Source: Candidatus Latescibacterota bacterium
GTDB lineage: Bacteria > Latescibacterota > UBA2968 > GCA-2709665
Length of the DNA: 64,000 bases
NCBI GenBank assembly: GCA_965222075.1
Contig: OZ244937.1
Coordinates: 4,512,001 to 4,576,000 of the forward strand
Direction: 5' to 3'
Positions 1-64,000 of this stretch are shown one piece after another. Every line of letters starts with the position of its first letter. Position 1 is the first letter of the stretch. Made by a program: the position numbers and the translations under genes. The notes beneath the pieces were generated by a model. It saw only the letters and a program-made list of their open reading frames with translations. It did not search any database and was not told the DNA's origin.

Positions 1-63
1 GCGAGGCTGCGGTTCAGCCCCAATGCGGTTGTGATTTTGCAGGATGAGGGAGATCCCACATGA
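1..63 (+). CDS. 3' end of upstream gene, probably the ABC ATP-binding subunit (partial)
   Basis: Frame 1 reads ARLRFSPNAVVILQDEGDPT* and its TGA overlaps the permease ATG (ATGA at 60-63). The tail resembles a TOBE-domain end; the identity is inferred from context. Confidence 0.45.
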   Translation, partial: ARLRFSPNAVVILQDEGDPT

Positions 64-1748
64 TGCGGCGGTACGACCTGAACTGGCCTACCCTGGTTTT
101 TCTGGGGGGGCTGGCTGTCTTTTTTGCCCTCTTCCTGTTCTACCCACTTTCGTACGCTTTTTACAATGCGCTGGTAGTTGATGGGGCGTTCTCCACTGTC
201 TTTTTTGAATTGATGGTGACCAATCCCGTGTATTGGGAGGCGATTCTGAACAGCTTCCGGCTGGGGGTGGTCACGACGCTTGCGACGACCCTTATGAGCC
301 TTCCGATCGCGTTTCTGCTGGTGCGTTACGACTTCCGCGGCAAGGGGATTCTCAACGGGCTGATCTTGGTACCGATGGTCCTACCCCCCTTCGTGGGGGC
401 GATTGGCATGAAGCAGATGTTCGCCCGTTTCGGATCGATTAATTTGCTGCTGCTCGACCTGGAGCTTATCGATCAGCCGGTCGACTGGTTCGGTGGGGGA
501 GGGTTTGTGGGGGTTGTGATTTTGGAGGTGCTGCACCTGTATCCGATTATGTACTTAAACGTCGCTGCGGCGCTGTCCAATATCGACCCCAGCTTAGAGG
601 AGGCGGCACGCAACATGGGCAGTAGCGGGCTGCGGTTGTTTCGTTCGATCACGTTTCCCCTGATGCTGCCGGGCTACTTCGCCGGGGCGATTATCGTCTT
701 TATCTGGGCGTTTACGGATCTGGGCACGCCGCTGATTTTTAACTACCGGCAGGTGGTGGCCGTCGAGATTTTCAATTCGATTTCGGACATCAACGAGAAC
801 CCGATGGCTTACGCCTTGGTGGTTTTTGTGCTGTTGTTGACGGTTTTCTTCTTCTATCTTTCCAGGGTCCTGCTGGGGGGCAGGCGCTATGAGATGGTCG
901 CCCGCGGGCATGTGGGGTCTGCGGTGCGTCCGGCCTCAGGCGGGCTGACGTTTCTGATCTACGGGCTGATGCTTTCCCTGACGGCTGTGGCCATGATTCC
1001 CCACCTCAGCGTGTTTCTGACGTCCATTTCCGAACGGTGGTTCATGTCGGTGTTGCCACAGGAGATCACCGGCAAGTACTACGGGCTGGCATTCGAACAT
1101 CCAATTGCCGCCAACAGCATTCGGATCAGCCTGATATTGAGTATTTTGAGCACTGTGGCCGATGTGGCGCTGGGGGTTGCGATTGCCTATCTGTTGTCCC
1201 GCACGCGCATCCCCTTCAAGGGGGTCATCGACGGGGTGGCCATGCTCCCCTTGGCTCTGCCGGGGCTGGTGCTGGCCTTCGGCTATCTGGCAGGGTATTC
1301 GGGGACGTTCCTGGATGCCCGAAACTATCCCGTACCTCTCTTGGTGATCGCCTATACGGTGCGCCGTTTGCCCTACATGGTCCGGTCGGCCTATGCGGGG
1401 TTCCAGCAGACGAGTATGGCCTTAGAAGAGGCCGCGCAGAACCTGGGCGCTTCGCGGATGCGAACGATGCTGCAGATTACGTTCCCGCTGATTCTGGCCA
1501 ATCTGGTGGCGGGGGGCATCCTCTGTTTCGCCTTTGCTATGCTGGAGGTTAGCGACAGTCTGATCCTGGCTTTCAAGGACGAATATTATCCGATTACCAA
1601 GGCGATTTACGCCCTGATGGGGCGGATTGCGGATGGTCCCTACATTGCCAGCGCCATGGGAATTTTCGGCATGGCGCTGCTTATGGTCGGCCTTTTTCTG
1701 GCCGGGCGGTTTTTGGGACAACGGATGGGAGAGCTGTTCAGGGCCTGA
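60..1748 (+). CDS. ABC transporter permease, FbpB/ThiP type (Fe3+/thiamine class), two fused BPD_transp_1 halves
   Basis: About 12 TM segments, two EAA loops (LEEAARNMG, LEEAAQNLG), and FIWAFTDLGTPL typical of iron(III) permeases. Confidence 0.9.
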   Translation: MMRRYDLNWPTLVFLGGLAVFFALFLFYPLSYAFYNALVVDGAFSTVFFELMVTNPVYWEAILNSFRLGVVTTLATTLMSLPIAFLLVRYDFRGKGILNGLILVPMVLPPFVGAIGMKQMFARFGSINLLLLDLELIDQPVDWFGGGGFVGVVILEVLHLYPIMYLNVAAALSNIDPSLEEAARNMGSSGLRLFRSITFPLMLPGYFAGAIIVFIWAFTDLGTPLIFNYRQVVAVEIFNSISDINENPMAYALVVFVLLLTVFFFYLSRVLLGGRRYEMVARGHVGSAVRPASGGLTFLIYGLMLSLTAVAMIPHLSVFLTSISERWFMSVLPQEITGKYYGLAFEHPIAANSIRISLILSILSTVADVALGVAIAYLLSRTRIPFKGVIDGVAMLPLALPGLVLAFGYLAGYSGTFLDARNYPVPLLVIAYTVRRLPYMVRSAYAGFQQTSMALEEAAQNLGASRMRTMLQITFPLILANLVAGGILCFAFAMLEVSDSLILAFKDEYYPITKAIYALMGRIADGPYIASAMGIFGMALLMVGLFLAGRFLGQRMGELFRA

Positions 1749-1763
1749 GAAAGGCAAGACGAG

Positions 1764-2699
1764 ATGCTCCTGGTCGGTGTGGCGCTGTTGCTGATTATTG
1801 TGGTTATTTTCGGTTTGACCGATGGGATCGGACGGCGGCGGAAAGAGGCGGCCTTTGACGCAGATCGGATGGCTGCGGAGGTGGCAAGCGTTACAGAGAA
1901 GGCTTTGGGTCTTTATGCCCAGAGTCGACGCCCGGTTGTGGGAGCCGTCCTCTTAGGGTTGATGGATCGGATAGGAGTGGACCGGGCGGTTGGAGTGGCA
2001 CATCTGGAACGGGTGGGATTCCCGTCCGATGGGCTGGTAGGCAGCGCCCCTCAGGGGAGGTCTCACCTGTTGGTCGTGCGTGCGGGAGAAGGCCTGGAGG
2101 ATGCCTTGGAACGGGCGATGCTCGTGGGCATCCAGGTGGCGCGCATCGATGACGACTATGCCTGTGTGGGGGACGATTATGCAGACCCGGAGGCGCTGGC
2201 GCGCCGGGCAGAAGCCGCAGAGATCGAGCTGTTTGGCGACGAGCGCCGGGAGCGCTATGCCCTCTACGAAAAGGCGGCGCTGGTTCTTCAGGATATGCTG
2301 CAGGACGACCCTGAAGGCGAACGGGGGGACATGATTCGGAACCTGCTGGAGGCCTTTGACGGGCGGATTGAATCGCTGCAGGCAGAACTGGAACAGGCCA
2401 TGGCAAAGGTGCCGGAGCCCGAGACGCTGGTGTGGGGCGATAGCCGGGACCGGCGGCTGTATTATTTCAAGATGGGGGTGACCAACTCCCTAAGGCGGAG
2501 CGGACACCTGCAAAGTCTGGGCCACCTCTACAGGCGCCAGGGTGTGAACTACGATGTGGAGGAGGCTTACGACTTGGCCGCGCAGGAATGCCCGCCGCTG
2601 GTGCTGGCCGGCCAGACCGAGATCGACCGGCTACTCAGGATGGGGCCTGCCGAGGTTCAGGGGCTGGTTCAACGGGCCCTGCCTGGAGACGACGGCTGA
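1764..2699 (+). CDS. Hypothetical protein with N-terminal membrane anchor
   Basis: 311 aa with a hydrophobic N-terminus, 15 bp after the permease, host-like codon use, no recognisable motif. Confidence 0.7.
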   Translation: MLLVGVALLLIIVVIFGLTDGIGRRRKEAAFDADRMAAEVASVTEKALGLYAQSRRPVVGAVLLGLMDRIGVDRAVGVAHLERVGFPSDGLVGSAPQGRSHLLVVRAGEGLEDALERAMLVGIQVARIDDDYACVGDDYADPEALARRAEAAEIELFGDERRERYALYEKAALVLQDMLQDDPEGERGDMIRNLLEAFDGRIESLQAELEQAMAKVPEPETLVWGDSRDRRLYYFKMGVTNSLRRSGHLQSLGHLYRRQGVNYDVEEAYDLAAQECPPLVLAGQTEIDRLLRMGPAEVQGLVQRALPGDDG

Positions 2700-2728
2700 A
2701 CGGGTTGGTGTAAAGAGGGTGGTGTCGT

Positions 2729-3859
2729 ATGTCCGAAAAGGTATCTGTGCTTTTTGTTCTGCCCGTTGGTTCGACAGAAGATGCCGCGGTTCAAGAGACG
2801 CTGCGAGGGATCTCGTCTCAGACCTATCCCTCTTCTCTGATTGAGGTGATTCGGGTCCAGTATGTACCGGCTGAGCCGGGGGCACGCACATCGGCGCTGA
2901 ACGCCGCGCGAGAGGGGGCCAGCGGGGCGTTTGTGGTCCATGCGGAACCGGGCGTGGTTTGGGATGGGAATAAGCTTGAGCAGCAGGTGCGTCGGCTTAA
3001 GGCCAGCCCTTCGGCAGGGGCGTGCGTGCACCGGATGACCGCTCGAAACAGCGATGGGAAGACCTGGGCGCTTGACCTGGGGGGAATACGCGCGTACGGC
3101 CCCCGCATCGGGTGTCTGCTGAGGTCGCCCTGGGGGCCTGGAGCGGCGATGCTTCAACAAGAGGTGATGGCGAGGGTGGGGGTCTACCGAAACGCAGAGG
3201 AAGTCCTGTGGGAGTATGCCATCCGCTTGGTGGAGAAAGGGCACGTTCTGGATCTCTTAGACGAAGACTTGGCGGTTTGGAACACAGATGCTCCGGTAGA
3301 GGAGCAGCGGCCCCTGGTGCCGGCACAGATCCGGTATGGGTTTTTAAAATCTCACCTGGACCGGACGTCACCGGAGGCCCTGTTTTCCAGCAAGTGCCCC
3401 GAATCGACCGGACGGCTCATACTGGCGGGACTTTATCAGAAGAACGACGATCTGGAGGCTTCCCATACCCTCTGCCAGGAAGCGGGCGGGCAGGCCGATG
3501 GCCCCGAGGCAAGCTACTGGCACGGGATTGTGCACCGGCGGGAACCCGATTTTTCCAATGCCAGGGGATGGTTTAAAAAGGCAGAAGGCCTGTCGGCCCT
3601 GCCCGAGATTTCTCGGGAGGTTGTGGCCTTCCTGCAGCGTGTGCTTCAAGTGCCCGACTACGGAGAGGCCCGGGAGGTGGCGCTGCGGTTTCTGCACCAC
3701 CTGCAGTCTCACGGGACGTGGGACCCCTTCTATTTTGTCGATTTGTGTGAGGCCTGCATGAGAGGGGGAACGACACAGGAGAGGCAGCTGCTGGAGAAGA
3801 CGCAGGAGATCGAATTCGACAGGATGTTTGACTGGACCTACCGGATGGCGACGGAGTAA
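2729..3859 (+). CDS. Degenerate GT2-like domain fused to a helical 'YWHGIVHRREPD' domain
   Basis: N-terminal half follows the GT-A pattern (ISSQTYP..IEVI, SALNAAREGASG, WDGNKLEQQV). C-terminal half has DLEASHTLCQ...SYWHGIVHRREPDFSNARGWF. Confidence 0.7.
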   Translation: MSEKVSVLFVLPVGSTEDAAVQETLRGISSQTYPSSLIEVIRVQYVPAEPGARTSALNAAREGASGAFVVHAEPGVVWDGNKLEQQVRRLKASPSAGACVHRMTARNSDGKTWALDLGGIRAYGPRIGCLLRSPWGPGAAMLQQEVMARVGVYRNAEEVLWEYAIRLVEKGHVLDLLDEDLAVWNTDAPVEEQRPLVPAQIRYGFLKSHLDRTSPEALFSSKCPESTGRLILAGLYQKNDDLEASHTLCQEAGGQADGPEASYWHGIVHRREPDFSNARGWFKKAEGLSALPEISREVVAFLQRVLQVPDYGEAREVALRFLHHLQSHGTWDPFYFVDLCEACMRGGTTQERQLLEKTQEIEFDRMFDWTYRMATE

Positions 3860-4127
3860 AGGGAATGCGGCGCAGGAGTGGTGGAACCAGAAGCAGGGCG
3901 ATGCGCGCCTTCGGTCCGCTGTAGCTGGGGTTGCAGAGGGCCGAATAGCGCCAGACGCTGACCCCTTCCGGGGTGTAACTGCCGAAAAAGAGGATGCCGG
4001 AGTCGGTGATAGAGATCACGCTGACCAGGCGGTCTTCAGCATCGTCTCCGGGCACCCCGCTGATCTGCTTTTCGCTCGCGCTCGGAAACTCACCAGTACC
4101 GAACGGGTGACGGTTTTCAGATGTCTG

Positions 4128-4412
4128 TTATGCGTCCTTGTTTTTTCGGGACTTCTTATAAATGGGTTTCATGCGTTCGACAACTTCCTCATCGGTGGTG
4201 CATGAGGCGACGATTTGTGTGAATTCTTCCGCCGAGATGCCCAGTTCCTCCAGGAACCTTTTGTCTGCCCCTCACGGGTAGACATAATCTCCAATGGTCT
4301 CCCGGAGTTTGGCGCGCGCCTTGTCGGTGATGCGGGGCAGCCAGGAGATGCCCCCCATAGCAAGCATCCGGCTGCGGGGGCGGAAGTCGACGGCCGAGTT
4401 GAGTTTGTCCAT
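4128..4412 (-). CDS. DUF5069-like protein, 94 aa, in-frame TGA at codon 47 (candidate selenocysteine)
   Basis: ATG at 4412 with SD AAAGGAG (4421-4427). Reads PRSRMLAMGGISWLPRITDKARAKLRETIGDYVYP-TGA(4272-4274)-GADKRFLEELGISAEEFTQIVASCTTDEEVVERMK...KDA-TAA(4128). Family resemblance continues past the TGA. Confidence 0.8.
4243..4258 (-). promoter_or_regulatory. Candidate bacterial SECIS hairpin
   Basis: mRNA GGUUCC-UGGA-GGAACU begins 13 nt after the UGA. The loop starts 19 nt after the UGA and has G at loop position 2. Confidence 0.6.
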
Positions 4413-4478
4413 CAGATTTGCTCCTTTCACAGTGAAGTGATAATAGACTGGGTGTATCCCTTTATTTGATAATTTGAT

Positions 4479-4508
4479 AACATAGGGAGTTTTGTGCCGA
4501 AAAGTCAA
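4479..4508 (-). promoter_or_regulatory. Sigma70-like promoter for the DUF5069-like gene
   Basis: Minus strand TTGACT (4508-4503), 18 nt spacer, TATGTT (4484-4479). Confidence 0.5.
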
Positions 4509-4575
4509 GGGTCCAATGGATGTCCTGGTCGGAGCGCGTTTCCACACCGATGGCCTCCCGGAGGGGTTATTCTCT

Positions 4576-5145
4576 TCAGGAGGTTTTGTATAGGGTTAAC
4601 GCGGTATCCCCGTACTCCTTCTGTTTGAGCATAGAGAGACGCGCGCATGCGGTGGGCAGGTCGAGTTGGGGGGTGTGTTGAAGCAGGACCACACCGGTTT
4701 CCCCGGCCAGGGCGGTCTGGCTGATGCGGATGAAGATCGAGAGGGCGATGGGGACGCCGTCGAGTTGCTGGTGATAGGGGGGGTCGAGGTAGATGGCGTC
4801 GAAGGGCATGCACTCTGCATCGAGCAGGGGGAGGAGTTTTTCGGCGGGTCGGGAGAGGAGCCGGATGCGGCCCTCGATGTCCCAGATTTTGAGCAGGTCG
4901 GCGATGGTGCGGCACCTGCGCCCCTCCGGTTCGTTCATCACCACCTTCGCACCCCGGCTGAAGGCCTCCAGTCCGATCTGCCCGGAACCGGCACAGAGGT
5001 CGAGAAAGCGCAGGCCGGTCAGGTCGCTGCCGAGGATAGAAAAGGCGGCTTCTTTGACCCTCCCGGAGGTGACCCGGGCATTTCCGTATTTTTTGATGTT
5101 GAAGGGGACGACGCGCCCTTTCAGGCTGCCGGTAATGATGCGCAT
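4576..5145 (-). CDS. rsmD: 16S rRNA (guanine966-N2)-methyltransferase
   Basis: MRIITGSLKGR start, RVKEAAFSIL, FLDLCAGSGQIGLEAFSRGA, DPPY, KEYGDT. Start moved to the ATG at 5145. Confidence 0.9.
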   Translation of the reverse strand: MRIITGSLKGRVVPFNIKKYGNARVTSGRVKEAAFSILGSDLTGLRFLDLCAGSGQIGLEAFSRGAKVVMNEPEGRRCRTIADLLKIWDIEGRIRLLSRPAEKLLPLLDAECMPFDAIYLDPPYHQQLDGVPIALSIFIRISQTALAGETGVVLLQHTPQLDLPTACARLSMLKQKEYGDTALTLYKTS

Positions 5146-5214
5146 CACAGGACTAAAAATACGCGATCCAGGACCCTTTGTCAATCTATTCCAGTATCTA
5201 AAAGCCCGCCGGGG

Positions 5215-5244
5215 TTGACTGGAAGGAGAGAAGTGTCTTATAAT
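5215..5244 (+). promoter_or_regulatory. Sigma70 promoter
   Basis: TTGACT (5215-5220), 18 nt spacer, TATAAT (5239-5244), upstream of the gene at 5298. Confidence 0.7.
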
Positions 5245-5270
5245 ATAGAATTGGTATTTAAAGATCCATT

Positions 5271-5296
5271 ACCGCAGAGACGCAGAGGATGCAGAG
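5271..5296 (+). repeat. Dispersed ACCGCAGAGACGCAGAG repeat, copy 1
   Basis: 25/26 identical to 18302-18327. Confidence 0.8.
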
Positions 5297-5297
5297 C

Positions 5298-6614
5298 ATG
5301 TTGATTGTGAAGGGCCTGGGTATTCTGCTGGTTCTCACCTGGACCACAGCCACAACAGCGGATGACGCACCTGTACCACAGGGGTTTTCCCTGTCCAGCC
5401 TGCTGGGCACGGTGACGGTGGGTGGGGCGCAGTGGCAGCGTTTAGACCTGCGGCCCCAGATCCGGTCGGGGGCGTTTGAGGCGGTGCTGGACCTGGAGTT
5501 GTTTCTGGATGAAACAGGACGGTTTCGAAGCCTGGGGTGGAATTTTTCGAGCCGGCGGCAGGGCTTAGAGAGCGTGCTTCGAAAGATTGGCTACATCCAA
5601 TATGGCGATATGGGCCACCTCAGGCGCCAGGTCTACCTGAGGGTGGGCGACTTAGAAGAGGTGACGCTGGCGCAGGGGATGATTATGTGGCGCTACCGGA
5701 ACTCCTTATACGCGCCCGGGGCGAAAAAGACGGGGCTGGATTTGCAGCTCCGGGGGCTTGGGGGCGGGCGGGTGATGGTGCGGGGGATAATCAACAACTT
5801 CTTAGATCTGGACGGGGGCGGGCCGGTTGTTGGCGGGCGGGTGGTGGTGCAGCCGCCGGGGCCCCTGGCCGTGGGGGCTACGGTAGTGATGGATATCGAC
5901 CAGTTGAGCGGAATGCCCGATTCGGTGCGGACGGCCCTGGACAAGGACTGCTACGGGGCCTTCGGCGTGGATGTGGCATACCCCCTTTTGAAGGCCCCGC
6001 TGGCCCCGGTGACCCTCTACGGGGGGGTGTCCCGGACGCTTTCGGGGACCAAGAGCGGGACCGGATTGGGCGTCCCGGGGGTGAAGCTGACGATGGGGAG
6101 GGTGAGCCTTCGGGTGGAGTACCGATGGGTGGAGGGCCGGTTTACGCCCGGTCATTTTGATGCGCTCTACGAGTTGAACCGGGCGGTGGTGGATTCGGCA
6201 GGCCGCGTGGTGACCCGGGAGGCTGCGATGGCAGACCTGTCTATGCGGGGAATTTTTGGAGACCTCGTCCTTTCGCTGGGGCCGTTGCTGAAGGCACAGG
6301 CGTCTTACCAGTATCTGAGCAATAAGGACGCGGCCGACCGCCGCCTCGAGGGGCGAGCGTCCCTTAAACCGGCGCTGCTGCAGCAGTTTCGGAAGGTCTC
6401 GCTGGCCGAGGCTTACTACGAAAACCACCACCGGGGCGCAGGAAAGGGAGTGCTTGACATCACATCTGAGACCCGTTTCGGGTACCGCCTGGGATTGAAG
6501 CCCGTTCCCGGGCTGTCGGTGATCTGGGAGGTGCAGTTTACCTATGAGCCGGACGGCACAGGGGGATTGCAGCGCAGGCGTGCTTTGAACCTGCAGTCCC
6601 TGATCAGCCTTTAG
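5298..6614 (+). CDS. Hypothetical exported protein, probable outer-membrane beta-barrel
   Basis: Signal peptide (LLVLTWTTATTA-DD), many amphipathic beta-strand patterns, C-terminal strand LNLQSLISL. The ATG at 5289 lies inside the repeat, so 5298 is preferred. Confidence 0.7.
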   Translation: MLIVKGLGILLVLTWTTATTADDAPVPQGFSLSSLLGTVTVGGAQWQRLDLRPQIRSGAFEAVLDLELFLDETGRFRSLGWNFSSRRQGLESVLRKIGYIQYGDMGHLRRQVYLRVGDLEEVTLAQGMIMWRYRNSLYAPGAKKTGLDLQLRGLGGGRVMVRGIINNFLDLDGGGPVVGGRVVVQPPGPLAVGATVVMDIDQLSGMPDSVRTALDKDCYGAFGVDVAYPLLKAPLAPVTLYGGVSRTLSGTKSGTGLGVPGVKLTMGRVSLRVEYRWVEGRFTPGHFDALYELNRAVVDSAGRVVTREAAMADLSMRGIFGDLVLSLGPLLKAQASYQYLSNKDAADRRLEGRASLKPALLQQFRKVSLAEAYYENHHRGAGKGVLDITSETRFGYRLGLKPVPGLSVIWEVQFTYEPDGTGGLQRRRALNLQSLISL

Positions 6615-6686
6615 GGGGCAAAGGGCAAAGCAGAGGTTTTGTCAAGCTTTTCTTGAGGTGGGCGCCTCCCAAAAGGAAAATTCTCC

Positions 6687-9661
6687 CTATTGGGGCGATT
6701 TTTTGAGAAGCAAGGCCTCCAGCCTGCCCCTGGCGACGGAATGATCGGGGGTGAGGGAAAGGGCTTTGCGATAGGCCGCAACGGCCTGTTCAACCCGTTT
6801 GAGCTTTTCATAGGCCTCCGCCAGACCCAGATGGGCGTCCGAACTGTCTGGCGCGATTGTAATGGCCTTTTGAAAGGATGAGACGGCGTCGAGATGGCGG
6901 CCCTGGCGGTTGCGGAGGATGCCGATGTTGACGTGGGCCTCTCTAAATTCGGGATTATAGGCCAGCATCGCACGGTAGATAGCGAGGGCTTTGTCAAGCT
7001 GGTTCTTTTTTTGGTATTCGGTGCCGATGTTGAAGTGTTCGGCCCGATAGGCAAACTTGGCGGGATCGCGTGCGATGGCCTTGAGGATGGCCGTATGAGC
7101 CGCATCGAGGTTGCCGGTACGCTGGTGTACCCGGGCGAGCACGTGCCAGGCGTTGGCACGGGTCGAGTCGAGCTGAACGATCCGTTCCGCAACGGCAACG
7201 GCCTCGCCGTAGCGTTCGGTTGCCACATAGAGATTTGCCAGGTTGAGGTAGGTGGGGGCGTGATTGGGCCTCAGTTTCAGGGCCTTCAAATACTCCTGAA
7301 GGGCCTTTTCATACTGCTTCTGCCGTTTGAATTCGGCACCCAATTGCGATCGAACCTGCACAAGCAGCGAAGTGTACCGGCCGATGTCCCTGTCTCCCGG
7401 GCGTTTTGAGGCCAACCATTCCAGGTACTGTCCCAGGTACCCCGCCCCTTCGGCCTTCATCCCCGCTCTGATCATGCCAACATAGGTCGACGGCGAAATG
7501 CCTGCGGGCGGGTCGGCCTGGTCCCATGCCCATTTTGCATCGTCCCACCTGCCCCGGGCGAGATAAGCCAGGGCCTTCAGACCACTCCCGATTGTGGTGG
7601 TCACCCCATCCCATGCCCGTTTTGCAATCCCTTTTGCGTCGTCCCACCTGCCCTGTCTGAGGTAGGCCAGGGCCTTCAGACCTTTCTCGGCCGCACCGAT
7701 ATAGCCTGTTAGCGAAGCCCTCTCCGATATGGATGCCTTATGCCGCTCTCGCATTGCATCGTCCCGCCTGCCCTGTCTGAGGTACACCTCACCCAGCAGA
7801 AGGTGCCCCAATTTAAATCCCGGTCTCACTTCTACCGCACGCGTAAACGCCTTGATGGCCCCCTCCCAGTCCTGCTGCCGGTAGGCCTTCACGCCGGTCC
7901 GGATATGCCGGTCGGGCAGGTTTGGGTCCGCCTCCACCTCCGCCTTCCACCGTGCCAGCAGGTCCTTTACGTCCACATTTGTCCGGCGGTACACAGACAC
8001 CCGAGGGTGATCAAATGCCGTAATTGTGGGTTCGGCACCCTCTTCAGAGAACTCCCAGCCCGGAATTTTGGGGGATATTTTGAAGGTGGCGACCCGTTTA
8101 AATCCCAGGTCTCCAGAGGCCAGCCGGCTGTAAAACAGATGGCCGATCGGATACTGCTTCGGGACCTCCGAGTACTGCCGCATCCGGTTCTCCTCGATCA
8201 GGACGATCCACCTCATGCCTTTCAACCGGTCCCACACAAAGTCGATATGCATCCCGTAGGGATAGTGCCCTTCTGAAGAGATAAGAAAGGCCATGTTGTC
8301 TCTCTTGCGGTGGTAGCGGTCTTCCGGCACCATCCAGAGGGTTGGAAACCCCCCCCGCTCCGCCAGTACTCCATCTCCCTGTGGAATATGCTTCTGCACC
8401 CATCGCGCGGCCACAAACCGGGCGTCTTCAACCCCGTATATCCCCGCCTGGGCGATGCCGTAGCCCGCGGCAGGCACCCCCACCAGGAGCGCCGGAAGGC
8501 CATACACCCACTTCCGGTCCACGCGCCTGCGCAGCCAGTCGCCTGCCTGCAGACATGCCCACGCACCCAATACCGCCAGCATCGGCAGCATCGGTGTGAC
8601 ATAGCGGATGGGCTTGGCGTGGAACCCGCCCACCATCAGGAAGTAGGGGACGAGCCAGGCCAGCAGCACCCACCAGCCCCGCTCCCTTTTCCACACGGCC
8701 AGCAGCACGCCGCACAGGGCGGCGATCTCCAGGGGTGTTCCCAGCGCATACCGGAACAGGTGCGTGACGTAAAAGAGGTAAGGGGTGGTGGAAAAGTCGT
8801 AGAGCACCCAGATGCGAATTATCTCGCCTTTGTGACCTTTATGCTGGGCAGCAAATTACGCATATCTCCCGAGTTGAAGAACTCGTCGGGTCTGAGCAGG
8901 AGGGGCTCACAGAGCACCGCCACGGCGACCACCACTGCCCCACACAGCAGCGCAGGCGGGATGACTACGGGGCGTACCCAGCGCCAGACCTTTTCCCAGA
9001 TCTTTCCGGTTCCCACCCCTTTTCCCGTTGGCCAGAGGTGCGCCACCAGAAAGGCCAGGCCCAGCATCCCGCCCAGCAGCCGCGTTCCGGCGCCCATTCC
9101 GCAGGCCATTCCGCACCACAGGTAGGGCCACGTGCGGTCCGACGGCAGTTTCAGGATGAGATAGATGCCCAGGGTGATCCAGAACGCAAAGGACACATCC
9201 ACGGTATAGTAATGGCTCTGCTGGATGTGCCCGGCGCAGAATGCCAGAAAGGCCGCGCTTAATACGCCGGTCCAGATCCCGGCGAGATGGCGCCCGATGG
9301 CGAATACGACCCACACGGTGAGGACGCCCAAGGTGGCCGAGATTCCCCGACCCAGCAGGTGGGTGAATTTGACCGACCGATTGTCCCGCCGGTTGAAGGG
9401 TTCGATCCCCACCAAGTAGCCCGTGCCCCGGGCGAGGGCCCACAACAGGTAGGCCGGGCCTTTGGAATAGGCTGTGACCGCCTTGCGGATGTCCACACCC
9501 ACCCACCCGGCGCTTTCGACCACGGTCCGCTCATCGGGATGGAAGTCGTAAAACTTGCCGGTCTCCGGGTCTGTACCCCAGCTTATTCCGTAAAACCGGA
9601 GAGCGGCGGATACGATGAGGATGAGAATAAGGAGCGCGTATGCGTTTCGATTTTCGGCCAT
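6687..9661 (-). pseudogene. ArnT/PMT-like (GT-C) glycosyltransferase with C-terminal TPRs, split by a -1 frameshift near 8830 (pseudogene or sequence error)
   Basis: ORF 8819-9661 has LRFYGISWG, FHPDE, GRGISATLG and HIQQSHYYTVD. ORF 6687-8807 continues with TM segments (KPIRYVTPMLP) and many TPRs. One added A gives ...KVT-KGEIIRIWVLYDF, about 991 aa. Confidence 0.75.
7522..7784 (-). repeat. Intragenic triplicated segment encoding (L/V)AYL(R/A)xGR(W/R)DDA
   Basis: Near-identical DNA at 7533-7583, 7632-7682 and 7754-7784. Confidence 0.8.
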
Positions 9662-9673
9662 AATTGCCTCCTC

Positions 9674-9697
9674 GGGCGCAGCAGACTGCGCCCCTGC
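9674..9697 (-). repeat. REP-like palindrome (GCAG-headed)
   Basis: Plus strand gggcgcag-caga-ctgcgccc-ctgc. Confidence 0.55.
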
Positions 9698-9706
9698 TCA
9701 GCGGGT

Positions 9707-10444
9707 TCACAGGTATCTGCGGTAAATGGCGATCATCTCGAATGCGGCCCTGAAGAAATCGCCGGGGGTGATTTTGGAGCCTTTGACATCCCGCCATTCT
9801 GAAAGCGGCGTTTCGTAAATCACGTCCTGCGCCGGGGAGTGCGCGGCGTCCGCCTGGATCAGCCTGGCGATGATTTCGACGTCGAAGATCCACCGGGTGA
9901 TGAAGGGTTCTCGAAACAGGGCGTTCAGACGAGGGGTGACTCTGAACAGTTTTGCGCCGCACTGGGTGTCGTATACACTGACGCCCAATAAAAAAGAGGC
10001 GACTGTTGCGAACAGCCTGCCCAAGTAGTGCCGCAGCATGTTGCGTCTGATCGCCCTTCCCAGGAGTTGCACCCTTGCGCCGAAGACCATCTCGATATTC
10101 GGCCTGCTGTCGAGCAGGTCGCAAAACTCCGAAATGGCGTCTAAGGGGGTTGCCAGGTCTGCATCCCAGAACCCGACGTAATCGGGGCCGGACGCGAGCG
10201 ACTTGAGAAGCCCCTGCCTCACGGCTTCGGCTTTTCCCGCATTTTTTGCCAGCGTGTGGATGTCAAAGGTTTCCGGATCAGACTCCTGCAGGGTCTTGAG
10301 TACCTGGAGGGTGGTATCTGTGCTGCCATCGTTGACGAAGAGGAATTTGATGGTGCGCACCCGGTTTGCAAAGGTTTGAAATGTTTCGACCGGGAGGCGT
10401 CGGGCCTCGTTGTAACAGGGGACGACGATGATCGTTTCAGCCAT
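9707..10444 (-). CDS. GT2 glycosyltransferase, polyprenol-phosphate sugar synthase type (DPM1/Alg5-like)
   Basis: VVPCYNE, VNDGSTD, NAGKAEAVRQG, FWDADLATP, DTQCGAKLF, WIFDVE. Confidence 0.9.
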   Translation of the reverse strand: MAETIIVVPCYNEARRLPVETFQTFANRVRTIKFLFVNDGSTDTTLQVLKTLQESDPETFDIHTLAKNAGKAEAVRQGLLKSLASGPDYVGFWDADLATPLDAISEFCDLLDSRPNIEMVFGARVQLLGRAIRRNMLRHYLGRLFATVASFLLGVSVYDTQCGAKLFRVTPRLNALFREPFITRWIFDVEIIARLIQADAAHSPAQDVIYETPLSEWRDVKGSKITPGDFFRAAFEMIAIYRRYL

Positions 10445-10450
10445 GCGATC

Positions 10451-11227
10451 CTACCCGTTCCGACACAGCGCGGCAATGAGGCTTACGCCGAAGGGGTAAC
10501 CCCGCCTTCTTTTCTGCGCCAGAAGGTTGATCAGCACCCGCCTTTCGCCTGCAAAAACCGCGTTGAGTAGACGGTTGACCGGCTGCATCGGCATCTTCAA
10601 ATCTGTACCCGCATCTCCAAAGGAGCGTTTCCTAAGGCGGTTCAACGCCCGAATGGTTCTGACCATCGGGTAGAGACGCGCGTTAAAATAGGAGAGCAGG
10701 CGTACGGTTACGGGCAGCCCGGACCACAGGTGTTCGAGGCTCTGGATATCATACCGGCGGTAGTGGCCGTTGGCGACATCGTGTTCGCTCCACAGCGACA
10801 TGTCCGCAGGTACGGTGAGGAGAAGGCAGGCGCCCGGCCTGAGCGCCATGAGCAGTTCGGACAGAAACCCGACGTCGTCCTCTACATGTTCCAGGACGTC
10901 CGTCAGGAGGAAGAGGCCGGCCTGCTCCACCGCGTCTCCCAGATCGGCCGGTGCCGAACCGCAGATGAAGCGAACGTCCGGGAAACGGCGTTTGGCGAGC
11001 CGGATGCCTTCGACCGATATGTCGATGCCGATACAGGTGTAGTCCCTGGCAAAGGCTGCGATATTTCCCCCCGTTCCGCACCCCACGTCAATGGCGAGTG
11101 TGGATTTGGAAGGCGGGGCCAAGTTGTGGGCCAGTTCGTGCAGGATACGCCGCCTGGCCAGAAACCACCAGTGGATCTCTTCCAGGTCTGCGTGCAGTTT
11201 AAACAGGTCCGATTTCACGGCTGTCAA
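10451..11227 (-). CDS. Class I SAM-dependent methyltransferase
   Basis: [29 protein letters not shown]...WSEHD..NGHYRRY. Overlaps the glyQS stop by 4 nt. Confidence 0.88.
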
Positions 11228-14223
11228 AATCCCTCCAGCCGGCTCAGGTCGGCGATGCCGTCGGGCAGAGCGGCGATGTGTTGAACCAGCGCGAGGCGTG
11301 CCCGGCGGAGCGTTGGGTCTTCCGCCATTACCAGGATTTTGTCGAAGAAGCGGTTGATGGGGTCGCGCAGGGTTTTGAGGATGTCCTCCAGAGCGGCAAT
11401 CCGGTCCCGGGCGCGGTCGAGCTGCCGGTGCGCTGCGCAGTAGGCCTCATGCAGGGCCTGGGTGTCCGCTTCCGGGTCCGCTTCCGACGTTAGGGGGTAT
11501 TGTTCGGATAGATCCCGCACGATGCGCTTGCAGCGCGCGTAGGCGTGGAGCGTCTGCAGCCAGTCTTTTGCCTCTACCATCCGGCCGAGGCCCTGGACGA
11601 TGCGCCGGAGTTCGTAGGGGTCATCGCAGCCGCCGGCGATGGCGGCCTCAACCACGTTGTGGGAGAAGCCCTCCTCCCTGAGCTGGATTTCGAGGCGCCG
11701 CCGGATGAATTCGAGGGCGTCGGAGAGCCGCTGCCTGTCGGCGTTGACCGGAAGCTGTTTTGCCGCAGCGGCCAGCCCCTGCCGAAGGGAGAAGTGACAC
11801 CGGTGACCGATCAGGACCGCCAAAAGCCCCAGGGCATCCCGCCGGAGGCCGTAGGGATCGGCCGTGGCTCTGGGTTTGACGCCCACGCAGAAGAGGCCGG
11901 CCAGGCTGTCGAGGCGGTCTGCAACGGAGAGGGCAAAGCCGGGGCGCGAGCCGGGCAGCGCATCCCCAGGAAAGCGGGGATGGTAGTGTTCTTCAACGGC
12001 GTGCGCAACGGCTTCGGACTCGCCCGAGGCCAGGGCGTAGTAGCGTCCCATGGTCCCCTGGAGGTCGGTCATTTCTACGACCATTCTGGTGGCCAGGTCG
12101 GCCTTGCAGAGCCGGGCGGCTTTCAGGGCCGTCTCTTTGTCCTGGCCTTCGAGGCCCAGGTCCGGCGCCAGGGTCTCAAGCAGCCGTTCGACCCGGCAGG
12201 TCTTGTCGAGGACGGAGCCGAGGTCTGCCTGGAAGGTGAGGGTGTCGAGCCTGGGCAGGTAGTCTTTTAAGGGCGCCCGGCTGTCTTCGCGGAAGAAGAA
12301 AGCCGCGTCTGCATACCGGGCCCGAATGACGCCTTCGTTGCCGCGTACCACGGCTTCGGGGTCGCCTGGCTGACCGTTGGCGACGGTGATGAAGTAAGGG
12401 ATGAGGCGCCTGGTTTGGGGGTGCAGGACCGGGAAGTAGCGCTGGTGTTTTTTCATGACTGTGATCAGGACTTCCTGGGGCAGTTTTAGGTGGGCCTCGT
12501 CAAAGGCGCCGCGCAGGGCATAGGGCGCTTCCACCAGGTCGGTGACCTCGTCTAAGAGGTCGGGATCTTCCAGCACCCTCCCCCCGATCTCTTCTGCGAG
12601 AACCTGCACACGATTCTGGATGGCCTTCCGTCGGTGGTCGCGGTCAACCATCAGGCCCTGGTTTTTCATTTTCAGGGCGTAGTCGGCTGCGGACGCCAGT
12701 TCGATGGGGGGCGACCTGTCGGGGCGGGTGCCCCGGCTGGTGCGGCCGCTGCTCACACGGGCATAGGTGAAGGGAATAACCTGATCTGCGTAGAGGGCGA
12801 CGATCCAGCGGATGGGCCTTGCGTAGGCCACCCCGCCCGAATTCCAGCGCATGGTCTTGGGGAAGGAAAGGGAGGCGATCAGGTCGGGCAGCAACTCGGC
12901 CAGGATCTCCTGCGCGCTGCGTCCCGGTTCGTGCCGGTGGACAAAGACGTATTCGACGCCCTTCTCGTTCTTTCGGCGTTCGACCGCACCGGGATGCACT
13001 CCCTGACCGCGGCAGAAGCCTTCCAGCGCACGGGTCGGTTTGCCTGCCTCGTCGTAGGCGGCTTTAACGGTGGGGCCGCGCACCCAGCGTTCCTCGTCGG
13101 ACTGGCGGCCCGAAAGGCTGCGTACACAGGCGATGAGCCGCCTGGGCGTGCCGCTGACCTGGATTTCTTCAAACGCGAGACGCTTCGCCTTGAGGCGTTC
13201 CGGGAGGAGGGCTCGGAATTGTTGAATGCCCCTCCAGACGTCGGCGACCGGAAGCTCCTCGGAGCCGACCTCCAGGAGCAGGTCCCCCGAATCAAGCGCC
13301 GGAAGGTCTGCGGTATCGCCGGGGGCGGGCGGAGCTTCGGGCGCACCACTGCCGAGGGGGAAGCCGATCTCCTCGCGCTGTTTGGCATAGGCTTCCGAGA
13401 CCTGGCGGGCCAGATCTCGCATCTGCGCAAAGTAGCGGGCGCGTTCGGTTACGCCGACCGCGCCCCGGGTGTCTAAGAGGTTGAAGGTGTGGGAGCAGCG
13501 GAGGACATAGTCGTGGGCGGGCAGGACCAGGTTCTGTTCGATGGCGGCTTTGGCTTCTTCGATAAAGAGGCGATACATGGTTTGCAAGCGTTCTACATCG
13601 GCTGTGTTGAACGCATATTCGCAGTATTCCACCTCCTGTTGCTGCAAGATGTCTCCATAGCCGATGCGGCCGTCCCAGTCGAGGCGCCAAACCTCCCGCA
13701 CCCCCTGCAGGTAGGCCGCAATCCGCTCCAGGCCATAGGTGATTTCCACGGCCACGGGATCGACCGGCATGCCGCCAGCCTGCTGGAAGTAGGTGAACTG
13801 GGTGATTTCCAGGCCGTCGAGCCAGACTTCCCACCCCAGGCCCCAGGCGCCCAGCGCCGGAGACTCCCAGTTGTCTTCCACAAACCGGATGTCGTGCTGC
13901 TTCCGGTCCAGACCGAGCGCTTCCAGGCTGTCCAGGTAGATTTCCTGAGGATTTCCCGGGTCGGGCTTCAGGATGACCTGGTACTGGAAGTACATGTGCA
14001 TCCGGTTCGGGTTTTCGGCGAACCGTCCGTCGGCCGGGCGAAAGACGGGTTCTACATAGGCCACGTTCCAGGGCTCGGGCCCGAGCACCCGCAGGACGGT
14101 GGCGGGGTTCATCGTCCCGGCGCCCACCTTTTCGCTGTAAGGCTGCCAGATGACGCACCCCCGGTCTGCCCAGAAGCGTTCCAGGCGCATGATGAGGTCT
14201 TGGAAGTTGGGGGTTTTGTTCAT
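11224..14223 (-). CDS. glyQS: Glycine--tRNA ligase, fused alpha and beta subunits
   Basis: Alpha motifs ([41 protein letters not shown]) then a linker and beta motifs ([30 protein letters not shown]) in one ORF. Start at ATG 14223. Confidence 0.95.
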
Positions 14224-14287
14224 GGGTCTACCTTTGTTGGGGCACGGCATACCGTGCTCTTACGGCTCTGCTTGCCTGATCTGGGAG

Positions 14288-15490
14288 TTAGTCCATTGCC
14301 GAGATGCGTTTCAGGGGCATCTGAGAGACTCTGGGTTTCGCACCCTTCTGGATTTGTCTGATGAGGCCTTCCGTTTCCTGAACGGATCGCCTGGTGTCGT
14401 GTACCGCCACGGTCAAGTCGATCTGGCGGGTCTCCCCGCCTTCAAGCTGGGCCACCCGGCCTCTTTCTCGTTCGAACCCTTTGGGGTTGGGGTAGTTTGT
14501 GGCCGGTTCCAGGCCGGTGACGTAGCCGTCTTCTGAGGCTGTGGTGTTTTTCCAGAGGGTGAAGCAGGGCATCTGTTTCAGCGAGAAGTGGAGGGACGAT
14601 CCGAGGCTGCCGTCGCGGTTTTTGAACAGTACGGCGGCTTCCTGGCTGCCCCGTTTGCCGGTCAGTTCGTAGAAGTAGACCTGTTCGACAAAGCCCGGTT
14701 CGGGGCCGGCAAACCGGTTGTGGGCGCGGATGCCTTCCTGCGCCCGGGGGTCTCTGGGACAGACGGTTTTGAACGGGGCAACGAGCGTAGCACCGTCCTC
14801 TAAGAGAGGCGCGCCGTAGTTGCAGTGGTAGAGGAGTTCCAGTTCCGCCGGGCGTCGATTGAGGTTGGTGATCCGGTCAGAGATCGTGAAGGTGCTGGAC
14901 CCGAGTTCGGTGGAGATGGCCGTGGTCAGGCGCAGCGCCGGACCGAACACCATGGCCTCCTCGACGATGCCCAGGACGGTGATGCGGTGCGGCGGAGAGA
15001 GGTCTACCCGAACTTCCACATGCCGTGCCGGGATGTTGGCGATCTTTCCGTGGAGGGGGAGGAAGACGTCGGCTTTGTTGCCGTTGTTGTCGATGATGAT
15101 GTCTGTGCACGGGGCGCCGTTGCTGTCGAGCCCGCAGCGGACGATCCATTCGTTGAACCCTTTCAGCCAGCCGAGGCCGCCCCGGTCGTTGAGGTCGATA
15201 AATGCCGGGTTTACCAGGTCCCGGACGGGGGACTCCCATCCGAGTGGAATGCCCCGGTAGATGCCCTTCCAGATGCCCATGCCCCGCGTGGGGACGATGA
15301 AGATGGAGAGCGCACCGTTGTCGACTTCGATTAAGTCTACCCCGTCCTGAAGCCCGCCTTTGAGACTGCGCTTTTCAACGCTCCAGGTCTGCTTGACACT
15401 CAAAGGGAGGGTTTCCTCATTGACGGCCCAGGATTTGGTCCAGAGGGCCTGTTCGACGTCGGTGAGTACGTAGCGGTAGGTGTCCTGCAT
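14288..15490 (-). CDS. Aldose 1-epimerase-like protein (DUF4432)
   Basis: VPTRGMGIW, LGWESPV, GGLGWLKGFNE, LHGKIAN, LYHCNYG, YVTGLEPATNYPN. Confidence 0.85.
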   Translation of the reverse strand: MQDTYRYVLTDVEQALWTKSWAVNEETLPLSVKQTWSVEKRSLKGGLQDGVDLIEVDNGALSIFIVPTRGMGIWKGIYRGIPLGWESPVRDLVNPAFIDLNDRGGLGWLKGFNEWIVRCGLDSNGAPCTDIIIDNNGNKADVFLPLHGKIANIPARHVEVRVDLSPPHRITVLGIVEEAMVFGPALRLTTAISTELGSSTFTISDRITNLNRRPAELELLYHCNYGAPLLEDGATLVAPFKTVCPRDPRAQEGIRAHNRFAGPEPGFVEQVYFYELTGKRGSQEAAVLFKNRDGSLGSSLHFSLKQMPCFTLWKNTTASEDGYVTGLEPATNYPNPKGFERERGRVAQLEGGETRQIDLTVAVHDTRRSVQETEGLIRQIQKGAKPRVSQMPLKRISAMD

Positions 15491-15538
15491 CTCGAACTCC
15501 TTGTTTCAGAGGATGTTGCGTTCAAATGCCTAATGACA

Positions 15539-15632
15539 TTCGCCGCTGGGAGGCGGCTCCTACCAGATTATCATTGCGAAAAATTAATATTGAAATATAG
15601 ATATTGGGTAGGAGCCGGTTCCCGCTGGCGAA
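15539..15632. repeat. Inverted pair of GTAG-type REP elements around an AT-rich spacer
   Basis: ttcgccgctgggaggcggctcctac (15539-15563) and gtaggagccggttcccgctggcgaa (15608-15632). Confidence 0.7.
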
Positions 15633-15821
15633 AAGAGTATAAGGGACAGGCTGTTAGAAGGAGAAATATACTGTACGCTGGGGTTGGTGTCAACGAATTC
15701 GCCTTTTTTGACGGACGGATCGCCGGTATCTAACCACCTGAAAATTCTCTACCTAAGCATAGGTGTAACATATTGTAACGCCCTAAAGTTTTCAAGCGAT
15801 TTGACGATGCGGGCATTTGAG

Positions 15822-15852
15822 ATGGGCACGAGGCGGTCCTGCCCATTTTTTT
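15822..15852 (+). terminator. Intrinsic terminator-like hairpin
   Basis: atgggca, 11 nt loop, tgcccat, then a T-run. Confidence 0.5.
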
Positions 15853-15875
15853 GTGTTCTGAAGGGGGCTGCCTGC

Positions 15876-15904
15876 TTGACAAAGCAGTGGGGGGGCCGTA
15901 AATT
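15876..15904 (+). promoter_or_regulatory. Sigma70 promoter for the murC-like operon
   Basis: TTGACA (15876-15881), 17 nt spacer, TAAATT (15899-15904). Confidence 0.6.
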
Positions 15905-15973
15905 TTGCTTATAGCAGCGGGTGTATCGTCGTCTGAATTCAACGGGGTGGGTTTGCCTATTATCGGGGGGGCA

Positions 15974-17353
15974 GTGGCAGATCGGAAGACGTTTTTTTTC
16001 TGCGGCATCGGCGGCAGCGGCATGAGCGCAATCGCGCAGGTGTTGCGGCAGGAGGGCCAAGCAGTACGGGGGTCGGACCGAGGCCGGGACCGGGGGGAGA
16101 ACCGGGGGCTTTATGAGGCGCTCGCGGCTCAGGAGATTGCGCTGTATGCCCAGGACGGCTCGGGGATGGACCGGGAGGTGGACGAGGTGGTGGTTTCCAG
16201 CGCGGTCGAGGAGACGGTTCCGGACGTTCGGGCGGCGCTGCAGCTGGGGGTATCGATCCGGAACCGGGCGGAGGTGCTGGCGTGGCTGTTCAACCGGGGC
16301 GAAGGGGTGGCCGTGGGGGGGACGAGCGGGAAGACGACGGTGACGGGCATGGTCGGGCATATCCTGCGGGAGGCGGGTCGGAACCCGACGGTGATCAACG
16401 GGGGGATTATGCTCAACGCGGCTGATCCTCCCTTTCTGGGGAATGCGATCTGCGGAGATTCAAACCTGCCGGTGATCGAGGCGGATGAGCATGACGGAAC
16501 GATTGCGCTTTACCACCCGGCGGTTGCGGTGCTGACGAATATCTCGCTGGACCACAAATCGCTGGAGGAGCTGCGGCCGCTGTTTCGGGAGTTCTGCATG
16601 CGGGCGCGAAAGGCGGCGGTGGTGAACTTGGACTGTACGGAGTCTGCGGCGCTGATAGACGAACATCCCAACCGGGTGACTTTCGGGATGGAGAACGGCC
16701 GGGCGGACTTTTACGCAGAGGAGGTCGAGGCGTTTCGGGAGGGGGTGCGGTTCCGGGTGAGCGGCGTGGGGTTCCAGCTGCAAGTGCCAGGCCGGCACAA
16801 TGTGTCGAACGCCTTAGCAGCGGCCGCTGCATGCGGGGCGTTTGGCGTTCCGGTAGAGGTATCGGCAGAGGCGCTTTCCGGTTTTTTGGGGATCCAGCGG
16901 CGGTTACAGGTGGTCGGCCGTGTGAAAGGGGTGACGGTAATCGACGATTTTGCGCACAACCCGGAAAAGGTTACGGCGTCGCTGGAGACGCTGAAGGCGC
17001 ACCCGGGCCGGCTGCTGGTGATGTTCCAACCCCACGGATACGGCCCCACACGGTTTTTGAAGGAGGGACTCATTTCGGCGTTTGCAGAGGAGCTGGAAGA
17101 AACCGACCTGCTCCTTATGCCGGAGATTTATTTCGCAGGTGGGACCGCTCAGAAAGACATTTCCGCCCGCGACCTGGTCGACGCGATTGCCCGACAGGGG
17201 CGCCGGGCCGAGTTCGTCCCGGACCGGGAGGCGATTGCCCGCCGGTTCATTGAGGCGGCAAGGCCGGGGGACCGGGTGGTGGTGATGGGCGCCCGGGACG
17301 ATACGCTGGCCGAGTTTGCGCGCGGGGTGGTGGAGGGGATCGGGAAGCGGTAG
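15974..17353 (+). CDS. Mur ligase, MurC/Mpl type (UDP-MurNAc--L-Ala or tripeptide ligase)
   Basis: FFCGIGGSGMSAIA, GGTSGKTTVTGM, EADEHDG, PGRHNVSNA, IDDFAHNPEKV, FQPHG, VMGA. GTG start at 15974. Not in a dcw cluster. Confidence 0.88.
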   Translation: MADRKTFFFCGIGGSGMSAIAQVLRQEGQAVRGSDRGRDRGENRGLYEALAAQEIALYAQDGSGMDREVDEVVVSSAVEETVPDVRAALQLGVSIRNRAEVLAWLFNRGEGVAVGGTSGKTTVTGMVGHILREAGRNPTVINGGIMLNAADPPFLGNAICGDSNLPVIEADEHDGTIALYHPAVAVLTNISLDHKSLEELRPLFREFCMRARKAAVVNLDCTESAALIDEHPNRVTFGMENGRADFYAEEVEAFREGVRFRVSGVGFQLQVPGRHNVSNALAAAAACGAFGVPVEVSAEALSGFLGIQRRLQVVGRVKGVTVIDDFAHNPEKVTASLETLKAHPGRLLVMFQPHGYGPTRFLKEGLISAFAEELEETDLLLMPEIYFAGGTAQKDISARDLVDAIARQGRRAEFVPDREAIARRFIEAARPGDRVVVMGARDDTLAEFARGVVEGIGKR

Positions 17354-17390
17354 ACGGTCACCCAACAGACTGGAAAGATAGGAGACGCGT

Positions 17391-18299
17391 TTGATGGTGG
17401 TCCCGCCGAGACTTCAGCCGGGCGATACGGTGGGGGTGGTGGCGCCTTCGGGGCCGTTTGAGCCGGAGCGGCTGCGCCCTGCGCTGGACTATCTGACCGG
17501 GCGGGGATACCGGGTGCGGGAGGGGAGATCGCTTTACGAGCGGGAGCGCTATCTGGCCGGGAGCGATGCGGAAAGGGCCTCGGACCTGAATGGGATGTTT
17601 GCCGATCCGCAGGTGCGGGCGATTTTTGTCGCGCGGGGGGGATACGGATCGGCGCGGGTGCTGGACCTGCTGAATTACGAGGGGATCCGTCGAAACCCCA
17701 AACCGCTGGTGGGGTTCAGCGATACCACGGCGCTGCAGCTTGGGATTTACGTCCATACGGGGCTGGTGACCTATTCGGGGGTGACGCTTTGCGCCGATGT
17801 GACGGAGGAGGGGATGCACGCGGTGACAGAGGAGACGCTGTGGAGGGCGCTGGTGAAGGGGCGGTTTCCGCCGGTGGTTGGGCTTCAGGCTTTGGGGCGG
17901 GGAGCCGCAGAGGGGCGCCTGATCGGAGGCTGCCTTTCCATGGTGGCTTCGCTGGTCGGCACGCCCTATCTGCCCGATCCTGCGGGGGCGCTGCTGTTCT
18001 TAGAGGATGTGAACGAGGCGCCCTACCGGATAGACCGGATGTTAAACCAACTCCGGATGACGGGCGTTTTCGAGCAGGCTGCCGGGGTGGTGTTCGGGCA
18101 GTTTGAGGGGTGCGAGCCGGAGCGGGAGGAGGAAGGGACCACAGCGGCGGTTTTGGAGGCGCTGGCCGGGACGATTGCCTGTCCGGTGTTCTGCGATCTG
18201 CCGTATGGACACGGGTCGGGACGGCGGGTGCTGCCTGTGGGGATGCAGGCGCGGGTGGACGAAGGCGGGATGATGGTGATTGAGGAAATTGTGATATAA
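17391..18299 (+). CDS. ldcA: LD-carboxypeptidase (peptidase S66)
   Basis: VAPSG, ARGGYG, GFSDTT (Ser), FLEDVNE (Glu), PYGH (His). Confidence 0.9.
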   Translation: MMVVPPRLQPGDTVGVVAPSGPFEPERLRPALDYLTGRGYRVREGRSLYERERYLAGSDAERASDLNGMFADPQVRAIFVARGGYGSARVLDLLNYEGIRRNPKPLVGFSDTTALQLGIYVHTGLVTYSGVTLCADVTEEGMHAVTEETLWRALVKGRFPPVVGLQALGRGAAEGRLIGGCLSMVASLVGTPYLPDPAGALLFLEDVNEAPYRIDRMLNQLRMTGVFEQAAGVVFGQFEGCEPEREEEGTTAAVLEALAGTIACPVFCDLPYGHGSGRRVLPVGMQARVDEGGMMVIEEIVI

Positions 18300-18301
18300 T
18301 C

Positions 18302-18327
18302 ACCGCAGAGACGCAGAGGACGCAGAG
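18302..18327 (+). repeat. Dispersed ACCGCAGAGACGCAGAG repeat, copy 2
   Basis: accgcagagacgcagaggacgcagag, matching 5271-5296. Confidence 0.8.
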
Positions 18328-18351
18328 AAATACGAAAAAGGGGTAGAGAGG

Positions 18352-19212
18352 ATGTTGCAGGGTCAAGGCGCAGTGCGGGTGTTGATCGTTCCGGCGCTTT
18401 TTGCCGTGGTGTCGTGTACGACGCTGGGGCAGCTCAACCTGTTGACGACGGAGGACGAGGTGGCCATCGGCCGGCAGGCGGCGCGGGAGATTGAGCTGCA
18501 GCTCAGCCTGTACGACGATCCGGTTGTGGCGGCCTACGTCGACAGCCTGGGGCAGGCGCTGGTGCGGCATTCTAAGCGATCGAACATCCGGTACTATTTC
18601 AAAGTTGTGGATACGGAGGTGGTGAACGCGTTTGCGCTGCCAGGGGGATGGCTCTACATTAACCGGGGGTTGATTGCGGCCGCGGAGAACGAGTCGGAAC
18701 TGGCCGGGGTGGTCGGGCACGAGATCGGGCACGTGGTGGGTCGGCACGGGGCGCGGCAGATCACCAAAGCGTTCGGGCTTCAGATGTTGCTTGAACTGGC
18801 GGTGGGCGAGAAGCCTTCGGCGGCGCGGCAGATTGCGGGGCAGTTTGCAGAGGTCGGGGCGGGGTTGACCCTGTTGAAGTACGGGCGGGAGGCGGAGCGG
18901 GAGGCGGATCGGTTTGCGGTGGAGGAGACCTATGCGGCCGGGATCGACCCGGAGGGGATGGCGACCTTTTTCGAGAAGCTGATGGCGATGCACGCGTCGG
19001 AGCCGAAGGGGGTGGAGGTCTGGTTTTCGACCCATCCGCCGAGCCGGGAGCGGATTGCCAATGTGCGCGCGCAGATCCAGAAGCTGCCGCCCAAGCCGGG
19101 GCTGAAGGCGGATTCCAAACGGTTCGGGGAGGTCAAGGCGCGGATTTTGGAAAGACAGGCGTCGGGGGCAAGGATCGGAGGCCACGGGGCAGGAGACAGG
19201 AGGCGGAGGTAG
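18352..19212 (+). CDS. M48 family metalloprotease lipoprotein (BepA/LoiP-like)
   Basis: Lipobox-like VVSC, NAFALPGG, ELAGVVGHEIGH, EREAD, FSTHP. Confidence 0.9.
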   Translation: MLQGQGAVRVLIVPALFAVVSCTTLGQLNLLTTEDEVAIGRQAAREIELQLSLYDDPVVAAYVDSLGQALVRHSKRSNIRYYFKVVDTEVVNAFALPGGWLYINRGLIAAAENESELAGVVGHEIGHVVGRHGARQITKAFGLQMLLELAVGEKPSAARQIAGQFAEVGAGLTLLKYGREAEREADRFAVEETYAAGIDPEGMATFFEKLMAMHASEPKGVEVWFSTHPPSRERIANVRAQIQKLPPKPGLKADSKRFGEVKARILERQASGARIGGHGAGDRRRR

Positions 19213-19299
19213 AGGCCTGGATTTCGAATTGGAGAGGCAGATGATGTCGAGGGAAGGGTTGAGACGAAAGCGGCTGCTTCTGTTGAACGATTAAGCGTG

Positions 19300-20610
19300 T
19301 TACGTCGTTCGTGTCTCGTTGTAGCGGCTTTGCCTGAGTGTTTCGAGAACCTCAAAATAGCTCGGAAAGGTCTTGTTCACACATTTCGGATTCCGGATGG
19401 CGATTCCCGGGCAGACCAGGCCGACCAGCGCGAGGCCCATGGCCATCCGGTGGTCGTCGTAGGTCTCCAGTTCGGCTGGGTGGATCTGATCGGTGGGGTG
19501 GACGGTGAGCCCGTCGTGCCGGGTGTCGACCTGTACGCCGAGTTTCCGGAGTTCGGCGGCCAGGGCGGCGATGCGATCGGTTTCCTTGATGCGCATGTGG
19601 GCCACGTTTCGCACGGTGACCGGATCGGAGGCGAAGGGGGCGATCGCGCAGAGGGTCTGGACAATGTCGGACATGCTGTTCATGTCGATTTCGATCCCGG
19701 CGAGTTTTTGAGGGCCTTGCACCTCGATCCCGTCGGGGGCTTTCTGTACCCGGCAGCCCATCCGCTCTAAGATGTCCACAAAGCCGACGTCGCCCTGGGC
19801 GGATTCCCCCGTGAGGCCCCGGACTTTGATCCGGCCGCCGGTGAGCGCGGCGGCGGCGAAGAAGTAGGAGGCGTTGGATGCGTCGGGTTCGATGCGGTAG
19901 GACCGGGGACGGTAGCGCTGCTGGGCACGCACGAAGAAGGTGTTGTAGCCGTCGTTGAGGACCTCTACGCCGAAGTCGTGCATGATGTCTAAGGTGATGT
20001 CGATATAGGGTTTGGAGACGAGAGCGCCCCGCACCCGGATTTCCACGTCGTTCTCGGCGTAAGGGGCCACCAGAAGGAGGGCGGTGAAGTACTGGCTGCT
20101 TTTGTCTCCGGGCATAAAGGCGCGCCCGCCCTTGAGGCCGGAGGCCTCCACGAGGACCGGAGGACAGCCGTTTCCCTGCAGGCTGCGTGCCTCCACGCCG
20201 AGGGAACGGAGGCCGTCCAAGAGGTCCTGGATGGGACGCTGCCGCATGCGGGGCACGCCGTCTAAGGTGTAGACGCCTCGGCCGAGGCCGAGGTAGGCGG
20301 TGAGGAAGCGGGCGGTGGTACCGGAGTTGTCCACAAAGAGGCGGGCCTCCCGGGCGGGGACTCGCCCGCCGGTTCCGGTGACGGTAAAGGTCGCATTGGC
20401 CTCATCGGCCTGCACAGCGATGCCGAGGGTTTTGAGCCCCTCGGCCATGTGGTGGGTGTCATCGCTGAAGAGGACGCCGGAGAGGCACGATTCCCCCTTG
20501 GCCAAGGCGGCGATGAGCAGCGCCCGGTTGGTGTAGCTTTTGGAGCCGGGAACGGCAACATCGGCGTCAACCGGGCCGGTGAGAGGCCGGATTTGGAGGG
20601 TGTCTGGCAT
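19300..20610 (-). CDS. aroA: 3-phosphoshikimate 1-carboxyvinyltransferase (EPSP synthase)
   Basis: PGSKSYTNR, NSGTTARF, SSQY, SKPYID, RIKETDR, DDHRMAM, KTFPSYF. Confidence 0.96.
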   Translation of the reverse strand: MPDTLQIRPLTGPVDADVAVPGSKSYTNRALLIAALAKGESCLSGVLFSDDTHHMAEGLKTLGIAVQADEANATFTVTGTGGRVPAREARLFVDNSGTTARFLTAYLGLGRGVYTLDGVPRMRQRPIQDLLDGLRSLGVEARSLQGNGCPPVLVEASGLKGGRAFMPGDKSSQYFTALLLVAPYAENDVEIRVRGALVSKPYIDITLDIMHDFGVEVLNDGYNTFFVRAQQRYRPRSYRIEPDASNASYFFAAAALTGGRIKVRGLTGESAQGDVGFVDILERMGCRVQKAPDGIEVQGPQKLAGIEIDMNSMSDIVQTLCAIAPFASDPVTVRNVAHMRIKETDRIAALAAELRKLGVQVDTRHDGLTVHPTDQIHPAELETYDDHRMAMGLALVGLVCPGIAIRNPKCVNKTFPSYFEVLETLRQSRYNETRTT

Positions 20611-20809
20611 AATTTATAAGGTAATAGAAAGGGGGAAGGAGTTCAATAGAGAAATTGTGGATCTCGGATTGGGGAGGAACCGCGACATATTGGGTGGGGT
20701 AGGGAAAGCTGCCGCCTTTTCTTGTGGCAGTTATAAAAAAATTTCTTTCGGAACTTCAGGTTATTTCGGACGTTATCGCCACCTGCTTTTTTGACTGCCA
20801 ATCTGTCGC

Positions 20810-20839
20810 TTGACTTTTTGCCCCCCCGGAGGTTAGATT
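20810..20839 (+). promoter_or_regulatory. Possible sigma70 promoter for dnaE
   Basis: TTGACT (20810-20815), 18 nt spacer, TAGATT (20834-20839). Confidence 0.4.
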
Positions 20840-21006
20840 ATACCGCATCGGGGCGATTCTTTCCATGCCCTCCCCCCTGTCCCTTCCCCCCCGCTGTGTC
20901 CCCACGCGGGCCTCAGGCCTCGATACTCCTTATCACCTCCGATCTATTCTTCAGTTGAACGGGCCTTCCCCCGCTGTTGGTCCTATTTTCCCGTGGGGAG
21001 ATGACG

Positions 21007-24000
21007 ATGAAGCAGGCCGAGTTTGTCCACCTCCATAGCCACACGATGTTCAGCCTCCTGGACGGGGCATGCAAGATTCAGGACATTGCTCAGAGGGCCG
21101 CCGAGTGGGGTATGCCGGCCGTGGCGATGACCGACCACGGCAACCTGTTCGGGGCGATCGATTTCTACAGGGAGATGCGGGAGGTAGGGGTCAAGCCGAT
21201 CATCGGCTGCGAGGTCTACTGTGCCATTGAGGACCGGTTTTCCAGGCAGCCGGCCCGGGGCGTCCCGAGCGGGTCCAACCATCTGGTGCTCTTAGCCAAA
21301 GACCTTGCCGGGTATAAGAATCTGATCAAGCTGGTCTCGGCCGGATACTTAGAGGGGTTTTATTACCATCCAAGGGTGGACAAGGAGTTGCTTCGACGGC
21401 ATTCGGAGGGGCTGATCTGTCTGTCGGCCTGCGTGAGCGGCGAAATTCCCCACCTGATCGAGCGGGAGGGGATGGTGGCCGCCCGGAAGGGCGTGGAAGA
21501 CTACCTGGATATTTTCGGCGAGGATTTTTATCTGGAAATCCAGCGGCAAGGCATCGACCGGGAGGCGAAGATCAACGAGGGGCTGCTGCGGCTGCACAAG
21601 GAAATGGAGGTGGGGTTGGTGGCCACGAACGATTCGCACTTTTTGGGTGCGGAGGATCACGAAGCCCACGCGGTGCTTGTGGCCATCCAGACGGGGAAGA
21701 CCTTAAACGATCCGAACCGGATGTGTTATCAGAAGAGCGTCTATTTTAAATCCGCCGAAGAGATGTACGAACGCTTCAGCGATCTGCCCCAGGCGCTGGA
21801 AGCGACGCTGGAGATTGCAGAGAAGTGCGACCTCGAAATTCCTATGGATGAGGGCAACGCGCCTGAATTTCCCCTGCCAGCGGGCTACGAGACGGCGGAC
21901 GCCTACTTAGCGGATCTGGCCCGGGAGGGGATGGAGCGGCATTGTAAGCAGGTGACTTTGGGGTATGAGGAGCGCCTGAAGTATGAGCTGGACATCATCG
22001 GTCGGGCCGGCTATTCGGGCTACTTTCTGATTGTGAGCGATTTTGTGCGTTTTGCCAGCGAAACAAATATTCGTGCGTCTGCACGCGGGTCTGTGTTGAG
22101 CAGCCTGGTGGCCTACGTATTGGGGATCACGGCTCTGGATCCGATCGAGTACGGGCTCTACTTCGAACGGTTCTTGAATCTGGAGCGGATTTCTCCCCCC
22201 GACATCGATATCGACATTGCGGATCGGGACAGGGAAAAGCTGATTGACTACGTGGTGGAGAAGTACGGGCGAGACAACGTCTGCCAGATTATTACGTTTG
22301 GTACAATGGGGGCCAAAGGGGTGATTCGGGATGTGGGGCGTGTGCTGGACATGCCATTTGCAGAGGTGGACAGGATTTCCAAGCTGGTGCCTGCGGAACT
22401 GAAGGTGACGCTGGACAGGGCCCTGGGCATGTCGCCGGAGCTGAAGCGGGTTTCCCAAGACGGCGGGGAGGGCCAGAGGCTGCTCTCGATCGCCCGACAG
22501 CTTGAGGGCTTAGCCCGGCACACGTCGATTCATGCAGCCGGCGTTGTGATTACGCCCAGACCCCTTACAGAATACCTCCCGCTCTACAAAGCATCCAAGG
22601 GGGGTGAGGTTGTGACCCAGTATAACTGGCACCATGTGGAGGATCTGGGTTTTTTAAAGATGGACTTTTTGGGGTTGCGCAATCTGACAGTGCTGGATGA
22701 TACCGTCGAAATGGTTGAGCAGAACCACGGGATCAGGGTCGATATCGATTCTCTCCCCTTAGACGACCAGGAGGCCTTAAAGCTGTTCGGGAAGGGAGAG
22801 ACTACCGGGGTCTTCCAGTTTGAAAGCAGTGGGATGCGGGACTATCTCAAGAGGCTGCAGCCGGACCGGATTGAAGATATTATTGCGATGAACGCCCTCT
22901 ACCGGCCCGGGCCGATGAAGTATATCCCCAACTATATTGACAGGAAACAGGGCAGAGAAGGGGTGACCTATCCCCATCCGGTTTTGGAACCCGCCTTAAA
23001 AGAGACCTACGGAATTATTACCTACCAGGAACAGGTACAGCGGATCTGCCGGGATATGGCCGGGTTTTCGCTTGCCAAAGCCGATGGTGTACGCCAGGCG
23101 ATGGGCAAGAAGCTGGCAGATGTGATGGAGCAGTATAAAACCGATTTTATAGAGGGCGCCAAGAAAAACCAGGTGAAGGCGGAGACGGCAAGGAAGATCT
23201 GGGCCGATATGGAGGTCTTCTCCGGTTACGGCTTTAACAAGGCGCACAGTTCCGGTTATGCGTTTGTGGCCTATCAGGCCGCCTATCTGAAGGCGCACTA
23301 CCCGGCCGAATATATGGCGGCCAATCTGAACAGCGAGATCGGCGATATTGAGCGGCTGGTGGTTTTGATTGACGAGTGCCGGCGGATAGGGCTGGAGGTG
23401 CTGCCGCCGGACGTGAACGAGAGCACCGTGGACTTTATGGCCTCGAAGGGACGCATCCGAATGGGGATGGCGGCGGTGCGCAACGTGGGGAAGGGCGCGG
23501 TGGAGACGGTTGTGACCGCGCGGGAGGCCGATGGCCCGTTTTCGTCTCTGTTTGATTTTTGTGAGCGGGTGGATTTGCGCGCCGTGAACCGGCGCGCGGT
23601 CGAAAGCCTGATTTGCGCTGGGGCGCTAGATTCTTTAGAGGGGCACCGCGCCCAGTTGCTGGCAGGCCTGGAGCGGGCGATGGATATGGCCCAGGCGGCG
23701 CAGGCCAACCGGCAGCGGGGGCAAATCTCCCTCTTTGAATCCGAGGCGATGGCCGCCCAGGCGGCGGTGGTGAACAACCAAGTGCTTCCCGGGGTGCCGG
23801 AGTGGACGGTGCCGGAGCGGCTGGCCCGGGAGAAGGAGATGCTTGGTTTTTATCTGTCAGGCCACCCGCTGGAGAAGTACAGGGTTGATCTGGTCTCTAT
23901 GGGCATCCGGTCGGTGAAAGAGATGGAAGGCCTGCCGGAGGGGACCGAGATCAGGCTGGGGGGGCTGCTGACGGAAGTGAAACCCCATACCGATAAAAAC

Positions 24001-24489
24001 GGCCGGGCGATGGCCTTTGGCACGCTGGAGGACTTGGAGGGGGCGGTTGACCTGGTGGTCTTTCCGGATGTGTTTGAAAAGATCCGGGAGGATCTGAGCG
24101 CCGATGCGATAGTCGTTTTGCAAGGGAGGCTTTCGGGGCGCAATGGACGGACGTCGGTGCAGGTGGAGCAGGTGGTTCCAATGGAGAAGGCGCGGAAGGA
24201 ATTGGCCGATTCGGTGAATGTGCTGCTGCCCCCTGAGGATTTAAACACCGAACGCTTAGAGGCGCTCAAGGCGCTGCTTGAACGCTACAAGGGGGATTGT
24301 GCGCTCTATCTGCACCTGCAGCTGGAGGGGGACCGGCGGACGGTTATCCGGTCACGGCGGTTGAGCGTATCGCCTTCGGAGACGCTGGTCTCGGAGATTG
24401 CCGAGCTGACAGAAGGACGGGCGCGGACATGGGTCTCGGCGGAGGATGTGCGGACGAGGCAGGCAGCAGGGCGGACTCAGGCGGTGTAG
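21007..24489 (+). CDS. dnaE: DNA polymerase III alpha subunit
   Basis: PHP domain (HLHSH, TDHG, GCE, NDSH), PPDIDID, HAAG, KMDFLGL, GVFQFES, YGFNKAH, OB fold. SD GGGGAG favours ATG 21007. No intein-sized insert. Confidence 0.97.
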   Translation: MKQAEFVHLHSHTMFSLLDGACKIQDIAQRAAEWGMPAVAMTDHGNLFGAIDFYREMREVGVKPIIGCEVYCAIEDRFSRQPARGVPSGSNHLVLLAKDLAGYKNLIKLVSAGYLEGFYYHPRVDKELLRRHSEGLICLSACVSGEIPHLIEREGMVAARKGVEDYLDIFGEDFYLEIQRQGIDREAKINEGLLRLHKEMEVGLVATNDSHFLGAEDHEAHAVLVAIQTGKTLNDPNRMCYQKSVYFKSAEEMYERFSDLPQALEATLEIAEKCDLEIPMDEGNAPEFPLPAGYETADAYLADLAREGMERHCKQVTLGYEERLKYELDIIGRAGYSGYFLIVSDFVRFASETNIRASARGSVLSSLVAYVLGITALDPIEYGLYFERFLNLERISPPDIDIDIADRDREKLIDYVVEKYGRDNVCQIITFGTMGAKGVIRDVGRVLDMPFAEVDRISKLVPAELKVTLDRALGMSPELKRVSQDGGEGQRLLSIARQLEGLARHTSIHAAGVVITPRPLTEYLPLYKASKGGEVVTQYNWHHVEDLGFLKMDFLGLRNLTVLDDTVEMVEQNHGIRVDIDSLPLDDQEALKLFGKGETTGVFQFESSGMRDYLKRLQPDRIEDIIAMNALYRPGPMKYIPNYIDRKQGREGVTYPHPVLEPALKETYGIITYQEQVQRICRDMAGFSLAKADGVRQAMGKKLADVMEQYKTDFIEGAKKNQVKAETARKIWADMEVFSGYGFNKAHSSGYAFVAYQAAYLKAHYPAEYMAANLNSEIGDIERLVVLIDECRRIGLEVLPPDVNESTVDFMASKGRIRMGMAAVRNVGKGAVETVVTAREADGPFSSLFDFCERVDLRAVNRRAVESLICAGALDSLEGHRAQLLAGLERAMDMAQAAQANRQRGQISLFESEAMAAQAAVVNNQVLPGVPEWTVPERLAREKEMLGFYLSGHPLEKYRVDLVSMGIRSVKEMEGLPEGTEIRLGGLLTEVKPHTDKNGRAMAFGTLEDLEGAVDLVVFPDVFEKIREDLSADAIVVLQGRLSGRNGRTSVQVEQVVPMEKARKELADSVNVLLPPEDLNTERLEALKALLERYKGDCALYLHLQLEGDRRTVIRSRRLSVSPSETLVSEIAELTEGRARTWVSAEDVRTRQAAGRTQAV

Positions 24490-24556
24490 GTAGATAAAAA
24501 GGGGAGAAAGGGCCAGGGCCTGATCTGCGACAGCAGGTTGGGCCCTGTTTTTTTGA

Positions 24557-24601
24557 ATTTCGGATTTCGGATTGAAAGCCCTTCATTCCGCAATCCGCAA
24601 T
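24557..24601. repeat. Heptamer-based inverted repeat (ATTTCGG)2...(CCGCAAT)2 between convergent dnaE and rodA
   Basis: atttcggatttcggatt ... attccgcaatccgcaat. Confidence 0.65.
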
Positions 24602-24621
24602 TTCTCAGGGGGAGGGGTCTG

Positions 24622-25842
24622 TCAGTAGTACTCGTGCCTGCGGCTGTGGATATTAAGGAGGAAGCCGATGAGGACCATGTTGACGACCAGGGGGGAGCCC
24701 CCGTAGCTGAGAAAGGGCAGGGGGAGGCCGGTAACGGGCATAACGCCGATGGTCATGCCGATATTGACAAAGATGTGAAAGACGAGGATGGAGACCAGCC
24801 CGATAGAGACCAGGCTGGAAAAGCGGCTTTTGACCTGGGTGGCGATCTGGATGGCACGCCAGATGATGAAGAAGAAGAGGGCCAGCACGATCAAGGCGCC
24901 GACAAATCCGAATTCTTCGCCGACGACCGAAAAGATGAAGTCGGTGTGCTGCTCGGGAAGGAAGGCGAATTTGGTCTGGGTGCCCTGCAGGAACCCTTTG
25001 CCGTTGAGGCCTCCAGAGCCGATGGCGATCCGGGATTGGATGACCTGGTAGCCTGCGCCGAGTTTGTCCATATCGGGATTTAGAAAGGTGAGGATTCGCC
25101 GCTGCTGGTAGTCGTAGAGCTTGTGGTAGAAGAGATAGGGCGCGCCCACGGCAACGGTGAGGTTGACTAAGACGACGGTGAGGACGCCCGGCAGGCGGGG
25201 GCGCACCCAAAACAGGACGCCCGCCAGGAGGAGTGTGAAGGCGGTGAGGGCATAGCTATTAAACGCGCAGATCAGGCTCAGGACGGGTGAGATGATGAAA
25301 AAGAGGACTACGGGGCGAAGCCCGGCCCAGAAGAGGATGGGCAGAAGGATCGCTCCAAAGACGAGCGCGGTGCCCAGGTCGGGCTGTTTATAGACCAGGA
25401 AGGTGGGTGCCAGGACCAGGAGGACGGGCGCGAGGAAGGTGCGCACCCGGCTCAGATTCAGGTTGCGCTTGGAGAGGTAGCGCGCCAAGGCCAGGACGGT
25501 GGCGATCTTGGCCAACTCAGAGGGCTGAACGTGGATGGGACCGAGGTTGAACCACCTCCGATCGCCGAATTCGAGGACCAGAACGAGGAGGAAGACGGCC
25601 ATGCCGTAGAGGATGTAGGCAAAGGCGTAGTAGAATTTGAGCGGAATGGCGATTGTCAGGACGAGACCCAGCAAGGCGATCAGGGCCCAGACAATCTGTT
25701 TTTTATAGACCTCTCCCGCGGATCCCAGTTCCCAATTGTAGGTTGTACTGTAGATCATGGTGATCCCAAGCAGGGTGATCAGGCAGACGGCCGTGAGGAG
25801 AGACAGGTCGAGTTCGCGCGAGACAAAACGGGAGAGGTTCAT
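24622..25842 (-). CDS. rodA: Rod shape-determining protein RodA (SEDS family)
   Basis: QPSELAK, QPDLGT, GYQVIQSRIAIGSGG, LPEQHTDFIF, PVTGLPLPFLSYGGS. Confidence 0.95.
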   Translation of the reverse strand: MNLSRFVSRELDLSLLTAVCLITLLGITMIYSTTYNWELGSAGEVYKKQIVWALIALLGLVLTIAIPLKFYYAFAYILYGMAVFLLVLVLEFGDRRWFNLGPIHVQPSELAKIATVLALARYLSKRNLNLSRVRTFLAPVLLVLAPTFLVYKQPDLGTALVFGAILLPILFWAGLRPVVLFFIISPVLSLICAFNSYALTAFTLLLAGVLFWVRPRLPGVLTVVLVNLTVAVGAPYLFYHKLYDYQQRRILTFLNPDMDKLGAGYQVIQSRIAIGSGGLNGKGFLQGTQTKFAFLPEQHTDFIFSVVGEEFGFVGALIVLALFFFIIWRAIQIATQVKSRFSSLVSIGLVSILVFHIFVNIGMTIGVMPVTGLPLPFLSYGGSPLVVNMVLIGFLLNIHSRRHEYY

Positions 25843-25848
25843 CGGACG

Positions 25849-27747
25849 TTACCTTGAGATGCGTTGAACCGGGGAATCCGGAGGCGGGGAGAGGTGCGCC
25901 GGGGCGGCTGGGGGCGATTTCTCTGAGCGCGGTGTATTGGAAGAGGCCAGGGCAGCGACGGTCACATCGGGGGCCTGCTCGGGCGCGACCACCTCGAAAT
26001 AGGTCTTTAGAACCCTGCGAGAAATAGGCGCGGCAACCTTTCCACCTTGACCGGCGTTCTCTGCCAGCACGACAAGTACGATTTGGGGGGCTTCCACGGG
26101 TGCGAACGCCACGAACCAGGCGTGGTCCTCACCGTGCGAATTTTGCGCTGTTCCAGTTTTTCCTGCCACGGTAACCCCTTCGATACGGGCCCGCCTGCCG
26201 GTGCCGTAGGGGCTTTCCACCACCTGGAAGAGGATGCTGCGGATCTGTTCGAGGGTTTGGGCCGAGATCTGAACAGGGGTTGACCGGGCATGTGGGGCGC
26301 TGCTTTGCAGGACGTGGGGACGGGGCAGCGCACCCACCGCAAGGGCGCTGATGTAGCGGGCGACCTGGATGGGGGTAGCGGTGGTTTCTCCCTGGCCGAT
26401 GGCGAGGTTGAGCATGTGCCCCTCGGCCCAGTTGCCCCGGTGTACCTTGTAGTAGGCCCGGTCTGTGACCAGCCCCGTGGCCTCTCCATCTCCCCCTTCT
26501 GCGATGTCGATGCCCGTGGACTGGCCGAACCCCAGGCGTTTGACGTAGCGGTTCCAGTTGGCAATACCGACCTTCCGGCCGAGTTGATAAAAGAAGGTGT
26601 CGCAGGAGTGAATGAGGGCCTGTCGGAGGTTCAATTTGCCGTGCCCGGCGGCCTTGTGGCACCGGAACACCCGGTCTCCAAAGGTCAGCTTCCCTTTACA
26701 GGGGGCATAGCGGAGTTCGTCGGGCTTCAGCAGGCCCATTTCCAGTGCGGCGATGCCCGTTACCATTTTGAGAACCGACGCGGGCGGGTACTCTCCCTGG
26801 ATGCTCCGGTTTAATAGCGGTTTTTGGGGATTGGACTGGAGGGCGTTCCACTCCTGGGGGTTGCGAATCGACCGGGGGTGGAAGCCGGGTTTGCTGACCA
26901 GGGCCAGGATGGCGCCGTTGTTGGGGTCCATGGCCACAATGCTGCCTTTGAGGGTATCGGAGAGGGCCTGTTCGGCCGCCAGCTGCAGCCGCCAGTCGAG
27001 GGTGAGGAAGATATCCTGCCCCGCCACGGGGGGTTCGGTCTTGTCGGGAAGAGACCCCACTTCCTGTCCCCAGACGTTGACCTCGATGTATTTGACGCCG
27101 TCTTGGCCTCGCAGCTGGGCTTCGCAGAGCCGTTCCACGCCCCGTTTGCCAACCTGGTCGTCGTAGCTGTAGCCCAGGGGGGCCATCTGGGGGTAGGCGT
27201 TTGCATCAATCAGGCCCACGTAGCCGAGGATGTGGGGGACCAGGGGAAAGGGGCCGTTAAAGGCGGGGTATCCCCGCCTGGCTTCGATCTGGATCTCCAC
27301 GCCGGGCAGGTCGTAGCGGTCTTCCTCGATCATGGAGACCATCTTAAACCCGACGTCCTGCTTGAGTTTCACCGGTTCGTAGAAGTGGCGCTTCCGGGAG
27401 GAGAGCTTTTCTTGGATCCGTGTTTTGGATAGCCCGACGGTCTGGCTGAGCTGGGAGACCACCCGTTTTCGGATGGATGGGTCGGTATTGCGCAGCAGCC
27501 GCGGGGGGATGATCGAGATGGTATAAGACAGGCGGTTGTCGACTAAGATGGTCCCGTTGCGGTCCCGGACGAGGCCGCGGCTGGCCTCGATGGGTACGGG
27601 CTGCATGGTGTTTTTTTCAGACTGGATGCGGTACTGCTCCCAGTCTGCAATTTGCACCATGTAGAGCCTGACCGAGAGGATGCCGAACAGGATCAACGCT
27701 GCCCTCAGGAGACAGCGTGCCCGGCGCTCCCGTGTCCCGTTATCCAT
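25849..27747 (-). CDS. mrdA: Penicillin-binding protein 2
   Basis: RGLVRDRNG, SxxK (PASVLK), SCD, KTGTAQ, DHAWF; lies between mreD and rodA. Confidence 0.95.
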   Translation of the reverse strand: MDNGTRERRARCLLRAALILFGILSVRLYMVQIADWEQYRIQSEKNTMQPVPIEASRGLVRDRNGTILVDNRLSYTISIIPPRLLRNTDPSIRKRVVSQLSQTVGLSKTRIQEKLSSRKRHFYEPVKLKQDVGFKMVSMIEEDRYDLPGVEIQIEARRGYPAFNGPFPLVPHILGYVGLIDANAYPQMAPLGYSYDDQVGKRGVERLCEAQLRGQDGVKYIEVNVWGQEVGSLPDKTEPPVAGQDIFLTLDWRLQLAAEQALSDTLKGSIVAMDPNNGAILALVSKPGFHPRSIRNPQEWNALQSNPQKPLLNRSIQGEYPPASVLKMVTGIAALEMGLLKPDELRYAPCKGKLTFGDRVFRCHKAAGHGKLNLRQALIHSCDTFFYQLGRKVGIANWNRYVKRLGFGQSTGIDIAEGGDGEATGLVTDRAYYKVHRGNWAEGHMLNLAIGQGETTATPIQVARYISALAVGALPRPHVLQSSAPHARSTPVQISAQTLEQIRSILFQVVESPYGTGRRARIEGVTVAGKTGTAQNSHGEDHAWFVAFAPVEAPQIVLVVLAENAGQGGKVAAPISRRVLKTYFEVVAPEQAPDVTVAALASSNTPRSEKSPPAAPAHLSPPPDSPVQRISR

Positions 27748-28246
27748 GAAGTCTTCGTGCACTTAGGCGGATCCCCTTATTGAAACGGACTGGCAGCAGC
27801 AGAGAAAAACCCGCGCCCACACAGGCGGTGTAGAACGCAGTACCCAGCCCGTAGCGCAGCATAGAGGAGAAGATGGCCTGGGGAGTCGCAATTGAATACA
27901 GGGTGAAATAGATCAGGTCGTGCAGAATGCCGGCCAGAAACAGGAGCAGGGCCTGCACCCGGATCTCTTCTGCAACGACCCCGATGCGGCTGTATCCCAC
28001 GGCAAAACCGACGATGCTGTTGGTCAGGGTGTTGATTCCCATGGCTTCCGGATCATAGACATCGAGCAAGAATCCGGAGGTAAACCCAAAAGTGGTGCCC
28101 TCAACCTGACCGCCGGAGATGCCGATGTAGACCAGGGCGAGCAAGATGAGATCGGGCATTATGCCGAAGATGGCGATTTTATGGACCCAGGAGGTCTGGA
28201 GCAGCAATGCCAGAGCGATCAACAGGATATTGCGAACGATGCCCAT
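27740..28246 (-). CDS. mreD: Rod shape-determining protein MreD
   Basis: About 5 TM segments, PDLILL...GFTSGFLLD, directly upstream of mrdA. Confidence 0.88.
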   Translation of the reverse strand: MGIVRNILLIALALLLQTSWVHKIAIFGIMPDLILLALVYIGISGGQVEGTTFGFTSGFLLDVYDPEAMGINTLTNSIVGFAVGYSRIGVVAEEIRVQALLLFLAGILHDLIYFTLYSIATPQAIFSSMLRYGLGTAFYTACVGAGFSLLLPVRFNKGIRLSARRLHG

Positions 28247-28282
28247 CCCTTTATGACCTCACCCTCCGTATGTTGGCCTGGA

Positions 28283-28304
28283 GGCGAGGTGACCTCGCCC
28301 CTGC
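28283..28304 (-). repeat. REP-like palindrome after the mltD stop
   Basis: Minus strand GCAGGGGCGAGGTCACCTCGCC. Confidence 0.6.
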
Positions 28305-30176
28305 TTAGTCTATGTGGGCTCCATCGGCTGGCTGCACGAGGAGCTTTGCGCCTGCGCGTATGCGGGAGGCATGCCGGATGCCGTTCCACTTTTTCAGGTC
28401 ACTCACGCTGGTGTGGAAGGCCCGGGCGATATTCCAGAGGGTGTCACCCGGTTTGATGGTATAGAAGCCGTGGATGGCCGCCTGCTCTTTCTGGGCGTCC
28501 TGGACGGGGTGTTCAACCGGCTTCCAGATGACAAGCCGGTTGCCGGGAAAGATGTGTTGAGACGCCAACAGGCCGTTCCAGGCCCGGATCTGCTCGGGTT
28601 TTACCCCCTCTTGCCGGGCGATGTCCCAAAGGGTGTCGCCCCTGCGCACGCTGTAGGCGACCCGAACGTGTCGAGAAAGATCGGGCGGTGTCTCGATTTT
28701 GGGTTTCCGGGCCCGAGCGTAGAATTGGGGAGGGATGGGGATCCTGAGCCGTTTGCCCGCACGCAGCCGCCGCGGGTTGCGGATGCCGTTGGCATCGAGG
28801 ATGGCCTGGGCGCTGATGCGCATACGCTTTGCGATGTCCGAGACGGTGTCGCCATACCGGACGAGGTAGTCCACCATCTGGACCTTCCGACTGTCGGGGA
28901 TGCGGGCGTAGTTGGCCCGGAAGAGGTCGGCAGAGCCTGCCGGGATGCGTAAGGGGTAGACCTTGCGGACCGGCGGAGCCGGCGTGTATCCCCTCCGGAG
29001 TTCCGGATTGAGCGCTCGCATGGACTCGTAAGAAGTGCCAGCGCATTCGGCGGCGAGTCGCAGGTCGACCCACTCGGAGACCTGGACGGTGTCGTAGGCG
29101 AGGGGCGGCTGGTAGACGACGTCGCTAAAACCGAACCATTCCGGGTCTTTGGATATGAGCAGCGCCGCCATGAAGCGGGGCAGGTGGTTGCGGGTTTCCC
29201 TGGGCAGATTCTTGAGCTTCCAGAAGTCCCGGGTACCGGCCTTGCGGATGGCTCGGTTGAGCCTGCCCTGCCCGCAGTTGTAGGCGGCAATGACCAGCCG
29301 CCAGTCGCCGAAGAGGTCGTAGAGGTGCTGGATGTGACGCGCTGCCGCGTGGGTGGCCTTTTGGGGATCCCGGCGTTCGTCGACCCAGGTGTTGCGTTTC
29401 AGCCCGTAGAGGGGGGCGGTATACCGGACAAACTGCCAGATACCGGCGGCACCCACCCGGGAATAGGCCCTGGGGTTGAATCCGCTTTCGATCATGGCTT
29501 TATAGGCGAGATCCTGGGGAAGGCCCGCTTCCCCGAAGGCCTCCCGAATCATAGGCATATAGGTCCCAGACCGGTAGAGCCAGCGCCTGAACATCTCCCG
29601 TCTGTCGGTCTGGAAATAGCGAATACTTGCGATGACTTCCGGGGTGTAGTCGACGGGGACGTCGGCAGAGCCGGCCAGCGTACGGATGTAGAGTTCCCGG
29701 TAGTGGGGATGGTCCCGAATATGGGAAGCGATGTCTTCGGGGAGGGCGTGTAGCAGGAGAGCGAGGGCCGACTTGGGGTTGATCGGCGCGGTTGGCGGAA
29801 GCAGAGCCCGATAGAGTTCCAGGTTTACTCGAACAAGACCGGCGAGATGTTTGGGCAACAGGCTATCTGTGTGTGTGGTGACAAGCTTGGACAGAACGAT
29901 GGATGCACCTTCGAGGGATCTGAGAGCATCCTCCTGGCGTTTGGCCTGAAGGTCCTGAAAGGCCTGGCTCAGCAGTCGGTATACCTGATGGTGAGGGAGG
30001 TCTTGGACCGTGCCGACGGTGCTGTCGGCGAGTGTATTCATCGTCTCCCGGGAGGGGGTCTGGGCAGGGCCCTGCGGATGGGACGTTTGGAGACGGGATG
30101 CCGCACAACCCACCAAAAAGAGGGCAAGAAGGAGGCAGGGGATTGCAAAAAAGGACTGTCGTGAGAGCGTTTTCAT
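28305..30176 (-). CDS. mltD: Lytic transglycosylase lipoprotein with three LysM domains (MltD-like)
   Basis: Lipobox LVGC, IESGFNPRAYS, AAGIWQF, AAYNCG, ETRNH; LysM motifs VRYGDTV, VRRGDTL, IKPGDTL. Confidence 0.9.
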   Translation of the reverse strand: MKTLSRQSFFAIPCLLLALFLVGCAASRLQTSHPQGPAQTPSRETMNTLADSTVGTVQDLPHHQVYRLLSQAFQDLQAKRQEDALRSLEGASIVLSKLVTTHTDSLLPKHLAGLVRVNLELYRALLPPTAPINPKSALALLLHALPEDIASHIRDHPHYRELYIRTLAGSADVPVDYTPEVIASIRYFQTDRREMFRRWLYRSGTYMPMIREAFGEAGLPQDLAYKAMIESGFNPRAYSRVGAAGIWQFVRYTAPLYGLKRNTWVDERRDPQKATHAAARHIQHLYDLFGDWRLVIAAYNCGQGRLNRAIRKAGTRDFWKLKNLPRETRNHLPRFMAALLISKDPEWFGFSDVVYQPPLAYDTVQVSEWVDLRLAAECAGTSYESMRALNPELRRGYTPAPPVRKVYPLRIPAGSADLFRANYARIPDSRKVQMVDYLVRYGDTVSDIAKRMRISAQAILDANGIRNPRRLRAGKRLRIPIPPQFYARARKPKIETPPDLSRHVRVAYSVRRGDTLWDIARQEGVKPEQIRAWNGLLASQHIFPGNRLVIWKPVEHPVQDAQKEQAAIHGFYTIKPGDTLWNIARAFHTSVSDLKKWNGIRHASRIRAGAKLLVQPADGAHID

Positions 30177-30203
30177 GAACTACACCAGGTGATTTAGGGG
30201 AGC

Positions 30204-30941
30204 CTATTCCGGGGAAACAGAAATTTGCATCTGTACAGAGAATGGGGTATCGTAGCCTTGCTGCTTGACAACCTTGATGAATTCTTCGGCTTCTTTGCGT
30301 TTTCTGAAGTTTCCGACCCGGACCTTAAAGAATGGCGGTTCAAATTCGATGTAGATATCCTCTCTGCCGAGCAGGTCCCGGGCCTTTGTCTGTGCCTGCT
30401 CGGCGGCCTGCTGGCTGGAGGCGGAGAAAATCTGGACGCGATAGCCGAGGACCGTGACCGGACGGCGAACCGGAGAGGCGGCCACTTCGACCTGGGCGCG
30501 TACGACAAAGGCCTCCCGGTAGCCCCGGCCCTTGGCCTCCCTCCGGAGACGCTCGGCCTCTTTGGCCGTTCGACTGTTTCCGACCTGGATTTTGTAGAGG
30601 TGCGTATCCTCGTCGTAGTAAATATAGACCGATGTGTTGAGCTTTCTCCCGGCTTCGGCACGAAACGCCTCGGCCCGGGTGCGATCGAGCACAGCAGCGA
30701 TCTGGACCCGGTAACCCTCGACCTGTTTTGAAGGACCGTCCCCTGCCGGCGATTGAGAAATGGTGGCAGACCCAGAGGCCGGCGGCTGCAACAGGAAGTC
30801 TTCGTCATTGAGTGTTTGAGGATCAAACTCTTCCTTGGCTACCGTTGTGGGATAAAGGACTTCCTGACGGGAGCCGGCGCAGCCGACGGCGCAGAAGAGC
30901 ATCCCCCATAAAACGATGTGCCGGACTCTCGGTGTTTTCAT
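30204..30941 (-). CDS. Lipoprotein with two SPOR domains
   Basis: MKTPRV..AVGC lipobox; GYRVQI...YKIQVGN and GYRVQIFS...EPPFFKVRVGNF. The N-terminal extension in the ORF track is IS-like. Confidence 0.85.
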   Translation of the reverse strand: MKTPRVRHIVLWGMLFCAVGCAGSRQEVLYPTTVAKEEFDPQTLNDEDFLLQPPASGSATISQSPAGDGPSKQVEGYRVQIAAVLDRTRAEAFRAEAGRKLNTSVYIYYDEDTHLYKIQVGNSRTAKEAERLRREAKGRGYREAFVVRAQVEVAASPVRRPVTVLGYRVQIFSASSQQAAEQAQTKARDLLGREDIYIEFEPPFFKVRVGNFRKRKEAEEFIKVVKQQGYDTPFSVQMQISVSPE

Positions 30942-30980
30942 CGCGCGCCTGACCGGGATGCCCAACCCGTAGTGATTTTT

Positions 30981-31118
30981 TATCTGGTTGACGATCCGAT
31001 GACTCATCAAATGACCCATGCCCTGCACCTGGGCCGTCAACTTGCCGATACGCTTCGACGTCCAGCGCAAAGGACGCTTGTCCGGCTCCCCAGCCGTGAT
31101 CGGCTCAAGCAAGGCTTC
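30981..31118 (-). mobile_element. ISAzo13-family transposase remnant
   Basis: EALLEPITAGEPDKRPLRWTSKRIGKLTAQVQGMGHLMSHRIVNQI resembles the recalled ISAzo13 pattern LVEP.T.GDP..PLRWT.KS..KL...L...GH.VS...V..LL. Confidence 0.65.
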
Positions 31119-31122
31119 GGTG

Positions 31123-31143
31123 GCCTGCCTGCTGCAGGCAGGC
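31123..31143. repeat. Palindrome GCCTGCCTGC-T-GCAGGCAGGC at the edge of the IS remnant
   Basis: Perfect 10-bp arms. Confidence 0.7.
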
Positions 31144-31388
31144 AAGCAAGAGCCTCGTACTTTAGCTTGCAGGGTCTTGATGCCCACACATCAAATATAA
31201 GACTATTCCACCGAAAAGTACAGCACTTATTTCGCGACGACTCCTTATGGCAAAAATGGGCAAGTAGGCGGGGAGGAATAGAGGGGATGGATTGGGAATG
31301 TTATCTCCATAGAGTGTTGTGGATGAGAAATTCGAGTACCCAATATGTGGATTATAGGAAGGAACAGGGCAGTTACAGGGGACTGTTC

Positions 31389-32426
31389 CTACTCGTCAAA
31401 CCAGGCTCGAAACGCGGCCTCGTAAGGGGGGGTTGCCACGCCCTCTTCGGTGACGATGGCCGTGACCAGACCGTTGGGTGTGATGTCAAAGGCGGGGTTG
31501 TAGACCTTGACGCCCTGCGGTGCGGTCTGTTTGCCCAGGCCCCGGGTAATCTCTTCGGGCTTGCGCTCCTCAATGGGGATTTGGTCGCCGCTTGAGAGGG
31601 ACAGGTCGACTGTGGAGAGGGGGGCGGCCACATAGAAGGGGACGTTGTGTTCCCGGGCGAGGATGGCCAGGCCGTAGGTGCCGATTTTGTTGGCCACATC
31701 TCCGTTGGCGGCGATGCGGTCGGCACCGACAATGACGCTATCGATGGGTTTCTCACGAAGGACCGCCCCGGCCATGTTGTCGCAGATGACAGTGACGTCC
31801 ACGCCGCTTTGCTGCAGTTCCCAGGCCGTCAGCCGGGAGCCCTGAAGGAGGGGACGGGTTTCATCGGCGAAGACCGCCACCTGTTTGCCCGCTTCTGAGG
31901 CAGCGTAGACCACGGCTAAGGCCGTACCGTAGTCGACGGTAGCCAGGCCGCCGGCGTTGCAGTGGGTAAGGACGGTGGTATTGGCCTTGAGGAGTTGCGC
32001 TCCGTTCTGGCCGATCTGCCGGCAGACCTTTCGGTCCTCCGCGAATATCGCGTGGGCCTCCCGCAGGAGGCATTCCCGGATCGCTTTGGGGAGACTTCCG
32101 GCAGAACCGTCCAGGACGTTCTCCATCCGGGTGAGGGCCCAGAAGAGATTGACGGCCGTGGGACGCGTGTGGGAGAGCCGGTTGATGGCTGCCCTTACCC
32201 CGGCGTCGGTATCCTCCCCTGCGGCGATGGCTTGCTGAGCGCCGACGACAACGCCGTAGGCGGCCGCAACGCCAATAGCAGGCGCGCCCCGGACCCTGAG
32301 GCTTTCGATAGCCTCGGCAACGGTTTCCACGTCTTTGCATTCGATGTAGACCAGCCTCTCCGGGAGTTGGGTCTGGTCGATGAGCCGGAGGGCGTTGTTT
32401 TCCCAGGTGAGGGTTGTAACGGGCAT
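31389..32426 (-). CDS. mtnA: S-methyl-5-thioribose-1-phosphate isomerase
   Basis: IDQTQLP, VRGAPAIG, RPTAVNL, THCNAGGLAT..GTAL, ETRPLLQGSRLT, ANKIGTY, NPAFDITP. Confidence 0.96.
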   Translation of the reverse strand: MPVTTLTWENNALRLIDQTQLPERLVYIECKDVETVAEAIESLRVRGAPAIGVAAAYGVVVGAQQAIAAGEDTDAGVRAAINRLSHTRPTAVNLFWALTRMENVLDGSAGSLPKAIRECLLREAHAIFAEDRKVCRQIGQNGAQLLKANTTVLTHCNAGGLATVDYGTALAVVYAASEAGKQVAVFADETRPLLQGSRLTAWELQQSGVDVTVICDNMAGAVLREKPIDSVIVGADRIAANGDVANKIGTYGLAILAREHNVPFYVAAPLSTVDLSLSSGDQIPIEERKPEEITRGLGKQTAPQGVKVYNPAFDITPNGLVTAIVTEEGVATPPYEAAFRAWFDE

Positions 32427-32439
32427 GGGACCTCAACAG

Positions 32440-32476
32440 ATTTCGGATTTAAACGCTTCATTCCGAAATCCGAAAT
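32440..32476. repeat. Heptamer-based inverted repeat (ATTTCGG / CCGAAAT)
   Basis: atttcggattt ... attccgaaatccgaaat between rsfS and mtnA. Confidence 0.65.
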
Positions 32477-32480
32477 GGAC

Positions 32481-32855
32481 TCAGAGGGTTTCTACCAGAG
32501 GGGCGTTCTCTTCGATCTGTTCTGCAGGGGCGTCTCCCCAGAGGCGTTCGAGGCCATAAAAGACCCGTGCCTCGGGTTGGAAGATGTGTACGACCACGTC
32601 AACGAAGTCAAACAGAATCCACGACCAAGCCTCGTAGCCTTCGATGTGCCAGGGGCGGTGGCCCACCTCTTTGGTCCCTTCCAGGACCGCATCGGCAAGG
32701 GCCTTGACATGGATATCGGAAGTTCCTGTACAGATGAGGAAGTAGTCCGTGAAATCGGCGATATCATGGAGGTCGAGTACCAGAATATCCTCCGCTTTTT
32801 TGGACTGGAGAAGCTCAATACAGCGGTCGAGGAGCTGGCGGGTCTCGTCGGACAC
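32481..32855 (-). CDS. rsfS: Ribosome silencing factor
   Basis: KKAEDILVLDL, DYFLICTGTS, EG...WILFDFVDVVVHIF..R.FYGLERLW. Confidence 0.95.
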   Translation of the reverse strand: MSDETRQLLDRCIELLQSKKAEDILVLDLHDIADFTDYFLICTGTSDIHVKALADAVLEGTKEVGHRPWHIEGYEAWSWILFDFVDVVVHIFQPEARVFYGLERLWGDAPAEQIEENAPLVETL

Positions 32856-32875
32856 TGGGAAACTCCTTCTGGGCG

Positions 32876-32913
32876 ATTGCGGATTGCGGAGTAGAAGATT
32901 TTAAATCCGAAAT
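32876..32913. repeat. Heptamer-based inverted repeat (ATTGCGG / CCGAAAT)
   Basis: attgcggattgcgga ... aaatccgaaat upstream of rsfS. Confidence 0.55.
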
Positions 32914-32921
32914 CTCAACGT

Positions 32922-33341
32922 TTACCGGGGCAGTGGGAGGTCCAGGCGGGTGTGGTCACGGCCGATGATCACGGTGACTTCTTCGATGCGAAAGGGGTCG
33001 GGGGCGATCTGCTGAATCTGGTTTGGAGTGCCCAGGGCCCTGGCCACTTTTCGGGCATATTCGGGCTTGCCCACGCGGTCGATGACGATGGATTCGGGGT
33101 AATTGAAGCTCTTGGCGTTGTCGAGGGTCATCACGTCGAACCCGAGGGTACGGAGGTGGCGGCCAACACGACGTGCGATGCCGTGTGTGCCACACCCGTT
33201 GAGGACCTCCACATGGATTTCTTTGAACGTTTCGGTTTTCGGGAGAGAGGGCGCAGGGTTTTGGCGCCAGCGACCCGCCAGGCCGATAAACAATGCCAGG
33301 GCGATGAGTGGGCCGAGCAGCCACCAGATCCATCGGGTCAT
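32922..33341 (-). CDS. LytR C-terminal domain protein, membrane anchored
   Basis: N-terminal TM segment; VEVLNGCG..GIA, GFDV..DNA, VTVIIGRD. Confidence 0.85.
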   Translation of the reverse strand: MTRWIWWLLGPLIALALFIGLAGRWRQNPAPSLPKTETFKEIHVEVLNGCGTHGIARRVGRHLRTLGFDVMTLDNAKSFNYPESIVIDRVGKPEYARKVARALGTPNQIQQIAPDPFRIEEVTVIIGRDHTRLDLPLPR

Positions 33342-33435
33342 CGAGGGTACCGAAAAAAACAGAACGGGACACCACACGGTTGAACCGCGTACGTGTCCCG
33401 TTTCGTTTAAAGCGTTTGTCGATCAGACGCCAGGG

Positions 33436-33915
33436 TCAATACGGGTAGCCCCCCCAATAGCCGTAATAAGACGGGGTGTTGCTGAACTGGATTTCAATCT
33501 GGATGTTGGGCTTGGGCCGGTAGAGCGCCCTCAGGTAGGGTACAACGATTTTCACGTTGCCTCCTCTGCCGGATGGTCCGATGGCCGTAGAGCCGTAGAG
33601 GTTGTGCTGAATCCCGACCTGAGCCTGGATGATCAGGGGGTTGGCGGCCTTGTAGGTGATGGTGTTGAGGTAGTACTGATTGAGGCCTCCACGGGCGCCG
33701 GAAGTAAAACTGACGCCCACCCTGTTCTGGAAGGAGAACCGGCTGGGATCGAGCAGGCCCTTGAATTTGGACGTTTGTTTAAGGCCCAAGGGGTTCTCTC
33801 TTACGGACATCAAGCTGGAGGAGTCCACCATTTTGGGGGTAACGCCTACGCCCGCTTCTGCCAGCGCAACCGACAGAAAAACCGCTGTCAGCGCAAGAAT
33901 GGAGGATTTGAACAT
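33436..33915 (-). CDS. Hypothetical exported protein
   Basis: Signal peptide (SVALA-EA); LLDPSRFSFQN...YYLNTITY..YRPKPN. Confidence 0.75.
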   Translation of the reverse strand: MFKSSILALTAVFLSVALAEAGVGVTPKMVDSSSLMSVRENPLGLKQTSKFKGLLDPSRFSFQNRVGVSFTSGARGGLNQYYLNTITYKAANPLIIQAQVGIQHNLYGSTAIGPSGRGGNVKIVVPYLRALYRPKPNIQIEIQFSNTPSYYGYWGGYPY

Positions 33916-33969
33916 TGTTGAACCCTTTCTTCCGGCTGAGAGGTTCGAGTCGAGTAGATGCTAAAATAT

Positions 33970-33998
33970 AAAATACAACAATTTGGATGCGTTGTCAA
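33970..33998 (-). promoter_or_regulatory. Sigma70 promoter for the hypothetical-lytR_C-rsfS-mtnA unit
   Basis: Minus strand TTGACA (33998-33993), 17 nt spacer, TATTTT (33975-33970). Confidence 0.5.
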
Positions 33999-34152
33999 GG
34001 GGCTTCACACTTTAAAGTTATACCAAAGTAAGGACCAATACGATATTTGACAACCCGAACTTTAATTTTGACGCTTGAAGGGGGGCGGGGGTTCCAGGCG
34101 GGGAAATGAAAAATGGGAAAAAACCGTAGAGGCAATCCTTGTGATCGCCCGA

Positions 34153-35280
34153 CTACTCTGCATTTTCCATCATTTTGATGAATTTCTCAAAGAGGTACTC
34201 CGCATCGTGGGGACCGGCGGAGGCTTCGGGGTGGTACTGTACGCCGAAGGCGGGGAGTTCCCGGTGGCGCAAGCCCTCAAGGGTGTTGTCGTTCAGGTTG
34301 ATGTGGGTTGTTTCCACGATATCCGGGTCGAGCGTCTCCAGGTCTAAGGCGAACCCGTGGTTCTGGGTCGTGATCTCCACTTTCCCGGTTGAAAGCTGCT
34401 TCACGGGCTGGTTGGCGCCCCGGTGGCCGAATTTCAGCTTGTAGATTTGGCCCCCCAGGGCCAGGCCAAGGAACTCGTAGCCCAGGCAGATGCCGAAGGT
34501 GGGGCGCTGCTGGATCAGTTTGCGGGTATTCTGGATTGCATAGGTCACAGGGTCTGGATCGCCGGGGCCGTTGGAGAGGAAGATGCCGTGGGGGTCGATT
34601 TCCAGGAGTTGTTCGGGGGGCGCATCGGCTGGGAAGACGGTAACGTCACACCCCTGCTGGACGAGGTGGCGCAGGATGTTCTGTTTGATGCCGAAATCGT
34701 ATGCGGCCACCCGAAACCGGGCCTTTCCCTGGAGGCGGTAGGGCTCCCCTTTCGCCAGGTCGTAAAGCCCTTCCGTCCAGTGGTAGGGTTCCTGGCAGGT
34801 GACTTCACGGACGAGGTCCAGGCCGACGAGACCGGGCGAGGCCTGGGCCTTTTTCACCAAGCTGCCGGGGTCGAGGTCTTCGGTGGAGAGGACGCTTTTC
34901 ATCGCGCCCTGGGTGCGGATATGCCGGGTGAGCGCCCGGGTGTCTACGCCTTCGATGCCGGGGATGTTGTGGCGCTTGAGGTAGTCTCCGAGGGATTCGC
35001 CGGAGCGCCAGTTGCTGGGCAGCGGGCAGTATTCTTTGACGACGAAGCCCTCGACCTGAGGGCCTTTGGACTCCACATCGGCGGGGTTGATGCCGTAGTT
35101 GCCGATGAGGGGGTAGGTCATGGTGACGATCTGGCCCTTGTAGGAGGGGTCGGTGAGGATTTCCTGGTAGCCGGTGATGCTGGTGTTGAAGACGATTTCG
35201 CCGGTGCGTTCTCCGGGGGCGCCGAAAGACTCGCCTGCGAAGATGGTACCGTCTTCCAGAGCGAGTAGGGCTTTTATCAC
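34153..35280 (-). CDS. carA: Carbamoyl-phosphate synthase small subunit
   Basis: [46 protein letters not shown]. Confidence 0.97.
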
Positions 35281-35303
35281 GCGAATTACTCCTTAGAAGC
35301 TTC

Positions 35304-36596
35304 TTACAATCGGTGGGTGATACGTCCTTCCAGGACCGTGAGGCCCGCCCTGCCCTTCAGGGTCCAGCCGTGAAAGGGGGTGTTTCGGGACCTGGAGTGG
35401 AAGGCCTGCGCGTTTACCGTCCAGGCCTGCGACGGGTTGATGACGGTGACGTCCGCACGGGCGCCGGGGGAGAGGGTGCCGCCCTTGATGCCCAGGATGC
35501 GGGCCGGGACGGTTGTGAGTTTGGCAATAGCGCCGGAGACGGAGAGGACGCCGGGTTCGACCAGGCGCGTGAAGATGAGTCCGACGGCGGTTTCAAGGCC
35601 AAGAATGCCGTTGGGGGCCTGGGTAAAGGTCCGGAGTTTTTCCTGCGTGGTGTGGGGCGCATGGTCGGTGGCCAGGGCGTCGATTGTGCCATCGGCCAGG
35701 CCCTCCAGCACGGCTTCCCGGTCGTTGGCCGAGCGCAGGGGAGGGCTCATTTTGCCGGCGGCGCCGTAGACGGACACATCCTCGTCGGTGAGGGTGAAGT
35801 GGTGGGGAGAGGCCTCGCAGGTGACGGCGAGACCCTCGGCCTTGGCCTTCCGGACGAGGTCGATTGCGCGGCGGACGCTGGTGTGGAGGATGTGGAGGCA
35901 GCCGCCGACTTCGCGGACGAGGTTGATATCCCGTTCGACCATGGCCGCTTCGCCTTCGGCGGGCATGCCTTTGATGCCGAGTTTTCGGGAGATGGCGCCC
36001 TCGTGCATGTGACCACCGCGGGTGAGGTCGAAGACTTCAGAATGGGGGCAGACGGGGAATCCGTGTTTTTCCGACCGCCGGAGGAGTTCGCGCATGATGT
36101 CTTCGGATTCTATGGGGAGGCCATCGTCGGAGAAGCCCACGGCACCGGCGTTGAGGAGGGCCTGAGTGTCGGCGATCTCCCGGCCTGCCATCTTTACGGT
36201 GGCGCAGGCGATGGGGTAGACCCGGGCGTCGGCGTCGGCGGCTCTGTCGAGGATGTACCGGACAACCTCGGGCGCGTCGGTGGGTGGATGGGTGTTGGGC
36301 AGGCAGGCCACGGCTGTGAACCCGCCGGCCGCGGCGGCCTGACAGCCGGTTTGAACGGTTTCTTTCTCGGGGAACCCCGGGTCCCGGAAGTGGACGTGCA
36401 TGTCGATGAGGCCGGGGACGACGAGGTTGCCCGCGACGCGGATGGTCTCTGTACCTGGAGGTGGATCAATTCGGCTTTCGATTTGGGCGATACGGCCGTC
36501 CCGGATCAGCAGATCGGCCGGTCTGTCCAGGGCGTTGGCCGGGTCGATGACGCGGCCGTTCTGGAGGAGGAGCATGGAGGTGGAGGGCGCGGTCAT
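35304..36596 (-). CDS. pyrC: Dihydroorotase (type I)
   Basis: PGLIDMHVHFRDPG, GGFT...PNT, FSDDG, PHH, KMSPPLR, ATDHAPH, SRNTPF. True start 36596 or 36575; the 733-aa ORF is over-extended. Confidence 0.94.
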   Translation of the reverse strand: MTAPSTSMLLLQNGRVIDPANALDRPADLLIRDGRIAQIESRIDPPPGTETIRVAGNLVVPGLIDMHVHFRDPGFPEKETVQTGCQAAAAGGFTAVACLPNTHPPTDAPEVVRYILDRAADADARVYPIACATVKMAGREIADTQALLNAGAVGFSDDGLPIESEDIMRELLRRSEKHGFPVCPHSEVFDLTRGGHMHEGAISRKLGIKGMPAEGEAAMVERDINLVREVGGCLHILHTSVRRAIDLVRKAKAEGLAVTCEASPHHFTLTDEDVSVYGAAGKMSPPLRSANDREAVLEGLADGTIDALATDHAPHTTQEKLRTFTQAPNGILGLETAVGLIFTRLVEPGVLSVSGAIAKLTTVPARILGIKGGTLSPGARADVTVINPSQAWTVNAQAFHSRSRNTPFHGWTLKGRAGLTVLEGRITHRL

Positions 36597-36639
36597 TGAG
36601 ATATTTGAGGTGCAAGGTGGGTGTAAAAGATCGGGGAGA

Positions 36640-36668
36640 AAGTTACCGATGGAGGGGGGGGCTGTCAA
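36640..36668 (-). promoter_or_regulatory. Sigma70 promoter for pyrC-carA
   Basis: Minus strand TTGACA (36668-36663), 17 nt spacer, TAACTT (36645-36640). Confidence 0.55.
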
Positions 36669-36779
36669 GGGGATTCCATTGGAAAAGGCAGGATCGGATG
36701 TAAGTGACTTGCTCTTTTGTTGGATCGGCTGTATCTTTGCAGAGATTGTGCGCCCAAAACCAGATACAGGGGGGTTATC

Positions 36780-37910
36780 ATGTTGGAATTTCCGATGATG
36801 CTGGTTCTTGTTGCGGGTTTGCTCTGTTCCTCCGGTTGGGCTGTTGCATCGGAGAGGGCCGATCCAAACGCATTTTATCGTCAGTTGCCCGGAGCGGAGG
36901 AGCTGAAAGTGTCTGTCGAGGAGGATGAGGTGTTTCTGGAGGAGGTGCTGCGGAGCATTTTCCCTGACGGAACCGAGGGGTTGACGGATGAGCAGAAGGG
37001 GATTGCGATTTTGCGGTATGCGTCCACGGCGATGAAGCTGAAGAATAACGGGGGGACCGCAACAAAGATTATCAAGGAGGGGTATGCGATCTGCGGCGGG
37101 CTCTCGCATGTACATCGGACTCTTTGCCGGAAGGTCGGGCTGCCCGCCCGGTATATCGGCGCGTTTAACCTGCGCCCGCTGATGGGCAGCCATGCGATCA
37201 GTGAGGTGTATTACGATGGAAAGTGGCATTTGCTGGATCCGACGTTTGGTCTCTTTTTTTATTCCAAGGGGCAATACGATGGCACAGGAGAGATCGCGTC
37301 CTTTCACGATCTGGTACTGGCGCCGGAGAAGTGGACGGCGTTCAAGGTGGTGGAGAAGCCCTGGATTGGCCGGTACGACGATGCGGTGCGAGCGCTGGGG
37401 GTACAGGTGGTGGAGGCGGATTATTTGAAGGATGTGTACGGCACGCCAATTTTGGATCTGTATCGGAAGTATGCGGCGGAGACATTTCCGATTGCTTTTG
37501 GACACCGGGATCCGGTCTCGTATCCGGTGGATGCGGATCTGAGGGAACAGGTAGAGATGTGGGTTGGTGAGGTGGATGAGAATTCAAGAGATGTGTTGAC
37601 GAAGGTGTCGAACGGGTCGGTTTATGTGGGAAGCCACTATCTGGGCGGGTCGTATCCACCGGGATTTCATACGTGGTCGATCAAGACGCCAGGGCAGTGT
37701 CGTTTGCAGATTGTCTATCATAGTACGACGGACGATCCGCCCGAGCTGACGCCGGCCCCGTTGAAGGCGCTGCGAATCGTGGCGATTCGCAGCGAGGGCA
37801 GGCAGGTCGTTCTCGACCTTCAGGCGATCGGGCCGGAGGCGATTGTGTCCGTTTATTGCCCGAAGGGCACGTTTGCTGTGGATGCGCTTCGGGTGGTGCG
37901 GTTACCATAA
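36780..37910 (+). CDS. Exported transglutaminase-like (Cys-His-Asp) protein
   Basis: Signal peptide; GYAICGGLS, GLPAR, HAISEVYYDGKWHLLDPT. Confidence 0.82.
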   Translation: MLEFPMMLVLVAGLLCSSGWAVASERADPNAFYRQLPGAEELKVSVEEDEVFLEEVLRSIFPDGTEGLTDEQKGIAILRYASTAMKLKNNGGTATKIIKEGYAICGGLSHVHRTLCRKVGLPARYIGAFNLRPLMGSHAISEVYYDGKWHLLDPTFGLFFYSKGQYDGTGEIASFHDLVLAPEKWTAFKVVEKPWIGRYDDAVRALGVQVVEADYLKDVYGTPILDLYRKYAAETFPIAFGHRDPVSYPVDADLREQVEMWVGEVDENSRDVLTKVSNGSVYVGSHYLGGSYPPGFHTWSIKTPGQCRLQIVYHSTTDDPPELTPAPLKALRIVAIRSEGRQVVLDLQAIGPEAIVSVYCPKGTFAVDALRVVRLP

Positions 37911-37994
37911 ATGGATTTAACCGGGGAGGTGCGACGTGCCGGAGTATGAACGCAGGCGATATCTAAATTGGCGATCCCCAACTATTGGAGTTCG

Positions 37995-40493
37995 ATGATG
38001 TTTCAAATCTTACGGGAAGCACATCCCCGGCTGTATCATCCGGCCGACGATCCGGACTACCGATTTGCGCCGCCGAAGGATGCGGTGCGTCAACGAATTT
38101 TGAAGAATGTGCTCGCGGATTGCGAGATTTTTTATTCCCAGCGACCGTGGAAACGGATTCCCGAGCGGCCGGACAGCCCGCACCCGTACCACCAGCTTTA
38201 CCTGACGTTTTATACAGGGATGCAGGCCACGGCGCTGATCGAACACTACGCGTTCGCCTGGCGCATCACCGGGGATGCGCGCTGGCTGAGGCGGGCAAAG
38301 GCCTGGCTGCTGGCGGCCTCGGGGTGGGAACACAGCGACCGGGTTGAAGAACATTTTTATACGGCGAACCGGTACATGCAGGCGTTCGCCGTAGGACTGG
38401 ACCTGATGGCGGGGGAACTTTCTGCGTCTGAAGAGGATCGTGTAACGGATTGCCTGATCGGGCTGATGAAGCGGTGGTGGCCCGATGTGGAGGCAAACCG
38501 GCACTCCCCGGATGGACGCCACCACGCGGTAGTGGACAACGGGCACTTCGGGGTGGCGGCGCTCCACCTGCTGGGCAAGTGTTCGGACGCACCGGCCTGG
38601 GTCGAGGCGGTGATCGACCGGTTTCGGAGCGGGGTGATGCCCAACGGCTGCGGGAAGGACGGGGAACCGGGAGACGGGCCGACGTTTTGGCCGTGGGAGA
38701 ACCTGTGGATGCTGCAGTTTGCGGATGCGCTGCGGAATGTGACGGGGGTGGATCTCTATAAGGAATTCCCGAAACGGCTGGAGCGGCCGCTGAAGTGGTT
38801 GCGCTACCACCTTGCGGCCCCGGAGGTGATCGAGGATTGCCTGTATTATCCGGACAACGCGAACCTGCTTTCAGGCAGCCAGCTTGATGCGTGTTCGCCA
38901 ACGCTGCTGAGGCTGTCGCAGGAGGCTGGCGACGGAGACCTGCGGGACACGGCATTGAAAGACCCCAGGCTGGGCCGATTCTACCGGTTCGGGATGGGTG
39001 TAAAGGGTTCGACCGCGGAGTGCATGATCGCTTACGGGCCGTATGTTTACTGCTATTATGACCTGGATTTTGAACCGTCCGGCCCCCGGGTTTCGCTGCC
39101 GCTGTCCCGGAAGTTCACGAAGGCGTATTACGGGGAAACGGCGCTTCTGCGCAGTTCCTGGGATGCCCGCTCGGTGATTGTCTGTATTAGCGGGTATAAA
39201 GGGGGAGGCGCGCACGGGTTCAGCAATTTGCACGTGCAGTGGGAAGGACAGCCGGTGCTGAAGACCATTTCGGCGGAAGAGGCGCAGCCGGTGGCGTGCG
39301 GCAGCCTGCCGTGCGTGGGAGGACAAAACGAGGTCGTGGCGTTTACGGGACGGCTGGAGGCCGGGGACGGGTTCGACCGGCTGGATGTGCGTTCGGTCCG
39401 GACCGAGCATGAGTACTGGCTGTTGCACGGGGAGCCGCCGGTGCTGCTGGTGGCGCTGAGGCGAAGGCCCCGGGGTGTGAAGGCGCTGCGGGAGGACGGA
39501 ACGCCGTTTGTCCGGCTGAACGGGCGGGATTGTTTGCAGTACGAGCGGAAGCCGTATTTCAACCCGCGCGCGGGCGAGCTTCGGATGCGTTTCCGGTTGA
39601 ATGCGGAGATCGACAGGAACCGACCGCAGGTGCTATTTAATACAGGAATCGGGGGCGCGGGGGGGATGGGTACCCGGGTGAACACGTTCAATCTGGGGTT
39701 CCTGAAGGACGGCGTGCTGGCGTTTTGTGTACACAGCCAGCGTAACACGGCGGTTCAGGTGGAGGCGCTGCCGGTGGTGATCAAGCCGGGGATGTGGCAC
39801 GATGTGGCGGTGCGGTGGGGCGGGTTCAATCGGCCCGGGGACTGGCCGTTTATCGAGATTGAGCTGGACGGGCGCCGGGAACGGTGTGACAACCGGGCAG
39901 CTTTCGGCGAACTGGGTCTGGACTCCCAGAATCTGAAATCGCGTACGACACCCCGGACGTTTTATGTCAAATCGAATACGCTGCTGGCGTTTGGGGGCGG
40001 GATTCAGATGGTGGACACGGGGACGAGATGCGATATTTCCCACATCGACCTGAAATGCCCGGGGCGCAGGCGGCTGGCGCTTGATTTTGAAGACGGCCTC
40101 GGGGATGAAACGGGAAACGGGCCGCTGGCCTGGAAGCTCAATCCGGTTGATCTCAAGGAAATTAAACGCACACATGCGGTGTTCGGCGCGGGGTGCCGGA
40201 GGGTGGAGGCGCTGCCCGTCTACCCGGACGATATCCGATTTGAGACCGAGGTTGTCCCGTTTGCCCCTTCAGGACTGGCCGCTGCCAGCCTGAAGCGCTT
40301 TATACCGGATGCCGGTAAACCTTCGCCCCGGGTGTTGGCGTCCACGGAAGGGGACGTGCTCATACTGGCCTTTTCGGACCGGCGGGCAAAGGCGAAGGTT
40401 GTTCGTAATGCAGAAGGTTTTTGCATCCAAACCGCAAATTCCCGGTATGAATTCGGGATAAAGGCAAGGTCGAAATCCATTCTCACCTTCTGA
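37995..40493 (+). CDS. Heparinase II/III or alginate-lyase-like protein with LamG-like domain (start uncertain)
   Basis: HPRL, AFAWRITGD..L.RAK.WL, DGEPGDG..FW, LRSSWD and a WHDVAVRW strand. The fold assignment is by motif resemblance only. Confidence 0.6.
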   Translation: MMFQILREAHPRLYHPADDPDYRFAPPKDAVRQRILKNVLADCEIFYSQRPWKRIPERPDSPHPYHQLYLTFYTGMQATALIEHYAFAWRITGDARWLRRAKAWLLAASGWEHSDRVEEHFYTANRYMQAFAVGLDLMAGELSASEEDRVTDCLIGLMKRWWPDVEANRHSPDGRHHAVVDNGHFGVAALHLLGKCSDAPAWVEAVIDRFRSGVMPNGCGKDGEPGDGPTFWPWENLWMLQFADALRNVTGVDLYKEFPKRLERPLKWLRYHLAAPEVIEDCLYYPDNANLLSGSQLDACSPTLLRLSQEAGDGDLRDTALKDPRLGRFYRFGMGVKGSTAECMIAYGPYVYCYYDLDFEPSGPRVSLPLSRKFTKAYYGETALLRSSWDARSVIVCISGYKGGGAHGFSNLHVQWEGQPVLKTISAEEAQPVACGSLPCVGGQNEVVAFTGRLEAGDGFDRLDVRSVRTEHEYWLLHGEPPVLLVALRRRPRGVKALREDGTPFVRLNGRDCLQYERKPYFNPRAGELRMRFRLNAEIDRNRPQVLFNTGIGGAGGMGTRVNTFNLGFLKDGVLAFCVHSQRNTAVQVEALPVVIKPGMWHDVAVRWGGFNRPGDWPFIEIELDGRRERCDNRAAFGELGLDSQNLKSRTTPRTFYVKSNTLLAFGGGIQMVDTGTRCDISHIDLKCPGRRRLALDFEDGLGDETGNGPLAWKLNPVDLKEIKRTHAVFGAGCRRVEALPVYPDDIRFETEVVPFAPSGLAAASLKRFIPDAGKPSPRVLASTEGDVLILAFSDRRAKAKVVRNAEGFCIQTANSRYEFGIKARSKSILTF

Positions 40494-41790
40494 TTCCAGC
40501 AGCGACCTTTTTCCCGACCCCTTTGCCGAAGACCTCGAACGGGGGGAGATTGCCGTCGGCTTCGACCCTCAGGGGACGGAGGTCGGTGAGGATCTCCAGG
40601 TCATCCCGCATTTCGGCCATGTCCAGGTAGGCGGCGGAGGCTTCGACTTCGCCCAGGTCGAGGGTGTTTGGAATCCAGAGTACCCTGGCATCGGGCATCT
40701 GGATGAGGCCGATGGATTCAAGGGCGATGTCGAGCACCTCCCGGTCGGTGGGGAAGTGCATGGGCACGGCGGCTACCGAGACGTGCTGGCCGGTAATGCC
40801 GTTGATGTACATGGCGTGGTAGTCGATCTTTTCGACGAGGCGGTCGGTGGTGAATTCGGCAAAGCCGATGCCGATGGCATTGCCGTGGGTCTTTTCGGTG
40901 AGGTCGCGCACGAAGATGCGCAGCACCCGGGGGGTCTCACCGTCCATAGCCCGCCGGTCATTTCGCTTGCGGCCGATGACGTTGGTGTCCAGGCCCGCTC
41001 CGCTGATGTCTTTGCCCATTTCGTCCACGATGAGGAGGTCAACGTCGTCGAAGGGAAGTCTGGGGCACCATGCTTTGGCTTTTATCAGGAGTTCCTTTTC
41101 GGCCGCTTCGAAGTCGGACGCGGGGACCGCCGCGATCTGAGCGGTTTCGTCATAGCCGTTTTCCAGGGTGGCCACGCCAAAAGCAACCGGCATTTTCTCG
41201 CGGACCATTTTGCCCACAATCCGCACGATTTTGTCGAAGGAGTGGTGGATGATGGCCCGGTGGTAGATGGAGGCGCCCTTGTGTTTGCCCAGGCCGATGA
41301 GCATCATTTTCATCAGGCCGCTTTCGATCTCCCCGGTGAAGCCGGTGTGGGGCTTGATCCGGTTGACGACGATGACGTGGTCGGCCTGGGAGGCGTTCTT
41401 GTCGAAGTAGACAGGCATGCCAAAGTCGGTGGCGCCGATCTGAACCACCTCCATGGAAGAGCGCACCGGGGCGCCCATGCTCTCTTGGGTGATGCCGTAA
41501 CCGGCCAGGATGGCCGCCTGCCCCTCGGCGGTGCCCCCCCCGTGGCTGCCCATGGCAGGGACGATGTAGGGCGTAGCGCCGAGGGCCTGCATCTCCTCCA
41601 CGACGGTTTTGACGATGCGGTCCAGGTTGGCCACACCCCGGCTACCGACCGAAATGGCCACGGTGTGGCCGGATTTGATGGTTTCACCGGGATTGAGTTT
41701 CCCGATTTCGCTGCGTACGGCGGCGGGGATGTCCTCTATGCGGGGCGCATCGAAGTGCTGGCGGATGCGGAACATGGTCGGGTATTCCAT
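40483..41790 (-). CDS. LarA-like (lactate racemase domain / DUF2088) protein
   Basis: AISVGSRGVAN, PAMGSHGGGTAEGQ, NRIKPHT, ESGLMKM..IGLGK, GKDISGAGLDTNVIGR. Confidence 0.8.
   Translation of the reverse strand: MEYPTMFRIRQHFDAPRIEDIPAAVRSEIGKLNPGETIKSGHTVAISVGSRGVANLDRIVKTVVEEMQALGATPYIVPAMGSHGGGTAEGQAAILAGYGITQESMGAPVRSSMEVVQIGATDFGMPVYFDKNASQADHVIVVNRIKPHTGFTGEIESGLMKMMLIGLGKHKGASIYHRAIIHHSFDKIVRIVGKMVREKMPVAFGVATLENGYDETAQIAAVPASDFEAAEKELLIKAKAWCPRLPFDDVDLLIVDEMGKDISGAGLDTNVIGRKRNDRRAMDGETPRVLRIFVRDLTEKTHGNAIGIGFAEFTTDRLVEKIDYHAMYINGITGQHVSVAAVPMHFPTDREVLDIALESIGLIQMPDARVLWIPNTLDLGEVEASAAYLDMAEMRDDLEILTDLRPLRVEADGNLPPFEVFGKGVGKKVAAGIRR
41666..41725. repeat. 60-bp direct repeat, copy 1 (inside the larA-like 5' region)
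   Basis: 57/60 identical to 43863-43922. Confidence 0.9.
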
Positions 41791-41822
41791 AGAGAGCCTC
41801 CAGAGGCGTGTGATCTATTTAC

Positions 41823-41847
41823 GGCGGACCGACCGGTCCGCCCCTAC
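41823..41847 (-). repeat. GTAG-type REP overlapping the ADH stop codon
   Basis: Minus strand GTAGGGGCGGACCGGTCGGTCCGCC; its TAG is the ADH stop. Confidence 0.65.
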
Positions 41848-43001
41848 ATGGACGCTTCGTAAAGGGCGGTGACGTCTTTTAAGGTGGTTTTACGCGGGTT
41901 GACCTGGATATTTCCGCTTTTCATAGCGTCTTCGGCCATCACCGGGATGCCTCCGGGCTTTGCTCCGGCCTCGGTGAGGGTTTTGGGAATGCCCAGGTCG
42001 CGGCCCAGGTCCTCCACCGCCTCTACGGCGCAGGTTGCGGCCTCCATGTCGTCCAGTCCCTCAACGTCGGTGTCCAGGGCTGCGGCAATGTCGGCGAATT
42101 TCTCCGGACAGGCGATCCGGTTGAAGTCCATAATGTGGGGGAGGAGAATCGCGTTGGCCACGCCGTGGGCCGTGCCGTAGTGTCCGCTGACGGGATGCGA
42201 CATGGCATGGATGTTGCCCAGGCGGGACTGTGAGAAGGCCATGCCGGCCATGTTGCTGGCGATCAACATCCGCTCGGTGGCGTCGTGGTTGTGATCGCTG
42301 GCAGCGGCCTGCCGCAGGTTTTCCGAGGTGAGACGGATCGCGTGAAGGGCCAGGCCCTCAGAAATCGGGCTGGTGGCCAGCGAGGTGTAAGACTCGATTG
42401 CATGCGTGAGAGCGTCCATGCCGGTGGCCCCTGCGATGGGGAGGGGCAGCGCAACGGCCATGTCGGCGTCCAGGATGCCGATGTCGGAGATGATTTCGGG
42501 GCCGATGACGGCGGCCTTGTAGGCGTTGTTGTCGGTGACGACCGCAAAGGGGGTGACTTCGCTGGCGGTGCCGTAAGTGGTGGGCACGCAGAGGAGAAAG
42601 GGGACACGGGTTTTGACTTTTCCCGGGCCGAAGTAGTCTTCGATTTTTCCACCGTTTGTAACGAGAACACCCGCGGTTTTGGCCACGTCCATCGAACTGC
42701 CGCCGCCCACGGCGAGCAGCCAGTCGCAGTCGTTGTCCCGGTAACAGTCCGCACAGGCGTGGACCACATGGACGGGAGGGTTGGCTTCTACGCCATCGTA
42801 GACCGCGCAGGCCAGGCCCGCACCGTCCAGTACGGAGATGACCCGGTCGACCAGGCCGGCCCGGACCAGGCCGGCGTCGGTGACGACCAGGGCCTTTTTT
42901 TTATCTCGTGCGGCGACCAGGTCCGGGATTTCGCTTATTGCGCCCCGGCCCACAACCAACCGGGTGGGCGAGAAATAGGTGAAGCGATCCTGGAATGCCA
43001 C
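41844..43001 (-). CDS. Iron-containing alcohol dehydrogenase
   Basis: GGGSSMDVAK, PTTYGTASE, GMDALTHAIE, HAMSH, HGVANA, NPR. Confidence 0.93.
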   Translation of the reverse strand: MAFQDRFTYFSPTRLVVGRGAISEIPDLVAARDKKKALVVTDAGLVRAGLVDRVISVLDGAGLACAVYDGVEANPPVHVVHACADCYRDNDCDWLLAVGGGSSMDVAKTAGVLVTNGGKIEDYFGPGKVKTRVPFLLCVPTTYGTASEVTPFAVVTDNNAYKAAVIGPEIISDIGILDADMAVALPLPIAGATGMDALTHAIESYTSLATSPISEGLALHAIRLTSENLRQAAASDHNHDATERMLIASNMAGMAFSQSRLGNIHAMSHPVSGHYGTAHGVANAILLPHIMDFNRIACPEKFADIAAALDTDVEGLDDMEAATCAVEAVEDLGRDLGIPKTLTEAGAKPGGIPVMAEDAMKSGNIQVNPRKTTLKDVTALYEASM

Positions 43002-43033
43002 GCCTGGGTTTCCTTGCAGAGGGTCAATGGATT

Positions 43034-43831
43034 CTAGTCGCGGAATGGCGCGATGAGGGCCGCTGCCGCTTCCCTCAGTACGTCGAATTCACTGCGCCTG
43101 GTGGGGCCGAAGATCTGGATGCCGCGTTCTCGCTGGCGATCGAAGGTTTCGCGGTCCTGCGGGAAAATAGCCGGCTCTACCGCGATGCCCCTGGCGAGCG
43201 CAAGCTCGATCACCCCCTCCATCGCTCCAAGCACATCCGGATGCTCCCATTGTCCGTGAAGGCCCATGTCCGCCGCGAGGTCTCCCGGACCGAAGATGAT
43301 GACGTCCACCCACTCGTTGGACATCAGGGCTTCCGCGTTCTCGATCCCTTTGCGGGACTCGATCTTGAGCGTCAGCAGTGTCGAATCGTTGGCCTCGGCA
43401 CAGTAGCGCGCCACATCGTGGATGGCTTGATAGTCCACGTTGGGGCCGGGAGCCAGCGCTCTTTCGCCTACCGGGGGATACTTCATCCAGCGCACCATGT
43501 CGGAAACCTGCTCGGGCGTCTCTGAGTGGCAGAGGCCCAGGCCGAGGGCGCCCGCGTCCAGCAAACGCGATACGAAGGCCCGGGAAGCTGCCTGAATGGT
43601 CACGGCCGGACAGAGTCCGGTGTCCCGGGCGATCACCAGAAAGTTGGTCAGCGTTTCCTCATTGTGCAGCACATGCTCGTTCTCGACCATTAACATGTCG
43701 TATCCGGCCTGGGCGACGATCTTGACGATCGACGGACGGAGGGACTCAAAAACGTTGAACGCGAACAGCGGGCCTCCCTCTTTCAGGGTTCGCTTGGCCG
43801 TGTTGGAGATCCATGGCTGGCCGGATGACAT
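43034..43831 (-). CDS. HpcH/HpaI aldolase family protein (divergent)
   Basis: GYDMLMVENEH, LLDAGA, KYPPVGER, KIES..GIEN, FGPGDL. Confidence 0.82.
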   Translation of the reverse strand: MSSGQPWISNTAKRTLKEGGPLFAFNVFESLRPSIVKIVAQAGYDMLMVENEHVLHNEETLTNFLVIARDTGLCPAVTIQAASRAFVSRLLDAGALGLGLCHSETPEQVSDMVRWMKYPPVGERALAPGPNVDYQAIHDVARYCAEANDSTLLTLKIESRKGIENAEALMSNEWVDVIIFGPGDLAADMGLHGQWEHPDVLGAMEGVIELALARGIAVEPAIFPQDRETFDRQRERGIQIFGPTRRSEFDVLREAAAALIAPFRD

Positions 43832-43862
43832 CTGGCAAAACACTCCCTGGCGTTGTCCCGGT

Positions 43863-43922
43863 TGGCCGGGCTTGATGGTTTCGCCGGGATTGAGTTTCCC
43901 GATTTCGCTGCGTACGGCGGCG
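43863..43922. repeat. 60-bp direct repeat, copy 2 (intergenic fragment of the larA-like gene)
   Basis: tggccgggcttgatggtttcgccgggattgagtttcccgatttcgctgcgtacggcggcg. Confidence 0.9.
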
Positions 43923-43969
43923 CTGGATTGTCAAATCCAGGCCATCCTCGCCGGATTTGGCAATCCGGC
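43923..43969. repeat. Inverted pair of GGATT-N4-AATCC palindromes (REP-like)
   Basis: ctggattgtcaaatccag (43923-43940) and gccggatttggcaatccggc (43950-43969). Confidence 0.6.
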
Positions 43970-44097
43970 CAGAGCAATAGAGAGAATTATCCTTCCAGAT
44001 TAGCCGAATGATGACCGTCCCTCAGTTAATCATAATCATTTTTGAGCTTCTGTGCAAGGTTCTCTTGGGAGGATGGTCATTTGAGATTTCTCGACAT

Positions 44098-44676
44098 TTA
44101 TTCAGGAAAACCGTCAGACGCTACCAGCGCTGCGACCTCTTTCAGCGTCTCCACCGAGGGGGTGTGTTCAAAGGCAGGTTGGCCGTGGGTGAGGTAGATG
44201 CAGCGGATGCCGACGCGTCGGGAGGCCTGGATGTCGTAGCGGCCGTCTCCAATGACGATGGCCTCATCTGCCGATAGCCCCAGTCCGTCCAACGCCTTTT
44301 CGATCAGGTCGCCGGAGGGTTTGATGTCGCCGTCTTCCCGGCTGAGGGTGACGTCGAAGCGGAGGCCGTAGCGCTTCAGGACGGTCTGCATCGCTTCCCG
44401 GTGGTTGTTGGTAACAACCGCCAGCCGTATGCCTTTCGACCGGAGGTGATCGACCAAGTCCACGATGCCGTCGTTCGCATCGGCATTCTCCGCTGCCGCC
44501 ATTTCCGCCCGAAGCAGCTCATCGTTGGCCCAGGCGGAGCGGTCAGGCGGCAGGCTGTCGATGTATTCTAAGAGGGTCTGCCCCGGTGTGGCCCCGATCT
44601 TTTCCCGGAGCGTTTTCCAGTCGATGTAAGGGACGGTGATGGTGCCGTCCATGTCGAAGATGACGCCTTTGAGCAT
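44098..44676 (-). CDS. HAD-superfamily hydrolase
   Basis: FDMDGT, VTNN, KP, IGDGRYD. Confidence 0.9.
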   Translation of the reverse strand: MLKGVIFDMDGTITVPYIDWKTLREKIGATPGQTLLEYIDSLPPDRSAWANDELLRAEMAAAENADANDGIVDLVDHLRSKGIRLAVVTNNHREAMQTVLKRYGLRFDVTLSREDGDIKPSGDLIEKALDGLGLSADEAIVIGDGRYDIQASRRVGIRCIYLTHGQPAFEHTPSVETLKEVAALVASDGFPE

Positions 44677-44843
44677 GGTGGTTTTAAAAAATGCGTAAAT
44701 TTGGCTTTATGACAATTCTGTACGCCGTGCTCCGGGTACGCCAGGGGACTTCGAGCAGGCTTTTGTGCCCCTATCCTCTTCTGTTGCGGGCGTAGCGTGG
44801 GTAGATCTCGGAAAGGCGGAGCCAATCCGGAAACACACCCACT

Positions 44844-45877
44844 TCACGATTCAAATATCTTCCCGATTTCATCCCGGTCGAAGGCGGGGAGGTCGGTCCA
44901 AACGTCGTTTTTACGGAGTTTGAGGCCGAAGCTCCGGTCTTCTACGCGGCCGATGATTTCGCACCGGATGCCGGCTTCCTGAATGGCATCCCGCACTCGC
45001 CCTGCATCACTTGCTGCGACGCCGATGAGGAGAGCGCCGGAGGAGATGATGCCGAGGGGATCGAGGTTAAAGGCAACACAGAGCCGGCGCGTTTCATCGG
45101 AAGCGAATAGGGCCTTCCCTTCCAGGGCGAGGCCGGTGTCGGCGGCTATGGCGAGTTCTCTGAGGGCCGTGGCCACGCCGCCTTCTGTAGGGTCGTGCAT
45201 GGCGTGCACGCGGGCGGTACGGCAGGCGATCCGGGCCTCTTTGAGGATGCTGATGCCGGGGTCGTGAAGGTAGTTTTGGGCGCTGGAGAGAAGGTCGGGG
45301 GTGAAGCCCCGGCCGGCCAGTTCGGTCTGCTTCTCCCGGGCGAGGATGGCGGTGGCTTCCACGCCCAGGCCCTTGGTCATCAAGATGGCGTCGCCCACCT
45401 GGAGGTCGGCGGATTGCACGAGGTCTTCGCGCTGCACTTCCCCCAGCATCTGGCCGACCACGATGGGGCGGTCCAGGCCGACGGTGATTTCGGTGTGCCC
45501 GCCGCAGAGGGAGACATCGATTTCCTGCGCGGCATGGTGGATGGACGCAAAGATCGCTTCAACCAGGGCGGCATCGGTGCGACCCTCGGGCAGCAGGAGG
45601 GTGGCCAGGAACCATCGAGGCAGGGCACCCATGGTGGCGATGTCGTTGGCGTTGACGTGGACCGCGTAGTGGCCGATTTCGTCGGTGGCGAAGGTGATGG
45701 GATCGGTTTTGACGACCAGGCAGGTTTCTTCAAACTCGATGACGGTGGCGTCTTCGCCCACGCGGGGCCCGACCAGGACGCGCTCGTTCGGGCCGGTGTA
45801 ACCGTCCAGGAGACGGGAGAGGAGGTCGAAGGGGAGTTTGCCGGGAGGGAAGACAGCGCTGTTTACGTCGGATGTGC

Positions 45878-45881
<4 letters not shown>
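44844..45881 (-). CDS. AIR synthase-related protein (PurM/HypE/ThiL fold)
   Basis: PGKLP, VGPRVGEDA, KTDPIT, NANDIATMGA, GGHTEIT, MHDPTEGG. ATGA overlap with the cupin gene. Confidence 0.85.
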
Positions 45882-46767
<886 letters not shown>

Positions 46768-46769
46768 CG

Positions 46770-49700
46770 ATGGTATTATTCGATCTGGACCGTCCTGCTC
46801 TGTTTTTCGCACAGGATCTTCTGTCGGAGCCAGAGGTGGCCCGGGGGGAGTTGCGCCGGCTCGGGTTTCGAGATCCCGACCGCACGCTGCGGAACCTCCA
46901 GGGACTGGTTGAGCCAGGGGGGGCGCCGCCCCTTCCGGCTGATCTTTTTCGGGAGCTGGTGGCGGCGCCGGATCCGGACAGGGCGCTGAATAATTTCGAA
47001 CGCCTGACGCAAGCGGTGTTCAGCCGGTCTGCGTTTTACCGTGCGCTCGAAGATTATCCGGATACCTGCCGGTTCCTCGTGCATCTCTTAGGCAGCAGCC
47101 AGTTTCTTTCGGATACGCTGGTGCGGGATCCGGAGTATTTCTACTGGCTGGTCGAGACGCCGGAGAGGCTGTCACAGCCGCGTACAAAGGCGGACCTCTC
47201 GGCGGAGTTCGCCGCAGAGTCGGCGGTGTTTCAAACGCCCGAAGCCCGCCTGAACGCCCTGCGCCGTCTGGTTCGGCGGGAGCAACTGCGCATTGGTGCC
47301 GGCGATTTGACGGGGCGGCCCATGCAGGAGGTGGCGGCCGAGCTTTCGGATCTGGCGTCCGTGTGTTTGCAGCGGCTTCTGGATCTGCTGGTTCCGGAGT
47401 TGGACACGCGTCACGGCCCTCCGCAAAACAGGGACGGCAGCCGGGCCGAGTTCACAGTTATCGGTCTGGGCAAGCTGGGCGGGCGGGAGCTCAACTTCAG
47501 TTCGGATATCGATTTGATGTTTGTCTACTCCGAGGAGGGGAACACAGGGGGAGGCGGGTCCGAGGGCGGTCCGATTTCAAATCAGGTTTATTTCTCCAGG
47601 CTGGCCGAGCGAATCTTGAAGGCGGCGACCGAGCCGACGGAGGAAGGGTTTCTCTATCGGATCGATATGCGCCTTCGGCCCGACGGGGCTTCGGGCGCAC
47701 TGACGATGCCGCTGTCGGCTTACGAGAGTTACTACGTGCGGCGGGGGGAACTCTGGGAACGACAGATGCTGATCAAGGCGCGCCCGTGCGCCGGATCGGA
47801 CCGTTTGGGCGCGCGGTTTTTAGAGACGATTCTGCCGTTTGTTTATCCACGGCATTTCGAGGTCAGCCCGGTGGAGGAGATCCGCCGGATCAAGCGCCGG
47901 ATCGAAGACCATATCGGCGAGAAGGGAGAGGCGGAAACCCACCTGAAGCTCCGGTCCGGAGGCATTCGGGATATCGAATTTGTCGTTCAGTGCCTGCAGC
48001 TGCTCGTGGGACGTGTGCACGCCGAGGCCCGCTCGGGCAACACGCTGGAGGCGATTGGCCAACTGCAGCGGATTTCTGCGCTGGCCGAGGCGGAGGCACA
48101 GGCGCTTCGGGCGGCCTATCTCTTTTTCAGGCGGGTGGAGCACCGGCTGCAGATGATGCACGGGCTGAGCGATTACACGCTGCCCGCATCCGAGGAGGCG
48201 CAAAGGCCTCTGGCGCTGGGTCTGGATTTCCCCTCACCAGGCGCATATCGAAGGACGATTGTCCGCCACGTGGGCGCGGTTCAGACGATCTATCGGGACG
48301 TTTTTTCGGAAGAAAGCGAGGGGGAAGGGCGGTCTATCGGTGCGCTGTGTAAGATGGAGGTGGGGGATGCTGAAGCGACTGCTCTGCTGCGCGAGTTGGG
48401 GTTTGCCCGGCCGGAAGAGGCCCACCGCAACCTGATTTACTTAGCTTACGGCCACGTGCCCAGAATCCGGGAAACACGGGTACGCCAGAGCTTTATGGCG
48501 TTGACGCCGGCGTTGATGCCCGCCTTACAGGCCTCTGCCGATGCGGACCGGGCGTTGAGCAATCTGGAGCGCTTGATTTCCGCCTACGGCGCAATGGATA
48601 CGCTGTTCCGGATGCTCAGCACGCATCCAGGCCTTCGGGATCTGCTCCTTTCGCTGTGCGCCGGCAGCCAGTACCTCGTCAATCTGATCGTGCGAAACCC
48701 GGCGCTGCTGGACTGGCTGATCCTGCCCGATGTGCTTTACCCCGACCGGAGCAGGGAGGAACTGGAGGCCGAGGTCGATTCGATGATTGGACAAGCAGCG
48801 TCAGACGATGCGGTGGCCGCTGCTTTGAATGCCTTCAAGAATCGGGAACTGCTCCGGATCGGCACCCGGGATCTGGTGGCGCTGACCGATACGTTTGAGA
48901 CGTTTGAAGCGCTTACTCTGCTGGCGGAGACGATTCTGAAGGTGGTTTACAGGGCCGTTTACGACCGCCTGGCCGCCCGCCGGGGCGTTCCGAGAGGGGA
49001 TGGTGGAGAACCGGCTGCGTTTGCGATTCTGGGACTGGGCAAGCTGGGAGGAAGGGAGTTCAATTTCGGTTCGGACTTGGATCTGGTGTTTGTATACTCG
49101 GATGATGGGTTGACCGACGGCCCCGAATCGGTAGGCAACCTCCAGTTTTACATCGATCTGGCCCAGCGGATTTTGAACATGCTGGGGCAGTCCACGCCCT
49201 ATGGGATGCTCTACCCAGTGGACGCCCGGCTGCGTCCCGAGGGTGGCAGCGCCCTGCTGGCGCTTTCCTACGACGCCTACGACACTTACCTGCAGGTGCG
49301 GGCCTCGACGTGGGAACGGCTGGCGCTTTCACGGAGCCGGGTGGTGGCAGGGGATGTGGGGTTCGGACAGAAGGTGCTGGACCGGATCGAGCGGTTTGTT
49401 CTGGACGACGGCCTTTCTGAATCTGAGGTTGGGGCGCTCGTTGATATCCGGCGGCGGATGGAAGCGCCGGGGGGCCGAGGGTCGACAAAAAGTATCAAGA
49501 CCGGGCCGGGGGGGATTGTGGATGTCGAGTTTATGGTGCAGGCCCTGCAGATCCGGTATGCCCATCGTGTCCCTCACCTGCGGAGTCCCAATACCCTGAA
49601 GGGGCTGGACCGCCTGGTGGAAGGGGGATATCTCCCGGAGGATGACGCGGCGCACCTGAGGTCGGCCTTCTATTTCCTGCGCACGGTTGAAAAGGTGCTG

Positions 49701-49868
49701 CGCCGACAGGAAGAACAGGCCAGGACCCGTCTGCCGACCGACGCACGGGCTCTGACCGCGCTTGCCCGTGCGGTGGGGTATGCCGACGGCCCGGCTTTTC
49801 TGGCCGCACTTGAGGAAAAGATGGGGACCACACGGCGGATTTTCCAGGCGTATCTGGGGGAAGTATAA
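46770..49868 (+). CDS. glnE: Bifunctional glutamine synthetase adenylyltransferase/deadenylylase
   Basis: Two nucleotidyltransferase domains (GLGKLGGRELNFSSDIDL; GLGKLGGREFNFGSDLDL), D.RLRP.G twice, WER twice, GGIRDIEF and GGIVDVEF. Confidence 0.95.
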   Translation: MVLFDLDRPALFFAQDLLSEPEVARGELRRLGFRDPDRTLRNLQGLVEPGGAPPLPADLFRELVAAPDPDRALNNFERLTQAVFSRSAFYRALEDYPDTCRFLVHLLGSSQFLSDTLVRDPEYFYWLVETPERLSQPRTKADLSAEFAAESAVFQTPEARLNALRRLVRREQLRIGAGDLTGRPMQEVAAELSDLASVCLQRLLDLLVPELDTRHGPPQNRDGSRAEFTVIGLGKLGGRELNFSSDIDLMFVYSEEGNTGGGGSEGGPISNQVYFSRLAERILKAATEPTEEGFLYRIDMRLRPDGASGALTMPLSAYESYYVRRGELWERQMLIKARPCAGSDRLGARFLETILPFVYPRHFEVSPVEEIRRIKRRIEDHIGEKGEAETHLKLRSGGIRDIEFVVQCLQLLVGRVHAEARSGNTLEAIGQLQRISALAEAEAQALRAAYLFFRRVEHRLQMMHGLSDYTLPASEEAQRPLALGLDFPSPGAYRRTIVRHVGAVQTIYRDVFSEESEGEGRSIGALCKMEVGDAEATALLRELGFARPEEAHRNLIYLAYGHVPRIRETRVRQSFMALTPALMPALQASADADRALSNLERLISAYGAMDTLFRMLSTHPGLRDLLLSLCAGSQYLVNLIVRNPALLDWLILPDVLYPDRSREELEAEVDSMIGQAASDDAVAAALNAFKNRELLRIGTRDLVALTDTFETFEALTLLAETILKVVYRAVYDRLAARRGVPRGDGGEPAAFAILGLGKLGGREFNFGSDLDLVFVYSDDGLTDGPESVGNLQFYIDLAQRILNMLGQSTPYGMLYPVDARLRPEGGSALLALSYDAYDTYLQVRASTWERLALSRSRVVAGDVGFGQKVLDRIERFVLDDGLSESEVGALVDIRRRMEAPGGRGSTKSIKTGPGGIVDVEFMVQALQIRYAHRVPHLRSPNTLKGLDRLVEGGYLPEDDAAHLRSAFYFLRTVEKVLRRQEEQARTRLPTDARALTALARAVGYADGPAFLAALEEKMGTTRRIFQAYLGEV

Positions 49869-49983
49869 AACGCTACGGAAGGACACGGAAGGGGGCCTCC
49901 CGCACAGGTTTTGGAGGCAGAGCCTGGCTGAGATGCGCCAGCCTGGGCGATGCAAATGTGACATCTGGTGCTGCCGGTTTCCT

Positions 49984-51036
49984 TCATGTGGGTGTGAAGA
50001 AGGTTCTCAGTTCGGTTGTGAGAGGGTTCTCGCTGAGAGGGGATGCGAGGATGAACCGGAGCTGGTGGAGGCGGGCTTTGGGGTTTTGCCAGGCTTGCCG
50101 GAGGGGGAGGTTGTGTGAGGAGGTTGAGTGGGCGTTTTGCAGGAGGGATGCGGCGAGAAGGTGGAAGACGAGGTGGTGGCCGTCCAGGAGGCGGGCGGTC
50201 TGCTGAGGGTCGGGTGTACGGGCGGCGTAGCGGGCGGTTGTGTGTTTAGAAAGCAGGGTGTGGAATCCGCCGTCGGGACGGCCAGCGCCCAGGGCCGTGG
50301 TATACTGCACCAGGCGGCGTTCGGGCCAGTCCCAGCCGAGTTTGGAGAATTCGATGAAGTGGAGGGTTTGCGCTTCGGGGTTGATGACGATGTTTCGGGC
50401 GTTGTAGTCGGTGGGTCCAAGCAGGGGGGGGGCAGCGCCGAGGGTGTTGAGGAGGTCTGAGAGGAGCTGGTTGGCACGGGCGGCGGTCCGGGTTGCGAGG
50501 GCGGGGAGGTGTGTGTGGAGGGTGGCGGTGGCCTGTTGCCAGGAGGCCCGGAGGCCGGCGGGATCGCAGCCGGGAAAGGTCCGGCGGGAGAGCGCGGATG
50601 AGTGTTCGTGGAGGGTGGTCTGGATCGCGGAAAACCCCTCGATGGTCCGTTGGGCATAAAACGATCGGGTCGAGGGGTCTGCGTTCTGGCAGATGTCGTC
50701 TAAGGTGTGATCGCCACACCACTCGGTGAAGATGAGGGATTGGGCGGTGTCGACGCCGTAGACTTTTGGGACCGGGCATTCGGCTGTGCGCAGGAGCCGG
50801 ATGGCGGTTTCTTCGACTTCGAGGAGGTCGTAGGGTTTCCCACGGGTGAGGGGACCGAACATCTGGTGTTTGGCAATGAGCTTGCAGCCGTCTTGGGCGA
50901 TGACCCGCCAGACGCCGGGGTGATTCGAGACCGGGTTGATGCGTGCGACTGCGGGGCGGCCCGTCAGGAGGGTGGGGACGGCGCGGTGGATGGCGGCGAA
51001 GGTCGGAGAAAGGGAGGGAAGCAAAGCGGCCCTCAT
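49984..51036 (-). CDS. Aminoglycoside-phosphotransferase/kinase-like protein
   Basis: IAK, VPKVY, FTEWCG, PTDYNARN, IEF in place of DF. ATG 51036 overlaps the upstream stop (ATGA). Confidence 0.65.
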   Translation of the reverse strand: MRAALLPSLSPTFAAIHRAVPTLLTGRPAVARINPVSNHPGVWRVIAQDGCKLIAKHQMFGPLTRGKPYDLLEVEETAIRLLRTAECPVPKVYGVDTAQSLIFTEWCGDHTLDDICQNADPSTRSFYAQRTIEGFSAIQTTLHEHSSALSRRTFPGCDPAGLRASWQQATATLHTHLPALATRTAARANQLLSDLLNTLGAAPPLLGPTDYNARNIVINPEAQTLHFIEFSKLGWDWPERRLVQYTTALGAGRPDGGFHTLLSKHTTARYAARTPDPQQTARLLDGHHLVFHLLAASLLQNAHSTSSHNLPLRQAWQNPKARLHQLRFILASPLSENPLTTELRTFFTPT

Positions 51037-52313
51037 GCCTGGTGGACGATCTGCCGCTTCCGCAGGGTGAGGAATTCGGGGGCTTCGCGGATGCAGGTGC
51101 CCAGGATGCCCAGGGAGCGCCAGAATGCCCTCAGGCCGGTTTGCCGGATTTCGGCCGCATCCTCGCCCACGGCCGCAAAGCCCTGGCCGTGGGGGGTAAG
51201 GGCTTCCCAGTTTTGGAAGAGGCGGCCCCAGTTGCTTTTCAAGACGTCCTGCATTTTCTTCTTGGCGAGGAAGGGGTACCAGAAGCTGTCGTGGTAGATC
51301 ACGCTGGCCATGTAGGCCCAGGGCGCAAGGACGGTTTTGAGCGACCATTCGATCGGTTTTTTGAGCGGTCCCCAGTAGATTTTGTGCTGCATGCGGGAGG
51401 CGAAGGTCATTTTTTTGAAGGGGCCGACGAAGTTCCAGTTTTCAGCGGCGGCCTCCGGGTCTCCCACGATTTCGATCTGGCGGGGATCGCCGCATCCCAA
51501 CCCCCGGTCGTGGGCGAGCCGGATATACTTGATGGAGAGGGGATCAAAGCCCATCATTTTGGCCGCAATCGCGTCGATGGCGACCTGATCCGCGCTGGCG
51601 AGGAGGACGTTTTTGAGGTGGGGCACCATGCAGCGGGGGCCGGGGCCGTCGCCGGCGAAGGTGCCGTCCATGACGGCAAAGACGCCCGGGTGGATCTTTT
51701 TCTGGATCATCAGGAGGTCCACCAGGGTTTCGTGAATGACCGGGTGGGTCCAGTGGCGGCGTTCGTTGAGCAGCCCTCCGAAGGCGTTTTTCATGGCTCC
51801 GGTGGTGGTGGTAAAGACGTGGGTTTTGACCGTGGGAAGGTGAATGATGTTCTTCCCGATAAATCGTCTGGGGATGTGGAATCCGTCGGGGTAGACCTGG
51901 TTGAGGCAGAGAAATCCGTCGACGAGGTCGCCCACGGCGTCACGGACGTGGACCCATTCCTCCCCACCGTCGTAGAGGTGGATGTTGCGCAGGCCGTGGG
52001 CTTCCACGACGTTGATCTGCTTGTTCTCCCTCTCGCCCAGGCGAGCGTCAATGACGACCGTGCGGTTGTGACAGGCGTGCATCAGGCCGGGATCGTAGCC
52101 ATCCTTTCGCATGGCCCGGATGACGCCTTCCAGCTGCCAGGGCGTGGTGGAGCTGCCGGGGTAAAAGAAGTGCCAGGAGATGTTGACCTTCAAGGCCGTA
52201 TCCGTATCCCTGGCGATGACATCCTGGTAGCCGGCCAGGTTCATGAGGCGGTGGTAATCCGCCAGGATGGTTTGCGGATGGGTGCGTAAGACCGCGACTT
52301 TGCTCTGGCTCAT
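51033..52313 (-). CDS. DUF362 domain protein
   Basis: LKVNISW, TTPWQLEGV, HLPTVKTH..TTTGAMKNAFGG, DGT.AGDGPGP, ASADQVAIDA, YIRLA..GLG. Confidence 0.85.
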   Translation of the reverse strand: MSQSKVAVLRTHPQTILADYHRLMNLAGYQDVIARDTDTALKVNISWHFFYPGSSTTPWQLEGVIRAMRKDGYDPGLMHACHNRTVVIDARLGERENKQINVVEAHGLRNIHLYDGGEEWVHVRDAVGDLVDGFLCLNQVYPDGFHIPRRFIGKNIIHLPTVKTHVFTTTTGAMKNAFGGLLNERRHWTHPVIHETLVDLLMIQKKIHPGVFAVMDGTFAGDGPGPRCMVPHLKNVLLASADQVAIDAIAAKMMGFDPLSIKYIRLAHDRGLGCGDPRQIEIVGDPEAAAENWNFVGPFKKMTFASRMQHKIYWGPLKKPIEWSLKTVLAPWAYMASVIYHDSFWYPFLAKKKMQDVLKSNWGRLFQNWEALTPHGQGFAAVGEDAAEIRQTGLRAFWRSLGILGTCIREAPEFLTLRKRQIVHQA

Positions 52314-52395
52314 GGGTTGTCCTTAAAAGAAGGCAGAGGGAAAAATCTAAGTCAAAAGCGATAAACCGAACGGTCTCACCTTTGCCCTTTGCCGC

Positions 52396-53268
52396 TTATA
52401 ACTTATAATAGAGCACAGCGACCAGGGTCAGCAGCCAGAGGCCTCCGTTGATCACAAGCGAGGGATCGCCAAGGATCGTGGAGGAGGGGTTGCCGCCCTG
52501 GCCTTTTTTGTAGACCAGGTAGAGGTAGCGCAAAAGTCCGTAAATAACGAAAGGGACGGTGAGGTTAAGGTACTCCGTCCCCAGTTTCTGCATGACATCC
52601 GGGGACATGGTGTAGAGGGCATAGGAGACCAGGGCGCCTGAGGTAACGATGGCGATCATCTGGTCGAGAAACCGGGGGCTGTACTCTTTGAGGATGCAGC
52701 GGTGGTTGGCGGCGCCATCCTCTAAGAGGAGGAGTTCCTGCCGGCGTTTGACAAACCCGAGAAAGAGCGCAAGCAGCATGGTACAGAGAATAAACCAGGA
52801 CGAGATTTCCACGTTGATGACGAACGCCCCGCCGATGGCACGGAGGAGGAACCCGGCTGCGATGATCATCACATCTAAGATCACAACGTGTTTCAGGGAG
52901 ATGGAGTATACGAGGTTCAGCAGGGCGTAGGTCAGCGCGACCCAGCCGAACCGGGTGTCCAGCCAGAAGGCCCCCCCCAATGCGGCCAGGCCAACGATGC
53001 ACGCGGCTGCGGATGCGCCGGGAATGCTCAACTGCCCCGAAGCGATCGGACGGTGGCGCTTTTCCGGGTGCTGACGGTCGTTTTCCAGGTCCCGGATGTC
53101 GTTGAAAATGTAGACTGCGCCCGACAGGAAGCAGAAGAGGCCAAAGGTGATGCTGCTTCGGAAGACGTAGGCCGGGTCGAAGAGATGCCTGGAAAAGATC
53201 AGTGCGGCCATCACAAAGAGGTTTTTGGCCCACTGGTGGGGCCGCATGGCCAGAAGAAGCTGAAACAC
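52396..53268 (-). CDS. UbiA-family decaprenyl-phosphate phosphoribosyltransferase-like protein
   Basis: RPHQWAKN, YIFNDIRD.END..HPEK..RPIASG, YS..LKH, GFLLRA..G, KRRQE. Confidence 0.88.
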   Translation of the reverse strand: MFQLLLAMRPHQWAKNLFVMAALIFSRHLFDPAYVFRSSITFGLFCFLSGAVYIFNDIRDLENDRQHPEKRHRPIASGQLSIPGASAAACIVGLAALGGAFWLDTRFGWVALTYALLNLVYSISLKHVVILDVMIIAAGFLLRAIGGAFVINVEISSWFILCTMLLALFLGFVKRRQELLLLEDGAANHRCILKEYSPRFLDQMIAIVTSGALVSYALYTMSPDVMQKLGTEYLNLTVPFVIYGLLRYLYLVYKKGQGGNPSSTILGDPSLVINGGLWLLTLVAVLYYKL

Positions 53269-53331
53269 CGGGGAAATCCCCCCTGAGCTCCCCTTTGGAA
53301 GGGGGTGTATGGGTTCTCTTTTAAAGGAGGA

Positions 53332-56300
53332 CTAAATGGAGAACCCGAAGTAGATCCGCCGGTCGTCTACGGATATCGGGAGGGTGGGGTCGGTCCGATC
53401 CGGGATCACCTTGCGGGTGGGAAATGCGATTTGGAAATATCCAAATATGGGGAAGGCATAGTTGGAGAACATCTGCATCCGCAGTTCGAGCCCCCAGTCG
53501 GTGAGAAAAGCGGATCGCTTGAACTTGTTGTCGGAATCCAGAAGCGTTCGCAGGCTTTTAAAGTCTCCGGCCGCCCCAGTCTCGACGAAGAGGGTGCCGT
53601 AGATTTTGTCGAAGAAAAAGGGAGGCAGTTCCTTGTCGACCTTCTGAAAGATGGGGAACGTGAAGCTTGCCCGGCCGAAGAAGGCCTTGCCGCCCGAAAT
53701 CGAGAAGTAGGGATAGCCCCTGAGCGTTCCGAACCCGCCCAGATAGTAGCGCAGGGGGTAATAGAACGCCCCTTCGAATGTGCCGCCGTCCAGCTGCACT
53801 CTTTTGATGGGTTTGTCTTTGTATCCCATAAACGCCTGGAGAGCGAGGGTGGTACGCCCGGGGAGGGCGATGAACTCGTTCCAGGAGGCGATGTATTCAT
53901 TGATTCCCAGCTTCGCATTGTCTGCACGGTAGATGGTGGGGGACGGATCGGTATCGGTGGGATCGGGGATGTTGTCCTGGTTCAGGTCCTGAGAGAGCGC
54001 CAGGGAGTCGGTGATCGTGGCGTTAATCCGGCGGTACCTGAGCGTAATGGCGCGCCCGCCTGTGGGGTTGAGATAGTTGTCCTTTGCCGGTTTGAAGGTG
54101 TAGTAACGCCAGACGATCCCCAGATTGTTGCTCTTGAAGAAGGTGAGGTCCCGGTAGAGGAAATCGTCCATCACAACCCGGTCCTCCCCGGTGCCGGGGA
54201 TCTGATCGGTGATGTCCTTCAGGGCTCCGGTTTCTGCATCTGCCTGGAGGTAGCGGGTGCTATCCTGGAGCACCCGCGTGAGGTGAAGGTTCTCCGAATA
54301 GCGGCGGTGACCGAAGGAGAGGGTAACGGACTGGTTTCGGCCCACGCCGATATCGACTCCAACGCTGAAATCGGTGAATAGATGTTTGTAATCGTCTTCT
54401 TCGGTCAGGGAGAGGTTGGTGTGCTGCGTGGTACGCGGGATAATGACCTGCTGGGAGTCGATTACGGTGATGAGGGTGCCGCTGGTGGTATCCCGCTGGG
54501 TGGCGATCACGCCCCGGTCGATCAGGCTGTTGATGGTCTGCCGGCTGGTGCCGATAAAGAGCTGCGGACGATAGGATTTCAGTTCGGTATTGACGGACCC
54601 CAGACTTTTCTGGTAGGAGACAAATAGGTCGGAATTGAGGTCGGTCCTCCGTTTGAGGTTTTTGCCCAGGGTAAGACCGGTTACAAAGGTATCGCTTCCC
54701 AGCATATCCCCCCAGGCCATTTGCGCGCCGAAGCTGGCCTGATTCAGGCCGAATCGGTTGCCGACGAAGGTGGGGCCTAAGACCAGAATGGGCAGGACGC
54801 CGTAGGAGGTCAGGCGGGTGGAGTAGCGCCCCGTGTTGTAGAGTTTGCTCAGGTCCTCTCCGGTGTAGATGCTCCCGTAGTCCCGCGACAGGGTGTCCAC
54901 GGCAGCCACGGTGACGGCTGCGGACCGCCCGATGCGGTAGATGCTGTAGTTGGCATGGTGATACCCGGCGTAGAGGATGTCCTTCCCATCGGGGGAGACC
55001 GAGGGCGCAAAGGCCCCGCCGATTACGTTTGTGATCTGCTCCTGTCTGCCGGTTGTCAGGTCGTGGGTATAGAGGTTGAAGATGCCCGTCTGGTTGGAAC
55101 TGAAGAGGATACCGCTGCCGTCGGGCAGCCAGACCGGGTCCCGTTCGTCGGCCCCAGAACGGATGAGGGCTTCAAACCCGGCGTTGTTGGCATAGGCCAG
55201 GCTGTCGGGGAACGCTTTGAGGCTGTCTTCTAAGGCTTTCTGCCTTTGGGCGATGCGGATGCTGTCGGAGACGGCGCCCGTGCTGTCGGAGGCGGTCCTG
55301 GCGCTGTCCGCCGCCGATTGTTTGGATTTCTTTATTTTGTCCGATTTTGGTCTGATGTTTTTGGTCGCTTTTGCCCGCAGGGTGGCGGCGTCGGCGTTGA
55401 TGACCGCGATGTCCCGATCTTCTCCGCGGAAGACGCTGAAGAGAATCTTCTTACCGTCTGGAGACCACCGGGGGCCGTAGTACTGGGTGCCGTCATTGTG
55501 ATGGGTCAAAAAACGTCTGTTCGTTCCGTCGATGTTGACGAGGCCGAGGCTGTTGGTGCCGTCCCTATTGTAGACGTACGCGATCTGTTTCCCATCGGGA
55601 GATACGGCCGGGTCTCTGCCCCTCAGCCCGACGGTGAAACGCCGCTCTTTTTTCGTGTTCAGGTCGTAGGTAAAGATGTCCCACCGCCCCCCGGGCGTTT
55701 TGTTGTAGACCAGTTTGCCTCCGTCGGGCGTCCAGGAGAAGCGGTTGTCCGCATATTTGCCGTACTTCCTCCCCTGTGCGACCTTCTTCACCTTCCGTGT
55801 GGCCAGGTCCATGACCATCAGCTTGGTCAGCGAGTTGTAGTCGCTGCCGTCGTTGCTGAGGAAGGCCATTTTCGTGCCGTCGGGGGAGTAAACCGGGTGG
55901 TATTCCATGGAGCCCCCGTCGTAGATGCGTTCTCCTTCCCGTTCGCCCGCCGCGCGGATCGAATCGGCCAGGGCGCCGTAGGTCGCGTTGAGGTGTTCGG
56001 ACCACTCCCGGTAGAGCTGGTTGGCCGAAATGCCCAGGCTCTTTTTGACGGCCGATTTGAAATTGACGATCGGCTGCTTTTCGACCATGGCCCGCACGGC
56101 CGCTTCCCCATACGTTTCTTCTACATAGTTTAGAAGGGCGAAGCCCTGGTTGTAGACCATCTCGGCGTGGAAGCTGTCTTTGCCGCGTAAGTAGCCCATG
56201 TTGGTATAAGAGTGCCTGTCGTCTTCCAGCGTTGCCATACGCAGCAGCATGTCCCGGTGGGTGTCCCAGAAGTCGCCCCCGTTTTTTCGGGACTCGTACT

Positions 56301-56964
56301 GCGCGATGCCTTCCGAAAACCAGTTCGGGACGGCCATGTGGTAGATGGGAAACGAGAAAATGAAGTCGGGGTTCTGGTTGGACCGGCTGGTACTGATAAT
56401 TCCGAACATAAAAGGCAGGCTGGTATGGGCCGCCTTGAGCGTGATATGGTGCGTCAGTTCGTGGGTAAACACGTCCCGGATCCAGTCTTTCGTTCCCCGC
56501 GTATCGAAGGCCGCTGGCGTGGACCAGAACACGATAAAGTTATACCAATATGCCGAGTAGGCATTGCCCAGGTAATCGACGCTGTCGTCTACATAGACGT
56601 GAACGGGGGCGAAGCGATCAATTGAGGTGGGATAATGTTTGGAAATCTCTTCGAAGACCTCATCGCCGATTTCGGCGATCCGCCGGGCGGTGTGTTCGGC
56701 GCTTGTGAAGTAGATCGCGAAGTACTTGGTGCGGATGGTCCGGGCGTACGGGCCTGTCAACCCAAGCAGGGTGGGGAAGAAGGTGTTTTTCTCCGGTTCC
56801 CATTTGTACTTGGGCTCGGGGCGGTTGAAGGGGATATCGGCCAGGTCGGTGACGGGCTTGATTTTGTTGACGAGGAACTGGGCTGCGGCCCGGCCCGGCA
56901 GTCCGGCCGTATGGAGCGTGCTGAGGAGCAACGCCAACACTGCAAAAAATTTTAGACGGTTCAC
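53332..56964 (-). CDS. Outer-membrane protein: Zn-peptidase-like domain, PD40/TolB propeller and Omp85-like barrel
   Basis: Signal peptide; HELTH...WFSEGIAQY; at least six (P)xx(S/T/L)PDG repeats; YYLGGFGTLRGY; C-terminal IYFGFSI. Confidence 0.82.
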   Translation of the reverse strand: MNRLKFFAVLALLLSTLHTAGLPGRAAAQFLVNKIKPVTDLADIPFNRPEPKYKWEPEKNTFFPTLLGLTGPYARTIRTKYFAIYFTSAEHTARRIAEIGDEVFEEISKHYPTSIDRFAPVHVYVDDSVDYLGNAYSAYWYNFIVFWSTPAAFDTRGTKDWIRDVFTHELTHHITLKAAHTSLPFMFGIISTSRSNQNPDFIFSFPIYHMAVPNWFSEGIAQYESRKNGGDFWDTHRDMLLRMATLEDDRHSYTNMGYLRGKDSFHAEMVYNQGFALLNYVEETYGEAAVRAMVEKQPIVNFKSAVKKSLGISANQLYREWSEHLNATYGALADSIRAAGEREGERIYDGGSMEYHPVYSPDGTKMAFLSNDGSDYNSLTKLMVMDLATRKVKKVAQGRKYGKYADNRFSWTPDGGKLVYNKTPGGRWDIFTYDLNTKKERRFTVGLRGRDPAVSPDGKQIAYVYNRDGTNSLGLVNIDGTNRRFLTHHNDGTQYYGPRWSPDGKKILFSVFRGEDRDIAVINADAATLRAKATKNIRPKSDKIKKSKQSAADSARTASDSTGAVSDSIRIAQRQKALEDSLKAFPDSLAYANNAGFEALIRSGADERDPVWLPDGSGILFSSNQTGIFNLYTHDLTTGRQEQITNVIGGAFAPSVSPDGKDILYAGYHHANYSIYRIGRSAAVTVAAVDTLSRDYGSIYTGEDLSKLYNTGRYSTRLTSYGVLPILVLGPTFVGNRFGLNQASFGAQMAWGDMLGSDTFVTGLTLGKNLKRRTDLNSDLFVSYQKSLGSVNTELKSYRPQLFIGTSRQTINSLIDRGVIATQRDTTSGTLITVIDSQQVIIPRTTQHTNLSLTEEDDYKHLFTDFSVGVDIGVGRNQSVTLSFGHRRYSENLHLTRVLQDSTRYLQADAETGALKDITDQIPGTGEDRVVMDDFLYRDLTFFKSNNLGIVWRYYTFKPAKDNYLNPTGGRAITLRYRRINATITDSLALSQDLNQDNIPDPTDTDPSPTIYRADNAKLGINEYIASWNEFIALPGRTTLALQAFMGYKDKPIKRVQLDGGTFEGAFYYPLRYYLGGFGTLRGYPYFSISGGKAFFGRASFTFPIFQKVDKELPPFFFDKIYGTLFVETGAAGDFKSLRTLLDSDNKFKRSAFLTDWGLELRMQMFSNYAFPIFGYFQIAFPTRKVIPDRTDPTLPISVDDRRIYFGFSI

Positions 56965-57058
56965 TGCGCTTCCCTCATTTTATGGGTTTCACGTTTCCGG
57001 CTTCTACGATGAAAAATATACCATAGGTTCACCAAAAATTCAAGGTCAGGTGAACGGT

Positions 57059-58051
57059 CTATTCCATAACCGGCTCTTTCTGCCTCGTTCTGAGGATGCA
57101 GGCAACGCTGTGTCTTCCACCGATGTCGAGGAGGTCGGGGACGACGCGGGTGCAGGCCTCCTCCCGTTCGGGACAGCGGGGATGAAAGGGGCATCCGGGC
57201 GGTACGTTGGCGGGACTGGGGACGTCGCCCGGAAGCACGGTCCGCTGCCTTTTGACCCGGGGATCGGGAATGGGCACCGCAGAGAGCAGCGCCCGGGTGT
57301 AGGGGTGCTGCGGGTTTGCGTACAGGGCCTGGCTGTCTGCGATTTCGACAATGCGCCCCAGGTACATGACGGCCACCCGGTTAGAGATGTGCTCCACCAC
57401 GCTTAGGTCGTGGGCCACAAAGAGGTAGGTGAGCCCGAACCGGGCCTGGAGGTCCTGAAGCAGGTTGATGATCTGGGCCTGGATGGAGACATCGAGCGCC
57501 GAGACGGGTTCATCGGCTACGATAAACCGGGGGTTGACCGCGAGCGCCCGGGCGATGCCGATGCGCTGGCGCTGTCCGCCGGAAAATTCGTGCGGGTAGC
57601 GGCGGGCGTAGTCCGGCCTGAGGCCCACGGTTTCCAAGAGGTCGGCCACGCGGTTGTGGAGGTCATTCCCGTTTGCCAGCTTGTGGATTTTTAACGCTTC
57701 TGTGAGCATTCCTCCTACGGTCATCCGGGGGTTGAGGGAACTGTAGGGGTCCTGGAAGATGATCTGTATCTGGCGCCGCATGGCCCGGAGGTCCTTCCGT
57801 TTAAGCGTAAGCACATCAACGCCGTTAAAGCGGACCTGGCCTTCTGTGGCTTCGATCAGGCGGAGGATGGTTCTGCCCGCGGTGGTTTTCCCACACCCGG
57901 ACTCGCCCACCAGGCCGAGGGTTTCCCCCTCCTGGATGGTCAGGGAGACGCCGTCTACGGCTTTGACCTGCCCCACGGTCCGGGAAAAAATGCCCCGGGT
58001 GATGGGGAAGTATTTCTTGAGGTTGCGGACTTCCAGAAGCGGTTGGGACAT
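57059..58051 (-). CDS. oppF: Oligopeptide/dipeptide ABC ATP-binding protein (OppF/DppF type)
   Basis: [48 protein letters not shown]. Confidence 0.93.
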
Positions 58052-58053
58052 GC

Positions 58054-59055
58054 TCAGGTCGATTCGGCAACGGGTGAAGCGGGATATCCTTCCGCCATCC
58101 AGCATGCCACGGCGTGTCCCCCGTTGATTTGCAGCAAGGCCGGTTCCTGTTCCCGACAGATGGCCCCGGCATTTGGGCAGCGGGGGGAAAAGCGACAGGC
58201 TTCCGGGAAGTGGACGGCGTCGGGCACGGTGCCGGGGATGACCGAGAGGCGTTCTTTCTGTTCGTTCAGTTTGGGCACCGAGGCCAGAAGCCCCCGGGTG
58301 TAAGGATGCCTGGGATCGGTAAAGATTTCCTCCACGCCTCCGGTTTCCACGATTTTTCCGGCGTACATGACCGCCACCCGGTCTGCGACTTCGGCGATGA
58401 TGCCCAGGTCGTGGGTGATCATCAGGACGGCCATCCCGAAATCCTGCTGGAGCTGTTCTAAGAGTTCCAGGATCTGGGCCTGGATGGTTACGTCCAAGGC
58501 GGTGGTCGGCTCGTCGGCGATGAGGATGTCGGGGGTGCAGGAGAGGGCCATGGCGATCATGACCCGCTGGCGCATGCCGCCCGAGAGATGGTGGGGGTAC
58601 TCATTCGCCCGCCGGGCCGGGTCGGGAATGCCTACCTTCTGGAGCATGTCCACGGTTTTTTCCCGGGCGGCCGCTCTGCCGAGGCCCTGGTGGCGCACGA
58701 CAGCCTCGTCAATCTGGCTTCCGCAGGTGAAAACCGGGTTGAGGCTGGTCATGGGCTCCTGGAAGATCATGGCGATGTCGTTGCCCCGCACATCGCGCAT
58801 GTCGTTCTCGCTCAGGCTTAAGAGGTCGCGCCCTTCGAAGCGGATTGCGCCCGATACGATTTTGCCCGGGGGCTGGGGGACGAGGCGCATCATGGAGAGG
58901 GAAGTGACGCTTTTTCCACATCCCGACTCTCCCACCAATCCCAGGGTTTCCCCTTTTTGAAGGGTGAACGACACGCCGTCCACCGCCTGGGCCACGCCGA
59001 CGTGAGTATAGAAGTAAGTTTTTAATTTTTGGACTTTTAGAAGAAATTCCGACAT
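58054..59055 (-). CDS. oppD: Oligopeptide/dipeptide ABC ATP-binding protein (OppD/DppD type)
   Basis: [46 protein letters not shown]. Confidence 0.93.
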
Positions 59056-59149
59056 AGATCTCCGTCGAATTTTTCACCGGACTCTACGACATTGTTAGTT
59101 GGACTCCCGGCACCCCTGTTGCGTTCCCTTTTTGATCCTTCAAACGTGT

Positions 59150-59181
59150 TCTCGCTTCCCACTTCACGTTTCTCGTTTCAC
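59150..59181 (+). repeat. Degenerate heptamer array (TCACGTT-like)
   Basis: tctcgct tcccact tcacgtt tctcgtt tcac. Confidence 0.55.
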
Positions 59182-59185
59182 AGTT

Positions 59186-59920
59186 TTAGAAGAAGGGCAG
59201 GTTGAGGTTCAGCCAGTCTTCTAAGAGAAAGCCGACCCGGCCGATGAGGAGGGAGAGACGGGCCATAATCGTATATCCGAACGATGCGCCGAAGGAGACC
59301 ATCAGGAACCAGATGCCGACTCTGGAGGCGGCCCCGATGGCACCGGTGTGTTCGACTGAGAAGAAGAAGTAGATCAGGACTGTTACCACACCGATGAGGA
59401 TGATCAGCAGGTTCAGGCCCTCCAGGCTCCAGCTCAAGGGCTTGAGGGTCGGCTCGATCTGGGCCAGGAGGGCGGCGGAGATGATCCTGGGAATGCTGAA
59501 GCCGGCCCCCAGCCCCACGAAGAAGGCGAACGCGGTCCGGCTGGGCCACCCGAACCTCCGGGAGAATCGGGTAAGCATCAGGATGCCCAGCAGGGTAGGG
59601 ACGATCAGCCACCAGTCGATTGTTCCGGAGGCATCCACGCTGAGGCCGAAAAACGTGGCGATAATTTCGCCATACAGCGTTGGGTACCATACCTGACCGA
59701 AGGTGTAGCCCGCTGCAATGCCCACGTAGACGTGTTCGGCAAATTTGAACAGCGGGTTGTCCCTGTAAAGGAAGCTGTAGAGGGCCAGCGTGAGTCCTGC
59801 AGCCACAATAACGCCGAGGCCCTCCCAGTTCGCCGTGAGGGCGCCGGTGATCAGCAGGAGACCGTTGACGAGGACCAGGAAGAGGATAAAGCCCAGGAAG
59901 AGGACGGTGTCGCGGTTCAT
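59186..59920 (-). CDS. Uncharacterised polytopic membrane protein
   Basis: About 7 TM segments; YSFLYRDNPLFKFAEHVYVG and YFFFS..H...FGASFGYTIMARLSLLIGR. ATGA overlap with the upstream gene. Confidence 0.85.
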   Translation of the reverse strand: MNRDTVLFLGFILFLVLVNGLLLITGALTANWEGLGVIVAAGLTLALYSFLYRDNPLFKFAEHVYVGIAAGYTFGQVWYPTLYGEIIATFFGLSVDASGTIDWWLIVPTLLGILMLTRFSRRFGWPSRTAFAFFVGLGAGFSIPRIISAALLAQIEPTLKPLSWSLEGLNLLIILIGVVTVLIYFFFSVEHTGAIGAASRVGIWFLMVSFGASFGYTIMARLSLLIGRVGFLLEDWLNLNLPFF

Positions 59921-60768
59921 GGCCGGGCCCTCCCGGATGGATTGCCGGACCTGGAGGACCGGCGTTGGAGAAAGTACATGAGGTTGCCCAGTATAATAAA
60001 GAGAATGATGACAAGATGGGTGACCGACTGCGGCCGCATCCCGGTGGTGGCCGTTCCAGTCCGTTTGACCAGCGCTTCATACTCGGCCGCGCCGGCCAGG
60101 CCGCCAACGAGGCCCACAAGCTGCTTTGACTGGAGGTAGGGGAAGAGGTCGGGTGCGATGACTGCGGTGCATCCGGCGCCCAGCGGGAATTTGTACTTTT
60201 CCTGGCCGTAGGGAATCCAGATGCCGTCGATCGTGGCTCCGGCCGCGAAGTCGAACACAAAGCCGAAGTCCTTCAGCGTGCGCAGGTTCCGGGTGACCGC
60301 CAGGCTGTCCGTGCGGGCACCTGTGAAATCCCGGGGGAAGGCGCTGTGGAGGTCCTGGCCCATATTGATCACGACGCTGGCTCCCCCCGGTTTGTATCCC
60401 ATAAAAGCGTAGTCAACGCCGGAAGTCTTGCCGAACTCTTTTGCGGCCGTTTCCAGGGCCTTCTGTGCCAGGCCGGGGGCGTCGGGCCAGAGGCAGACGG
60501 CCACGACTTTGACGTTGCGGCTGAAGCAGTGGCGCAGCAACGCGAGGGCCATCGGCTGGAGCTCGGGTTCGGACCCCGGGCCGTAGTCGAAAGCGAGGAG
60601 CGCAGTGCCGCCATCATCGGCCGTTCGCTCGATTTCCCGGTAGACCGCCCGGACGGTGGAGGTCGGCTTGATGGGGAACGTGAATTCGGCCAGCAGGGGG
60701 ATGAGAACCCCCAGAAAGACGAAGACAAAGATGATGCGACGGTCCAGGTTCATCAGACGTTCGGTCAT
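59917..60768 (-). CDS. Uncharacterised membrane protein (TM - alpha/beta domain - TM)
   Basis: DRRIIF, DYGPGSEPELQPM, GVDYAFMGYKPG, CTAVIAP..PYLQSKQLVG.VGGLAGAAEYE. ATGA overlaps on both sides. Confidence 0.85.
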   Translation of the reverse strand: MTERLMNLDRRIIFVFVFLGVLIPLLAEFTFPIKPTSTVRAVYREIERTADDGGTALLAFDYGPGSEPELQPMALALLRHCFSRNVKVVAVCLWPDAPGLAQKALETAAKEFGKTSGVDYAFMGYKPGGASVVINMGQDLHSAFPRDFTGARTDSLAVTRNLRTLKDFGFVFDFAAGATIDGIWIPYGQEKYKFPLGAGCTAVIAPDLFPYLQSKQLVGLVGGLAGAAEYEALVKRTGTATTGMRPQSVTHLVIILFIILGNLMYFLQRRSSRSGNPSGRARP

Positions 60769-61421
60769 TCCTCACCTCCTCCGATATAGGCACGCTCGAT
60801 GCCTAAAATGATCCGCAGGGAGGTGGCGATGGCCCCCAGGCTCACGCCCAGGAGAATGCCCCGCTTGGCGGCCAGGTTGGGAACAGCCATCAGCCACTGG
60901 GATGCCTGGGGGATGAGATCGGAGATAAAGGCCCCGATGGGCACGCGCCCCAGCATAACTACCACGGCCGCGACCAGGAGGATAGCCGCCTCGGGGGTGC
61001 GCGCCCGGAAGGTCCGGTAGGCCGCCGAGGCGATGAAGAAGGCCAGGATGGAGAACATGGTGGCGCCGGCGGGCACCTGCACGTGGAGGAAAAGCCACTG
61101 ATAGCCCCCTGTTTTCGCCTGGGCGCTGAAGGGGCCGTGTCCGTCGTTGTAGAGGACAAAGAAGAACATCAGGGCGAAGCTGATGTAGACGATGAGGCTG
61201 TAGCCCCACCCGGCCTGACGGCGGCGGATATGCCCCCAGTGGAGGTTGAGCAGGCTGAAGAGGCCCAGAAAAAAGGCGAAGGCAAATACGATCCGCAGCC
61301 AGAGGGAGAGTGTTTTCTCCAGGTTTTGGGCATCGGCGTGGGGGATGTAGTAGATGGCAATGCCGATGATTCCAAAAACAAAGGCGATGATCAGCGGAAG
61401 GGTGCGTCTTAAGAAGAGCAT
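60765..61421 (-). CDS. Uncharacterised polytopic membrane protein
   Basis: About 6 TM segments; ATMFSILAFFIASAAYRTFRAR, MLGRVPIG, RGILLG...SLRIILGIER. Confidence 0.85.
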   Translation of the reverse strand: MLFLRRTLPLIIAFVFGIIGIAIYYIPHADAQNLEKTLSLWLRIVFAFAFFLGLFSLLNLHWGHIRRRQAGWGYSLIVYISFALMFFFVLYNDGHGPFSAQAKTGGYQWLFLHVQVPAGATMFSILAFFIASAAYRTFRARTPEAAILLVAAVVVMLGRVPIGAFISDLIPQASQWLMAVPNLAAKRGILLGVSLGAIATSLRIILGIERAYIGGGEE

Positions 61422-61431
61422 AGGCCCCTCC

Positions 61432-62649
61432 TTATGATGGTGTGAACATATAGGTTAGAATGGGGTATCCAAACGTGGCCGCCAGCGTGCCCACGATCAA
61501 TACGAAAAGCAGAATGGTCTTGCCAACATCCTGTCCTTTGAGGCTTCCCAGCAGCTTGGGCTCGCGCGCCAGGTAGGCGCTGGCCGCGTAGAGTTCCTCT
61601 CCCATCAGGGTGTAGTCGCAGGTGGTGACAAAGAAGGGAAGTTGGGTGTAGGAGTCGGTGCCGGCGATCTGGATGGCCCCAATGGAGGCTCCGGTTTCGG
61701 CCAGGAGCAGGGACTCGGCGTAGAAGTAGCCCATCATGATGTTCGTCGCAGGACGCTCACGGACCATCATGCCCTCCACAGCGGCCGCATAGCTGAACTG
61801 GTCTGTGGCGGCTAAGAAGACGCTGTCGGGGTTGAAGGCGTCCGGTCGGCCTGCATCCAGATAGGCCTCTTTGACCACCTCCTGGCTTACGGCCATCACC
61901 ACAGGATCGTAGTTGGCCACCCGCAGGACGGTGTCGTATTCGGCGGTTCTGTGGGCGACCTGTCCCAGGATGTTTACGGCCGCGATGGTCGAGACGCTAT
62001 CCATGCCGGCCAGGCCGTGGGCAAAGAGCACGGGTTTGCCCATTTCGGTGGCCCGGCCCAGGGCCTCGTCCAGGGCTTCTAAGCCGGCGATACGACGGAT
62101 GTAGAGATCCCTGCGCCTGGCCAGGGCGATATAGACCAGGATGATGATGGAGAAGACAGTACCCAGGATAAAGTTGTTCAGTTTCGCCCAGTTGAAGAGG
62201 TTGCCGTAGGCCTGGGCCTGGACGACCGTTGTGCCCTCGGCGACCGCCTCTGCTATCTGTACGTCAATTCGGGCGTAGTAGGACTTTTTGTCTTTAAGGG
62301 AGACCTTCCGGGGTTCTTCTCCCGGAATCGTATACCCGCCGAAGTGTACGAAGTGATAGTTGCTGTTTTCCGCCTTATGGCCGAAGGTGGCCGGATCGTC
62401 GGACATCAGGTTGCCCGCTGCATCGACCTCGGCCGCGGGATAGAACAGGCCTTCCCGGGACTCGGCGACCAGAATCCGGTAGACCGTCCCCGGAGGTGCC
62501 GAGCCGGACCGGGGCCAGGTGAGGGTGATGCTTTTGCCCGCATCGTTGGGGGTGTCGAAGGCCCTGACTTCAGCAGGGGAAGACACCTGCTGGGCGGCGG
62601 CTTCGACGGTTCCCACAAGGAGCGCCAGGGAGAGGGTGAGGTATTTCAT
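61432..62649 (-). CDS. Signal peptide, FnIII-like domain and DUF6754-like domain membrane protein
   Basis: ATG at 62649 with SD GGAGG; DTPNDAGKSITLTW; TM; IRRIAGLEA..EA.GRATEMGKP, AESLLLAETG, QLPFFVTTCDYTLMGEELYAASAYL; C-terminal TM. Confidence 0.8.
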   Translation of the reverse strand: MKYLTLSLALLVGTVEAAAQQVSSPAEVRAFDTPNDAGKSITLTWPRSGSAPPGTVYRILVAESREGLFYPAAEVDAAGNLMSDDPATFGHKAENSNYHFVHFGGYTIPGEEPRKVSLKDKKSYYARIDVQIAEAVAEGTTVVQAQAYGNLFNWAKLNNFILGTVFSIIILVYIALARRRDLYIRRIAGLEALDEALGRATEMGKPVLFAHGLAGMDSVSTIAAVNILGQVAHRTAEYDTVLRVANYDPVVMAVSQEVVKEAYLDAGRPDAFNPDSVFLAATDQFSYAAAVEGMMVRERPATNIMMGYFYAESLLLAETGASIGAIQIAGTDSYTQLPFFVTTCDYTLMGEELYAASAYLAREPKLLGSLKGQDVGKTILLFVLIVGTLAATFGYPILTYMFTPS

Positions 62650-62663
62650 TTTATGCCTCCAGA

Positions 62664-62751
62664 CCCCTCTCCGATGCGGAGAGGGGAGAAAACGGGGCTT
62701 CCAAAAAGCAAGGTGGAGAGCCCTGCTCCCCCTTCCCTGCAGGGAAGGGGG
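62664..62751. repeat. Two C/G-rich palindromes
   Basis: cccctctccg-atg-cggagagggg (62664-62686) and the perfect 24-bp cccccttccctgcagggaaggggg (62728-62751). A related element lies at 53290-53304. Confidence 0.75.
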
Positions 62752-62764
62752 CCGGGGGGGTAGG

Positions 62765-63892
62765 TCATTCTTCGATGCGTTCCACATTCGCCCGGGGGAC
62801 GATCGCCCGGACGCCGTCTTCAAACTCGACTTCCAGCACACGTACCAGGGTTTCCGAGTCTACTTTTCGAAGCTTGGCAGGCAGCGCGGTGACCCGGCCG
62901 ATTTTTCCGAAATAGGGGGCCCGAATCGCCCGCAGCAGCGCACCTGGGGCGAGTCCTTCCCGGGCTGCTGCGATGTCTGCGGGAGGGCGTGCCAATCCGT
63001 CCGGGTCCGGGATGATGATTTCGGGGCGCAAGACACCCGCCCGGATCTGGGTGGCACCCGAGATCGAGGCCTCCTGTCCGACGCGCTCTTTGAGGATCTC
63101 GAAGGTTTTGCGGGCGATGGCGATTTCGCCGAATCCTTCGGTTACGATAACGGTGAGCCCGGTCTCCTCCGTGCCTGTGATCGCGACCCCCAGGTCGTAG
63201 CCGAGCAGGTCGCGCAGGTCCCGGTCGCGTATGCCCCCGCCGATGAGGCCGATGGCGCCTGTTTCCTGCGCCCGGCGAACGGCTTCGAGGGTGATCAGGC
63301 TCCCTCCGACGACGATTTTTCCCTCACAGGCGTCGTCGATCTGCTGTGCCCTCAGGATCTGGTCGGGCGCATCCACCACGGGGTGGAGCGTGCCCCAGCG
63401 CTCGCCTCCCACCCCGAAGATGCCCTGGAGAAACGCGCCGCTTGTTTCTATGACCACGCCTTCGCCGGGGATGATTTCCGAAACGGTTCCGTCGACATAG
63501 GCCCGGACCTGGACCGGGCGGGGCGATTCGCGGAGCATGACCTGGCCCGTGACGGGCGAGATGCTTTCCACGGTTCCGGAAACGGGGGACTCGACCGTTG
63601 TTTTGAACCATTTGACGAAGGGGTGGGTCTCGGCAAGGGGTTCCCCGGCCTCCACCGGGTCGCCCTCTTTTTTGAGCATATAGGACGAGAGTTCGTCGGG
63701 GGTGACGCCGAGCCGGTTGACCAGGTTCAGGGTGGTCACGTTTCCGGGCAGGTCGGTCCGGGCCACGACCTGGTCCCGCCGGACGGTTTCCCCCTGGGCA
63801 ACCAGCACATCGCCCGCAAGGGGGAGCTGCCGGCGTTTTCGGACGGTGGCCTGCCGGGTTACGCGCAGGCCGGGGGTGTATGCGTGGGCCAT
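62765..63892 (-). CDS. Uncharacterised soluble protein (MAHAYTPGL type) with barrel-sandwich hybrid-like motifs
   Basis: GDVLVAQGETV..DQVVA, KKEGDPVEAGEPLA, SPVSGTVESI, LQGIFGVGGE, VTEGFG, GATQIRAGVLRPE, R.PYFGKIG, VPRANVE. Confidence 0.85.
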   Translation of the reverse strand: MAHAYTPGLRVTRQATVRKRRQLPLAGDVLVAQGETVRRDQVVARTDLPGNVTTLNLVNRLGVTPDELSSYMLKKEGDPVEAGEPLAETHPFVKWFKTTVESPVSGTVESISPVTGQVMLRESPRPVQVRAYVDGTVSEIIPGEGVVIETSGAFLQGIFGVGGERWGTLHPVVDAPDQILRAQQIDDACEGKIVVGGSLITLEAVRRAQETGAIGLIGGGIRDRDLRDLLGYDLGVAITGTEETGLTVIVTEGFGEIAIARKTFEILKERVGQEASISGATQIRAGVLRPEIIIPDPDGLARPPADIAAAREGLAPGALLRAIRAPYFGKIGRVTALPAKLRKVDSETLVRVLEVEFEDGVRAIVPRANVERIEE

Positions 63893-63899
63893 AGTAGAA

Positions 63900-63927
63900 A
63901 ATGTGAAACGTGAAACCGTAGACGTGA
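63900..63927 (+). repeat. Degenerate heptamer array (AACGTGA-like), inverse of the 59150 array
   Basis: aatgtga aacgtga aaccgta gacgtga. Confidence 0.55.
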
Positions 63928-64000
63928 AGGTTTGTTTTTGTAGGGATGAGCCCCCGTGTCCGTCCTGGTGGGGTGCGAGGGGCCGTTTGCCGTTTGCCGT

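Follow-up and report, generated by a model that had tools for sequence, protein, structure and literature searches.

Within a window of 64,000 nucleotides (the whole stretch of DNA that was analysed, from contig OZ244937.1 of a Candidatus Latescibacterota bacterium), a small gene of the DUF5069 family on the minus strand is interrupted by an in-frame TGA, which raises the question of whether this codon ends a short peptide or is read as selenocysteine (Sec) within a full-length protein. The gene and its upstream signals were laid out as follows.

4128..4412, minus strand: coding sequence of the DUF5069 gene, 94 residues, as the read-through translation with TGA taken as U
4412..4410, minus strand: ATG start codon
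4272..4274, minus strand: UGA codon 47, the putative Sec codon, at the same column in orthologues
4130..4128, minus strand: TAA stop codon
4421..4427, minus strand: Shine-Dalgarno-like AAAGGAG with the ATG 8 nt downstream, from reading of the sequence
4479..4508, minus strand: sigma-70-like promoter match TTGACT-18-TATGTT, from a consensus scan (9/12 matches)

The reading frame was found to run through 46 sense codons to the TGA (4274..4272) and then through 47 further sense codons to the TAA, reproducing the arrangement described in an earlier note on this DNA, and both the promoter and the Shine-Dalgarno-like motif which that note had claimed were found on the minus strand. Promoter-type sites near the gene numbered three, with 0.3 expected from shuffles, and such a consensus match is not by itself functional evidence. 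The read-through product matched the Pfam model PF16798 (DUF5069) with 67.3 bits (cut-off 27) over residues 12-86, and a scan of the product against NCBIfam release 20 returned 0 families at E <= 1. Around codon 47 the protein would read Y-P-U-G-A-D, with Cys absent within 3 residues either way. Elsewhere in the window TGA behaves as the ordinary stop that it had been said to be, ending 13 of the 29 non-overlapping open reading frames of at least 300 amino acids (TAG and TAA ending 8 each).

To place codon 47 within its family, a set of 164 proteins was aligned, made up of 16 proteins and 148 of the best 150 of 416 matches. Across the 173 aligned domain instances of this set, column 47 was Cys in 124, Ser in 25, Trp in 5 and another residue in 19, with nine further domain instances stopping directly before the column. 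The family columns over these 173 instances (G41, D/E42, Y43, Y45, P46, C47, P48/G48 and D50) agree with the motif GEY.YPCP.D given in the earlier note. Similarly, among the 138 full-length single-domain proteins of the same set the column was Cys in 118, Ser in 6, Trp in 5 and another residue in 9, and nine single-domain proteins ended at ...Y-x-Y-P. The Trp forms and the short forms are gene-caller products of the TGA. In the multi-repeat proteins of the set, Ser occupied the column in 19 of 35 repeats; as Cys is not invariant and Ser prevails in these proteins, the fold does not depend on this residue. U was absent from all 16 proteins that came from the large protein collection. Cys stands at the same column in PDB 3omd_A, the sole solved DUF5069 structure, as it does in the Cys-form orthologues and through most of the family, which bears out the suggestion that the UGA falls on a conserved Cys. 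An alignment of 99 single-domain proteins showed R27, D30, K31, R33, D50 and D74 to be near-invariant.

The source genome and 60 relatives (17 genera, four families, one class) were searched in six frames, and in 50 of these 61 genomes the best DUF5069 match carried an in-frame TGA at this column. Of the other 11, four had a full-length match free of stops, one had no match, and six had nothing beyond weak paralogue matches or contig-end fragments. When 30 loci were fetched and checked at the codon level, TGA stood at the exact column (D-Y-[VI]-Y-P-stop) in 28 and TGC in 2, and five additional class-level relatives had TGA in 3 and TGT in 2. In a collection of species-representative genomes, 80 loci were found, with TGA at column 47 in 59 and TGC or TGT in 21. 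Grouping these loci by phylum, using the record label together with the tree position, placed TGA in 44 of the 46 Latescibacterota-type loci (some of which bear Gemmatimonadota labels) and in 15 of the 19 Poribacteria loci, and Cys in every one of the Chloroflexota (10) and Bacillota-type (5) loci. Because the locus sets overlap, sharing one genome collection, and the sequences are kin, these counts (50/61 relatives, 59/80 collection loci, two phylum labels) measure breadth and are not independent events; they answer in the negative the possibility, raised in the earlier note, that the TGA might be unique to this genome.

All 62 of the 62 TGA loci aligned past the TGA, as far as residue 81 or beyond, with no other stop. 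Mean pairwise nucleotide differences at codon positions 1/2/3 were 0.24/0.15/0.55 before the TGA (codons 7-46) and 0.37/0.28/0.62 in codons 57-84, which lie beyond the hairpin described below, and the substitution pattern past the hairpin is the same coding signature as that before the TGA. There is no in-frame ATG from the TGA to codon 81, which makes a separate downstream gene implausible. The letters themselves were compared with contigs from four public runs of three studies, and zero differing letters were found over 3900..4700, with the TGA, which might have proved to be TGC or TGT, unchanged in each; two of the matching contigs are long and are possibly the source assembly themselves. 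Two contigs, of 671 nt and 707 nt, came from metatranscriptome libraries of one study; they extend over 3900..4530 and 3900..4442, and each takes in the whole gene, before and after the TGA. Being contigs from RNA libraries, they hint weakly at transcription of the gene but do not prove it. The metatranscriptome libraries in which the stretch is contained carry the label 'sponge metagenome'.

The genome was searched for the machinery of Sec synthesis and decoding, the lack of which had been named beforehand as an argument against a Sec codon, and all four components were found above their curated cut-offs: selA (566.7 bits), selB (368.6 bits), selD (374.5 bits, with one in-frame TGA of its own) and tRNA-Sec (74.5 bits). 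Among the 50 TGA-form genomes, selB was above cut-off in 48, the two in which it was not found (G005 and G041) being only 80% and 84% complete, and it was present in all three Poribacteria TGA-form genomes tested. It was also present in two Cys-form genomes tested, one from Poribacteria and one from Chloroflexota, and as selB occurs in nearly all genomes of these groups, Cys forms included, its co-occurrence with the TGA is weakly discriminating. selB was not found in G059 (86% complete), the Cys-form genome which carries locus L136.

Immediately downstream of the TGA, the following RNA features were read.

4243..4258, minus strand: SECIS-like hairpin GGUUCC-UGGA-GGAACU (arms 4258..4253 and 4248..4243, loop 4252..4249)
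4233..4274, minus strand: possible lower stem, the UGA region paired with 4237..4233, from the minimum-free-energy fold

The hairpin is present at 4258..4243, where the earlier note had placed it, starting 13 nt past the UGA; it overlaps codons 52-57 (K/R-F-L-E-E-L), and the gap from UGA to loop in the window sequence is 19 nt. Conservation of the lower stem was unsupported, as its flanking bases vary among orthologues and the pairing was seen in the window sequence only. The hairpin itself, for which conservation had been proposed as a check, was found to follow the TGA closely: in the collection scan, the 12-nt core TTCC-TGGA-GGAA (TTCCTGGAGGAA) was present in 59 of 59 TGA loci compared with 1 of 21 Cys loci. 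The loop starts 19 nt past the TGA in 56 of these loci and 22 nt past it in 3, which hold one codon extra, and the conserved stem is 5-7 bp long across all 59 (6 bp in the window). Over the same 59 genes, codons 52-56 (AAG TTC CTG GAG GAA) had a synonymous entropy of zero, compared with 0.4-1.9 bits in the flanking codons, and the mean pairwise difference in the hairpin codons was 0.03/0.06/0.03 at positions 1/2/3.

Covariation was assessed in 37 distinct sequences, namely the window and 36 of the 53 distinct TGA-region sequences. Four pairs of the 7-pair helix were invariant in this set and three had changes on both sides, with 87.6% of pairing cells able to pair, compared with 9-58% when the partners were slid. 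The pair that closes the core is mostly G-C, with A-U or G-U in three Poribacteria loci (A-U in L130 and L132, which are identical there, and G-U in L129) and C-G in genome G060. Judged from the aligned sequences, the stem-base swaps from G-C to A-U and to C-G are compensatory, with the covariation limited to few sequences and the core itself never varying. In the Cys forms nearest to the Sec forms the hairpin has decayed, through synonymous changes in L061 (closing pair gone) and L062 (mismatch), and in L136 with a loop of UACA on a stem that is kept. At the columns of the FLEE stretch the Cys forms read VLAEL, FLQRH, LLKKL and the like, and the family-wide counts are mixed; FLEE is thus absent as a family motif, and the RNA apparently dictates the residues there. 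Within the family pattern that had been read downstream of the TGA, the FLEE stretch is invariant in TGA forms only.

For the hairpin as it stands in the window, the fold energy is -11.8 kcal/mol, which shuffled sequences equalled or bettered in 86 of 200 cases (z = -0.19), so that the support for the hairpin is comparative evidence and not fold energy. A scan of 4050..4550 against Rfam gave no family for the hairpin and one chance-level riboswitch match on the other strand (E 3.5). The consensus bacterial SECIS (bSECIS) model of Zhang and Gladyshev, in the summary given in PMC13188914, sets a loop of 3-9 nt, a stem of 4-16 bp, a minimum free energy of at most -7.5 kcal/mol, a distance of 16-37 nt from UGA to loop, and a G at loop position 1 or 2, with G or U as the usual next base. 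The hairpin lies within the limits summarised there (PMC13188914), with a loop of UGGA, a stem of 6 bp, a distance of 19 nt and an energy of -11.8 kcal/mol.

We consider that UGA codon 47 of this stand-alone 94-residue DUF5069 protein very probably encodes Sec, on the strength of comparative sequence analysis. By the standard bacterial mechanism, SelB with Sec-tRNA(Sec) would be recruited by the hairpin inside the coding sequence, through its 5-7 bp stem and UGGA tetraloop with the loop start 19 nt past the UGA, and the ribosome would insert Sec at UGA47 rather than terminating; we infer both the insertion and the binding of SelB to the hairpin. As the hairpin is built from the K/R-F-L-E-E codons, the need for the RNA would fix both codons and residues in every Sec form. 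Within the loop motif Y-x-Y-P-[U/C]-[G/P]-x-D, directly before helix 2 of the small four-helix domain, the Sec would stand where the family has its conserved Cys.

The same codon might instead be read through without Sec, by a near-cognate or suppressor tRNA (for Trp, Cys or Gly), or might mostly terminate with occasional read-through, with the hairpin stimulating or pausing the ribosome rather than binding SelB. Five public proteins do translate the codon as W, and the hairpin is small and of unremarkable stability; however, TGA ends 13 of the 29 long reading frames in the window, which marks the W calls as caller artefacts, and the residue replaced is in every case Cys, which is the characteristic counterpart of Sec. 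The spacing of the hairpin and the G's of its loop match the bSECIS model, the Sec machinery of the genome is complete, and the Cys relative G059 (86% complete), in which selB was not found, is without the loop G's, so that read-through without Sec appears improbable. Considerably less probable again is a different role for the hairpin, as a terminator or attenuator on either strand or as a protein-binding site, with its link to the TGA incidental. Its reverse complement (4244..4257, plus strand) was scored as terminator-like, with a T-rich run after it, but the nearest plus-strand gene ends at 3859, 385 nt off, and the hairpin sits within a conserved reading frame, is kept in Poribacteria despite entirely different neighbour genes, and is lost precisely in Cys forms. 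That the gene is simply broken, by nonsense mutation, as a pseudogene or through assembly error, and yields a 46-residue peptide at most, agrees with public calls that stop at the codon (nine representatives end ...Y-x-Y-P) but has a negligible chance of being true, being refuted by the conservation of the TGA in 50 of 61 relatives and under two phylum labels, and opposed by the 62 of 62 loci that continue in frame without more stops and with position 3 the most variable, and by the identical contigs from three studies.

With codon 47 taken as a Sec codon, the history of the Sec form was examined in a tree built from 86 protein rows, 63 of them Sec and 23 Cys, over 88 columns, in which many forks were unresolved. 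The Sec forms fell into two groups, one of Latescibacterota with three nested Cys forms and one of Poribacteria with a sister Cys group, and the Cys forms of Chloroflexota and Bacillota lay outside both. A minimum of 5 changes between Sec and Cys is needed on this tree, of which 2 are forced by well-supported branches, and the 88 columns are too few for the protein tree to resolve the number of switches. As the hairpin core is the same in the two phyla, the Sec form may have had a single origin followed by Sec-to-Cys reversions, or may have been transferred between the phyla, and the tree decides for neither. The gene neighbourhoods differ between the groups: an upstream RsmD-like methyltransferase gene (PF03602) is kept in 36 Latescibacterota-type loci, the Poribacteria neighbours are a UPF0182 gene and a chorismate mutase/prephenate dehydratase gene, and the Chloroflexota neighbours are lumazine synthase and others. 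There was thus no common partner, and no functional clue, in the neighbourhoods of these three sets of loci.

E. coli fdhF is the prototype of a bacterial selenoprotein gene with an intragenic SECIS read by SelB. The DUF5069 gene resembles genes of this type in its in-frame UGA and in the stem-loop just downstream inside the reading frame, and it resembles the bSECIS model in its small apical loop with G second and then G, its 19 nt spacing and its known Cys homologues. It differs from them in that the conserved part is just a 5-7 bp stem and a tetraloop, with no conserved lower stem, and in that the hairpin sequence hardly varies between the two phylum labels. This sequence is unrelated to the SECIS region of selD in the same genome. 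The novelty lies in the family; for decoding, the classical bacterial mechanism would apply.

The earlier note had not known DUF5069 as a selenoprotein family, and our searches accord with this. A recent survey (PMC13188914; Zhang et al., May 2026) gives 119 prokaryotic selenoprotein families or subfamilies with domain identifiers; PF16798 is absent from this whole table and has 0 occurrences in the available text of the paper, and the NCBIfam models that underlie much of the table do not match the protein. DUF5069 is not named in the available passages of the deep-Sep paper (PMC12013277). In the full-text literature, 'DUF5069', 'PF16798' and 'IPR031849' were found in no paper, a listing under another name in supplements (deep-Sep, the GOS study, the ISME 2016 survey) being possible; '3OMD' gave unrelated metabolites only, and literature on selenoproteins in Latescibacter-named taxa or on selenocysteine in Poribacteria held nothing on the DUF5069 family. 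The protein resembles the predicted single-Sec families DUF523, DUF1858, DUF3179 and DUF166 that appear in PMC13188914, being an uncharacterised domain with one Sec, and it shares with the predicted families described there a class of evidence, namely a Sec/Cys pair, a conserved TGA and a bSECIS-like hairpin. We conclude that this is almost certainly a genuine conserved Sec-encoding gene and an uncatalogued selenoprotein family, which would add one, from uncultured lineages, to the roughly 119 known or predicted in prokaryotes. As public calls end at residue 46 or give Trp, more than 60 genomes would be wrongly annotated at this gene. The short invariant hairpin, together with its decayed copies in recent Cys forms, offers clean natural data on the minimal needs of a bacterial SECIS.

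An AF2 model of the protein (pLDDT 87.9) showed a short hairpin and helices at 25-36, 48-57, 61-70 and 74-93, with residue 47 directly preceding helix 2, which starts at 48. Foldseek matched this model to 3omd_A (E 5.1e-4, TM 0.75, rmsd 1.6 over 78 columns), the sole match at E <= 0.001, the other 12 being meaningless (E >= 4.9, TM <= 0.32). The same entry was matched by sequence (E 2.5e-10) and by profile (E 5.9e-38), and the profile search of PDB sequences otherwise gave chance-level annexin matches only. 3OMD, a 145-residue 'unknown function protein' from Leptospirillum rubarum, has the same family, fold and motif as the DUF5069 protein described here, and differs from it in having Cys and 51 more residues; being without an assigned function, it says nothing on the chemistry. 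The Cys homologue P0007 had no usable match in the Protein Atlas. Cys-bearing DUF5069 domains were found fused to a NuoF-like FMN/4Fe-4S flavoprotein, to cupins (two proteins), to a methyltransferase and to a dienelactone-hydrolase-like domain, and in a fusion to an AI-2E transporter the site is Ser.

Sec is nearly always a chemically active residue, and reactive thiolates and selenolates are typically those of a Cys or Sec placed at the N-terminus of a helix. As Sec nearly always marks the active residue, Cys/Sec47 is likely to be the functional centre of DUF5069, and we infer that its selenol at the helix N-terminus may be the reactive centre, for redox chemistry or for sulfur or selenium transfer. 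Unlike the thioredoxin-fold redox selenoproteins, the protein has no UxxC or CxxU motif, and its model is all-helical apart from the short hairpin. TusA-type sulfur carriers have a Cys-Pro-x-Pro motif at a helix N-terminus, and a likeness to them lies in the single Cys-Pro at a helix N-terminus of a small stand-alone domain; this likeness is one of motif position only and serves as a lead, no TusA-type sequence or fold match having been obtained (3omd alone at E <= 0.001 in Foldseek). Our guess is that the fusions would point to an accessory module for redox sensing or carriage rather than to an enzyme that works by itself.

As a speculation that may well prove wrong, DUF5069 could be an unrecognised reactive module with a single Cys or Sec in a helical, non-thioredoxin fold, serving to sense redox state or to carry sulfur or selenium. 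It could work alone or attached to NuoF-like flavoproteins, cupins, methyltransferases and transporters, and its Sec form, with a near-invariant 14-nt SECIS core, could have had one origin and then have spread or been retained in Latescibacterota and Poribacteria. If so, the element would be among the smallest natural SECIS elements, and the RNA signal would dictate four residues of the protein. With the crystal structure 3OMD on hand, Cys/Sec47 is a concrete residue for mutation.

The genome of the same organism carries genes for selenocysteine (Sec) insertion adjoining one another outside the window, as the following locus:

G000:C1:3959749-3962940, minus strand: tRNA-Sec, selD and selB (loci L001, L014 and L018)

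The selD gene itself contains an in-frame TGA, within the motif ...C-G-G-U-A-S-K..., and is therefore a selenoprotein gene in its own right; the hairpin 3' of this TGA has no sequence relationship to that of the DUF5069 gene. Inside the window, one further open reading frame matched the selD model below threshold (78.9 bits, cut-off 125, matched at G000:C1:4557081-4557839), and is probably another PurM/AIR-synthase-like protein and not a second selD.

Window 44844-46178, minus strand: selD-like open reading frame of 444 aa

Two features adjoin or overlap the DUF5069 gene and its hairpin:

Window 4576-5184, minus strand: RsmD-like methyltransferase gene (PF03602, 117.5 bits), directly upstream of the DUF5069 gene on the same strand
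Window 4244-4257, plus strand: terminator-like signal from the terminator scan, being the reverse complement of the SECIS-like hairpin followed by a T-rich run

The RsmD-like neighbour was present upstream of DUF5069 in 36 Latescibacterota-type loci and absent from the loci of other phyla, and the 163-nt gap separating the two genes in the window contains a promoter-like site. As the terminator-like signal is located inside the DUF5069 reading frame, it is probably incidental.

Cys forms nested among Sec forms (L061:3133-3192, L062:3133-3192 and L136, the last on G059:C79) were found to retain relics of the hairpin, with the closing pair lost, a mismatch, or the loop changed to UACA. These relics are consistent with recent Sec-to-Cys conversion in the three loci. 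No selB was found in the genome carrying L136 (G059, 86% complete) nor in that of its genus mate (G055, 90% complete).

In public gene calls, the family TGA was rendered as Trp in five proteins (P0003-P0006 and P0009), while the calls for P0014-P0016, P0021, P0023, P0026, P0029, P0152 and P0161 end at the TGA, and a spurious upstream extension was sometimes added. This annotation error is systematic within the family.

DUF5069 also occurs in repeated form, including a paralogue encoded beyond the window in the organism's own genome:

G000:C1:4378558-4379181, minus strand: multi-repeat DUF5069 paralogue, open frame of 445 aa

Similar proteins of 430-445 aa with three repeats are found in most relatives, with mostly Ser at the Sec/Cys column in the representatives examined (P0017, P0018, P0027 and P0064), and a single representative of 1140 aa, P0051, has 11 stretches matched to DUF5069. 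In six fusion proteins (P0114, P0035, P0047, P0135, P0124 and P0099) the partners are a NuoF-like FMN/4Fe-4S flavoprotein, cupin domains, a methyltransferase, a dienelactone-hydrolase-like domain and an AI-2E family transporter; these fusions suggest that DUF5069 may act as an accessory module.

In the gene tree, five MAG records titled Gemmatimonadota or Gemmatimonadetes (L059, L082, L086, L087 and L098) cluster with Latescibacterota loci. Their phylum labels look inconsistent, and genome classification assigns L059 (genome G051) and the window's genome to one order.
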